A DNA stretch of 64,000 bases from Malacoraja senta (Eukaryota), in NCBI GenBank assembly GCA_038087875.1, contig CM075989.1, positions 11,222,001 through 11,286,000 on the forward strand. Reading direction: 5' to 3'. The notes under the pieces are model-generated. The model was not told the origin of the DNA and searched no databases. It saw nothing but the letters and a program-made list of their open reading frames with translations. Positions within the stretch are counted from its first letter, which is position 1. Every line of letters begins with the position of its first letter. Shown piece by piece: positions 1-64,000 of this stretch. The translations under genes were made by a program, and so were the position numbers.

Positions 1-299
1 TATAATATTGTAATTAACACAGATAATCTACTTTGAATTTAATTGATTTTGATAAATGCTCAAAAGATGCAGGTTGTGGGGAATGAGGAGGGGCGTAGGA
101 CTAATTGAATAGATCAGCCCAAGGAACATGATAAGCCAAACAACTGTTATCTGTGCTACATTTGGAATTCTAAAAACTACAGGTTCTAAACTTCCCAGGC
201 AAAATTAAATATCTTAAAATTCCCCACCCCTCATCATGTCCTTTCTAAATAATCCTTGTAAAAACTATGCTGGATAAATTACAGTCAATTGTTCTTCAT

Positions 300-820
300 T
301 TGAAACATAGTGCACAGAAAAGTACAGCCAAGAACAGACCCTTCAGCTCATAATGTCTGTGCCATACTTGATGCCAAGTCAAAACTAATCTCCTCTGCCT
401 GGTGTGATGCATGTCCTTGCATTCCTGCATTAGCATGTGCCCATGTAAAAGCCTCTTAAATGCCACTATTAAATTATCTTCCATCACCACCCCTGGCAGC
501 ACATTCCAGTCACCCACCCTGCTTTGCAAAAAAAACTTGCCCCGTACATCTTCTTTAAACTTTCCCACTCGATCTTAAAGTTATGCCTAGTCTTTATGGA
601 AAGGGTCCTGACTATTTATCATAACTATGCCTCTTATAATTTGATATTTATTCTATCATGTTTCCTCTCAACCTCTGATGCTAGGGAGATAACAGTTTAA
701 GCTTGTCTAACATACCCTTATAACTAAAACCCTCCAATCCAGTCAGCATTCTTGTAGACCTCTTATGCACCCTCTCCAAAGGCTCCACATCCTTCCTGTA
801 ATAGGCCAACCAGAACTGTA
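300..820 (-). mobile_element. CR1 LINE 3' fragment
   Basis: ORF 296..568(-) DVRGKFF...RVGDWNVLPGVV resembles the CR1 ORF2 C-terminus. Confidence 0.8.
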
Positions 821-2223
821 AAAATGGAAGGAGATAAGATGGTTATAATATTTGTAGGTGAGGTCTTAAGAACTTGGTACGGAAAGTTTTCTTTCCTTTT
901 AACTGTGACTTTTCTATTTAAAACATGTGTTATATTAACTTAACACATTTTGGCTTCACATATTCCGTTTGGTTAAATCTGTAGTTAAAAACCCATTTGT
1001 CCATGAGCTCTCACCATAGTGGAGTGGAATGCACAGCGGAAGTCAGTCAAGCAGTGCATTGACGGGGTGGTGGGGGAAACCAGATGCTTGCAGAGAAGTG
1101 CTTCTTGAAGAGATGATTGATTGTGGGTTCAACCAGAGAGAGGGGCTGGGGTCCTGAGGAGATTGGTATAGGTAAAACCTGGTTGAGAATATGATTATTC
1201 AGCCTGGCTGGAAGAAGGTGGTTAACACTATCTTCCCAGCTGAGGTTTAGTTAGAAACAAAGAACTTCAGATGCTGATTTACCAAAGAAAGACCTAAAAT
1301 GCTGAAGTAAAAGAAACCCCACCCCTGCAATCAGACTGAAGAAGGGTCCCGACCCGAAATGTCACCTGTCCATGTTCTCCAGGGATGCTACCTGACCCTC
1401 TCAGGTACTCCAGCTTTTTGTGCCTTTCCTGAGGTCGAATTAAGGCTTGTTTCAGTATACATTGTAAGCTCCATTTACAGGCCATGTCTGCATGGAACAA
1501 CTTTGCCAAAGTGACATAAGAAACAAAGTCGTTGCATTGTTTAACATTGCTTTGGCCCATCAGAAGCACAAAGGACCTGGACCAACTATTTGAAAGGCAC
1601 CATGGGCTGAATCAGATCATATTTTAGATCAATTTTATTAGCTAGTGCATAGAAGTATTGTGATGGGCAATGGAATTCCAAGGACATTTATTGTAACATA
1701 CCTCCCCCGTGTGGAGAATTTTATGTAAAGCAGTTTAAGTTGCACCACAACGGTTATCAAAAGGACAGAAGAGAGACACAAAATGCTGGAGTAACAGTGG
1801 GTCAGGCAGCATCTCTGGAGAAAAGGAATAGGTGACGTTTTGGATGGAGACCTTTCATCAGACCTTTACACATTTCGTCTCCTTACATAGAAAAGGACAG
1901 ATCAGTATACCCTTTTCTATCGCCTCCCTCCTGCCCCTTCCTTCTCATTCAGACTTTATTTTGCTTGGAGACTTAATATATTTGAGATATGTGGGACTGC
2001 AGGTTTATTATACATCTGAAGTATAACTGTGGTGTGAAAGACAGAATTAATCAAGTAACATAATGTCCCATTCAGACTGCTGGAGAATGCGATCGACTTC
2101 TTCATAAGTTGCTGAACTTTCTTCCACTGTCGAAAAGCTTAAGACACGAAACAGGGCATATTTAAGACAAGTTTAACCACAAAAGGTAAATCCAATGGGA
2201 AGAAGAACATTGTTTTATTTATG

Positions 2224-2480
2224 GAAGATAGACACAAAAAGCTGAAATAACTCAGCGGGACAGGGAGCATCTCTGGAGAGAAGGAATGGGTGACGTTTCG
2301 GGTCGAGACCCTTCTTCAGACCAAACTTATTTGTGGAGTTATTTATTCAGACAGATGAAAGGTCTCGACCCGAAACGTCACCCATTCCTTCTCTCCAGAG
2401 ATGCTGTCTGCCCCGCTGAGTTACTCCAGCTTTTTGTGTCTATCTTCGGATTAAAAAAGCCTCTGCAATTCCTTCCTACA
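2224..2480. mobile_element. Penelope-like terminal-repeat fragments in inverted arrangement, with hammerhead-type core
   Basis: ~85-bp arm at 2224-2310 is the reverse complement of 2361-2447; minus strand reads CTGAAGAAGGGTCTCGACCCGAAACGTC. Confidence 0.8.
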
Positions 2481-3532
2481 CATTGTTTGGTTTATGCTGT
2501 GAATGGTTGTGAAATGAGCACAGTGCCGGAGAAGGTGATGGAAACAGAATCAGTAACTTCCAAAGGTGAAGTAATAATTAATCAAAGGGGGAATTTGCAG
2601 GAATCTCGGACTCTTTATGAAATTCAGTCAAAGAGCCCACGTGGGCACAACAGGCCAACTGACCTGCCTGATGGTTCTATATCACTAAATGCATATTGAA
2701 AACAATAGTTTTGTATATCAAGTGCAGGCTTAATTCACTGATGGAAACAATTCACTCGGTTCAAGGTTCCATTTCAGAAAATTATTTCCAATTCCTTCAG
2801 AAAATGAATTAATTCCTAGTTAACAGTCTAGCAAACTATACATCAGCAGCAACATGTTGTACTCTTCCTTTAATAATTCAGGGGTGAATTCCTTTGCAAA
2901 AATTGCTCTATTGATATCAGAAGTTTTGAAAACTCTGTAGACAATCTGCCTCCCTGATGTTCCCAGATGACAGACCAAGAATGTTTAAATATCCCTCTAC
3001 AAAAACAATGAAGTGATGAATGACAAACTATAACATAGATAGTGCAGGACAGGGTAAGTCATAATAAGGCCGCTGGAGGTCATTATAAATAATCAGAGAA
3101 GGTTGTGTTTAGGCTTCCTCGCAGACGAACATGATAGATATTTTGAGAACAAATAAACTGTTTGTATTAAGTTCATATCTTTGCCTCATAGAGGTCTACT
3201 GCACCGGGAAATGCTATTTGGCCTTTTTAGCTGGACAGGGTCTTTGAATGAATTCTCCAATTGTTTCCACTGCCCATCTTTGCATCCCATTCCCAAAATA
3301 AGAATGATTATTAAGAGCTGTATTTGAAATCCTGTGACATTGGTGATATATGAGCTTCATTTATTTAAAAACATATATGGCAGGTGGAGAGTGGCATTGA
3401 ATTGATGACCACTCATAGGGGTGCAATGGTGGTTTCAGAATAATCGATACGCACCAAAATATATAATTGACCACATCATTTTAAAGTATAATTTCATCCA
3501 GTACTTTTGCCACCTATGACTTCCCTGTGCCC

Positions 3533-3845
3533 TAGTTTTTTTTAGAGATACAGCACGGAAACAGGCCCTTCGGCCCTCCGAGTTCGCGCCGACCAGCGAT
3601 TCCCCGCACATTAACACTATCCTACATACACTAGGGACCATTTTTACATTTACCAAGCCAATTAACCGACAAACCTGTACATCTTTGGAGTGTGGGAGGA
3701 AACCGAAGATCTCGGAGAAAACCCACGTAGGTCACTGGGAGAACGCACAAATTCCGTACAGACAGCACCCGTAGTCGGGATTGAACTCGGGTCACCGGCG
3801 CTGCAAGCACTGTAAGGCAGCAACTCTACCACTGTGCCATTGTGC
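3533..3845 (-). mobile_element. tRNA-derived SINE, HE1/V-SINE type
   Basis: Reverse complement of the 42637 copy: tRNA-like head, central core, GGGCCTGTTTCCGTGCTGTATCTCTAAA tail. Confidence 0.88.
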
Positions 3846-4158
3846 AAATCAACATCAACAAAATAACATTTCTAGTAGAAAGATATTGCAAACTGAAGAA
3901 GAACAAAACATAAATTGCTATTAAATTTCCTGTTCCATATTTAAAGGGGACTAAAATTCAAATACATTTTCAAATCAAATAAAAGATAAATATATCTTTT
4001 TTGAATTGTTGAGAAGCAGTAGTGAATGTTTGGGATAATAATTTGCCTTGTTCACCCCAAAATTGACATTCATATGAAATATTAGATGTCCACCAATTTT
4101 CCAGTATACTACTTACATTTGACATTTACTGTCGACTTTGTTCATGACTTGCTCACAG

Positions 4159-4265
4159 GTTGAGGCCCTCAAACTGCCCTCTCCTGGACGACGAAGCTCT
4201 CCATGTGGCACATCCTTGGTTTGAGTTTTTAATGCGAATAAGAGAGGTTGCTGACAATCCAGCAG
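4159..4265 (+). CDS. SPG11: spatacsin exon (~ex17): LRPSNCPLLDDEALHVAHPWFEFLMRIREVADNPA
   Basis: cacag|G acceptor, G|gtattc donor, 107 nt; HPWFEFL motif. Confidence 0.92.
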
Positions 4266-5101
4266 GTATTCATAATTGAGTTTAAGTGATTTAATGCTTA
4301 TTAAGTTAATTAAACTACTGTCATCAATTAAGCAATTTTTGAAAAAGGTTTATCTCAAAATCTGTCATGATCTCACCCCTTCCCCTATTTTTGTTATTCC
4401 CAGCCTGCAACCCTCTGTGGTCTCTGCTCTTCCCATTCTGGCTACTCATCGTCCATATGTTTAATCACACCACTGTTGCTAGCTGCTCTCAGGTCTCAGA
4501 CTCAAGTTCTGGAACTGCATCTTATTTGAGATACTTCTTAAAACCTGTCATTTGTCCAGGCTTTTAATTATCTGTCCTTGTATGTCATGGTTTTAATTCT
4601 TTATCATGGTTCTCCCTTGGGTCTCTTTAAATCATTATAAATTGTCCTGTTGTTACTTTAGCGGAGATATAGCTAATGTTGGAAGTATCTAAAGTATTCC
4701 TGCAAAAGAACAATTCCTCTGCTTCCAGTTTAGTATTAGGTAAAGCTCTTTGACTCTGGTTAATTATTGATCACCCAATCGCAATACCTCAGGTGGACTT
4801 CCCGTAGGCCCCCCTCGGTCATGACTGACCATGGGTGATGCATCCTAGTTGTTGGCTGCTTGCTCCAAACGTCAGCTGGAGCAGCAACGCTTGTGGCTGA
4901 AGAGACCAATGCAGGAGTGACAGTCTCTGTGGCAAAGGTCACATTTGTGTGTGGACTAGGATACTGGTAATTGCAGCATTGCTTGTGGTGTGACTCAATC
5001 TCCTGTACTCTGGGTGTTCATTCTTAGTTTGAAATATTACATTAATGTGCTCCATTCGTTTTTCGCTTGCAGATGTACTGACTTCCATTTTATGTCTTTA
5101 G

Positions 5102-5247
5102 ATGCATCTCTGGCATTCCAAGCATGTCTGGCAAATGCCCAAATGCTGATCCCTAGTAACCAAGCCAGTGTCAGCAGCATGCTTCTGGAAGGGCATACTC
5201 TGATGGCGTTAGCCACCATTATGTTTGCTCCTGGAGGAATTGATCGG
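5102..5247 (+). CDS. SPG11: spatacsin exon (~ex18): DASLAFQACLANAQMLIPSNQASVSSMLLEGHTLMALATIMFAPGGIDR
   Basis: tttag|AT acceptor, CGG|gtgagt donor, 146 nt; within ORF 4990..5274. Confidence 0.95.
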
Positions 5248-6013
5248 GTGAGTTATAAAAGGCTGTACCTTTAAAAGATTGGAACTCCTACTTTTTACGT
5301 TTGATCCCATTGCATGAGGTTGTCATTCCAAGCTCCAAGGTTTCTTGTAGTGATAGATTTATGAGGTTTTTTTAATTGAATAAGAACACCCACTTCTTTG
5401 GAGCATATAGCAGAAAATTGGGGTAACGTGGGGAGTTGTATCCCAATTCAAAATAAACTAAAGTTATGCATGTAAACTGTTTTCTCTTGGAGTTTTACAC
5501 CTGACAATTCCATATGCCTTTTCAACCAAACTTGGCAAACATTTGGAATTTTATGCTCAAACTGCAGCAATTCAACTATGCCGTCTGTGAGAGCTAACCA
5601 ACTCTCCCGACCTCCTGCCATATCTTCACATCCCCTTTCACGTTCTTTTGAAATACATACTCATATGCCTTTCAAAGTCTAATATGCCTCTTCTTTCAGC
5701 ACCTTCTCAGGGAGCATTTTATTTAGCAATCCTCTGGGAGAAAATACTTTAATCTCTTGACTTCCTTTCATTCTATAATGGATGATCTTAAATTTATAGT
5801 CTCAATTACTAATTCATTCATTATTAGAAATTGTCTTTCTGATTTGTTCTAAACTGCCCTGCTTAATTTTGAATATCTTAGTCATTTGTCGTAACTCATA
5901 AAAGCAAAGGATAACATCGAACATTCAACATTTTCTCGTCAGTTAAAATGCCTTTGTGACCTTTCAAAATTGTGACAGGCTCCAAATACATCTCTTTATC
6001 TGTGGTTTTCTAG

Positions 6014-6178
6014 GTGATGCAGAAAAAGGAAGATGTTGGTGATTCCCTCTGGAAGGTTGACCCGCAGTTATTGAAAATGGCTCTGGCTCCTTATCCCAAG
6101 CTGCGTGCTGCTCTCTTTCCGCAGCTCACTCTTCATGGCCTTCCACCACCAGACATCTCTCTCTACCATCTTTTGCAG
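6014..6178 (+). CDS. SPG11: spatacsin exon (~ex19): VMQKKEDVGDSLWKVDPQLLKMALAPYPKLRAALFPQ...DISLYHLLQ
   Basis: ttctag|GTG acceptor, CAG|gtattc donor, 165 nt. Confidence 0.95.
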
Positions 6179-6479
6179 GTATTCACAATGCGTCTCATAT
6201 TAAATGTTTGGGTTTCGCTTCTTTTTTAATAAAGTTCGTAAACAGCATTCTTACAATAATGTGTCTGTGTTGGATGTTGTACAATTGCAATACTGGTTAT
6301 ATTCTACATTCTTTGCCTAGAACCACGATGCATGTTTCCTTTTCTTTGTCCCCTTTAAGCAAGTATTATCGCATCTTGATACCATTACATAAAATAAATG
6401 GAGTAAGAACATAAGAAAGTAGGACCTTCTATTTCTCATGTACTTAAGAAATTCATTTATTCAAATTGTGAATATAAAT

Positions 6480-7320
6480 CATGAACCAGTAATGACCAAC
6501 AATGACCAATATTAAAGAACCATAATGACTCAATGCTGATTCCTGCAGCATGTCTCTCATTGCAGGTCTCCAGTCTAAAAAACAGTCCTCTACCACTACC
6601 CTCTGTATCCAATTGGCTAGTTTACAATATCCTAGGATACACTTGATCATGATATATCTACCGTAATGCGTTTCAAGATCACTAGCACCTCTTCTCTAAA
6701 TTGGACTCTCTTCAAGACTTCATGATTAACTTCCCTGAGTTCCCTAGCATCCACGTCTTACTCCACAGTGAGTATAGATGAGAAATACTCATTTAACACC
6801 TTGCCCATCTCTTGTGGCTTCACACATAGAGAACCTTGTTAATTTTCAAGGGATCCTATTCTCTCCCCAATTATTCTTGCCCTTAATATCCTACTAGAAT
6901 TTCTTTGGATTCTCTTTTACCTTATCTGCTAAAGCTCTCTCATGTTCACTTTTTGCTTCCTGATTTCCCACTTAAGTGTGCTTCTGCACCCCCTATACTC
7001 AAGAGATTCGCCATCCCAGCTGCCTATGCCTGACATAAGACTTTTTATAACCAGAGCCTCAATATCTCTTGTCATCTTTGGTTCCCTAATCCTGAATGCC
7101 TTGCCTTTCACTCTTAACAGGATCATGCTGGTTCTGAACTTTCCCTACACTTTTAGAAACCTCCCACTTACCAGATGTCCCTTTACCTCCCCCAATCAAC
7201 TTTTGAACGCCCCAAGATTAAATACCATCAAAATTGGCCCAACTTAGGTCTTCAACATTTGGACCAGTCATATCGCTTTCTGCAATTATTTAAAAAAAAA
7301 AATAGAATTATGGTCAGTGG
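6480..7320 (-). mobile_element. Degenerate CR1 LINE fragments
   Basis: ORF 6453..6650(-) QRVVVEDCFLDWRP and 6929..7126(-) MTRDIEAL resemble CR1 ORF2. Confidence 0.7.
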
Positions 7321-8990
7321 GAAATGGTAAGAATGGTCCAAATGTTGTTTGCCACAATTGCCTTTAAATCAGAATTTTGTGGGTTAAATGTAACCTAGAG
7401 ACCAGAGCTCATTATCCAGGCTGATCTTCTCTCTACAGGTTTGCACACGTGACAGATACTTGCTCTTAGCTGAGGCATTTAATCAAGGCCTTGTCTACTT
7501 TGCAGGTGGGCATGAAGAAGCCCGTATATAAACACAAAGGAGTTCTCCCACCCCCCTAGGCAGTGCCCTTCATTCATTTTGTCCTTTTCGAAGGAATAGT
7601 TCCATCTGTAAAAGTGTGAAACTTAAGAATTCGAGTTAACTGGCCTGGAGTTAACTGGATGGTTAATGTTGTTACTTTTCTTACATTCCACTGTGTGGAC
7701 AGAGCATGATAACGGGCTCTGTTATCCCTCCCCCCCCCCCCCCCCCCCCCCCCCCCGACATGTCTCGACCCGAAACGTCGCCTACTCCTTTTCTCCATAG
7801 ATGCTGCCTCACCCGCTGAGTTTCTCCAGCATTTTTTTGTCTACTTATGATAATGGGCAGGGTAATTTTCCAAGGTTCTTGAAGTTATAGTCTAGTGATT
7901 GCAATATAGTTGAAATGTCAATCCTAGCCAAGGAATACAACTGAGTATCAAAGGAGAGTAGAGACTCCAAATTTAGTTAAACTAATATTAACAGCCAGTG
8001 TGCATTCAGCATAAGCTTGCTTGCCATGGGCAGCTTTTTGTCATCCTTTAACCCAAACTTTAATCTATTTAATCTAATCCTTTAATCTATTGTCCAACAC
8101 CAATAGGTGACTGATCCTAATGAACCAGATTTCACAGTTAGTGATAGTAATGGTATAGTAATGAGGCAATCAGTAACAGGATAGTAATGAGGCAATCAGT
8201 GCCCAATTTTTAAATATGTAAATCAGACAGGAGAGCATGAGCGATATACATAATATATGTACTAAACTGGCTGAAAATATGTGTAGGGTAGATCTCAAGA
8301 GTTATAGAATGCTCAATATAGCCCCTGCCCCTGCTGTATGTTAACTTGTGAAAGGATCTCCTTTAGAATCATTTTTGTCCTCGGTGTACTATGAAGTTTA
8401 AAAATATTTTCACTCAAGATGAAATTACCTTGAATCATAATGGAATTGAAGGGTAAATTTATTGCAACAATGTAGGGTAATCTCTTACAATTAATCATAC
8501 CGTTCAGTTTGATATGAAACATTTGGAGATGTTTGCTCATTGTCATCCAGATTGTTAACCATCCCATACTTCCAACAGTCTTTTTGGGACCTTGTAATTT
8601 ATGTGTGCAATGGTGCTGACTGCAGCTTTTCTATTCGACACTTGAATAAACACAGCTTTAATGATGACAAATGTCCTTGTTGGTTTGAAGACCTATTCGA
8701 CTGCATAAGGACAGTTTAGGATGTGTCATATTGTACAATGTAAAATGATTCATTATGTTTTTATTTTGAGCAGAACAAGAATAAAGAACATCTAAATTGT
8801 TCATAACTTGTTATGTGTGTTCACTGGGAGATTGCATAAAGCTCATTATTGTGCATTCATTTTGACCTGTAAACTTCAATAAGATTTCTGCTCTTTTTAA
8901 GCATGCACAGATGTTTTATATCCACCACCCTTCGTTCATGTTTTCATTCTAGGAGACTTTGCTCATTTAATTTTCCTTTATTTCTTATAG

Positions 8991-9057
8991 TCACTGCACC
9001 CCTTTGACCCATCTAGGCTCTTCAGTTGGCAGTCTGCCAACTTGCTCTCCACTTGCG
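8991..9057 (+). CDS. SPG11: spatacsin exon (~ex20): SLHPFDPSRLFSWQSANLLSTC
   Basis: ttatag|TCA acceptor, G|gtgagt donor, 67 nt; not in the ORF track. Confidence 0.93.
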
Positions 9058-10420
9058 GTGAGTGCCTTTGAGATAAATGAATGTAACTAGAGCAACAGAC
9101 AGAATCAGGAGAGAAGGCAGTAGGGGAGCTTGCCAAAGCTTTCAAGGGCAATTAGGGCACTAATTTCATATATCTGTTGTCAGCTGCTGAACTCATTAGT
9201 TTTGACTTATAAGTTTGGGTCTGTCTCTGCTCCTTGACATGGTGGGTGTTGCTTATCTAAAGCTAACCAGGAATAGTATTTTCATGATAGGTTTGACAGT
9301 TCATTACAAACAGAAATAAAAATTTAAAAGGCAGATAACAATGGCACCCAGGTAAAAGTAACATTTAACTGAACTGCACAGGACTAGAACAACCACATTT
9401 CAATTGCCATTTGAATTGACATACCCTGACATTTGAGACTCTCGAATTAACGTCTTGCTTCTGCTCTGGCTTTGCAAGTCATCCTCCATCCCAAGGAACT
9501 GAATGAGAAGTAGAAGATGCTCAAATTGGATTTGATACTTTACCTGAGAGCAGCCTTGCTTCCCCTAATTTGAGTTCATCAGAAACATTTCCGTGTGTCA
9601 GCTTCAGTCAATCACAGGAGTAGACTTGCTGTGATGCCTTACAAGTGTTCATCTGTTGCATTCAGTATCTAATTGTACATAAGGACTGGTAACTATGACA
9701 ACATGGCAGAGAGGACATGTGCAAAAGAGATGTATCCAGGGGTAAAGTCAAGAAGGGAAGAAGTTGACAAAGAACCATAATTTGAGACAAATCACCAGTA
9801 AAAGTTGTCTTCCGTTCTAAGCATTTAAATTAACATTGAGAGAGAAGGTCATTCATTGTCCTTTATCTCTCCACATCACCATCTATATTTCTCGTTTCCC
9901 TTATCCCTAACCAGTCTGAAGAAAGGTCTCGACCAAAAATGTCACCCATTCCTTCTCTCCGGAGATGCTACCTGTCCCGCTGAGTTACTCCAGCTTTTTG
10001 TGTCTATCTTCGGTGTAAACCAGCATCTGCAATTCCTTCTTACACATTTCCAAAAGACATTTGACTCAACAGTTCAACTAGGATTGTTAATTTAAAGGAA
10101 AATAAATGCTATAATGGAAATTCTTAGTTTCACGATCCACTGGATTGGTTGCTTGGATGAAGGGCTGATCTATAGAGTTTTAACGAAGTTCGGGTAAATG
10201 TAATAGGCATTGAATATTCTGAGAAACCTCACGGGTTTGTTGTAACCGAGATAGGAGGTTCACTGGAGGTTATAATTCTTTGGAATTTTCCACTCCAGAA
10301 AACTGTGCATGCTGAAGAATTTCTCCTACATTTGCTTACGTGAATTGCACAAGACCAGATAGGAGCGAGAAAGATCTCTCCATTTTCCATTCTAACAACA
10401 TTTGTGCTGTTTGTCCACAG

Positions 10421-10586
10421 ATTTTTCAAGTGATTTACCTCACTTTTCTTGCCCTGATTTGGTGAACAAATATGCCATAACAGAAAGGTTAGACTTTTCC
10501 TACTACCTGCATCATGGGCGTCCATCATATGCTTTTGCAACTTTCCTTGTTCAGCAGTTGGTGAAGAGCAATTCACCCAAGCAGTT
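10421..10586 (+). CDS. SPG11: spatacsin exon (~ex21): DFSSDLPHFSCPDLVNKYAITERLDFSYYLHHGRPSYAFATFLVQQLVKSNSPKQL
   Basis: ccacag|AT acceptor, TT|gtaagt donor, 166 nt. Confidence 0.96.
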
Positions 10587-11199
10587 GTAAGTATTTTAAG
10601 AAATACACTGCTCTAAATATCTCTAAATATGAAATGTGGGTGCTCTTGGTTCAGTTGAACATGTCCATGTTCGTGGAAGTAATTAATTTGAAAAAAAATA
10701 CATATCATATATTTTCCTGTTTATGTTTGGTCTGTGTTGCCATAAGGGGTTTATTATATAGCATTTGGCAACATTATTCAAGAACCAAGCTGAATCTAAC
10801 GTGCACAACACAAAGTGCTGGATAGAAAGTCAGGCAGCATCTGTGGAGGGAAATAGACAAACAATGGTTTGCTTTGGGACCCTTCTTCAGACTGACTATA
10901 AAACTTTTTTATTGTTTCCTATAAATATTCTTACCAGTAAAGGGCCCTCCTCGCCATGTCTTTACTAAATGTACACTGTTCTAACTCTCTACCTAATCTT
11001 TAATCTTGTTTGGGAATTTCCTTTTTGATTCACTGAGCTGTTTTTGTTTTTGTTCGTCTCTTGTGAGTAACTCAATTTAATGCTTTCTTAAAGACAACAC
11101 CAATAAATGGATATAATATCTTTGAAGTCCAACTTCCTCTGAGTTAGAAAGGTGGTATCCAGCCAATCAGTCATATGATCAAAGCTGAAACTCCAGATT

Positions 11200-11670
11200 T
11201 AAAAGCTCTGCAATACAAAGGTGCAATTATTCAAAAGCATCTACTGTACATGAGGCCCTGAATCAGGAAGATGGCATCTATCATCAATGAGTCCCACCAT
11301 CTGGGCCATGCCCTCTTCTTATTCCAACTGTTGTGCAGGAGGTACAGAAGCCTGATGTCCTACATCACAACATATAGGAATAGATTATTTCCTACAATTA
11401 TCAGGTTCTTGGAATGACCTGCATAACGCTAATCCTACTTCATAAACAGAACACTAAGGACAACCTCTTGCACTACCATGGACTTGTTTCTAATTGTGTT
11501 TTTTTACTGTCTAATTTTGCTGTCTTTTTCTTTTCACTTGAATAATTTATATATTTTTATATTCTGTGTGATGTCTGATCTATGTGCCTGTAATGCTGTT
11601 GCAGATAACATTTTCATTGTACCTGTACCTCACCACGCCTGTGATAATATACTCGACTTGACTTGAATTG
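11200..11670 (+). mobile_element. Degenerate Rex1/Babar LINE 3' fragment
   Basis: Similar to 56340-56470 (CAGGAGGTACAGAAGCCTG = RRYRSL); ends in a (GACTT)n tail. Confidence 0.7.
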
Positions 11671-12508
11671 TATGAAACATTTTAAGTAGATTCTGCCTTT
11701 TCCACGAAACATAGAAATTACGATACCTAAAAAAAGAGAGCAGGGAGTTATCACTAGTGTCCTTGCCACCATTTATTCCCTCACCAATGCCACTAAAGCA
11801 GCCTATGTGGTTGCTAAAGATAGACACAAAAACCTGGAGTAACTCAGCGGGGTAACTCAGCGGGTCAGACAGCATCTCCGGAGAAAAGGAATAGGTGATG
11901 TTTTGGGTCGAGACCCTTCTTCAGACGGAGTTGTAGTTGATAACTTGTGGGAGCTTTCTGTGGGCATATTAGCACATTTTACCGCATCACAACAGCCCTA
12001 AAGCACTCTGGAATCTCTTAAATCAATGATAGGCACTATGTAAATACAGAAAAAAACAAAGCTATTAATAAATAATATTAGCGTGTGGATCAATATTAGT
12101 GTGTGTTATGCACGGGGACTGTTCATTCAAACGCAGGAGATGCAAAACTGGCTCCTCCTCACAAAAAGGCAGCCGGAGTAACAAATGTAGCATTTGAAAA
12201 TAATCTACCTCCCTCTGCAGTGAGCAATAGACAAATAATGATCCGATTTTGGATATTTCTTGGTGGAAAATGTCTACATTTAGTTATTTACTATCTAATA
12301 ATGGGACTCATTTTATGGTGCCTTTTGTTAACTACTACATAATGTAATGTTTCTTTTGCTGAACTGATCGATGCAATAACAAAATACTTCAGATGCTGGA
12401 AATGAAAATAAAAGCAGAAATTATTTTGTTCACCCTGAGTTTGATTTTCTGTGAACATGCCTTTTCTATGATAATTGCAGACCTGATTTGTTCTTCTTTC
12501 TGATTCAG

Positions 12509-12717
12509 GATCGAGCGAGTGAGCACTGAAGCGTACGGTCTTGGATTAGCCCACTTCACCGTACCTGTTGTTGCCACAGCATGTATTGCCTTTCTTGAGT
12601 TACTTGGTGTTGGCAGCTTTAAACTTAGAATTGACCTTAAAGTGACAAACGTGGTTTTGAAACATCAGTGTACAAACACTGAAGAGTCTCAACACATCTT
12701 ATTACAACATGCTTTAG
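12509..12717 (+). CDS. SPG11: spatacsin exon (~ex22): IERVSTEAYGLGLAHF...FLELLGVGSFKLRIDLKV...LLQHAL
   Basis: ttcag|G acceptor, G|gtaatt donor, 209 nt. Confidence 0.94.
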
Positions 12718-13239
12718 GTAATTATCTTGCTTCTCTTGACATGCAATGTTCCATCGTAGTGAGAATTATCAATTAATGCAAATATTGTGTTGTATATTAT
12801 TTTAAGGGGATGTTCATTGTGCAGTATTTAATGTATATGAAACAATATAAACTGCAAGGTTTTTGTCTTGACATCATTGTCCATCATCCATTTTGCCTTG
12901 CGGTTTGGACAGAGTACAATCCTGGGTACCAGCTATTTAGCAGTGTTCATGTTTTGTAAAACACAAGTGCAACACATTATGATCTCAAGTAACTCAACTT
13001 GCACTTACAATAGTTGGTAGAGGTGTATTGACGGTTCTTTGCCTTGTCGTCCTGGTTTATCTTGAGAAATATCTGATATTTGTTATATTGACAGAGAGAC
13101 CAGGTAATTCTACACTGGGGCAATGGGCTATCCTGGAGAGTAAATATATCCAGCTGTGCTTGTGCTTTTCTTTACCGCTGCTACCCACATTGACACTGGA
13201 AATCACGATTCCAGATCACCTGCCATCTAGAGCAAGGAT

Positions 13240-14000
13240 AGAGAGAGTCATAGCCCATCACAGAAGCCCTTCAGCCAACTATATCTATGTTGACTGTTTT
13301 GTCTGTCTATATTGATCCTATTTTCCCAATTAAGGCATGTTTCCTTCTCTACCTTGCTTATCTAAATGCCCCTTAAATGTAGTGATGGTATCTGACTCTA
13401 TCACCACCTCAGGCAGTATGTTCCAGATGTCGACAATCCTCTATGTAAACAAAACCTTTACCTTCAGATTAAAGAGTCCTTCCTTTCACCTTAAACCTAT
13501 GCCCTCTTGTTTTTGACACTCTCTACCAAGGGAAAGGGATTCGATCTATCCTGTTTATGCCTTTGTTAATTTTACATACCTCTATTAAGTCACCCCTCAG
13601 CCTCCTTTGCTCCAGGGAAAATAAGCCCAGCCTATCCAATCTCTTCTTGTAATTAAACTACTTCAATGTTGTGGTGAATATTCTCTGCACACTCTCCAGC
13701 ACAACCATAACCTTCCTTTCGTGTGGTGACCAGAACTGCGTACAAGACTTCAGTGCGGACTAACCAATATTATGTAAAATTACTACATGACATCCCAACT
13801 TTACATTCAATGCTCTGACCTATGAAGACAAGCATGCTACATTCCTTCTTCACCGTGCTATGTTGCTGTCTTCAGAGAACTGTGGATGGACTCCATGGTC
13901 CCACTGTTAATCGACATTTCTTAACATCCTATTTTATTGTATCTGTCTTACCTCTTTTGGACTTCCAAAAATGCATCACCTCGCACTTCCAAGCTGCTCT
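13240..14000 (-). mobile_element. CR1 LINE 3' fragment
   Basis: TCACCTTAAACCTATGCCCTCT...TCACCCCTCAGCCTCCT...GGTGACCAGAACTG blocks shared with other CR1 copies in the window. Confidence 0.8.
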
Positions 14001-15073
14001 TGCATCTGCTGGATGAACACCCTTTAGAAATATCTTTAATTTGGATTGTTCTCTCATAGCAATGAGCAGAGAGTTCTACAAGCAGCATAGTTCTGGCAAG
14101 TTACAAGAAACTGTTGGTTCAAACAGTGATATGCTCCAGATGGCACGTTCCATTGTAGTGGGCAAACCTATGGTGGAAAAGATACAATGAAGGGTAGTAT
14201 TTGGATAGCAGCTCTCCAACAAAGGCTGTGAAAATTGAGAGATTCACATTTAAGTCAAGAATTGCAGCAAAGGAATATTGGTAGTATTTAGTGATATTAA
14301 AAAGTCTGAACATTTTACTAGTTTAAAGGACTCATCCTCAGGGTTTTCTTTTTACATTAAATTTAGATTTACTTATAACTCTAATGTAGAATAGCACAGT
14401 CTGAGCAGCGCCCGATCCAATAGAGCACCAGGCTGCTGCGGGGCCTCCAGCGGCCCACTCCACCAGCACCTCGACTTTCGACACGCTGTTCCCTTGCCTC
14501 CCACGGCCTCCACTCTGCCTCCGTGACCCAGGTCACCTCCCGCAGCAGACCGTGGAACCCCCAGAGTGCCTCCAAGCCCCAGCTCACTCACCGTCACCAT
14601 TCCTCCCCTCCGTCCACCGCCACCACCGTCTAGAAATAATTAATTTTGAAAGAAAGATTTTGTTTACAACTACCTCTCTGTCTATCCCACCTTTTCCCCA
14701 CCATCAATTTCCTTTATCGCAAGAGTCAAACGTTTTTTAATTGTCATACTATACTGGCAATGGAACAATGAAATTCTTACTTGCTGCAGCTATAGGGCCT
14801 ATGAACAACCTAACCTTCGGCTTCCAAGACGCAGGTAATTTTTTGGGCCTTATTTTACGGTTAAAAATAGTGTCTTCGATGCCGGGAAATCCGGTATTAA
14901 TAATCTAACATTCTGACTAACCCCTTTAGAACCTCTCATTTTCTGATGAATTTTTGTTCATGATTTCAGCATCAGTTAGTGAGCCAATTTCCACGTTCAC
15001 TGGACACTCCAATAAAGTCATATTTAAATACACTTTAAAATTAATCCCTGATGTCTCATTGTGTTTTTCTCAG

Positions 15074-15179
15074 CTGAAAAACTTCAGAACTTGGTTGAAG
15101 GGAATTCATCAGCAGAAGAATTGCTTACACATTTAGAGAATGCTACTTGGGAGAACATACAAAGAAAAAATATAAGGAG
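15074..15179 (+). CDS. SPG11: spatacsin exon (~ex23): AEKLQNLVEGNSSAEELLTHLENATWENIQRKNIR
   Basis: tctcag|CT acceptor, AG|gtatca donor, 106 nt. Confidence 0.9.
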
Positions 15180-15281
15180 GTATCAAAAATGTGCAAGCAT
15201 AACTAATCTCTCGCTTTTTGTACAATTGTTATGGTGCAGCTTCATCAAATCAGATATAACATTGAGCTTATTGAATTGCAG

Positions 15282-15441
15282 GGTATCTTTAGAAGCTGGT
15301 CAGGAGTGGTCACTGATGGCACAATTCTGCAGGCTTCATGACATCCCCCTGAGCATGGTCTACCTTCAGGCTTGTGCCCAAGAGGATGAATGGCTGCAGT
15401 TTATAGTATTTGCTCAACTTCACAACTACCAGCCAGAAGAG
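15282..15441 (+). CDS. SPG11: spatacsin exon (~ex24): VSLEAGQEWSLMAQFCRLHDIPLSMVYLQACAQEDEWLQFIVFAQLHNYQPEE
   Basis: ttgcag|G acceptor, GAG|gtaaaa donor, 160 nt. Confidence 0.93.
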
Positions 15442-16344
15442 GTAAAATGCTTGAAATATTAAGTTGCATTTGCTTCCTCTTTGCCTCTTTTCCTTCTCGT
15501 GTCACCACATTTTATTATAGATAACTGAACAGTCTGTTTCCATCTCTCTGCTAAGATGATTTTGGAGCGAGATATGGTTTTCGTGACCCTTGATATGAAT
15601 GTCTTTGTGCCCTTGCTTTTGTACATTCCCTTCCTCTTCCACACTGGTGGGAAAAGTCTGGGCCAGAAGTCTGCCATTTCTTTATCTTGATAAACAAGCC
15701 AGACAACACCTGAAGTTAGGATCAAACCCGGGTCTCTGGTACCATGAGGCAGCAGCTCTACCAGCTGCGCCACTAGCTCCGTTTGAAAGAGAGCCTCTTC
15801 AGTGGTAACAGGGGAAAGTATGGATGTCACATAGAGATTAAACTGTGTGTGGGCTGGCTAAGGGCTTGGAGATAATCTGTAACCTGTGGACCTGCACAGG
15901 AATAAAAGCTGACATTTTCTTTCCACACAACTGATTAGAAGGGGATCAGACATTTTGTGCAAAATGTCTTCATGCAGCAGCACTTTTCTGCGAAGAGGAA
16001 ATTATTCTCTGACAGTTTACCTTTTCTAAAGTCCTCAATTTTGAACTGGAATTGCTCAGAGAATCTATTATGTTATGTTATCCATAAACCTGAAATATCA
16101 CCCTACCTCAGCACCGGAAAATGTAAGTATTGTCTGAATTACATTACTTATGTGAAAATAAAGTTGAACCTTGTAAGGGCCCAGTTAATCAACAGCCTTG
16201 GACATTTTTAAAAAAGACTTTAAATTGCTTTAAGTGCCTTGAGTAGTTCATCAAACACTAAGAAAGTACTGTTAGTGTTTTCTTGCTTTGTTATACTTTT
16301 AAAAACAACCTTGTCCTTGTGTTACCATCCGATCCTTTCTATAG

Positions 16345-16608
16345 GTGAAGCGACTGCTAAAAGACTTCAGTCCCATTCTGCAGGACCATCTGACGTTAGC
16401 CTTTCAGAATTTGCAATTTGTTTCTCACGAAAAGCCAGCGAGTTGTACTGTGATGAAGAAAGAACCCGACAAAGAGACCAAGTCCCCAAAAGATCTCTTT
16501 CAAGTTCTCTATAGGTGCCAAGATAATACAAATCCTTGGCGATATCTTTTGAGCGAGGCAGTACGGCAAAACGCACCAGTGTTGAGCGTTCTGGCTGCAT
16601 GTTTTCAG
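16345..16608 (+). CDS. SPG11: spatacsin exon (~ex25): VKRLLKDFSPILQDHLTLAFQNL...EAVRQNAPVLSVLAACFQ
   Basis: ctatag|GTG acceptor, CAG|gtaggt donor, 264 nt. Confidence 0.95.
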
Positions 16609-17743
16609 GTAGGTGTTTCTTGTGGCTGAATTAATGACCAGTTAATGACATTTTGATCACAGTGCACATAGGGATAATTATGTTGCTATTACAAACCCAT
16701 TAACGAGTTCAGAAGAATCTTCCTTTCCCAGAGCACAGACAGAATTGAGGATATGGCTAACAAGTGCAGTGGTTCAGATGCATAGCTCAGATATTTGATA
16801 AGTTGCATGAAGAGGAAAGGATGGAGGATACACTGATCGAGTTCAATGATGAGAAAAGGTTGTGGGAGAATAAATATTCCCACATTTAAATGTCCTTTAA
16901 ATTCAACCTTGTAAATAGCAAAACAATGTGAATATTATTAAAAAATGAAATATAGTGGATGCTGCAGACGTGAAAGAAAAATAGAAACGGTTCTAAATAC
17001 TCAGATCCGGTAGCATCTGTGAAGAGAGAAACAGGCATAATCTATCAGGCCTTTCATCAGAAATTGACAAAGTTAAAAATCAAATGTGTTGTTGCAGAGA
17101 GGGGAGAGGGACACAAGATTTAATGAGGCTAATGGTGGTAGCGCTGGTGTGAAGGCTAATTTCAGGTGATATCTCTGGTGGAAATATAATCCGAATAATG
17201 TTAGAGGAAAGATGCAATAAAAACTACACAGTGGGAGTGGAATGGAGCATTAAAGTGACAGCTGACAGGAAACTCAGCATTCCCTTGGAAACAGAGGTCT
17301 TCTGCAAGGCAGTCCCTGATGATGGGAAAGAAAGAGTTAAAAGGACAGGCAGGTAATATGGTTAACTGTTAGAATGCTGTCAGGGAGGAGAAGATGAATG
17401 CCATGGTAGCATCATGTTGATGGTGGCGGAAATCATGATGGTGGGTGATGTGTTGAATGTGTGGTAGGCACGGATAATTGGAACCCTATTGTTGTGGTAT
17501 GGGGTTCATGGAACAGACCTCTCACAGTTTCATCATCCCAGGTGAAGCGGTGATTCCGTTTCACGCATTAGGGCCTCCACTCCATTTCAGAAACCAAACA
17601 AATTGGATGATTGCTTTGTATGGCATGTTTGCACGCATGTTACTCGTGTATGTGCAGCAAAGATCCACTAAGGTCTAGGGGGAGGGCGGGAGTTTGCTAT
17701 ATGAGGATGAATTGAGTTGACTGGGCCTGTATTCTAGAGAGTG

Positions 17744-19830
17744 TAGGTATGTTACAAAACTTACCTTCAGTCGCGCTGTAATTCTGCCACTGGCCGTGTG
17801 CGCGATTTTGGCGCCTTTAAGGGGGGGGCGGGGTTAAAACGCGGTTTATCCTCCCTTGTCCTGGAAATATTTTGTTGGAGTACAAAACTTCGCTGACAAA
17901 ATCGTTCCTACCGGCGTTTTGTGAATTTTTTTTTTATTAAATCGTCAATGTCAGCGCTACAGTCATTTTAAAAGCAGCTCCTGAAGCGTCAACGCCAATA
18001 ACTAGCAATGTTACAAAATTTTGAGATTTAAAAAATAAAGTCTGCAATTTATCCCATCAGATAAAGCATAAAAAGAAGTTTAATTTGACACTTAATTCAC
18101 TTTCATATCTTCAGTATTAAAAAAGTTATGGCCATTATCATACTCAGAAATTAGCATCTAGTTCCCTATTGCTTTTCCATTGACTTAACACAAAAGCTGT
18201 GATCGAGGACAGTTAAAAGCCCATAACTTTCTTAAAAATTATGGTAACTCAAAGAAATTTTCAGGTATTATAGATTGAAGCATTCTGAAACAAATATGAA
18301 ACAATCTTACTTCGAAGACATGAAAGTAAAGCATATAATTAGTTAGTTACCTAATTGTAGCTAATTACAAAATTCAATTACTAGATCTAAACATCTATCA
18401 ATTTCTTAAGAATAGATTAACATTTTTAAATAGCCTAAGTGTCCAAATAACATTCACACAATAATTCACGATATAACATAATTTTTAAATCTAATTTTCA
18501 TGAATTTACAGGCCAAATGGAAGGAATTGAATGTTTAATACCTGTAAATTAATGGGGATTTAATTCATCTTGCGGGTGAGGATTACTGGAACGCGATCTT
18601 TTGGAACGTTCATTTGCGGTGAATTTAACCCCGTATTGGCATGAAAAATACTGCCGTTAATTCGGGGAATAAAATCACCGTGTCGCATGACAAAATGTGA
18701 ATTAAAGGCTTCTTAAGAAGCACTTTTATACATTTAAAGAAAGCACTTTCGTTTACCTGTCCATTGTGTGAAATCCGTCCCCGTTATTGTAGGTATGTTA
18801 CAAAACTTACCTTCAGTCGCGCTGTAATTCTGCCACTGGCCGTGTGCGCGATTTTGGCGCCTTTAAGGGGGGGGCGGGGTTAAAACGCGGTTTATCCTCC
18901 CTTGTCCTGGAAATATTTTGTTGGAGTACAAAACTTCACTGACAAAATCGTTCCTACCGGCGTTTTGTGAATTTTTTTTTTTTATTAAATCATCAATGTC
19001 AGCGCTACAGTCATTTTAAAAGCAGCTCCTGAAGCGTCAACGCCAATAACGGGGACGGATTTCACATAATGGACAGGTAAACGAAAGTGCTTTCTTTAAA
19101 TGTATAAAAGTGCTTCTTAAGAAGCCTTTAATTCACATTTTGTCATGCGACACGGTGATTTTATTCCCCGAATTAACGGCAGTATTTTTCATGCCAATAC
19201 GGGGTTAAATTCACCGCAAATGAACGTTCCAAAAGATCGCGTTCCAGAAATTCTCACTCGCAAGATGAATTAAATCCCCATTAATTTACAGGTATTAAAC
19301 ATTCAATTCCTTCCATTTGGCCTGTAAATTCATGAAAATTAGATTTAAAAATTATGTTATATTGTGAATTATTGTGTGAATGTTATTTGGACACTTAGGC
19401 TATTTAAAAATGTTAATCTATTCTTAAGAAATTGATAGATGTTTAGATCTAGTAATTGAATTTTGTAATTAGCTACAATTAGGTAACTAACTAATTATAT
19501 GCTTTACTTTCATGTCTTCGAAGTAAGATTGTTTCATATTTGTTTCAGAATGCTTCAATCTATAATACCTGAAAATTTCTTTCAGTTACCATAATTTTTA
19601 AGAAAGTTATGGGCTTTTAACTGTCCTCGATCACAGCTTTTGTGTTAAGTCAATGGAAAAGCAATAGGGAACTAGATGCTAATTTCTGAGTATGATAATG
19701 GCCATAACTTTTTTAATACTGAAGATATGAAAGTGAATTAAGTGTCAAATTAAACTTCTTTTTATGCTTTATCTGATGGGATAAATTGCAGACTTTATTT
19801 TTTAAATCTCAAAATTTTGTAACATTGCTA
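17744..19830. mobile_element. Composite rearranged non-autonomous DNA transposon (TAG...CTA termini, hAT-like): left part + inverted right part + complete 1041-bp copy
   Basis: TIRs TAGGTATGTTACAAAAC / TAGCAATGTTACAAAAT; 7-bp TSD GAGAGTG at 17737-17743 and 19831-19837; 17744-18002 repeats directly as 18790-19050; 18003-18789 is the reverse complement of 19044-19830; no transposase ORF. Confidence 0.9.
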
Positions 19831-22759
19831 GAGAGTGTAGAAAAAATGATAGGAGATCTCATTGAAATTTATAAAATTCTCCACAAGCCAGATGTAGGGA
19901 GTATGTTTCTCCTGGTTAAGGAGTAAGAACCAGAGGTCACCGTTTCACAATATGGGGTAGACCCTTGTGGATTTTGATGAGAAGGAATGTCTTCAAGCAG
20001 AGGATGGTGAATTTCTTCATGTCATATGGGCTCCTCATGTTCCTAGTCTGTTTACACATGACTGAGACTTGACACTGAATTCAACAATTTCAGATAATCA
20101 AATTTGGGTCGGACCTGGCCAATTCGGATGAAAAGCCAACCTGAAACATTAGCACTGTTCTTCACACTTCACAGGTGCTACTGTAGAAGTATTATGTGAT
20201 CAATAAATTCAGCTCATATAGATTCTTAGTGAACTGTTTGTCTTTTCTCAAAACCTGTTTCTAATTGCCAAGAAATTCTATTTAACCAATGTATATATGT
20301 GCAGGATTGACCCGAACATATTTGCATTCCTTAACGAGAATGATAGTAGTCTATTCATTCACAATATCTTTGTAGTGGGTGCCATCCGGTAAATTTAATA
20401 ATCTGGAAATTGCCACCAATGCAGAATTGAATAATGGCGTTAGCTTGATTAATCGTTTATCTAATGTTTTTTGATGACTTTTGTATAATTATGTTTATCT
20501 GCCCGTGTAAAAGAGAATGAAAGCAAATTGGGCACCAATTTTCAGTCTCAGCATAAGGTCAGATTTTTCTTGCTGAATTAAATATTCATACTAAAACCAT
20601 TGTTACAAATATGTGGAAGAAACTGAAAAAGGAAACTTGCGTTTATGGGGCTCATTTCTTGATTTCTGGATCTCTGAAAATATATTATGCAGTGTAGTCA
20701 CTTTTACAGGAAACATGGTAGCCAATTTGAACATGGTAAGTTCTCCAAATCACCTCATGTTAAAATGACTAGATCATTTTTTTTTGATTGAATGTTAAAC
20801 ATTGACTGGGACATTGGTGATGATACCCCAAACATTAGCCCCCATCCCCTTCCATTCTTGAATATGCTGATATGGATTTCTTAAAATCCACTAGAGAGAC
20901 ATGATCTTGGTTTAATACGATGTAATTGTTACTTACGGCTTTAAGCAATCTTTCTTCCATCACTGCATTATCCTGTAGAATGACCCTGACTTTCAGCTGG
21001 TATTTACGACTTTAAAAAAAAACCAAATAGCCTATTACTCAGTAATTTCCATCAGATTGCCCTTGTTTGAAATTTTCTTTTCATCACATCACAAGGGTTG
21101 TATGTAATTATAATTGTATTCTGATAATCAAAGCCAGACATTTTTGTTTTAACCTTGCAACGTGGAGAATTGGCAACATGTAGAGCACTGTTTGACTACA
21201 TATTTTTCAGGATGTGTAATACAATGGAAACTCACCTCTCCCCTCTCCTGGATTCCCTAGGAGAGCATTTAGTTCATTTGCGAACTAGAGTGGATTAATG
21301 TGGCATTGTAGAGGAACATGCTTTTTAAACTTGGTGAGCCTCTATGAGACCCAGATTGACAGATGGTTCACTTTCTTGACATTACTGAGAAATAATTTGA
21401 ATTTTTGAACTCTGGCGCAGTATGAAATTATAATCTCCAAATAATTTGACTTTCATTCCAGTTATTAGTACTTAATACACATTAAAATAAGATTTGGTGT
21501 ACATATCAATTGAAAATAAGCTAATCTCTCAACCTTTGCACAAAATAGAGAAATAGTTTGTGAAAAAGCCTGCTGCAATTTGACAACATGTTGCATCCGT
21601 AATTATCCTTTCTGTTGTAATTTAGAAATAATTATGAGTGAATTACAACATGTCCTTATGTGTTTGAATCTTCCCTCCCATCCTGTCTGTTTTCGCCTGC
21701 TACCCTCACTTGTAAATAGTTGGTGCAAACCTGTAAAAGTTTTTTATTAACCCTGTGTCTGACTTCCACTTGAGTTTACTCTTGACCTTTCAGCTTCCCA
21801 CCAGGAAGCCAAAGACTTGACCTCTCTCTTGTCCCCAGCTCTCTGCCCAAGAGCTGCCTTGCATTGTAAATAATCTAGCTGTCCTCATGTTGACTTCCTG
21901 GGCAGCTGCATCCTTCTGACCTCTTGACATCACACCACACCCTCGCTCTCACAAATGTGACAACGGAGCCTATTGTCCCAAAGTGAGACCGAACAAGGGC
22001 AGAAGCTTCAACTGTGTTGAAATCACATTTTCAGAATATGCTCTCTGGGACCTAAGCCCTTGAGAACTAAACTTTACTTAATCACAGCATCTTAAAGTAA
22101 ATGACCTGAAATTCCATAGGTGTGACAGAATATCATATTCAAGGAAAAATTTACTAATACAAATTTAGAATGCTTCCTCACAGATTTATGGAATGTCACT
22201 AGTCTGGAGAAACGTAGCTACATATGGAATCCACGTAATTCAGTGACCTTGCTCTCCAGTCAATTCTGTGTATGAAACTATTTAAAATTTGTCTGAACTG
22301 ATCTTTACTAGGACATTCATCATTGAAAGGAAGTGCTTATGTCGATAAATCCTCATTATATAAAGCAAAGTTTTCATTGTGCCACACATGATCAATCAAC
22401 TAACAGATAAATTGCAGATGTAGTCTTATTATTGATGATACTTTCTGATGATTAAACATTTTTCCTATTAAAGCCCACATGGAAAATTCATGAAATTAAA
22501 TTTAGAGACATGAACTTTTATATGAGACCCTTTATCATAACTAACTTTTTCTGAGAGCTATAAAAATGATATTAAAGAATTAAACTGAGGCGATCATCAA
22601 CATGACAATAATATTTTATTTTTAAAATTTCATTCTCTACAGAGGTGATGGGATTTCAATTTATCTGACAGATAATTTAGTCTGGATTTCTACTTAATCA
22701 CCACAGAATGTGTTCATGAGGTGAGGTAGGAAGATGGGATTAAGTGACTCCAGTCATAT

Positions 22760-23130
22760 AGTTACACAGGACGGAAGCAGGCCCTTCTGCACAACTTTAT
22801 ATTACGATCAAGGTGCCTTCCTGAGCCATTTGCCTGCCTTTGGCCCACATCCCCACCAAACCTTTCTATACATGAAACTGTCTAAGTGTCTTTTAAACAT
22901 TGCAATTGTATCTTCCTCTACTACTTCCTCTGGCAGCCCCTTCCTTACACCCAACACCTCAAGGTGAAAACTTTGCCACTGAGCTCAATTCTTTCCCCTC
23001 TCACCTTAATCCTATGTCCTCTACTTTTTACACTACCCTACCCTGGAAAAATAACAGACCATTCATCTTATCTGTGCTCTTCATGATTTTATAAACCTGT
23101 ATAAGTCGCCCCTCAGCCTCCAGCGCTGTA
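22760..23130 (-). mobile_element. CR1 LINE 3' fragment
   Basis: Same 3' end blocks (GGAAGCAGGCCCTT...TCTCACCTTAA...CCCTCAGCCTCC). Confidence 0.75.
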
Positions 23131-23249
23131 TAGATCTGGATTAAGCTGGGGGCAGGAAAATCTATGACTTGAGAGGTAATGGTTTTAGCCTTCAGCGCCA
23201 TCTCTATTCCAGTGCTGCAGTGAGGAATTACTCTCCCTCTCATTCACAG

Positions 23250-23450
23250 GAAACTGACGTTCTTCAGTGTCTTTGTGTTTGGATTGTGATGTCCTCTGAT
23301 AATGTGACCATCTCTGAAGTTACAAAACACCTCGATGATTCGGTGGAGTACCACGAGTGGAATCTCCACGATCTGTCGCTGATGTGGAAGGTGCTGTTGG
23401 GAAGAAGGAAAAGTAAACAACTTGTCCGAGGATTTCAACTTTTTCAGAAG
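23250..23450 (+). CDS. SPG11: spatacsin exon (~ex26): ETDVLQCLCVWIVMS...WNLHDLSLMWKVLL...LVRGFQLFQK
   Basis: tcacag|GAA acceptor, AAG|gtaatg donor, 201 nt. Confidence 0.95.
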
Positions 23451-24838
23451 GTAATGGATGATGCATATATTTTATTGGAAATAAAAATGTAAAATGTTGG
23501 AAATATTCAGCAGTTTAGACAGTGTCTGTGGAGAAAGAAATGGGCTGAATATTTGAACGTGATGACCTTTCATCATAATAGGTCGGTGACATTTGTTATA
23601 GCAAAATGCCATCGATCTGGAACATTAGCTCTGCTTCTCTGTGGATGCTATTGGGTGTTTCCAGCATTTTCTGGTTTATTTTTATCTACAGCAAGCGTTT
23701 TTACATGATTTTCAATGTAAATTCATCTGGAATATCTTTGCCAGTATATATGAAAAGTTTATCAAAGCAAAGAAAGACAGCCTAGTGGGTCTCCATGCTG
23801 CTTGACCTTACCAACCACCTGAATTATAATTTAATTAGTTCTGTTGGGATAGCCAACTTTACTGAGCAAAGTGGATCATTTGAAATTACAAAAGAAAATA
23901 TTGCAGACTGCTGGAAATTGGAAATAAAGATCCATTGATAATATGTAATAAAAAAGGAACTGCAGGTGTTGGTTTATACCAAAGATATACGCAAAATGCT
24001 GGAATAAATCAGCGGGTCTGGCAGCATCTCACTCTGCGAGTCTGAATAAGGGTCCAGACCCGAAACGTCACCCATCCATGTTCTCCTGAAATGCTGCCTG
24101 ATCTGGAGAGTTTCTCCAGCATTTTGTGACTTGTCAATCTGTCAATACTTGTTTTCCGCATTAAATCTGATGAGTGAAGATGACAATGCGATGGTATCAT
24201 GGAGGGAAACAAACTGGTCCTTTTGTATGACTTTATTGCCAGTGTCGGGCAGTTTACAAACCTCTGGAAAGGAATGATTACCAAATAGGGAGTATGGAAT
24301 GCTAATTCAAATGGAGTTCAAATTCTAAAACATGCAGACAAGGAACTGAAAGTTCACAGCCTTATCTCCCATTACAGGAAGAGGAAGATGTGACAGAAAA
24401 TCTCAAAGATATTGTAATTGTGACTTATTAATAAAGGAGACACATCCGATTGCAGAAACTACATATTGCTGAAACAATATCTCTGAAACAGAAACTCTGA
24501 GTTCTGTTGTGCTAAGAGATGTTGAAAACCCCAAGACAGTATTTGCAGATGAGAGCTCTTTGACCAACTTTCCTCCCTTGGTCAATATCGCCAAAATGAT
24601 GGATCATTTGTTCATTTATCTTGTTGCTTACTTTGTGAGTTTGCAGACTGTCTACAATGTTATGCATAAACCAGTCGCCCTATAACATTTTCACTGCTCG
24701 TATTGTACATCAGTTTTGTAGACAAAAATATATTGCTTGGTTTGTAGCTGAACTTGACACCCAATGCTATAAATTTCAGACATTAATAAAAGAGTGTATT
24801 TTCCCCCTAGTTACTTTAACTTGATTTTTTTTTTGAAG

Positions 24839-24946
24839 GACTGTCCCTGGGTCTGCATGCTGGAGATGTATAAACTTTGCACAGAACACAAAAATTACCA
24901 AGAAGCAACATTGAAAATTCAGGAATTCCAAAAATGTCTTCTGTCT
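24839..24946 (+). CDS. SPG11: spatacsin exon (~ex27): DCPWVCMLEMYKLCTEHKNYQEATLKIQEFQKCLLS
   Basis: poly-T tract then gaag|GAC acceptor, TCT|gtgagt donor, 108 nt. Confidence 0.92.
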
Positions 24947-25025
24947 GTGAGTCTACAATCTATCATCATTCTGTGTCAGTTGACCTGCCTTGTCTTAAAG
25001 CAAAACAGAACATAAGCTCCAATAA

Positions 25026-25335
25026 ATGCCCTGTCCCACTTTCCCGAGTTACTCACGAACTCTTCCGAGTTTCCCCCTTGATTCGAACTCGGGGAATGTC
25101 GGTAGCAAGTCCGTAGGAGTCCGCAGATGTTTCGTAGCGGCTCGTAATGCCAGCCGTAGGAACTCGGGCGCATCAGGTAAGTCAGGACGTTTTTTCAACA
25201 TGTTGAACAATGTCCACGAGTTAAAAAAATAGCCCCGAGTACCTACGAACGGCTATTACCGTAATTCTCCGAGTTCGAATCAAGGGGAAAACTCGGGAGA
25301 GTTCGTGAGTAACTCGGGAAAGTGGGACAGGGCCA
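25026..25335. mobile_element. MITE with long TIRs (PIF/Harbinger-like termini GCCCTGTCCCACT)
   Basis: GCCCTGTCCCACTTTCCCGAGTTACTCACGAACTC at left and its reverse complement at right (~65-bp imperfect arms); TA/TWA flanks; CpG-rich. Confidence 0.85.
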
Positions 25336-26959
25336 TTAGTCAGAGATGCACACTTTGTGTTTTCCCATGTGTAGTCTAAGTATGACTGTATGGCAAATCA
25401 AATTACTCGTATGTTGCAAAACATACTTGGCTGATAAAGTAAGTATGAGTATGTGGGACTTGAGTGCAGTGCCCTTCTACACCCAAGTCCTACACACAAG
25501 AAAACACAAAATGTGCATCTCTGACATATCTACAAATTTGGGAGTAAAACCACAAACCATTAAACATCTGTCCAATGTTTTTCTTTTACTATCTCATGAT
25601 CTTATCTCTTAAACTTGTAAAGAGCAATTCATAGCTTTCAATGAATTTGAATCTGGTGCTCCTGCAAACTACAGCTTTAAAATTGCTTAGCAGTGCAAAT
25701 AACTTCCGTTTACATGCATACACATGCAAAACTACTTGTGTGAGGATTATATTTTATTTGTGTGCCTGCCATTCAACCTTCCTGTTTATCAATAATTCAA
25801 CCAGGCCAAAGGCAAAAAACCCCATCTTGCCCAGATGTAAGATTTGTAGATACAGTTGTTGCAATTTGGCTAAATAAGATTTAATCAGTAAAATCTCCTA
25901 AGCATGTCTTAATCATGGAAAATCTCCAAGAAATAGAATTAAGGGCACTGAGGCGTATTCAAATCAACGGAGCGATTAATATGTCACAAATCAATAGATG
26001 TTCCATCTCGATAGGGAGTTGAACTAATTGAAGAGCTCTTTCAAAGAGGAAGTACAAAATGTGCCGAATAGTATCCTATAGGATGTTGCATTAAAAAGTG
26101 AATGTTCGTTGAGAGTTGCTGCTGGTCTTTCCCACAAGATATGATACAGCAGCATTGGGTTGTATTCTTTGTGCATTTCTTGATTTCACCATATGCTGCT
26201 CTTGTTCTGACGTGCCCTGACCCTAATAACTCAAAGTTCAATATTTAAAAATTCCCCTTTCAGCAAGGTATCATGTCCTGTAGCAATGGGGGGTGCTGTT
26301 TGATTTTAGTGGGTGGAAACAATGCAAAATCAGGCAAGGTTATATTTGTACTCCTTCAGTGGAAGCAGGTCAGAGCCTCACCAGATGTAACTAGTATATC
26401 ATTAAGGTCTGTCTCAAGTGTTTTGCTTCGGTAAGTAGAGCATATTAAAATATGGGGTATTTCTACAAGTAAAAATATTTGGGATGAGGTCTTTTATTAT
26501 AACCTATTTAAGGTGATTTTGTCCTGCTTCATTTATCATCTTCATATTCACCATTCTATAATTTTCTTTTATTTAAAAAAATGTATCTAATAACTTTACT
26601 CTTCTCTGCCCCTATCCTTTACCACCATCTTCGTAATACTCCTGTGCAAAGAACGACTAACAGCAATTTTACTTGAAACTTAAGGTGGAATTATGATGAT
26701 AGCTAAAAGCTGCAAAAAAACATTTACAGGAAACCTGGTGTCAGAGTTTATTGGACTTTGTGTCCTTATTGTGGCCCAATTTTTTATTGATTGTATTTGA
26801 GTCAAAAGAGTATATCATAGTACTATAACCGAATGGTCTTATATGACCAAAATAAATGATTTTCTAGGAGTCCATATTAAATGGAAATATGTTTATTTAC
26901 CTTGCTATTTGATTATTTGATGTCAATGAGAATGTACAGCATACACCCAGAGGTGTTTA

Positions 26960-27252
26960 GGCACAGTAGCTCAGCAGTAGAGTTCCTGCTTTACAGCGCT
27001 AGAGAACCGGGTTCGATCCTGACTACAGATGCTGTCTGTACACAGTTTGTACGGTCTCCCTGTGATTACATGGGTTTTCTCCGGGTGCTCCAGTTTCATC
27101 CTACGTTCCAAAAGCATGCAGGTTTGTGGGATAAATGGCTTCTGTAAATTCTCCCTAGAGTGTAGGATAGAACTAGTGTACGGGTGATTGTTGGTCAGTG
27201 TGGACTGAAGGGCCTGTTTCCACGCTGTATCTCTAAACTAAAGTAAATTAAA
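26960..27252 (+). mobile_element. tRNA-derived SINE, HE1/V-SINE type
   Basis: GGCACAGTAGCTCAGC...GGTTCGATCC B box; CR1-like tail GTATCTCTAAACTAAA. Confidence 0.88.
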
Positions 27253-28179
27253 ATCCATAATCCTATCTTTAAAGGAGCAATTTGCACCTGTGATTGAATA
27301 GGCTGTGAAATCTCTAAAGATTAAATACCTTTTAAAAAAAAAAACATTCATGGAATGTTGGCAGTTTTATCAAGGCCAACATTTGGTGTTGTTCACCAAT
27401 TGTCCTTGCGACATTGATGACTGAATAGATTGCTGGGCCATCTCAGCGGGTAGTTACGAATTACCTATATTGGTGTGGCATTGAGGTGAGGATCAGACCA
27501 CAGGTTGAGGGCAGAGCGATTTCCTATCCCAAAGAACATTAGTGTGCAGGTGGGTATTGGCAACAATGCAGTGGTTGCATGGTCACCTTTAACCAATACC
27601 AGTTTTAACTGTACATGATTTCCTTGTCTGCTTGGTGGTGATTATTAGTCTCCCAATCAAATCATTATGACCATTTATTATTTTCCACTTCTGAAAACAA
27701 TGCGTAAAGGTTAGTTTTACTCATGCAGCCTCATTAAATGAAGGCACAAACAACCGCAGATGCTGGAAGGGGAAGGGTCTCGACCCGAAATGTCGAATGG
27801 CCATTTTTCTCAACAGATGCTGCCTGATCTGAGTTCCACCTGCAGACTTTTAGTTCCAAGCTCATTAAATGGGGATCTTTGTAACTTCAATGTTTTGGAG
27901 TCAACATTTTAAGACTGTAATGATGTTTGACAGTCAGACTAAGTTAGAGGCAAAAATCAATTTTCCTGGGGTTTGTAATTACTGAAATAATGGAATCTGT
28001 CTCACAATTTGGAGCTTTTCCAATAACGCAATGTAATAAACTCAGTGTTACTATAATTGTTTTCAAATGATGTTAAGTCTCCCTCTGCCCTTTTTTACTC
28101 ATTGGACCCTGTCACTTGGAAGGAAAGTTAGAATAATTTACAGGGATTCAAGATGTTTTCAGATTGTTTCCCTTTGTCA

Positions 28180-28930
28180 GAGTCATAGTCTTACAACAAA
28201 GAAACAAGTTCTTCGGCCCAACTCATCCATGCCAACCAAGATGGCCCATCTAAGATGTTTTGCCTCTCCCACTAATATGTTCCATTTCCTATCCATGCAC
28301 CTGCCGAAATATCTTTTAAATGTTGTTATTATACCTGTCGCAACTACTTCTGGCAACTCGTTCCATATACCCCCTATACGCTGTGTGAAAAAGTTGCAAT
28401 AAGGTTCCTATTAAATCTTCCTCCTCTCACCTTAAACCTATGCCCTCTAATTCTTGATTCCCTTTACCCAAGAAACAGGTTTCCTACATTCACCCTATAT
28501 CTTCCTCTCATGATTTTATATGTCTCTATAAGATCACTCCTCACCATCCTGCGCTCCAAGGAATAAAGTCCTAGCCTCTCCAACCTCTCCCTATAACTCA
28601 AGGTTTCAAGGTCAGTTTATTGTCACATGTACAATTAAGGTACAGTGAAATTCAAATTACCCCCCTAAGTCCTGGCAAAATCCTCATAAATCTTTCCTGC
28701 AACCATTTCAGCTTAATGGCATTCTTCCTACAGCAGGTTGACCGGAACGGAACACAATACTGCAAGTGTGGCATCACCAATGCATTATACAACTGTAACA
28801 TAACATCCCAACTGCTACATGCACTCTCCTTACTGATGAGGGCCAATGTGCCAAAAGCCATCTTCACCATCCCATCTCCTTGCAATGCCACTTTCAGGGA
28901 ACAATGTACTTCCACCCCTAGATTCTTCTG
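28180..28930 (-). mobile_element. CR1 LINE 3' fragment interrupted by a ~60-bp LINE-tail insertion (28601-28660)
   Basis: ORF 28652..28963(-) DVMLQLYNALVMPHLQYCVPF...LQERFMRILPGL is the CR1 RT C-terminal motif. Confidence 0.85.
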
Positions 28931-29029
28931 CTCATTGTGGCTGATTTTATTGTAGCTTTGCAACTGAGATCAGACAAAGTACATCTCTTAAAGTACAACT
29001 CTGTAAAAAAAATTAAAATCAACAAAATG

Positions 29030-30790
29030 CAAATGGTGCTAATCTGAAATTTTAAAAAAAATGTTGGAAATAAATACTCAACAGGTCAGGCAGCAACCGT
29101 GGAAACAGAAACAGAGTTAATATTTTGGTGGAAGACCCTTTATTAGAATGGGAAAGCAAGAAAATATGTTAGTTTATGGAAAGAGTTGGGGAGTGAAGGG
29201 CATTACAAATGAAATATCACTTAAGGTGTGAGACCAGGTTAGCTCAGATGATTTCAATGTTCCACACGTGTTCGTTATTTAGACTTTTTTTGTTTTTTTT
29301 AGTATGTCCGAATGTGTGTTTTAGTGTCTCTCGGTGTGTCTTGTGTGGAGGGTGGTGGGAGGGAAAAGGGGGAAACCGTTTTTCAGTCACTTCTTGACGG
29401 AGAGGTAACTTTTTCCATGTCGCTTCTCCGCCTCTCCTCTCGCGGCCTAACAGCTTGGATTGGAGCGGCCTTTCCCGGAGTCGGGCCCAGAGCTTCAGCA
29501 GCGGGCGCAGCGTGGACTTTTCCATCGCGGAACAGGGGCGAACCCTTGCCGGGGGTCGCCAGAAAGGAGTGCTCCGATCGGTGGCCTGGGGTCTTTGGCA
29601 TCATGGGGTTGTGGTCTGCGGAGCTTCTAGCCGCGGGCATGGCGTGGACTTACCATCCGTAGTCTGGGAACCCTTGCTGGCGATCACCTGGGAAGAGCTC
29701 CGACCGCCGGCCTGCGGCCTATAACATCCTGAAGCCGTGGTCTCCAGTAAGAAAGTGGCCAAGCAGCGGAGTGTGTTCGACTGTCCCGACGTCGGAGTTT
29801 CGATCATCCAGACGAGAGGGCCTGTACATCCGGCCGTCCGTAGCAGCGACTACGGAGGGTTTATGGCCCTGACCACGGATGAACAAAAGGAGGAGAACTG
29901 ACTGAACTTTGTTGCCTTCCACCACAGTGAAGAATGCTGTGGTGGATGTTTGTGTTGAATTCTATTGTGTAGTGTGTGGTTTTTCCAACTGTATCGCTGC
30001 TGGCAAATTCATTTCACTGTGCCTTAGTTGATGCATGTGACGAATAAATTTGACTTTGACTTTGAGGTTAGCTCAGACGATTTCAATGTTTATGGACCTG
30101 GCTAGTGAATAGATTATTGAGGGCTGTTACTGCGATGGAAGCAATGAAGGGGATTCATTCAAGCTGTGAAAGGCAGGTCAGAAATCTGCCGAGACAGAAG
30201 TTGAAGTGCTGATTCTCAGACTTGCATTGGGCTTTGTAGTAACAGTGTAGCATATGGAAGAAAGGTCAGGGTAGAGAATTAAAATGACAGGCAACTGGAA
30301 GTTCAGGGCCACTCTTATGGGCTGAATGCAGTCACTCTGCATAGTGGTGATCTAATCTGCATTTGGGTACATCAGTGGAGATGAGATCACACAGTCAGCA
30401 CAAGTTTGAAGAAAGGCAAATTCTTCAGCTTCACGTGAAACTGCACAGATTGGGTCACCGAATGGTGGGTCAAGACAAGGTAAAGAGACAGATGCTGCAT
30501 CTCCTCTGATTGCATTGGGACAAGCTATGAGGTGGAATGGTAGATATAGAAGAGCAGACCAGGCAGTTGTGAAGGGCATAGTCCCTTCAGTGCTGAATGG
30601 GAAAACAAGTGGGAAAGTGGCGTGGTGGTGAATCTCATTGAAGGTGGCAGAGATTGTGAAGGATGATCTATTGAACATGGAGCCTGGTGAGATGCAGGAA
30701 ATAGATGGGGTACATTGCCCATGGGCTTGTCAGCATGCTGAGAGAGGCCATTGTCTCTAATGGGTATCTGTGGTTCTCAGAAAGAGAGTC
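29030..30790 (-). mobile_element. Old Penelope-like element remnant, split by the 803-bp retroposon
   Basis: Terminal-repeat-like sequence at 29030-29160; decayed GIY-YIG-like stretch around 30330-30450 on the minus strand; a similar remnant lies at 16950-17680. Confidence 0.5.
29262..30064 (+). mobile_element. 803-bp GC-rich non-coding retroposon with LINE-type 3' tail (AATAAA + (TTTGAC)n)
   Basis: 26-bp TSD AGGTTAGCTCAGA[T/C]GATTTCAATGTT at 29236-29261 and 30065-30090. Confidence 0.85.
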
Positions 30791-32053
30791 AATTGGGGGG
30801 GGGGGGGGGGGGGGATTGCAGGAAGAATTGACGTCAAGCTGTATTTAACAATTGAACTTTATATGTTTAAATATCAATGCAGCATCATTGAATTTGGCAG
30901 CATTAACTGAAGAATAGCAACTGTATGGAAAAACTCTCTTTCCCCATCCCTTTCTCATATCAAATTACATGACAAGGAAGCAATTGTTCACTGAGCACTT
31001 CATAAATTGTTCTAAATATGTTTTCCATGTCTTAAAGGCTCCTAAGAGATCCATGAGATATCAACTTTCCTGTTGTTCGCTTGCTGGCCCATTCTAGGTC
31101 TGATCTGGTGTTTCAAAGAGTGTAGGATAACCATTTAAGTTAGGAAATGTATGAGACTCAGCCGTTTCAACAAGAGGGCCACGTTTGTAAATTTGATCCA
31201 GCAGAAATTCTATTAATGCACGTACATTCGAAGCATTTGTAATTTTCTTAGTTCGCAATATTCAACATGGGGTCCTTCATAGGTTCATGTCATAGGAGCA
31301 GAGTTAGGCCATTCAGCCCATCGAATCCACTCCACCAATCAATCAAGGCTGATCTAACGTTCCATTTCAACCCCATTCTCCTGCCTTCTCCCCATAATCC
31401 ATGACACCCTTGAGCACACTAACATGAGTTCTTTGTATGATTGAGTATTGCCTAACAATACAAAGGATTGCAGGGTGATAGTTAATGTTGGTGTTTTGTT
31501 TGAATGGTGGGTAACTGTAACATCATCCCTGTCAAAGCTGCAGTACATTTTAAAAGGTGCAAAGGTTCCTCAGTGTCAATATGTCATCCTCAGAATTTCC
31601 CAATGAACATGGTCCCAATATAAACATAATTTAACTGTAGTTTGAGATATATTTTTAAGTGCTGCATCCACACTACTATTTGTTTTTAACTGTATTGCAC
31701 AAGATATGTGAGGGATTTTTGAAAGATTGTTATATAATGGCACTTAGCCTTTCAAGGAAAGGATACTTGCGTAGTTAAACTTGGATTGTTTTATTTAGCA
31801 TATGAAAACTTTTTCACCAGACAGGAAAGCTCTGCCAAATTTCATGTGTAGTAAATCATTTATACCGTGCCAAGTGGTGGGTGAGTAGATTATCAGTGAT
31901 GCAGCAAGATCCACATTACATTTAACTGCTCACAGAGTTACAACGTGGCTGTTTCTGCTCGTGTATTAGAATATTTGACAAAGGATTCTGAAGCTGGGTT
32001 ATGGAATACAGTGAAGTTCCCTTTAAGGGGAGCATGGCTTTTCTTTTAAACTG

Positions 32054-32151
32054 AAGATAGACACAAAATGCTGGAGTAACTCAGCGGGCCAGGCAGCATC
32101 TCTGGAGAAAAGGAATAGGTGTCATTTTGGGGTTGAGATCCTTCTTCAGAC
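32054..32151 (-). mobile_element. 98-bp Penelope-type hammerhead-bearing mini-insertion
   Basis: 13-bp TSD TTCTTTTAAACTG at 32041-32053 and 32152-32164. Confidence 0.8.
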
Positions 32152-32729
32152 TTCTTTTAAACTGGTGGATTCACTCAAAGGTTAAGGAACAATGTTAAAA
32201 TATTACCAGATGCATGGCCTGGCTGATTTCCAGATCCTCCTCATAATAACCCCAGCTTCATGCCATCTGTGATGACATGGTTTTCATTCCTGGCTCCTTT
32301 CCAGAATAAGCAAAGAACAGCAGAAAAATGGTCAGAGAAGCTGGTTTTAATTTTATATCCAGTGAAACTCATTACCAGATCAGTTTCCATATCAACACTA
32401 CGTTCTCGTTTCAGCACTTCAGGTTCCTCAGTTGGCATGTTGGCATTTGAGATGCACAAGTGACATGTCTGCCGCTGAATTCTGAAAATTCCTGGCACTG
32501 TTCTTGAACTCTCAGAAGCTGCCTCACGAGTGAGGTCTTGAAGACTAGATAAAGACCCTCACTCTTATTGGCGCAACCATATCCAACTTCATATCCATCG
32601 TAACTTCATCTGCAAAACTATTATCAGCAGACTGGCGTTTGCCATCAATCAGGGAATTGTACACAGTAAACTCAACACGAACTACGAGAGAAAAGGAGAG
32701 GTTGATGAGTACGAGTTGTTCAACATTTC

Positions 32730-33310
32730 ACTCATCCATCATTTCACTTCTCAGCCTCCTTTGCTTCAGCAAAAACAGATTCAGCCTCTCCTTAGATCTC
32801 ATGCTCTCCAATCCAGGCAATATCCTTGTGAATCTTTTCTGCATCCCCTTTAGCATAATCATATCTTTGCCATAGTGTGGCATCCAGAATTCCACACACA
32901 CACACGTACGCACGCACGCACGCACGCACACACACACTATTTTGTACAGCTGTAACATGATGTCCCTACTCTTGTACTTAGTACCTCAGCCAATGAAGAC
33001 AAGCGAGCCATACACTTTTTTCACCTTCTTCATATGCCGCCTTCACCTCCCTCCCTACCCTAAAATCTCATTGTTCAACAACATTCCCCAGGGCTCTGCC
33101 GTCAGGTGTGAATGTCTTGCACTAGTTTAACTTCCCAAAGCATTTGACAGAGTTAAAACCATCGACCATTCTCTTACTATTTTTCCTGTTGACCTATACA
33201 CTCTTGAAACCTGAAGCAACCTTCTTCACAGTCCACCATATCTACAATTCTGGTGTCATTTGCAAATTTACATGCCTTCTACTCTCTCTTACAAATCATT
33301 AATACAGATG
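32730..33310 (-). mobile_element. CR1 LINE fragment containing a (CA)/(CACG) microsatellite at 32893-32937
   Basis: ORF 32728..32958(-) MLQLYK...QKRFTRILPGLE...ERLNLFLLKQRRLR. Confidence 0.8.
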
Positions 33311-34409
33311 ACAAACAATTCTTTTTTAATAAAATGGCCTGGGGAGGAAAGAAAGAAGAGACAAACAAAATTCTTACATCAAATTCAACATGGTTTCTCT
33401 GTTCCAACAGGCAGCAAATTCCAGATACTAATTGTTCATAGCACAATATAAGGTTTCTACATGTTGTCTCTGGTTCTCTTTGCACACACCTTCCTGACGA
33501 CAAATATATTGCCATTCCTTCTTGGTCACTGTGTCTAAATCCTGAAATTCCCCTCCCGATATCATCAAGTCATATCTTCACCAGAAACACCACAGCAGTT
33601 CAAAATAATGGCTCATTAAAATCTGTTCAAAGTTGAAATTGTTGATGGTTTCCCTTTTTGAGTGTAATCCCCTCTTGATTTTGACTGAAACCATCTAATC
33701 TCTTGTGCTTTAAGGAGAACAATCCCAATTTTTCTGTCGATGTTAATCCTTCATCCATGGAACTAGTCCAATGATTTTTCTCTGCATCCACTCCAAGGTC
33801 TTGACATCTTCATGATGTGGTTCTTGGATTAGAGTGGATAGTTCCCAAAGGGGAATAAAGTGCAGAGAGATGGGGAAAGAACAGTGTGGGGGACTATTTG
33901 GTTTGTCCAGCAAATGGCTTCTTGTGTGCTTAATGGTTCCATGATATCCACTTGCAGCCTTGCCATGACCCGGATCTCCACAGATGTTGTGTAACCATCT
34001 TGAACTTCCGCTTCAGATAGTGGACTGCGGAATCTAACAATGGATGGCGCTGGTTTGATAACATACCATCCTTTAATAGTATATCCTATTCAGTGAATTG
34101 CCATTTTACAGCATAGTCAGTGGGTTATCACCTTTTTGAAGGGAAGTACAGAGGATGAGGCAGATATTGAGCTGTATTTGGTGCAGTGTTAATTTTGCGC
34201 CTGGTATATTTTTACACAGTTGTTTGTCACCAAGTTGGGAAATGACCTTGGAAATATCCTTTGAAGAAAAGTCCATAGATATTTTACAGCGAAATAGAAT
34301 TATGGATTGTTTCCTAGAGATAACTGATGTGATAATTTTAAAGTACAATTCAGGCAGAATTATATTGGATGTCATTTTTAGTCACAATGTGTAATCTTTT
34401 TTATACTTC

Positions 34410-34770
34410 CAACAACACAGAAGAAAACCATTTGAAGCATCAGATCCATGCCAGTTCCCAGGGCAATCATTAATCCCATTGCTCTTTTCTTCATCTCCCT
34501 CTATCCTGCAACTTGCATGTTTTTCATATGCCCATCGTCTCCCTATTAACTCTTTGTGTAAATTGCATACGCCAAGGAATAATTTACAACGGCCAATTTA
34601 CCTACCAACATACCTTTGGGATGTGGGAGGAAACCGTAGAACTCAGAAGAAAGCCACACAGTTATGGAGGGGACATGCAAACTCCACACAGACAAACACC
34701 CAAGGCCAGGATGGAACCCGGGTCCCTGGAACGGTGAGGCAGCAGCTTTATTACCTGCTGCGACATCGCA
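34410..34770 (-). mobile_element. Older HE1-like SINE
   Basis: TTTGGGATGTGGGAGGAAACCG...GCAAACTCCACACAGACA core in reverse orientation. Confidence 0.75.
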
Positions 34771-35078
34771 CTCTCAGGACTAAACTAGATTATGTGCTGA
34801 ATAACAAGGCTGCTTTGATTACATTGTCCATATATACAGTACATTCCATATGTTAGCCTAGAATTTGGTCTGTTGATATGAAGGAACATTAAGCAGTTGT
34901 GGTACAACAGACCTTGTGGGCATCCTGCTGAAAATTGTGATAGTGCGTGATAATCCAAGACCACCAGAAGCCTATAGTTTAGCAAAAGTCATAACAAGAT
35001 CAGAATGATTCTGAGTGTCTTAAAATATCCCAGATGTACAGACTTGATTCTTACCAGTCTTTATTTTCCCTACCACAG

Positions 35079-35241
35079 CTGAAGGCTGCAGATTTACCAG
35101 ACACGGACATTCCAGTGGAGTGGATGGAGTCACAGGCTAGTCTGCTGCTGAAGCTGATGATGCAACAATGTCCAACACAGTATGAACTTGGAAAGCTTTT
35201 GCAGTTACTGGCTGATGTGGACTACACCTTTGTATCGAATG
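35079..35241 (+). CDS. SPG11: spatacsin exon (~ex28): LKAADLPDTDIPVEWMESQASLLLKLMMQQCPTQYELGKLLQLLADVDYTFVSN
   Basis: ccacag|CTG acceptor, G|gtaaag donor, 163 nt. Confidence 0.95.
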
Positions 35242-38200
35242 GTAAAGATGTTTGTAAATTGAGATCTTTATTAACATAGTGCTTTTCCCCAACTTGGGAT
35301 ACCTTCTAGCACATCATATATACTCAAAGATCAAGTCACTAGGGATGGGGAATTCTCAATGTTGGGAATCCTTTGAGCGGAGTTTCTATTCACATCACGC
35401 TCAGGTGGCTGACCACATATACTAAGTGAATGGGCACATTTCTAGACTCTGCAGCAGATTAGCCTCTCAGCATTTGCTTGAAGAACTTTATACTTCAAAT
35501 AGATTGCTTGTCATTCTCTGTACAAAGGGTTGTAGGCCCAGTCTAATTCTCTCTCTTCATCAGCTAATTCCCTCTGCCTAGGAAGGTCTATTAGATTCCC
35601 TTTAAGGCAAACATGTCTTCTGATTTAGGGAATAAAAGGGACACCTTGCTTCAGGTGTGGTTTCACAAGCCCCAACACATTTGCATTGGGAGTTCTTTAT
35701 TATTATTCTACAATTCTTTTGTAAAATAGGCTATAATACCGTTTGCTTTCCTAATTTCTTGCTAAACACAGAGTTTTGCATTCCGTGTGGTATATCATGA
35801 AAAACAAACCACTTATTGCTGAGGCTAACTGCCTGAGGCATTTAGGAACAATATGACCCATAACACTCGATGTTATTTTTTTTCTTGACAATTGTTAGCT
35901 TCCTGACCCATGTCCGACATTACAAACGGCTCACATGCAAGTTGCGTGTCAAAATGAAGAGCATTTTCTCCATGAAATCTCCTGTACTGCCTTAGGTTCC
36001 TTACAAAATGAAATGACAATCAGGTGCTTCCTCTTGTGTTGGGTAAGAACAGAGCAAGCTACAGCGAACTCTAGTTGTGCACCCACACCGAACGGAATCG
36101 TTTTGACAAAAGGTTGGGGGCAAGTCATGACCATAGACAATGAAGAATTTGGTTGTCAATAAATCGGAAGCTGTATATAATCCTAATACCATGAAGGTTC
36201 CATTATTCCTTTTATCTGAGGGATATTTGGTTGATTCACATTTCAAACACCTTGTGAAATACATCACAATATATCTGTTCCATAAAAAGGTGTCCTCATA
36301 TGTTCCTCATTTTTCTAAACAGTCTGTGTTAGATTTTCTAAACTGCTCTCCTGCCGTTAGATGTGTCTCAGGTGTGATAGCGACTTCAATCAGATCTTTT
36401 TGTAAATGACAGGTTAGAAGACTGTGCCAGGATCATTTTCAGTGGGAATCCGGGATCAGCATTTGATTTGTAATTGCCTGACACTTTTCAACGCTCCCTG
36501 TCATGACCCATGTACCTTGCCGTTAAGCAAATGTCTAGGACGGCTTCACTGTGCTTGTGAATAAAATCTGGTATCAAATGGAAAAATGCTAGGTAATGAA
36601 ATCAGCACACAGCTCCCAGATCAGTCTACATCTGAAGGAGAAGGATGGCATATGGTTTGCATTATTTGTAAAAGCTTTGATTCCTGAACAAGGAAATTAA
36701 TTTCATACAGGATAAACCAGAATCTAATCATATGGAAGCAATTTTCTATTTGTCATGAATCATGCAGGAAGGTGATAGCTTACTGTAACCTCTCTATTCA
36801 ACAAATAGGGTATCATTTAAAATGATTTCAAAGATGTTTATTCTACCTTTTATAGAAGAACAAAAAGCTTTCAAACCAAGTTTCTGCTGAAAGGGAACCC
36901 ATGATGATTAGATTCACCTTTTCTTTGGTTTGTTAGCGGACGAAAAGTCCCCATTTGGAACTTTTCACAAATGTGAAATAATTTTTGATAAGTTACTGGT
37001 AACAAAATGAAACTCTACAGAACGTTTTCCGTGTATTCTGCTAATGAATGGAACAGCCAGTATTTGCAGCTCGATAATATTCTACATAAGTACTCATGAC
37101 TGTTCAAATCTGACTTTGATTTTTGGACACCCTCGACTAATTTGTCTATTTTAGCAATAGAAGTTCTAATTAAGCAGAAACTGCAAGTAATTTAAACAGG
37201 AGAAATTGATAACGATGTTGAGTTGCAGTGTGAACAACCACTGTGCCTAAACAATGCTAGAGAGGACCTTGCTATGCTTGTCTTCACACACCGTCAGTAG
37301 ATGGCAGGCTTGCTGTAACCATTAGCTCAGCCCAGGAACAAATTCATCCATTCTGTGGACCAACATTAACTAGCTGGGTGCTGGATTCAGGCATTTCTGG
37401 GAAAAAGTGGGAATTAGAGAGGGATCAAGACATGGAAAGCGTGTGTGGCAGGAGCAGCACATGGTTCTGATGCGGAGGCAAGAAGTGATTCTGCTGATGT
37501 TTTAAGTAGGTTTACAAAAATTACCGCTTGATCAACAGTGGTGCCATTTAACAGCCAATAATGGTTAAATCAGTGCAAAACATGAATTTACTGGGTGTCT
37601 TAGCTTGTGTGGTGATCAGCAAAGCAGAGATATCCTTTATAATTCAATCACAGGTCGATACTCCATCCCATTGATGGTGATGTCTGTGTTACTGCCGCAC
37701 AACGGTCAAAAACTGTGCCTGAAAATCAGGCTAAACACTCTTCAATTGTTACCCTCATATAATTATACGCACATCACATTTATTTTCACATTGTTACAAT
37801 GAAGGAGTTCTGTAACAATTTTTATAGATATCTCTGATATTCTCAAGGTCGGGTAACCCTATCACCGTCATATGGCATTTTTTCCTTTCCTGTTAACTTT
37901 TTTTTTTCAATTTCACCTCCATTGAAGAAAGTGAAATGACAATTTTTGTGAGCCCACCTTGCAGAAACAAGCAACTGGAGTCTGATAAAGGGTCCCAGCC
38001 CAAAACGTCACCTGTCCATGTTCTCCAGAGGTGCTGCCTAACCCATTGAGTTACTCCAGCACTTTGTGACCTCTTGGCACCTTGAGGCTTTGTTAAAGTC
38101 ACATTGTCAATCCCAGCATCTCCACCAGTTGCCCAGTATTAACTTTGTGTAAAATTTCAGCAGTACATTTTGTTATTAGACAAATGCAGTTAATTGTATT

Positions 38201-38543
38201 TTTTTAATACAGCATTTGTCTCAGGCAGATAAATGATTTTGATATTAATTTGTACAGTATAAAATGATATTTTTAATGTAAAAAAAAGCCCCCTCCAGCA
38301 TTGTTGGACGTCATCAGGTCCACAGGATATTGATAAACGGTGAAGATTTTTTACCAGTTTGTAGGTTGCACCAACCCCCCAAAACTAAATAGTTACCTCA
38401 AAGTTTATTCCACATTATTGTCTTACATTCCTCAGGATAATGGAACATTGTTACTTGAGAGTAAATATTCCAATTGAATTTTGAAATGTTCACATCTAGT
38501 TTATGTTGCAATGCATAATTGAAGGTTTGTCTCTCATAATTAG

Positions 38544-38758
38544 GTCCGGATTTCCAAAAACTGAGCCAACTTGCTCATCTCCTGCAGGAAACATCAATCT
38601 CCATCGATCACTCGCTCTTCTCTGACTGCAGTGTGGAAACCCTACAGTATGTGTGTGGGAATATTCTGAACCAATTGCAGAAGAAAGGACTCTTTGTTCT
38701 GGCAAGGCAGGTGGCAGATCTTGCCGAGCTGGCGGTGGACAGCTTGCTTGTTGATGAG
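38544..38758 (+). CDS. SPG11: spatacsin exon (~ex29): GPDFQKLSQLAHLLQETSISIDHSL...GLFVLARQVADLAELAVDSLLVDE
   Basis: attag|GT acceptor, GAG|gtgatg donor, 215 nt; translated by hand (missing from ORF track). Confidence 0.93.
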
Positions 38759-39327
38759 GTGATGTTTTTGTTCATTTAGTTTGATCATAGGACAAAACTA
38801 TAAATTAAGTCTAATATGCCTTGGTTTTGGCCATATTAATTGTTTTCTCAGTAGAGGGTATTGATGGAACAAGAGCTGTTCATAGATTTAATTCTGATTG
38901 GAAAGTTCCTTAGATTAGAACCAAAAATACATTTCAGGACAATACAAAGTGCTTTACAGTACTGCTTGAAATGTAGCCACTGTTATAAAATGGAGCATAT
39001 GGTTGACATTCTATGCACTGCAAATCGCGACAAATACCAATTGGATACTGACCATATTTAATAACACTGTGAGAGGGATATATATTGGCCTGGATGTTGA
39101 GGAGAGTTGCTCTACTCCTCAAGATAATGATATTTTCTGACTACGTGAGAGGGCCTTGCTTTAATCTACCAACTGGTTAACGGCATTCCTGACTCTACTG
39201 TAGGTTTCACTGATTTGATTGAGTATTGAGGAGGTAACCAAGAAGATTGATGAAGGTAGATGCTACCTGTATGGACTGTAGTAAGACTTTTGACAAAGTC
39301 TCACATGGTAGGCTAGTCCAGATGGTA

Positions 39328-40080
39328 ATGGGCCTGTCCCACTTAGGCGCTTTTTAGACGACTGCAGGTGATTATGCAGTCGCCACATGTTTGCGGGTGG
39401 TTGCCGGGGAGTGGCCTTCATGGTCGTGAGGAGTTCCCGCATTCTGGGATCTAGACGCGGCCTCCTTATAGCCACCGCGAATTGCTCAACATGTTGAAAA
39501 ATTAGTGGTGACTAGAATGAAGCCGCCATGGAGAGTAGCAAGAATTCTATCCGTAGGTAGGTCGCCAGGAGGTCCTAGTGGGTTGCCAGGAGGTTGAATC
39601 TTGTCGTAAGTTGTAGCTGTTGCTAACCGGTGAATTTCATTGGCTCATTGGGGAAAAAAAACGTAAGCAGTAGTTTTCAGAACCAAGGATAACCGACCGG
39701 TAATGTTAAATGTCCGCCGAGCTTCACAGCCGTGTATCTCTGGCTTATTAAAAGTTGTCTCCACTCCTTCTCCCCCCTCTTTTAAAGGACTTACCGTACA
39801 CTGTGCTTTAGCCGTCTGAATTACAGCGTCAACCTTCTTGTTCATCGCGGTGTGTGTCTGTATCACTTTGGCTTTGCTCTGTGTGAACTTCACTCAGACA
39901 GCACTCCCCCCCGCTTGCCCTGTCCCCCGCTTGCATAACGGACTGGTGAAGGAAGCGATGTGTTTGTGTGTGTGTTCCACTCTGACTGCCGCCATTCCTT
40001 TTGCCGTTTTTTCAGGCAACTGCCGGCAACTTGACAGTTGCCGGAGTCGCCTGAAAAATCGCCTCAGTGGACAGGCCCAT
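39328..40080. mobile_element. Non-autonomous TIR element (Harbinger-like, ATGGGCCTGTCCCACT...AGTGGACAGGCCCAT) inserted in a CR1 remnant
   Basis: Terminal inverted repeats with TA on both sides (39326-39327, 40081-40082); CR1 RT-like sequence continues on both flanks. Confidence 0.85.
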
Positions 40081-40707
40081 TAGGGTACAAGGCATGAAAG
40101 GCATTGGTTGGGTGATAGCAGGCACTGTGTAGTGGTGCATGCATGCTTTTCCAAGTGAAAATATGTAACATAGTGTACCACAGGATCGTGCTGCAACTTT
40201 CATTGGTTATAATATGTACAAATGACTTGGATCAGAATGTAGAGCTTATGGTTACTAGGTTTTCAGAAGACACAAAAATTGGGGGACATAGATAACAAAG
40301 AAGGCTATGTACAGATACAGTGGGACATAATCAGCTGGAAAGTTGGGAAGCGGAATGGTCAAAAACTTTCTTATAACCATCAGGTTGAACCAACCTGTAA
40401 AACCTTAATCTTACCTCAACAGTGGAACAATATGGACCACCTCTATAATGAAGCTGGACACAAAATGCTGGAGTAACTCAGGGGGTGAGGCAGCATCTCT
40501 GGAGAGAAGGAATGGGTGACGTTTCGGGTTGATACCCTTCTTCAGACCCTAAACGTCACCCATTCCTTGATCGGTGATGGTCGGCAAGATCTCGATGAGC
40601 TGAAGGGCCTTTTTCCATGCTTATTCTCTAAACTAAACTGAACAAACGAAAATAGTAAATTCCATATTGTGTTTCGATCCATTATTTAATTTCTTCTTCT
40701 CTTACAG

Positions 40708-41467
40708 GTGTCTCAGGAATTACAAGATTTGAAACGACGTGGTCAGTGGCAAAGGAAAGAGACGAGAATAAATTTTTGGAAAAAGTGCCACGATTGTTTC
40801 AAAAAGAATTTGATCTCCAATGTCGTTGCCTCTGAATTCTTCCTGTCCCAGGCCAATAATAAGCTGTCCACTAAGTCGCAATCGCCATTACCTTTGAAAG
40901 AACAGCTTCTGGATATTCAGGAAAAATGCATGTTGCTGATGATAGCTGGCCATTGGTTGTCAAGCAGCACACCGCCACTCTTGGAACAGCTGGAGGAGGT
41001 GGAGAAGAGGATTTGGTTATGCTACATCAGTCAGCAGACTTTGCTGATGTCCACAGCTTCAAGGTGTGCTTGGCAGGTTTCGATCTGTGGCGAAATTACC
41101 TTTGAAGATGCCACCAAAGAGTTCATATTCTCAAACCTGCCGGCTCTGAACTCATCAAAGTACCTCAGGCTGGAAGGATTTCCAAACAAGGACTTGGCTT
41201 CCAAATGTAGGCTAGGAGCAGCAGAGAAAGAAGCCCTTCATATTTTGATTGGCAATTTATTAGATGGAGGATACATCCATCAAGCCAGTAGAGTCTGTAG
41301 ATACTTTGAATTTTATAACCAGGACTTATCACTAGTTCTCCACTGTAGAGCTTTAGCTTCAGGAGAAGCACAAACAACTGATTTCCACCCTTCAATCAAG
41401 ATTCTTTTGACTACAGATGTTGCTTTGAATGGAGAGATGAGACACCATCGAAAAAGGACACCAAGCT
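40708..41467 (+). CDS. SPG11: spatacsin large exon (~ex30): VSQELQDLKRRGQW...INFWKKCH...ASRVCRYF...VLHCRALASGEA...RKRTPS
   Basis: ttacag|GTG acceptor, T|gtaagt donor, 760 nt; the 299-aa ORF 40708..41607 reads past the donor. Confidence 0.96.
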
Positions 41468-42636
41468 GTAAGTTGGTTTATTTGTCATTGTTACAACTCC
41501 TTCAGGAGGCCATTTGGCCTACAGTGTTTGTACCAGGATCTTTGAAAGGGCACAGCACAAGAGACTGCAAATCAGAACAATCTACTGGACGAACTCGGCA
41601 GGTTTAGCAGCAAATGTGGAGGAACAGGAATGGCGGACATCTTGATTCTAGACCCCTGAAGCAGGGTCATGACACAAAAAGACAACTACCCCTTTGCCTC
41701 TACAGATGCTGCTTAACTCGTTGAGTTTCTTCAGCAGTTTGTTTTTCACTCTTTGAAAGAAGCGTCTGAACTTAGTAACTCAATTCCAAGCTTTTTGTCC
41801 TAACCTGGTGCGTTTCAAATATTATTTCACAAAATTATCTGTTAGTGTGTTCCAGGACTAAACTGCTCAATAGCAAAGCAACTGGAAGAGAGTGCTTGCA
41901 GACAGTCCAGTAGCAAATCAGATTAATGGTGTTCAAAAATGGCCAACAATGTGCTGGACTTCACTAGGCATTTGGGGTGTGTGAGATAAATGGTGTGGAG
42001 GTAAAAGATGTGGAAATGGAAGAGAAGAAAGTCTCATTCCTGTTGATGTCAATTTATGCCCCATCAATAATGTTTTAACAGCATATAATAGCTTCTCCCA
42101 TATCACGGAATCTTCAACAAGAGTTTAAGACTTTGACAATTCATTCTGTTTATTTTCTTCAGTTTGTATTGATGTAACGATGAGCTTGCAACAGTGTGCT
42201 TATTTGTCATGTTTAGAGGCCTCTTAAAATGCAAAGTTGATAGAGATAGTAAAGGGAGCATTGACTCAGGGTACAGCATAAATCATTCCAATGTTAATTG
42301 TTAATTCTAAATGCAATTTAATCCTTCCTCTCCTCATTGGTGTCAGGACAATTAATGTTCATCATTGTGAGAATTAACTCTGTCCAACGGGTAATGTTCC
42401 TGTCATTGACTGAGCGTGGAATAATTATCACAATGTGAATGATTTCACAGATAGTCAATAACAGTGTGTGGAAGAGGTTGGATGTGTAGAAGTATGCTGA
42501 TTTTAAAGCACTCTGCAGAAGTTTGGGAGTACTGGTTCATTTCATATTCAAGCAGCACACAAGAAGTGAACAACATTTGTGTGAATGAGGTAAAATTAGT
42601 TGGGGTAATTGGACTTGAATGTAATTAACTACCATA

Positions 42637-42937
42637 GGGCGGCACAGTGGCGCAGCGGCAGAGTTGCTGCCTTACAGCGCCAGGGACCCGGGTTCGATCC
42701 TGACTATGAGTGCTCTCTGTACAGAGTTTGTAAGTTCTCCCCATGACCTGCGTGGGTTTCTCTGAGATCTTTGGTTTCCTTCCACACTTCAAAGACATAC
42801 AGGTTTGTAACTTGGCATAAATGTAAATGTGTCTCTAGTGTGTGTAGGGTAGTGATAATGTGTGGGGATCGCTGGTCGGCGCGAACTCGGTGGGCCGAAG
42901 GGCCTATTTCCGTGGTGTATCTCTAAACTAAACTAAA
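42637..42937 (+). mobile_element. tRNA-derived SINE, HE1/V-SINE type, full length
   Basis: Pol III A box TGGCGCAGCGG (42648-42658), B box GGTTCGATCC (42691-42700), (CTAAA)3 tail. Confidence 0.9.
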
Positions 42938-43559
42938 CCATTTTAAACCATGCATTTTGTTCACCTCTGATGGTGGCAAGGCTGTTGATAAGGTTATTAA
43001 GATGGCATTTGGGTTACTTTCCACAGTTGGCTGAGCTATAAAATAAATCGAGGTTATGCTAGAACTGTATAAAAATAGGCCACCACTATCACCCACACAA
43101 TCCAGGGTTAACACAATGCAGGAAGGATGTAAGTGTTTGAAAAAGCTGATGTGCACTGATTATATCTTAATTGACAAACTTTCATTACACAGAGAGATTG
43201 CTTTTGCTGTGGTTATTTACTTTGGAATAAAGGCAGCCGAGAGGAGTTTAAAATGAAATAGAGGAACTTAGTTTGGTCCTTCCTATTCACTTTATTTCTT
43301 TGAGCAGAGCTGTCCATAATCTGGAGACATAGACCAGGGCTGCATTCAAACATGGGCGCAAGCAATGGCCTTCATTAACCAGGGATTGTACAATCATTTA
43401 TCTTTGGCATTCAGTCGCCTTACTATGACAGAATTCCCAATCATCAAAATATTTAATGTTACCAGCTAAATATATGCCACAGTTACAAGAGCAGGTTGGG
43501 TATGTTGCAGAAAATGATTTGCATCCTGACATCCCAAAACCTTCCTACCATCCAGAAGG

Positions 43560-44012
43560 TTTAGGTTAGGTGTATGATGAATCATTCTGTACTTGCCTGG
43601 ATGAGTTCAGTGCCGACAACACTACAGAGGCTTGAGTTTTTGCAGGACAAAGCAACATACTTAAATGATTTGCAAAATGCACCAGAATTACTAACCAAGA
43701 CTACTCCTAAAGTACCTCTTAAGTTCTGACCACTGCTACAAGTGGTGTGGGCAGTAGGTGCAGGAGAACCCCTCCACTTACACGGTTCCTCTTCAACACA
43801 CCTGATATCAAGAAAAAATGGCCCTTCATTCATAGTTACCAGCTCCAAATCCTGGATCTCTATACATCGGGGTGGGTACTGAGGGAACCCTGACAGAAGA
43901 CGTGCAGCCATTCATGGAGGTGGATTATCATCACTTTCTCATCACCAGTTAGTGGTGGGGAGTAAATACCAGTAATACCCCCCACCTTATAAATAAATAA
44001 ATAAATAAATAA
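43560..44012 (+). mobile_element. Ancient LINE 3' fragment (L2/CR1-group) with (TAAA)n tail
   Basis: LAWMSSVPTTLQRL...QDKA remnant; tail ending ATAAATAAATAAATAAATAAA; related pieces at ~27330-27640(-) and ~33500-33640(+). Confidence 0.55.
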
Positions 44013-44562
44013 AGCACACATAAAGTATTTAAGCAAGCATTTGATGTGCTGTAATTTACAAGACTATGAACTGGAAATTGGGAATAGATTTGATAACTCT
44101 TGGTAAATTGTTGTGGCTGAACAGTCTCTTCTACATAAATTTAAAGGACTTTGAGGCATCAGAAATGGAAGTGAAAAGAAAACCGTTGAGTAGCTTCTGT
44201 TGCAAATTTGATCGGTTTACAACATAACCTGCAAGAAAGAGTTTTCCTAACTCAGTACTTTCCTGCTTTTGGAAATATCAGATAGTTGCCATAAAAATAG
44301 AGAGAGGTGGTGAACTCTGTCCTTTCATAGTTTAGATTTAGATGTATTCTTTACCATGACAATTTCTGCTTTCCATCCAATAATTGCTCAGGAGAGTATT
44401 ATTAATCTATTGGACAAAATAATAATTGCATATTGTTTTGTACATTTTCTTTATTTAATCTGATTATTAACTTTGTATATTTTGTTGCTAAATGGTTACA
44501 TCAGGTGACACTGAGTTCTAGATTTGGGCTCTACCGGATTTTACGCATTAAAATCACGTTCT

Positions 44563-44630
44563 CATGTTTTTTATTGCACAATCAATAAGCAATCATATTT
44601 TTGTTGCACAATCAATAAGCAATCATGTTT
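44563..44630 (+). repeat. 30-bp tandem duplication just upstream of the 44659 acceptor
   Basis: TTGCACAATCAATAAGCAATCAT occurs twice with period 30. Confidence 0.9.
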
Positions 44631-44658
44631 TTCTTTCCTTATTTGATTCTGCTGACAG

Positions 44659-44807
44659 TGAGCAATGCAACCTCATCATTTGTTCAGTGCCAGGAAGACA
44701 ACATTTTTAAAGACCAGGTTGTTAAGGATGTGCAAATTCTCATTAACAAGAGCCACCATGGAAAGAGTTATTGCCATCAGATTCTTAGTTTATACGAGCT
44801 CTCAAAG
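44659..44807 (+). CDS. SPG11: spatacsin exon (~ex31): LSNATSSFVQCQEDNIFKDQVVKDVQILINKSHHGKSYCHQILSLYELSK
   Basis: tgacag|TG acceptor (phase matches upstream exon), AAG|gtactg donor, 149 nt; HGKxYC motif. Confidence 0.9.
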
Positions 44808-46244
44808 GTACTGCATTCAATTGTTCTTACAATTCGTGTAACAATCTGGAAACGAATATTACCACTGTTCTTAAATTATATGTAGCTAAAAGTAAATCAC
44901 TGCTAATCAGTGTTAAGAAAGAAATGTCTTACTCAATTAGTCCAAATAGATGCCCAGAAATGGGAGAAGTGATATAAAGTAGGATTGTGTTCACTAATAA
45001 TGGTATCATTCCAATCCCTGCTGTTATCCACCTTGTGCACTTGAACATTGCCAAAGTGCTGATGTGTGAGCAGTAATCAGTCACATTGCTACAAATCACT
45101 TGTGCAACAGATGATCCTTTACTATCTCAGTTCAAATGTGCTATGCATTCATCTTGGGGTACTGTCTTGGGGATACATTATTTTACTCCATTTTGTTAGT
45201 ATTTACAGTTATGTTAAAGCAAGCTTTCTTAATTTGCAGCGTTTGTGCTAAAATGGATGCTGCACTGTCAATGTGAAGTTAGACAAAAGAGTCAAGTTTT
45301 TTTTGTAATCTAGTGCAATCCTAATCCCTTCTGTCTTGTGAATCCCTGTTCACTTTAGTGTTAATATTCTGGCAATAAACATTGCAGTTCGTACTGGGCT
45401 GTACTGTTTTATAGGTCAGGGGTTCAATGCATAATAGCACCATTTATGCTTTTGTCCTCTGACTCCAATTACTGAGGCATCATTTGGGAACATTGAGAAT
45501 TACATCCACCAACTTAGGTAGCATCTGTGGAAAGCGGAACCCCTAACATTTCAGGTCCTTCATCAGAACTGGTAAAGGGGAAAAAATAACTTGCCTTTCA
45601 GAGAAGACAAGGGAGGCATTGGCAAACTAAGAAACATAGTCTAATTCTGACAGCTGCATTTGCTCATTTGGTCTCACCCTATCTTAGAATTCCCATTGTT
45701 CTGTGCATCTGTTCTGTTCTCTACCCCTTGTCTATTATTTCCTCATTCTGATGAAGAGTCCAGGCCTGAGATATTAATTGTTTTTCATTCCATAGATTCT
45801 GACCGACCTGGATTTTTCCAGCATATTCTGTTTTATTTCATATTTTCATCTACAGCTTTTTTCTTTTCTAACTTGTTCCTTTGGCATTTCACCAGATCTC
45901 CTGATGTTGTCATTTCTTAGAGCTGTTCCTGGCTCTTTACTTTCCACTGTTCACAATTCCCCTTTCCAATTCTCTACTGTACAACCTAGCCAGGTCAAGC
46001 AGCAGTATTTTACATTTCACACATCAGTGAAAAGTGGTAATTCCGTGTGTGCCTTGTTGGAATAGCTCACCAAGGTATTTTGTAATATCAAACCACCAAT
46101 TATGTTTTTTGCATCCTGATCCATAATTTCACTTGGCTTTTTGAATAAATTATTTCACATCATTAATGAACTGGTGAAATAAAAAATCACTGAAGGTAAA
46201 AAAAAATTCCGTAGTCACATATTTTTTATTTTCTTACTCTAAAG

Positions 46245-46443
46245 GAGCTCGGCTTTTCCTTCAATGATATATCAACTCAGGATTCTGACACAGTTTTGAG
46301 GGAAGTGTTATCGTCACAACAGCCGGACCGTTATAAAAAGGCCCAGGCATTTATCACCACGCAAGGACTGAAAGCAGAGGCAGTGGCAGCTCTCGTGGCA
46401 GATGTAGTGGTTCAGGCCCTGCTGTCTTCAACACAATCTAAAG
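46245..46443 (+). CDS. SPG11: spatacsin exon (~ex32): ELGFSFNDISTQDSDTVLREVLSSQQPDRYKKAQAFITTQGLK...LLSSTQSK
   Basis: ctaaag|GAG acceptor, G|gtaaac donor, 199 nt. Confidence 0.94.
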
Positions 46444-47854
46444 GTAAACACTCTGTCTTGCTATTTACTGGGTGCCTTGTATAGACCTGAGTGCAATTTG
46501 TGTATGGAATCCAGAACCCTGTTTCTCTCAGCAGTGGCTACAATTCCAGAGTACAAGTTAATTCATTGATAACTTCCAGAGAAAAAGTTAGACTGATTGA
46601 CGAATAAAGGTCCTCATGTCTGGAAGTCGTATTTTAAATCTGATTCATGACTTCAAAATAAGTCACCTTTACATTGGTGAGGAAACGGCAGAGGTAACAT
46701 CAAACTATTTCATACTTATAAACCACTGGTATAATAATATTGGATCAAAAAAGAAAGATTGTAAATGCCAGAAATATGAAATCGAAGTACACTTGGAGGA
46801 ATGAGAGCTTCTGAAGGAGGGGTCAGCTATATGTTTCTTGTGGAGTCCGTCAATTCAGTGTCAGCTCTTTTGGAACATGTCACCTTATATTAGACTATTG
46901 CATTTACTCTATAATTGGATTAAGCAGCTAGCACAGGGAGCAAGGGATGTGGTCATTATCCTGATTTTGAATGGTGTCTCGGGTGATCCTAGCTGGATAA
47001 TGATGGAGGAGCAGGATTGAACCCAACCTGATTGTGTTCCAGGCATCTCGCCTGCAATGGTCAATTGTCCACTGAGGTTTCGAGTTGGTCTGTGCCTGAA
47101 TAATCAATGAAATGTCTGACATTCCTTGAACTTTATCCCAGCAAAAGTCACAGCATTCCAAAAAGAAAATGGGGAAATGGTGCAAACTTGAGGTGCACAA
47201 AGTAAGATTTTTATGGGTCCAGAAATAAGTTGCTGATATAACTCTTGCCGTCTATATCTGATGCAGTTCCAAAGGACATGTTAATATGCCTTCATAACTG
47301 GTCTGAGGACATTTAGTTTTGCAACTATGTTCTCCATGGACACATCTGCAGTCACATCTGTGTCTTACCCAGTGAGGTCATTATTATGATACCTGTATCA
47401 GATTAAAGTTAAGTTACAAGCTAAACCAGTAAAAATATTGACAAATTCACTCGCATGAAAAAAAATTCTTATTTCAGTTTCATGTCCCTTACATAAGCGG
47501 CATGAAAATCTATCTGAACTACAGGATCCTCGAACACACTGACTCTGGTGAAAGAACAAAGCCTCCTTTTGTATGAATCTGAAAAAGATTATATCATGAA
47601 GTTGATTGCCCATTTGTGGAATTTGTTGAGTTTGTGACATTTACCAAGATTAGGGCTGTTCGTGGTTCTGTGGTTAAATGGTGCCAAAGTGATGTATTGA
47701 GCATGAGGTGCAGACAAAATAGGACAGGATGTACGCAATAAATTAGGTTAGTTTATTGCCACACGTAACCGAGGTATAGTGAAAAGCTTTTTTCTGGGGG
47801 GGGAGAAAATCCTCCTTGAGAATTGTAGTACACCATTGGATGCAAGTATTTAGT

Positions 47855-48455
47855 TCAAAGAAAGTGGCGACACAAGTAGACAGGGTGCTGATGAAAGGTT
47901 GGCAAGTTTTCTTTCATCAGCCAGATTGAGTGGAGGAGTTGGGATGTCATGTTATGTCGGTTGGTAGGGTCGTATTTTGAGTAACATGTACAGTTTGGGA
48001 TAATTCTGCTATTGGAAAAATGTCATTAAACTGGAAAAGTTGCAAAAAAGATTTACAAGAATGTTACTGGGTCTGGAGGGTTTGAGTTATGAGACGACGC
48101 TGGCTAGGTTAGGACTTTTTTTGCCAAGAGCATATGAGGCTGAGATAGGTGAATAGCCACAGTCTTTTCCCAGGGTAAGGGAATTAAAATTAGAGGACAT
48201 GGGTTTAAGGTGAGAGGGGAAAGATTTTAAAAGAAACCAGCAGGACAACTTTTCCACACTGAGGGCGGTGTGTGTTTGGAGGGGTTTGCCAAAGGAAGTG
48301 GCAGAGGGAGGTACAATTATGTCATTTAAAAGATACTTGAACATGTTCTGGCAGAGCAAAGGTTTAGAGGGATATAGGCAATTGCAGGCAAGGTTAGGCA
48401 ACTTAGTCAGCATTGCTGAGTTGGGCTGATTGTGCTGTATAGCTCTTTGACTCCA
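47855..48455 (+). mobile_element. CR1 LINE 3' fragment
   Basis: AAAAGATTTACAAGAATGTT...GGGTTTAAGGTGAGAGGGGAAAGATTT blocks. Confidence 0.8.
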
Positions 48456-49486
48456 TGAAATGTCTTTGTAACTCTTCCCCATATATTCCTCTACTCTTTG
48501 CGTCTTTCAATCTTGATGGCAATGGCAAATAAATTCAAACTAGTACTTTTTTGACAAAAGGCTCTGGCACATAATAAAGGATAAATATAACCTCTGTAAC
48601 TTGGCCTGATTCTGCTGTCATGACTACACAAGCTGAATGTTAGAATCTTCAAACCTGACACTGCAAGTGATGTGGTCTAATTCCTGGTACAGATGCAATT
48701 ATGTCATTTAAAAGATATGACATATGAGCAAGGTTGTTCAGTTTTCTCACTGCCTGCCTAAGTGGACAAAGAGCATTCAGGATGGCGTGAGAAGGTCAAT
48801 ATATTGGGAGCATACTTGAAGGCTGACTGCAACACGTCACAAATTACCCACCCAGGCAAGTTATATTGGCAGATAGCTGGGAGAAGTTGGTCACCCTACA
48901 CTCAGAGACAACAGAGGGCTTTAATGAACTCTACACAAAGCTGAAAAAAAGTTCAATCTGAGAAGTATTGGTCCTGTCATATCTTGGCTCTCTTCTCAGA
49001 GTTGTATTGCACTGAGTAAAGCTGCCCACGGTTGCTGGGTAAGTCTAAATATAGTTTCCATGTGGACTGTCTTGGATTGAGTTTAGAATCAAATGCCAGA
49101 TAGATCAGTGATGATAACTACAATAGTTAGGGGCCACTTTGGGTTTCTCCAAACTGATTTAATCTTGGCCTTTTCACCCAAGGGAGAGAATTGTCACCCA
49201 ATTGGACCCACGTGGATTCTGACATAAACAACTGAGAAGCAATCTTCTTAAGATAGACATAAAACGCTGGAGTAACTCAGTGGGACAGGCAGTATCACTG
49301 GAGAGAAGGAATGGGTGATGCTCCGGCTCGAGACCCTTCTTTAGACCCAACCTGTTGGTAAAATTACAGCTGTTTAAAGGTGTTTCTGCACTTGGAACCA
49401 TCATGGAACACTTGGTGAGCAGGTCTGGATCAGAGGATATAATTCACATACATGACGGTTGTCCCATTAATTATCTTTTCACACAG

Positions 49487-49630
49487 GGCTGGGAATGACG
49501 CAGATCTATAGTCTTCTTGATGGGAAAGAGGCCTTTCTTCAGCTGGCTAAACTGTGCCAAGACCCAATCCTTGTTGGCACGAAGCTACTGGATAAAATCT
49601 CATCCATTTCCAATGGGGAGTTGGAGTGCA
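49487..49630 (+). CDS. SPG11: spatacsin exon (~ex33): GLGMTQIYSLLDGKEAFLQLAKLCQDPILVGTKLLDKISSISNGELEC
   Basis: acacag|GG acceptor, A|gtaagt donor, 144 nt; translated by hand. Confidence 0.93.
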
Positions 49631-50630
49631 GTAAGTAATTGGAAATTCAAAAGCTCTACTGAATGGCCATGATGAAGTAATAGTACAAAGTGACAAGGCG
49701 GGTGCAAAAACTGCTTTATGTTATAATTTAAACCAAAGTATTTCCTGTCAACCAAATATTGTCAATTACTCATTTTTGACAATAGTTCTGAAACTACCTC
49801 CAAAGGTAACTCCGAGCAGATCCTAAGTTAGCTGCTGTTTTGTTTGGCCATAGCTTTGAGGTCAGGAAAAATTATTTATCTTAGTGGTAGCTTACTTGCC
49901 CCTGATTTGGATGTGTAAAGCTTAAACCCTGATCCAGGATGTCATGGTGAGTGTAGACTAATGATGCTGAATACTGTCTGAACATTCAAGAGATAGCTCA
50001 CCTGAACCAACCAACCTTAAGTTTGAACAGTTGGATTCCAAAGTGCCTTTCTTTACCTGAATTTGGCTCATATCGTTCCAAACCTTTTGTATCCATAACA
50101 TAGAAAATAGGCGCAGGAGTAGGCCATTCGGCCCTTCGAGCCTGCACCGCCATTCAATATGATCATGGCTGATCATCCAACTCAGTATCCCGTACCTGCC
50201 TTCTCTCCATACCCCTTGATCCCCTTAGCCACATCTAACTCCCTCTTAAATATAGCCAATGAAAATATATATGAATATATAACCTGTCCATATACCTTTT
50301 AAACATTGTAAATGTACCTACCTCTACTACCCCAGGTGGCGCGTTCCATATACCCACCACGCTAGTGTGAAAAACGTGCTGATTCCCTTTAAATCTTTCC
50401 CTCCTCGCGTCCCCTCTGTTGTACCTGTGTCCCCTTTGTGCCTGTGCCAGCCCTTTGAAAACTCACCAATGAGTTCCACTCCTCTGATCCTCTCGTTATC
50501 CTACAATCTTCCTCCCATTTATTCACTTAACCATTTCCATTTTGAAATCTCTTTTAATATTCAGCAGGGATATTTGATGTCTGTAAATGTGATTATCCCC
50601 CCAGCTCGTTAACACACCTACATCCATTGT

Positions 50631-50759
50631 CTGAAGAAGGGTTTCGGCCCGAAACGTTACCTATTTCCTTCGCTCCATAGATGCTGCTGCACCCGCTGAG
50701 TTTCTCCAGCATTTTTGTGTACCTTCGATTTTCCAGCATCTGCAGTTCCTTCTTTAACA
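50631..50759 (+). mobile_element. 129-bp Penelope-type hammerhead-bearing mini-insertion
   Basis: 9-bp TSD ATCCATTGT at 50622-50630 and 50760-50768; begins CTGAAGAAGGGTTTCGGCCCGAAACGTT. Confidence 0.8.
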
Positions 50760-50799
50760 ATCCATTGTAGGTGCCCTTTGTTGCAGCTTACTCAGCAGG

Positions 50800-50945
50800 A
50801 AGTACTTGCTCAATTGATTACACTCATTCATGCTGCTGTGTCAGAAGGTTGTGGGTTTGAGTCTCGCTCCGGAGATCTGAGCACATATTCAGTCTGGTGC
50901 TCCCAGTGCTGAGGACACCTGTATTGTTGGGGGTGCTGGAAACCA
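50800..50945 (+). mobile_element. Ancient tRNA-derived SINE head (SacSINE1/Deu-SINE-like)
   Basis: GTCAGAAGGTTGTGGGTTTGAGTCTCGCTCCGGAGATCTGAGCACATA; related degenerate copies near 7360-7590(+), 20630-20960(-), 38930-39200(-), 62400-62700(-). Confidence 0.55.
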
Positions 50946-51434
50946 AGATTCATAAGCCCTCCAGAAGACAGAAGGAAGCTTGCACAATCTGGCAAGAACA
51001 CTATCCATAATCAAACTAGTGGGATATATACTGTGTAAATGAGTACCATGGAACTTTATTATTAGTAGCTTGAAAAATGTTTTGTTAATGTGCAAGAGAA
51101 TTTTGATTTCTTGATTGTTGAAAGATACAGCATGGAAACAGGCTCTGCAAACTCCGCATAAACAATACTCAAGATCAGGATCGAACTCGGGTCTCTGACC
51201 CTGTGAGGCAGCAGCTCTACCAGTTGCACCACTGTGTTGCTCCATCTTTAAAGTCGGATTTTTGTAAGTCAGGTCATTCATAACCCAGGGAATCCCGGTT
51301 TTTAATTTCCTATAAAGCATTTGGGAATATCAAAGATTAATAAATAGTATAAATGCCAGTTAATGTTAGTGATGAAAGGATCTGTTGTTTGTTTGTTTGT
51401 TTGTTGACTTCTGACTCCTCCATCATTCCTCAAG

Positions 51435-51568
51435 CTGTGGAACTGCTGATTCTGGCCCATGATTGCTTCAGCCTGACGTGCCACATGGAGGGGATTAGTC
51501 GAGTATTGCAAGCTGCTCGCCATCTCAGTCACAAACACCTGGCTCCCAATGAAGAGTACAGTCTCATG
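51435..51568 (+). CDS. SPG11: spatacsin exon (~ex34): TVELLILAHDCFSLTCHMEGISRVLQAARHLSHKHLAPNEEYSLM
   Basis: ctcaag|CT acceptor, ATG|gtacag donor, 134 nt. Confidence 0.94.
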
Positions 51569-51589
51569 GTACAGTAAAACCCTTGTGTA

Positions 51590-52470
51590 TAACTAGGTAG
51601 ACTCCAAAAAGGCATTTGATGTGGTCTTTTCTGTTTGCTATGAATGTTGTAGCGCAGGGACTGGTACTAGGGCTTCAAGTACGTACAAAGAATTTGGATG
51701 AAGGCATCAAAGGTATGTTTTCAAATTTGCTAAAAAAAACTAAAGACAAGTAGGTTCTGAAGCAGCCATAAGAAGGCTACACAGGTATAAAGGTAAGCTA
51801 ATCAAATGTGCAAGATCTAGCGTATGAAATATAATGTTGGAAAGTGACATTTTCTGTTTTGATAGGAACATTAAAATATTAAATGAACAAGTTATCTAAA
51901 TGGTGAGAAATCGCAGATGTCTGAAATGCAGAGTCGTTGTGCATGATTCATATAAAGATGATATGAAGACATAACAGGAACTAGGAAAGCTAACAGAATG
52001 TTAATTGTGAAAGGAAATGAATCCAACTGTAAGGTTATGCTTCACTTATACAAGGCATTGGTGTGACCACATCTGGGATACAGTGTACCATTTTAACCTT
52101 ATTTAAGGAGGGATGTTACAGCATCAAAAGCAGTTCAGAGAAAGTTTATTCAGCTAGAATGGGCTGGCTGACATGAGGAATGTTGAGCAGGCAGGCTACG
52201 ATTGTGTCTGCTTAAGTTTAAAGACAAAGTGAGGAGAATTGAAACATGTAAGATCCTTCCAGACACGAGACACTGCAATTGCTGGAATCTGAAGCAACAT
52301 GCAAACTGTTGGAGGAACTCAGCGTCTGTGGAAGGAAAGGAATTGTTAACAGTTCAAGTCACCCCTGCATCAGAGCCATATTTCCTCTTGAAATAAAAGG
52401 AAGAAATTGAGATCCTTTCTCTGAGGCCTAAGAATGATATTCCTCAAAGGTCAGTGGAAGTAGATTATGA
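51590..52470 (+). mobile_element. Degenerate CR1 LINE fragment
   Basis: AAGGCATTTGAT (KAFD), AAATTTGC (KFA), TTATACAAGGCATTGGTGTGACCACATCTGG (LYKALV.PHL) remnants. Confidence 0.7.
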
Positions 52471-53659
52471 GTACTGACACTCCCCAACTTACACCATAGG
52501 CGACTTATGTAAACTAACACTTGCATAAAAATTCTGGACTCAGGCCCTCATGCAATCAAGGCAGTTTGTAATTTCCACAACACTATATGATCACTCAAGT
52601 GTAGATCGGCAAGAAAAGCCGGCAATGGTAGCGGTGTTTGCCCAGACGGCCGCATGCTGCAGGAAGTGCCCCAACGGCGAGATGGAACTCAAGCCAGCAA
52701 CAGTGATGGTGCTTATCCACAAAGCCGTGCAGGGCAGAAAGTGCCCCGCTCACAGCCGGATGCCGCTGAGACAGTCAATACTCAGTGATGGATGCAAAGT
52801 GGTGGAATAACTCAATGGATCAGGCAGCATCTCTTGAGAATACAAACAGGCGATGTTTCGAGTCAGAACCCTTCAGGCTCAGTGAGTTATTTCAGGATGG
52901 GGATGGTGATTCTGACAGGAAAAATCTAATTTACGTAAAGGTTCACGGATCGTAACCCTTACGCAAGTCTGAGAGTGCCTGTACTTTTAAGGCAACGGTA
53001 GATACATTCTTAAAAAGTACAGGGATGAAAGGTTACTGTGGGTAGAAGAGAACTGCTTCCAATTATTATGTTCATATGAATTAATTGATGCCAAGTCTTC
53101 TTTCTAATTGCAGGAAAAGAATTGTCACACAAAAGCAAGAAGTTATTTTCTTTTGGCAGGTCGATAGGGAAATGTTTGGAGAATGGGACTTGCAATACTG
53201 ATATTCAATTCTTTTACCCTAAAAATCTTACGACTTGATCATTGAACATAGAATGAGGGCATTCAGTTCTTTGCTCTATGAGCCTTCGGTATTAATCCCA
53301 TTTCCCTCCTTGTAGCACTACAATTTTACTCTAATCGTTGAAAATTCCCAATAACGAATGGTGAGTTTCTATTGCTGGATGAGAATGTGGGTCTAGTAAT
53401 GTAACCAATTTGCTATCCTACTCTGTGAGGTGTGTGCCTTCATGCATAGAGAAATCTTTTGCATCACACATGCTAATATTAAGTGTTCTGCCACACAAAT
53501 CCCAACGTTAGCCATCTTAGATCACGGACTTGGCTCCTTAGTCATTTTGCAGGTAGGTCCACAAAGAGTTGTTGCTTAGCCAACCAGTAAATGTTTAATT
53601 AATTCTTGAGCACAAACTCAACAAATCTTACTGCAAATGTAAATAAACTGGAAAATACT

Positions 53660-56600
53660 GTGAATACGAGCGAATACTCTGTACGGCCGTCAGGAGCTAC
53701 TGGAGCTCGGCCGTCTCTACGCAACGAACCCCAGAAGCGACTTTCAACTGCTTCAACTGCCGCCGGAGATCACCAGGACACCATGGTCTAGCGGGCCAGC
53801 TCCCCCGACAGGAAGTGCCCGGAGGCGGCGCAGGGACCGCAAACAAAGACGTGGGAAGCGGGGAGGCTATCGAGCTAGGCTGAAATCGAACCCGCACCAG
53901 CCAGCTCTGCCAAGCATTTTCCTCGCGAATGTCCGGTCCCTGGTGAGTAAAATCGACGAGCTACGGCTGCGGATCACCACACAAAAGGATCGCCGACTGC
54001 AACGCCATGGTCTTCACCGAAACATGGGTCAACGACAACATCCCGGACAACGCCATCGAGCTGGAGGGGCGCACTGTCTTCAGGGCCGACAGAACAGCTG
54101 TGGACTGTGCATTTATGTGAACAACTCATGGTGTACGGACGTTGTTAGGATTGATAGTCACTGCTCTGCTGACCTGGAATACCTGAGGATAAAGTGCAGG
54201 CCCTTCTATCTGCCCAGGGAATTTACATCGATTGTCATTACTGCAGTCTATGTACCCCCGGACGCTAATGCCAGGCTAGCAATGGAAGAGCTGCAAGCTG
54301 CTATCAGCAAACAACTAACTGCACACCCAGAGGGGGCTTTTATTGTTGCGGGTGATTTTAACCACTCCAACCTTAAAACTGTACTCCCCAGATTCCACCA
54401 GCATGTCTCCTGTCCAACCAGAGGAAACAATACTCTGGACTTAGTATATACTATTACTGAGGCCTACAAAGCCCTCCCCCTCCCCACCTGGGACAGTCTG
54501 ACCACCTCTCTCTGTTCCTGCTCCCCAAATACACATCTCGGATCAGACGTGTGAAACCTACCGTGAAGACAGTGAAGGTTTGGCCTGAGGGGGCTGTCTC
54601 TGGTTTACAGAAACAGTTTCAGCAAACAGACTGGAGTCTGTTTGCCACCCAGGCCACCTTTGACTCCCAAGTGGACATCGACTCATACACCTCAACCGTT
54701 TTGGACTATATAAAATTCTGCACTGACAACGTCACTACCCACAAAGAGATAAAGACCTTCTCTAACCAGAAGCCGTGGATGAGCAGGGAGGTCAGACTCC
54801 TGCTGAAGGCTCACGATGCCGCTTTCCGATCTGGCGATGCTGAGGGATACAGCTCATCCAGGGCCAATCTGAAAAGGGGAATTAGGAATGCTAAACTCAC
54901 AAACGGCGGATCGAGGAGCATTTCCAAAACAACTCCGACCCTAGGCGCATGTGGCAAGGAATCAAATCCCTTGCCGATTACCATAAAGTTAACCCCCCCC
55001 CCCCCCCCCCCACCAGATAACGCCTCCCTTCCTGATGAGCTAAACCACTTCTATGCTCGCTTCGACCGGGACAACAAAACTCCAGCCATCAAAGCTGCTC
55101 CACCCCCGAACGAACAACCCCTCAGTCTCTCCACCTCTGCTGTACAAGATGCACTGAGCAAGGTGAATGAGCGCAAAGCTGCCGGCCCCGATGGCATCCC
55201 CGGGCGGGTGCTCAGGGCATGTGCTGGACAACTATCCCTGGTCTTCACTGACATTTTCAATCTGTCACTGGCCCAGGGTGTCGTCCCCACTTGCCTCAAG
55301 ACATCAACCATTGTGCCCAAACAATCAGCTGCAGGGAGTCTCAACGACTTACGCCCAGTGGCACTCACCCCTGTCATTGCAAAGTGCTTTGAGCGGCTGA
55401 TCCTGGCTCACCTCAAAGCCAGCCTCCCCCCACACTGGACCCCCATCAGTTTGCCTACCGGACCAACAGGTCTACAGAGGACGCCATATCGGCGGCCCTA
55501 CACTCTGCCCTGACCCACCTGGACAGCAATAACACCTACATCAGGCTGCTGTTTATTGATTTCAGCTCCGCCTTTAACACTGTCATCCCCGCTAGCTTGA
55601 TCACCAAACTCAGCGGACTTGGCATCTCCACCTCCCTCTGCAATTGGACACTGGATTTCCTCACCAACAGACCAGTCTGTTAGGGTCAACAACCTCACCT
55701 CCACTATAACACTGAACACAGCGTGCCACAGGGCTGTGTGCTCAGCCCTCTCCTCTACTCCCTCTTCACCCATGACTGCATCCCTAAGAATGGCTCCAAC
55801 GCCATCATTAAATTTGCCAACGACACCACGGTGGTAGGACTGATCAGTGACAACGACGAGTCAGCCTACAGGGAGGAGGTCCAGCACCTGGCAGTCTGGT
55901 GTGCCAACAATAACCTCGTCCTCAACTCCAAGAAGACGAAGGAAATTATTGTTGACTTCAGGAACAACAGAGGGGGCAGACATACCCCCATCCATATAAA
56001 CGGGACTGAGGTGGAGCGCGTCTCCAACTACAAATTCCCCGGGGTACACATCTCGGAGGATTTGTCCTGGTCGCTCAATACCTCCAAACTGATCAAGAAG
56101 GCACAGCAGCGCCTTTACTTCCTGAGGAGGCTCAAGAAAGCTCACCTGTCCCCCCAGATCCTGACCAACTTTTACCGCCGTACCATCGAAAGCATTCTGA
56201 CCACCTGCATCACGGTATGGTACAGCAGTTGCACGGTAGCTGACAGGAAGGCACTACAACGGGTGGTGAAGACCGCTCAGTACATCATCGGTGCCCCGCT
56301 CCCTGCAATGGATGCCCTCCACCGAAAACGGTGTCTGAGATGGGCCGGGAAGATCATCAAGGACCGCTCCCACCCTAGCCATGGACTGTTTGCCCTCCTC
56401 CCATCAGGGAGGCGGTACAGAAGCCTCAGGTCTCGTACAAGTAGGATGAGGAACAGCTTTTTCAACAACACTATCACATTGCTGAACTCGGAGTCCCGCC
56501 AATAGATTTCTCCAGTCTCTCCGTCCACATTAGGCATACCTTGAGGGTATTCTTCATATCTGAAGAAGGGTTTCGGCCCGAAACGTTGCCTATTTCCTTC

Positions 56601-56815
56601 GCTCCATAGATGCTGCTGCACCCACTGAGTTTCTCCAGCATTTTTGTGTATCTCCGTCCACATTGTTTGCTTATTCTGTATTTTTATTCTGTATTTTATT
56701 CTTATTCTGTATTTTATTTCTATATTGCAATGCTACTACGAACAGACGCTAAACTGCATTTCGTTGTACCCATACTTGTATCTGTGCAATGACAATTAAA
56801 ATTGAATTGAATTGA
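53660..56815 (+). mobile_element. Rex1/Babar-clade LINE, near full length, frameshifted (APE endonuclease + reverse transcriptase)
   Basis: ORF pieces 53943-54554, 54551-55513, 55723-56505 with [88 protein letters not shown]; (TTGAA)n tail at ~56800-56815; 5' boundary approximate. Confidence 0.92.
56532..56650 (+). mobile_element. 119-bp Penelope-type hammerhead-bearing mini-insertion nested in the Rex1 3' UTR
   Basis: 14-bp TSD TCTCCGTCCACATT at 56518-56531 and 56651-56664. Confidence 0.85.
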
Positions 56816-57235
56816 AAAAAAAAAAAATCAGCATAAAACTGCTGAAACTGGAAATTTGAAACAAAAATAGTTCAGGCTATTTGTTCAGTTCAAGGTTTAA
56901 GATGAATTTGACATTTAACCACATCAGAAATTGTAGGTTTACTGCTTGTACCTATTTAATAGTTGCATGCTAATTTAATGTACACATATTTCAAATTGAA
57001 AATGCTCAGCCAGTCATGTAGCCTCTGGTGAAAGAATGGTTAACTTGTTGATCTTTCATCGGAATAGATGTGAAATGTTGGAACTGGAATTCTTAAAGAT
57101 AAGAAAATATTATCTGCCAATGTCTTTGTGTATTATCACATTACTGAATCCGCTTTCTTTCCAAGCCTCTACAAATTGTAATTAAAGTATCGTGAACACA
57201 CTGTAAGGAATGAACCAGAAACCATGTCTCTGTAG

Positions 57236-57343
57236 GTACGGTTGGTCACTGGCATCGGGCGATACAACGACATGACCTATATATTCGACCTGCTCCACGA
57301 GAATCATAGGTTTGAAATGCTGTTGAGGAAAAACGTTGTGTCG
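57236..57343 (+). CDS. SPG11: spatacsin exon (~ex35): VRLVTGIGRYNDMTYIFDLLHENHRFEMLLRKNVVS
   Basis: ctgtag|GTA acceptor, TCG|gtgagt donor, 108 nt. Confidence 0.96.
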
Positions 57344-57939
57344 GTGAGTGCAATGGACAAGCGGTTCGACCTGTTTCACCTTTCCTCGTATTTTCCATCT
57401 GAAAACAGGGAGGACTGGGACAGTGTAATTATTAACAGAGTTAATTATTTAACATGTTGTTGGTATCGACATGTGATATATAAAAAAATTGTTTAAACAA
57501 GCCAGTTTTGTTTACTAAGCAATGTAATGTAGGACTGGTGTTAGAAAATAGGAGATATTATCCTTCATGAAAAATTAAGCCCAAATTCAGTTTTCCTGTT
57601 TAATAGTAATAAAAAGATGACGGGCCTCATAATCAAGAATATTATCAGAACTTTTTTTTAAAGTACTTGCCATGGGGCTGTGGATGCCATCGACAGAGTC
57701 TCCTTCTCCAGACCATCCCTCATTTCCTTGAGGCCACTGATTCAACTGTAAAGTATGGGACTGGTCAAAAATACCTCTTCATTACATCATTGGACCAGTT
57801 GAATCCTTGCTGCTTTTGTAAGCCGATACTGGCCTCAAATTACCACATTTACCAAATCCATTTCCCATTTTTCTGGAGTGTACTTCATCTTAGCTTCTGG
57901 ACTATGAGTCCTGACACCAACCCCACTGGGCACACCCAT

Positions 57940-58750
57940 AGTCATAGTGTTATACAGTTTGGAAACAGTTCCTTCGACTCAACTTGTCTACACCACTAGA
58001 GGTATCAAACTAAACTATACCAATGTATGGTTTGTTGTATTGTATGATATGATTTGTCTAGATACCATTAAAACAAAGTTTTTCACTGTACCTCGGTGCA
58101 CAACGAAAATAAACTAAGACCCTTTTGTCCCTATTCCTGAAAACCTTTCCTATCCATGTACCTGGCCAAATGTTTTTAAATGTTGTGATTGCACCCACTG
58201 TCATAACCTCCTTTGGCAGATCATTCCACATATCCACTACCGTGTGGAAAAACATGCTCCTCAGGCCCTTTAAATCTTTCCCTTCTCTACTCTGAGACCA
58301 TGACCATTCACTTCATCTATGCCCCTCATGTTATAAACCTCTATGATCAACCTCAGTCCAAGGCAAGTAGTTCCAGCTTACCAATCTCTCCTAATAACTC
58401 AAGCCTTCCAGTCCATGCAACATCCTTGGGAATTTTCACATAATCTTCATAAATCATAGGAGTAGGATTAGGCCATTCAGCCTATCGAGCCTGCTCTGCC
58501 ATTTGATCATGGCTGATCAATTTTTCCCCCTCAACTCGAATCTCGTCTTCTCCCTGTAACCTTTGATGCCCTTGCTAATCAAGAATCTATCAATCTCTGC
58601 TTTAAAGAAAATGACAGCCTCCACAGCCATCTGTGGCAATGAATGCTGCAGATTCACCACCCTCTGGCTAAAAAAAAAATCCTCATCTCCATTCTAAAGG
58701 TATGTCCTTTTATTCTGAGGTTGTGCCCTCTGGTCGTAGACTCTCCCACA
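57940..58750 (-). mobile_element. Two adjacent CR1 3' fragments
   Basis: ORF 58058..58255(-) FFHTVVDMWNDLPKEV; second tail CATAGGAGTAGGATTAGGCCATTCAGCC from ~58455. Confidence 0.75.
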
Positions 58751-58929
58751 GCTTTACATACAAAATGTATAATAGTGATACACTATAGATAGGAGCTCAT
58801 TGTGTGGGGTTCCAGATTGTTAACCTTTGTTGTTTCTCCAAACACTCCAGAATCATTCCTCAACTTTGCTAATCTTCCAGATAATTTCCTTAAAGTGATT
58901 TTGGGCAGGTTTTTTTTACTGAAACACAG

Positions 58930-59098
58930 AATGGAAATCTGAAAACGGCTCTTCTGGACTACATCAAGCGCTGTTTGCCCGGTGACAGTGAGAAGCACAA
59001 CATGGTGGCCTTCTGCTTCAGCATGTGTCGTGAAATTGGGGAAAACCACGAGGGTGCAGCCAGGGTCCAGCTGAAAATCATAGAATCACAACCATGGG
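58930..59098 (+). CDS. SPG11: spatacsin exon (~ex36): NGNLKTALLDYIKRCLPGDSEKHNMVAFCFSMCREIGENHEGAARVQLKIIESQPW
   Basis: acacag|AAT acceptor, G|gtgagt donor, 169 nt; translated by hand. Confidence 0.96.
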
Positions 59099-59507
59099 GT
59101 GAGTATCTGCTGTAGGAACCGCTGCACTTTGCAATTCAGAAAAAAGAGGGATTGAGTATGAACTTTCGTCCTAATATTAGCTTGAAATTGTACCGATTAT
59201 AATTTGACTTTCCACCAAAAACTCCCCAAAACAAAATCTTCCGTGTAAACCTGAACCATTGAAAGGTTATAATTTCCTTTATAATGAAATGTGATTCAGC
59301 TTTATTAATGAAGTGGAAAAAGATTTGTCACCAAACAGAAGCATTTTTGTTCAGGATGTCCAATCCTCCATCTGTGAACAATCTGCTTTCCAACCACTGA
59401 AGAAACTTGACTGTGAGAGTTTCATGTGTGCCAGCTGTTGCTTCTACAGCAACAGCGAGCGCAACCTGAAAACATTCCGAACCAGGTCAATCAGTGCAGT
59501 GGCTGGT

Positions 59508-59810
59508 CTGGAGGCGCAGCGGTTAGTACTACTGTCTCACAGCTCCAGAGTCCTGATTCTGATGCTCTCTGTATGGAGTTTGTACATTCTCCCTGTAACC
59601 ACATGCGCTGGTTACCTCCCACACCGCCACGATTTACTGGTAGGTTAATTAACAACTGAATTAATCCTTAGTGTAGTTAAGACATTTAAATGATAATTGG
59701 ACAGGGAAGGTTTAGAGGCATATGGGGCAGGAGCAGGCAAATGGGACTAGCTTGGGCATCCTGGTCAGCACGGACGAGTTGTGCCGAAGAGCCTGTCTCT
59801 GCGCTGAATT
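59508..59810 (+). mobile_element. Degenerate HE1-like SINE joined to a CR1 3' tail
   Basis: GGCGCAGCGGTTAG head, TGTATGGAGTTTGTACATTCTCCC core, GAAGAGCCTGTCTCTGCGCTG tail. Confidence 0.7.
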
Positions 59811-60389
59811 ACAAAAAAGAATCAAAGGGGCATTAATGGGCATGTGCTAGTGAATACGTTGGTGAAATAAGGTGTGGGATATATCACTGAGGGGTTTGGT
59901 CAATCTGCAAGCCAGCATGGACTTGTGGGCCAAATGGCCTCCTACAGTGTTGTAACAAGTAAATAAATAACTTTCAATATCAGACCCAGCTATTTTCCAT
60001 GATCTGGTACTAAATCATAAACCATCTTAAAATATAATGAGAAAAATACAAGTGATAATGAATTAAGGCATAACTTCTGGACCAGCTGATTCCAACAGAT
60101 TTTTCTTGTGGAAACCAGATTACAAGTATTGCGGGTCATGAGCTTAGCTCACTCCACTAATGATATAATTCTAATGTGTTTTGAGAAAATTATTATGGTA
60201 TAAAATTGGAAAATTTCACAAGTCTGAATCGCATTTACAGCTGTGTTTGAAAATGTAGTCAGTGGACCATTTAACAAGCTATGTGGTTCATTTTCTGCAA
60301 AATTTGCTTCTATCCTAGTTGCAGCTGAAAACATATATTCGAATTATGTTTCAGAACCTCCTTATGTAATCTTGAGTTTTATTTACTTA

Positions 60390-61561
60390 CTAGACTAAGT
60401 GGGACCCGTTGGGTCCGTCACACAGACTTGGTCCCCCAATGCAATATTCCACCATTAACCCATAGCCCCCAACTGCACAGGCGCAGCTCATTTCCCCTCA
60501 TCCCTAGCACTCTCACCCCCTCTTCACTCTCCCTCTTCTTTCCCCAATCCCTCCCTCACCTCTCCTTTCCCCTACCTTCAGTCACTCCCTCCTTCACTCC
60601 ATAACTCCTCCCCTCCCTATCCCTCTAACCCTCCCACTATCCCTCACCTCCCCCACTGCCCTCCTATCCCTCTATTCCCCACTCCCTATCTCCCCCGCTC
60701 CCCTCCCTCCTCCCCCACTCACCTCCTCCCTCTTTTCCCTCTCCTACCTGCCCCCAATTCCTCCGTCACTCCCACCCTCCCTCCACAACTCCTCTCCGCT
60801 CCCTACACCCCTCTTCTCCATCTATCCCCTCTCCTCCCCCACCTCCCCAGGATCTCGAGGTTACCGTTCCTCTCCCTTCTTGCGTGCCCCGGAGGAGCAT
60901 CAGCCGTCGGCGCGGATCCTCGGCTCGGAAGCACCTGCAGCTACGGCCGCGACAGCGTGTGGGTGGGCAGTGGAGAGCTTGGAGAAAAGACAGGGGAAGA
61001 GCCATGGGGAAGAAGGGTGTATCACGGGGGAGGGGGGGCAGGAGCCATCGAGGAGGACCAGAGGGAAAGGGGCAGGAGCTGCAGGGCGTTGCGATGGCGG
61101 TGCGTTTGGGACTCACAGCGGGCGCTGGATGCTCTCCTCCGCCGGGATCAGACTCTCCGCTTTCCGTTTGGCGACATCTCCGACTCCGCGCCAGGCCGCT
61201 TCTGGTCCCTCGAAAATTGTGACCGTTTGGAGACCTCCGCCGGCCATCCTCAGCTCCAGTAAAAACGTGATGGCGCGGACCATCACGGGGAGTGACAGGA
61301 GAAGAGACCAATCTGCGCGCCGCTGACTGGCAGGAGAGGGGAATAATGTTCGCACGCACGGTTTTTAAGATTTTTAAACCTTGCTAACTCATACAATATA
61401 CTACCAATCGGAACGAAACTTGTTGCAGCACACGAGGACGGTGAGTGTGCTGATGAAAAATTGTAGCGCTATCGCGTACCGTTTTTGCGCAAATAGAAAA
61501 AACGCATAAACCGGAAGAGCACATGATCAGAGTTTTAGTTATGTATAGATAGATAGATAGA
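60390..61561 (-). mobile_element. Non-autonomous Helitron (rolling-circle transposon)
   Basis: Minus strand: 5' TC(TATC)n start, 3' hairpin GGACCC-AAC-GGGTCC followed 8 nt later by terminal CTAG; inserted between A and T with no TSD. Confidence 0.8.
60490..60850. repeat. Polypyrimidine (C/T-rich) low-complexity tract inside the Helitron
   Basis: ~360 bp of CCCT/CTCC-type runs with almost no G. Confidence 0.9.
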
Positions 61562-61653
61562 TTACGCCCTGTGAAAATTTGTAATTGTTTTTTAAATTGT
61601 CCAAGGTGTATGACCTGAAACTATCAAACTGCCATTTTTTAAAAACATTTCAG

Positions 61654-61730
61654 AGGTGACTCCTGAGTTGAATAAATCTTTGGTGAAGATTCTGAGTTTC
61701 CTCAAAGATGCTGCTGAGAGCTATTCAAAG
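61654..61730 (+). CDS. SPG11: spatacsin exon (~ex37): EVTPELNKSLVKILSFLKDAAESYSK
   Basis: tttcag|AG acceptor, AAG|gtaaat donor, 77 nt; DAAESY motif. Confidence 0.9.
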
Positions 61731-63729
61731 GTAAATGCCTTGATACTTGGGGCTTAAATTCTCAAATGTTACCAGTGATACAAAATGGTTTCTTGTATAG
61801 GTGTATCACGTTAAAAAAAATGTCATCATGAATTGCTTTTGAATGCAGAAACTTCAAACGCTGATATTTTCAGCAAACACCAAAGAAATGATACAAAAAA
61901 AGGCCACAGTGTTACCCCAGCAATTTGTTTTTTTGGTATCATTTCTTTGGTGGGTCCAGTAGCATGTGTGGAGGTAAAAGTTGTTAGACATTTCAAGTCA
62001 AACCCCTGCATTAGGACCGAGACGGAAGAAAGATTGTCAGTATATGGAAGAATGAAGGAGGGAGGGGGGCAGAGTCTGGTAGATAATAGGTGGAACCTGT
62101 GGAGAGGGTGATGGTTAGATGGAACTAGGTGGAGGTCTGGCCTCAGTAAATTGTTCGCTAGAGTGTAGGGAGTGGATATGAAAGTGAGAGAACATAGAAC
62201 CAGTGTGAACGGGTGATTGATGGTCGTTGTGTTCTTGGTTGGCCGAAAGGCCTGTTTCCATGCTGTATCTCTAGCCTGTACTCTATGTATTGGCAATCTT
62301 TCCTCCTCCTCAGTCCTGATGTAGGGTCTCAGCCTGAAACATTAATTTACACCGTTTGCTTCCAGAGATATTGCTTGACCTGCTGAGTTCTTTTGTTATC
62401 AAATTGTATTGATTGAAGGAAGATATTGACCAGCACATCAGAAGATATTTCTGTTCAAATGAAGCTGCAGACTCCTTAAGTGTTTACATTCCAATTACAA
62501 GATGTGTAGCCTGGAAACAACACCTTTGCTCTGCTTAAAATATGCCACAGCACAGGATGGATTCTGTGTCAATATGTTGTACAGGCTGCTTTCAACGTGA
62601 TGGTCATGTCTGTGATTGAGTGTTCTTGCTGTTAAGTGCTGGATTTTGTTATGATCCCTGCCAGTCTCGAGATTTGGAGAGAACAATATACTGTGCTTCA
62701 ATTAAAGTTGATTGGTTCTCAAACGTACGTGTCGAGAATATTTTAGGGTGTTTTCTCTGCTTGGTCAGTGAATGACAAAAAGTTTGTTCCAGGTGAAACT
62801 CCACTTTCAGTTCTCCTGATAACATTTGGAATTTATGGCAAACCCTTACATATTCCTTGGATATTTATGTTTATTTTGTTTCTTGGAGATCATTATAAAA
62901 ATATTTTAACGTACAAGGTGCTTCATGGGCATATTATTGAAATAAATATATATAACCCCCCCCCCCCATATATCACTCCTCTCCTTCCTTGCCTCCTTAC
63001 CATCATCAGCCTTTGTCCACCTATCTGCCAATCAAACCCCCCTCACCTGTACCCACCTTCCAGTTGCCTGGGTGTGTCCTGCCCCACACTACAATCAGTC
63101 TGAAGAAAGGTCCTGACCCAAAACATTACCAGTCCATGTACTCAGAAATGCTGCCTGACCCAGTTACCCCAGCAATTTGTGTTTTTATAAACCAGCATCT
63201 GCAGTTCCTTGTGCCTCTATATAAATGTAAGGCTTTTTATATGTCTGTTGGCAGAATTCAAATAAAATCAGGAAAGTATTGGTTGTTAGTTTTAGACTTG
63301 CTAATTCATCCTCTATCTTTTAACCTCCTTGCTGTTTCTCCAGAAATTGTCACCTAACAAAAGTTAAAATTTGTAGCCATTATAGTCTATATGTCATTTA
63401 ACTCACTGAATTTCCAAAGCAAGCGAATCATATAATTATAATTCATAATTCACAAACCTCTTTCTGCATGAACTCTTTGAAGATGCAAATTACATTAAGC
63501 CTGGCATATGGAACTATTATGTAGAATGAATTTCTTATTTGCATTGTACATACTATTTTATCTGTATATCGCTGGTAAGCAGACTGTTATCTTTCTGATC
63601 AGTGTCATCAGTAAATTACAAACAAGCTTCTTGCTCTTCATTCATACAGCCAGCTCCTCCACCATGTGCCTGGGACATTGGACAGGAATATAAAACTTCC
63701 ATTTATATAACACCTTTCACAGCTCCAGG

Positions 63730-64000
63730 GTTGTAGGCATTGTCTACATGGACTTAATCAAGGCCTTTGATAACTTTCTGCATTGTAGGCTGCTCTGGAA
63801 GGTTAGACGCTTGGGATCCAGAATTGGCTTCATGGAAAGAAGCAAAGGATGTTGGTGGTAATATATTTTTTGGACTGGTAGCCTGTGACTAATGGTGTGC
63901 CTCAGGGATCAGTGTTGAACCATTGCTGTTTTGTCATCCATATCAATGATTTTGATGAGAATGTGTAATTATAGTTAGCATGTTTGCAGATAGCATTAAA
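63730..64000 (+). mobile_element. CR1 LINE RT fragment running off the window
   Basis: VYMDLIKAFD, GVPQGSVL, SMFAD motifs translate from 63742 onward. Confidence 0.85.

What the first reader, a model, noticed from the sequence alone, without database searches (positions are those of the whole stretch)
17737..19837. Footprint of hybrid-element (sister-chromatid) transposition: a DNA transposon that inserted into itself using ends from two copies
Seen: the layout is GAGAGTG | L-end..A..CAATAAC (17744-18002) | R-end reading inward, inverted B..GTTATTG (18003-18789) | L-end..A..CAATAAC..B..R-end (18790-19830) | GAGAGTG. Both internal junctions fall exactly on a TIR terminus (TAGCAATG at 18003, TAGGTATG at 18790). 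They are flanked by the same 7-mer in inverted orientation (CAATAAC 17996-18002, GTTATTG 18783-18789), the same length as the outer TSD. Removing the insert and one GAGAGTG restores a CR1 motif (LGLYS.E.RK-M.GDLIE.YKI). Established: P-element hybrid element insertion and maize Ac/Ds sister-chromatid transposition give inversions/duplications bordered by inverted target duplications. Inference: the right end of one chromatid and the left end of its sister paired and inserted at element position ~253 of the first copy, which predicts exactly this product. I do not know of this being described in a chondrichthyan genome.
Basis: partly seen in the sequence, partly recalled or inferred. Interest (0 to 1): 0.85.

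Follow-up and report, generated by a model that had tools for sequence, protein, structure and literature searches.

The report
Self-inserted transposon with one flipped segment
A very abundant 1-kb cut-and-paste transposon sits here as a two-copy composite whose joints lie exactly on transposon ends; this fits a known mis-pairing of ends from two sister copies, but an ordinary backwards self-insertion followed by a flip gives the identical sequence.

Summary
Window 17744-19830 consists of L-A-t (259 nt), an inverted t-B-R (787 nt) and a full 1041-nt copy. Both inner joints lie on a TAG terminus. The element's own CAATAAC is duplicated in inverted orientation, and GAGAGTG flanks the whole composite. 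The paired copies differ at 8 substitutions and one 2-nt length change. A related species carries the exact empty site. Contigs of other copies place the family termini at TAG/CTA.

The hybrid-end (sister-chromatid) model predicts this product exactly, but not uniquely. A script shows that a plain inverted insertion of one copy into another (double-Ds-like), followed by inversion of the 254-nt spacer through recombination between the two 787-nt inverted arms, gives the same sequence. The two forms share every word up to 787 nt, so only molecules longer than an arm can tell them apart.

My estimates:
- hybrid-end insertion: about 0.55
- nested insertion plus flip: about 0.33
- assembly artefact: about 0.05

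The inner joints could not be confirmed in public contigs. This is inconclusive, because those contigs also lack the locus's private letters. TSD length is 7 if the ends are TAG/CTA, but strictly 4-7. The mechanism is known; this would be a new instance of modest interest.

The parts
17737..17743 (.). Outer target-site duplication, left copy (GAGAGTG)
   Evidence: The empty site with a single copy is seen in organism A, contig X2 record 12.
17744..18002 (+). Partial copy 1: left end, segment A and the 7-mer t (monomer positions 1-261, 259 nt here)
   Evidence: Matches 18790-19050 with 2 substitutions and a 2-nt poly-T length difference.
17744..17762 (+). Left terminal inverted repeat, copy 1 (TAGGTATGTTACAAAACTT)
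   Evidence: (D3, I2).
17996..18002 (+). Internal target 7-mer t (CAATAAC) at joint 1
   Evidence: It equals monomer positions 255-261.
18003..18789 (-). Inverted partial copy: right end, segment B and t (monomer positions 255-1041, reverse complement). It is also the left arm of the 787-nt inverted repeat.
   Evidence: blastn gives 99.2% identity to 19044-19830, 6 substitutions and no gaps; I1.
18003..18021 (+). Right terminal inverted repeat reading inward (TAGCAATGTTACAAAATTT) at joint 1
   Evidence: (D3). In organism A, 94 contigs of other copies run on unlike before 18003 (table 7).
18783..18789 (-). Inverted copy of the target 7-mer (GTTATTG) at joint 2
18790..19830 (+). Complete 1041-nt monomer with both ends
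   Evidence: Contigs of other copies start matching at 18788-18790 and stop at 19830.
18790..19043 (+). 254-nt spacer between the inverted arms (left end plus A of the full copy). Its orientation is the only difference from a plain nested insertion.
   Evidence: (I1: 254 nt between arms) and the simulation.
19044..19830 (+). Right arm of the 787-nt inverted repeat (t, B and the right end of the full copy)
   Evidence: I1.
19831..19837 (.). Outer target-site duplication, right copy (GAGAGTG)

Best explanation
A non-autonomous cut-and-paste DNA transposon (1041 nt, ends TAG...CTA, 19-nt imperfect terminal inverted repeats, 7-bp target duplication) first inserted at GAGAGTG in an old repeat. Later, with two copies of this same insertion present (sister chromatids after replication, or homologues), the transposase paired the right end of one copy with the left end of the other.

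It cut both ends and inserted them into the body of the first copy at CAATAAC (monomer positions 255-261). The piece t-B-R of the first copy was thereby inverted and joined to the intact second copy. The result is L-A-t | inverted t-B-R | L-A-t-B-R between the original GAGAGTG copies.

Shown:
- the structure and both end-exact joints
- the inverted 7-mer
- the single original insertion site
- the empty site in a related species
- the family termini

Inferred:
- that the ends came from two copies in one reaction
- that nothing has rearranged since

The composite is probably a neutral relic a few million years old. This rests on 0.76% divergence between the copies and an assumed rate near 1e-9 per site per year.
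For: - Order, orientation and lengths equal the simulated hybrid-end product. There are 10 differing alignment columns in about 2089: 8 substitutions and a 2-nt length change.
- Both inner joints lie on TAG termini.
- Other copies' contigs start or stop matching at those same termini.
- The overlap of the two partial copies has the same length as the outer duplication.
- One outer GAGAGTG pair and an exact empty site in organism A show a single original insertion site.
- The paired copies differ by only 8 substitutions and one 2-nt length change in about 1046 nt.
- Where the family state can be read, the difference is usually a change private to one copy. Sites 18938 and 18992 are derived in the full copy; 18575 is derived in the inverted copy.
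- This is a one-step route. Hybrid element insertion, sister-chromatid transposition and bimolecular transposition are established for P, Ac/Ds, Sleeping Beauty and piggyBac.
Against: - The same sequence arises from a nested inverted insertion plus one inversion between the 787-nt arms. Nothing in the final sequence separates the two routes.
- Inversions mediated by inverted repeats recur in vertebrate genomes.
- Self-insertions are common for P-derived elements: 3 of 39 mapped hits.
- An earlier, unchecked note reports what looks like the unflipped nested form elsewhere in this genome.
- The inner joints and the spacer orientation rest on the assembly alone.
Confidence: 0.55

Rival explanations
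1. Ordinary nested self-insertion followed by a flip. A complete copy of the same family (possibly the sister or homologous copy of this very insertion) inserted in inverted orientation into the resident copy at CAATAAC, with a normal 7-bp duplication. This is a 'double Ds'-like structure. Later, homologous recombination or replication template exchange between the two 787-nt inverted arms inverted the 254-nt spacer and produced today's order.
For: - The script shows the nested form with the spacer flipped is letter-for-letter the hybrid-end product, and the two share all words up to 787 nt.
- The arms are 787 nt long, 99.2% identical now and presumably identical at first.
- The family is extremely abundant: word depth in the element is about 1e4-1e5 times that of the flanks. 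Nested hits into its own family are therefore expected.
- Self-insertions are frequent in P-derived constructs.
- Inversions mediated by inverted repeats recur in primates.
- Delprat et al. state that hybrid element insertion and ectopic recombination outcomes are 'strikingly similar'.
- An unchecked note, s1-187618, describes an apparently unflipped form in this genome.
Against: - It needs two events rather than one.
- The flip rate for sub-kb arms with a 254-nt spacer is unknown and may be low.
- No trace of exchange or conversion between the arms is visible. The arms are as diverged (6/787) as the direct repeat (2/259), so there is no sign of ongoing homogenisation.
Confidence: 0.33
2. Assembly artefact. 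The real locus holds a monomer, or a plain nested pair whose spacer was mis-oriented, and the assembler produced the present order.
For: - The inner joints were not found in public contigs of the same organism. No listed contig bridges 18789/18790.
- X19 and X20 hold only 1 of 4 sampled words of 18750-18829.
- The orientation of a spacer between 787-nt inverted arms cannot be fixed by short reads.
Against: - The duplicated parts differ at 8 substitutions and one length change, so two distinct sequences were read.
- The joints fall exactly on termini with a target overlap of the family's length, which no assembly error predicts.
- The window has no N in 64 kb despite this hyper-abundant repeat, which suggests a long-read assembly.
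- The same public contigs also lack the window's own letters at 18575 and 18938, although they hold the locus's flanks without a difference. Their silence on single-copy words inside this family therefore means little.
Confidence: 0.05

Closest known systems
P-element hybrid element insertion (Drosophila; Svoboda/Gray/Sved, Preston/Engels), as summarised in PMC2775673
   Same: - A left end and a right end from two copies at the same site (sister chromatids or homologues) act as one element and insert nearby.
- The joints lie on the termini and carry a target duplication.
- Part of the P superfamily (Galileo) makes 7-bp duplications.
   Different: - This is a fixed natural relic in a fish-like vertebrate genome, not an induced event.
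- The target is the element's own body.
- No transposase or superfamily has been identified.
- The termini start with TAG, not the CA-type termini I recall for P elements (from memory, not tested here).
- The reciprocal product cannot be observed.
Maize Ac/Ds sister-chromatid transposition and composite insertions (Zhang and Peterson; bioRxiv 10.1101/2020.01.07.897926)
   Same: Ends on sister chromatids are used together. The products contain inverted duplications of transposon sequence bordered by target duplications.
   Different: - Ac is a hAT element with 8-bp duplications, whereas here the duplication is at most 7 bp.
- The maize cases involve Ac plus a fractured Ac, large flanking duplications and re-replication.
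- Here only element sequence is duplicated.
Double Ds (one Ds inserted in inverted orientation into an identical Ds)
   Same: It has the same content and length as this composite. It differs only in the orientation of the segment between the long inverted arms.
   Different: In double Ds the inner copy is complete and contiguous, whereas here its left part faces the other way. The description of double Ds is from my own knowledge. The paper I tried to read on it, English et al. 1995, was not held.
Galileo-mediated inversions by ectopic recombination in Drosophila buzzatii (PMC2775673)
   Same: The same inferential problem arises: exchanged or inverted target duplications around inverted transposon copies fit both hybrid element insertion and recombination between inverted copies. 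Galileo also makes 7-bp duplications.
   Different: There the two copies were 6-7% diverged, so chimeric copies proved recombination. Here the copies were near-identical, so no chimerism can be seen.
Mu killer / 'Ac killer' loci
   Same: All are inverted duplications of transposon sequence created by rearrangement. If transcribed, they form long hairpin RNA.
   Different: No transcription, small RNA or silencing has been shown here. This is speculation.

Membership tests
Hybrid-end (hybrid element insertion / sister-chromatid) transposition product | Both novel joints lie exactly on transposon termini, one a left and one a right terminus. | tested here: met
   Joint 1 is CAATAAC|TAGCAATG at 18002/18003 (right end). 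Joint 2 is GTTATTG|TAGGTATG at 18789/18790 (left end). Family termini at these letters are supported by other copies' contigs.
Hybrid-end (hybrid element insertion / sister-chromatid) transposition product | A target duplication of the family's usual length borders the two inserted ends, in the orientation the model predicts. | tested here: met
   The 7-nt overlap (monomer positions 255-261) is present once at each joint in inverted orientation and has the same length as the outer GAGAGTG. Joint microhomology leaves 4-7 bp possible.
Hybrid-end (hybrid element insertion / sister-chromatid) transposition product | Both participating copies occupied the same site (sister chromatids or homologues). 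| tested here: met
   One GAGAGTG pair borders the whole composite, and organism A has the exact empty site. This feature is also true of the nested-insertion rival.
Hybrid-end (hybrid element insertion / sister-chromatid) transposition product | The two copies were identical when the event happened. | tested here: inconclusive
   There are 8 substitutions and one 2-nt length change in about 1046 nt. At the sites that could be polarised, one copy carries a change away from the family state (18938, 18992, 18575). The other sites could not be polarised.
Hybrid-end (hybrid element insertion / sister-chromatid) transposition product | The product cannot be derived by ordinary insertion plus homologous recombination. 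| tested here: not met
   A nested inverted insertion with the 254-nt spacer flipped is the identical sequence.
Hybrid-end (hybrid element insertion / sister-chromatid) transposition product | A reciprocal chromatid with an excision footprint, or a twin product. | not testable with these tools
   The event is ancient and the reciprocal product is not retained.
Nested inverted self-insertion (double-Ds-like) with inversion between the inverted repeats | After un-flipping the spacer, a complete inner copy is bordered by a direct target duplication inside a complete outer copy. | tested here: met
Nested inverted self-insertion (double-Ds-like) with inversion between the inverted repeats | The inverted arms are long and similar enough for homologous recombination. 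| tested here: met
   787 nt, 99.2% identical.
Nested inverted self-insertion (double-Ds-like) with inversion between the inverted repeats | Both spacer orientations are seen among individuals, haplotypes or sister species. | not testable with these tools
   Public data were available only as k=31 contigs.
Class II cut-and-paste transposon (non-autonomous, with terminal inverted repeats) | Terminal inverted repeats, a target duplication, an empty site in a relative, and many dispersed copies with the same termini. | tested here: met
   - 19-nt terminal inverted repeats, 16/19 matching (I10).
- GAGAGTG duplication and an empty site.
- Word depth about 1e4-1e5 times that of the flanks.
- Other copies diverge exactly at 18003/19830 and at about 18788-18790.
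hAT superfamily | 8-bp target duplication. | tested here: not met
   Both events allow at most 7 bp.
P superfamily | 7-8-bp target duplication and a THAP/RNase-H-like transposase encoded by autonomous members. | tested here: inconclusive
   The duplication length fits, since Galileo makes 7 bp. No coding partner was found in the window and the element itself is non-coding.

The most novel reading that the evidence does not exclude
The composite is a true one-step sister-chromatid hybrid-end insertion. Its 787-nt near-perfect hairpin, transcribed from the surrounding locus, served as a small-RNA trigger that helped silence this hyper-abundant family. [quoted passage not shown]
Probability: 0.05. 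Interest if true: 0.75.

Novelty: new member of a known kind. Interest (0 to 1): 0.35.

Why it matters
If the one-step route is right, this is a fixed natural footprint of aberrant transposition in a cartilaginous-fish genome. It would show that the family's transposase could pair ends from two chromatids. That process causes inversions, duplications and chromosome breakage in flies and maize, and it creates hairpin loci able to silence transposons.

The more useful lesson is methodological. This topology is not diagnostic on its own, because a nested insertion plus one flip gives the same letters. The family is abundant enough for a genome-wide census to settle the question.

Tried and rejected
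- **Independent confirmation of joint 2.** Laying public contigs on 18755-18824 listed no bridging contig. I judge this inconclusive, because the same contigs lack the window's own private letters and the tool warns that contigs drop rare variants.
- **Other copies with both flanks, to measure the family's duplication length.**
  - None in the window.
  - Two metagenome scans with the end sequences gave nothing or four chance 20-mer hits with no further similarity.
- **Host repeat identity (CR1).**
  - Pfam on upstream ORF pieces found nothing.
  - The atlas search was uninformative.
  - The motif occurs only once in the window, and my translated comparison with the LINE at 53.9-56.5 kb returned no output.
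- **Phasing the 8 differences to favour one model.** The polarised sites are spread over both copies, with no signal.
- **Papers not held.** Gray et al. 1996 and English et al. 1995.
- **Rejected mechanisms.**
  - Autointegration of an excised copy gives circles, not a chromosomal composite.
  - Gap-repair or template-switch duplication does not explain end-exact joints with a target overlap.
  - End extensions of 2 nt on both sides with a 3-bp duplication fail, because the letters after the two right ends differ at +2 (A versus T).
Full report
**What is there**

- Window 17744-18002 (259 nt) repeats 18790-19050 directly.
- Window 18003-18789 (787 nt) is the reverse complement of 19044-19830, 254 nt apart.
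- Window 18790-19830 is one complete 1041-nt unit.
- The ends of the unit are TAGGTATGTTACAAAACTT and, on the other strand, TAGCAATGTTACAAAATTT. These are 19 nt with 16 matching (I10).
- The motif TAGNNATGTTACAAAA occurs exactly four times in the 64 kb, all at this locus. About 1.2 matches were expected even with two mismatches allowed.
- blastn of the unit against the window finds only these three pieces.

Write the unit as L-A-t-B-R, with t = CAATAAC at positions 255-261. The locus then reads:

GAGAGTG | L-A-t | (t-B-R) inverted | L-A-t-B-R | GAGAGTG

Joint 1 is CAATAAC|TAGCAATG at 18002/18003. Joint 2 is GTTATTG|TAGGTATG at 18789/18790.

The paired parts differ as follows:

- 2 substitutions plus a 2-nt poly-T length change in A
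- 6 substitutions in the 787-nt arms, about 0.76% overall
- three of the arm differences cluster within 11 nt (18575, 18581, 18585)

**It is a real transposon insertion**

Public contigs laid on the stretch support this in four ways.

- *Abundance.* Summed word depth inside the element is 1e5-1e6, against about 27 in the flanks of run X19. The tool warns this is not a copy number, but the family is clearly very abundant.
- *Outer joints.* Two runs of the organism that holds about 80% of the stretch's words (X19, X20) carry contigs from each unique flank about 25 nt into the left and right ends. The X19 contigs show no difference; one X20 contig has a 1-nt gap.
- *Empty site.* A 537-nt contig of another organism (X2 record 12) joins 17733 directly to 19828. 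This is the empty site with one GAGAGTG, in flanks about 3% diverged.
- *Termini.*
  - Contigs of other copies run on unlike exactly before 18003 and behind 19830.
  - They begin matching at 18788-18790.
  - The family's ends are therefore TAG...CTA.

The letters next to the ends in other copies tend to be TG before TAG and CA after CTA. Two low-agreement flank consensuses read CA-NNN-TG over exactly 7 nt. This is weak support for a 7-bp duplication with a palindromic preference.

**How firm the 7 bp is**

- At joint 1, one letter (C at 18002) could come from either side.
- At joint 2, two letters (TG at 18788-89) could come from either side.
- The empty site happens to read CTA-GAGAGTG-TAG, so the outer repeat is 13 nt long.

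Taking the family termini as TAG/CTA, both duplications are 7 bp. Strictly they are 4-7 bp. Extending both ends by 2 nt fails, because the letters after the two right ends differ at +2. Eight bp, the hAT hallmark, is excluded.

**Mechanism**

I simulated the hybrid-end reaction.

- The right end of copy 1 and the left end of copy 2 are cut.
- They insert into copy 1 at t with a 7-nt stagger, in the orientation that joins the right end to the left target piece.

The product equals the observed order, with only the 10 later differences. The single outer GAGAGTG means both copies sat at the same site, so they were sister chromatids or homologues. Use of ends from two molecules is established for P elements, Ac/Ds, Sleeping Beauty and piggyBac.

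The same script shows a second route to the same letters. A plain nested insertion of an inverted complete copy at t has the form L-A-t [R'B't'A'L'] t-B-R, the double-Ds arrangement. It becomes letter-for-letter the observed product if the 254 nt between the two 787-nt inverted arms are inverted.

The two forms share every word up to 787 nt. They differ only in words longer than an arm. All local joints are therefore the same, and only long molecules can tell them apart.

Several points make this route plausible:

- Recombination between inverted repeats flips spacers recurrently in vertebrate genomes.
- Self-insertions are frequent for P-derived constructs, 3 of 39 mapped hits.
- Delprat et al. 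had to separate these very two models, and managed it only because their copies were 6-7% diverged. Here the copies were near-identical, so no chimerism can show.
- An earlier first-stage note on another piece of this genome describes a 2092-letter 'transposon inserted backwards into its own family member: 7-bp TSDs and two interlocking long inverted repeats' (s1-187618). It reads like the unflipped form. I could not inspect it.

**Weighing the routes**

The hybrid-end route needs one event; the rival needs two.

- If flips are rare, the present orientation favours the one-step route strongly.
- If flips are fast relative to the age of the locus, the orientation carries no information.

Priors for self-directed normal insertion and for hybrid-end insertion look comparable in flies.

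| Explanation | Estimate |
|---|---|
| Hybrid-end insertion | 0.55 |
| Nested insertion plus flip | 0.33 |
| Assembly artefact | 0.05 |
| Other routes | the remainder |

Polarising the differences with the family state helps neither model. Sites 18938 and 18992 are derived in the full copy, 18575 is derived in the inverted copy, and 19067 is polymorphic in the family.

**Artefact check**

I could not confirm the inner joints independently.

- No listed contig bridges 18789/18790.
- X19 and X20 hold only 1 of 4 sampled words of 18750-18829.

This is weak evidence. The same contigs lack the window's own letters at 18575 and 18938, although they hold the locus's flanks, and the tool states that contigs drop rare variants.

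Against an artefact:

- The two copies carry distinct substitutions.
- The joints are end-exact with a target overlap.
- The window has no N despite this hyper-abundant repeat, which suggests a long-read assembly.

**What it is not, and what stays open**

- The superfamily is unknown. hAT is excluded on duplication length. P-like is possible on duplication length only.
- The host 'CR1' identity rests on a motif visible in translation. My family searches did not confirm it. It does not matter for the argument, because the empty site was observed directly.
- Metagenome scans for further copies were blank.
- No function is shown. [quoted passage not shown]

**Verdict**

The mechanism itself is well known, so this is a new instance of a known kind and of modest interest. 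A clear census test could settle it.

Noticed in passing
window 18005-18570 and 19260-19830 versus 17744-18002 and 18572-19260: In organism A (run X2) only the right-hand ~560 nt of the element is hyper-abundant (word depth about 1e6). The left part is 1e2-1e5 times lower. In the window's own organism the whole unit is abundant. The 1041-nt unit may be a lineage-specific longer derivative or chimera of an older, shorter element.
   Followed up: no
window 17734-17746 and 19828-19840: The empty target reads CTA-GAGAGTG-TAG, so the 7-mer is flanked by the element's own terminal trinucleotides in the outward sense. This gives a 13-nt direct repeat around the insert. The chance is about 1 in 4096, and the internal target shows no such flanks. 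Unexplained.
   Followed up: partly
window 18575-18585 versus 19248-19258: Three of the six differences between the inverted arms lie within 11 nt. At 18575 the family state matches the full copy. This suggests one multi-nucleotide change, or a short conversion patch, in the inverted copy.
   Followed up: partly
flanks of other copies, seen at window 18788-18790, 18003 and 19830: Other copies tend to have TG just before TAG and CA just after CTA. Two flank consensuses read CA-NNN-TG over 7 nt. This may be a palindromic target preference.
   Followed up: partly
window 53943-56505, + strand: A decayed LINE with endonuclease (PF14529/PF03372, both below their cut-offs), reverse transcriptase (PF00078) and PF09004 matches, in the GC-richest part of the window.
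   Followed up: no
run X1, laid at window 18792-19830: A small data set of an unnamed organism holds one near-consensus monomer, about 98% identical to the full copy here. Its right flank is different and begins CATTTTAGTTTAG.
   Followed up: no
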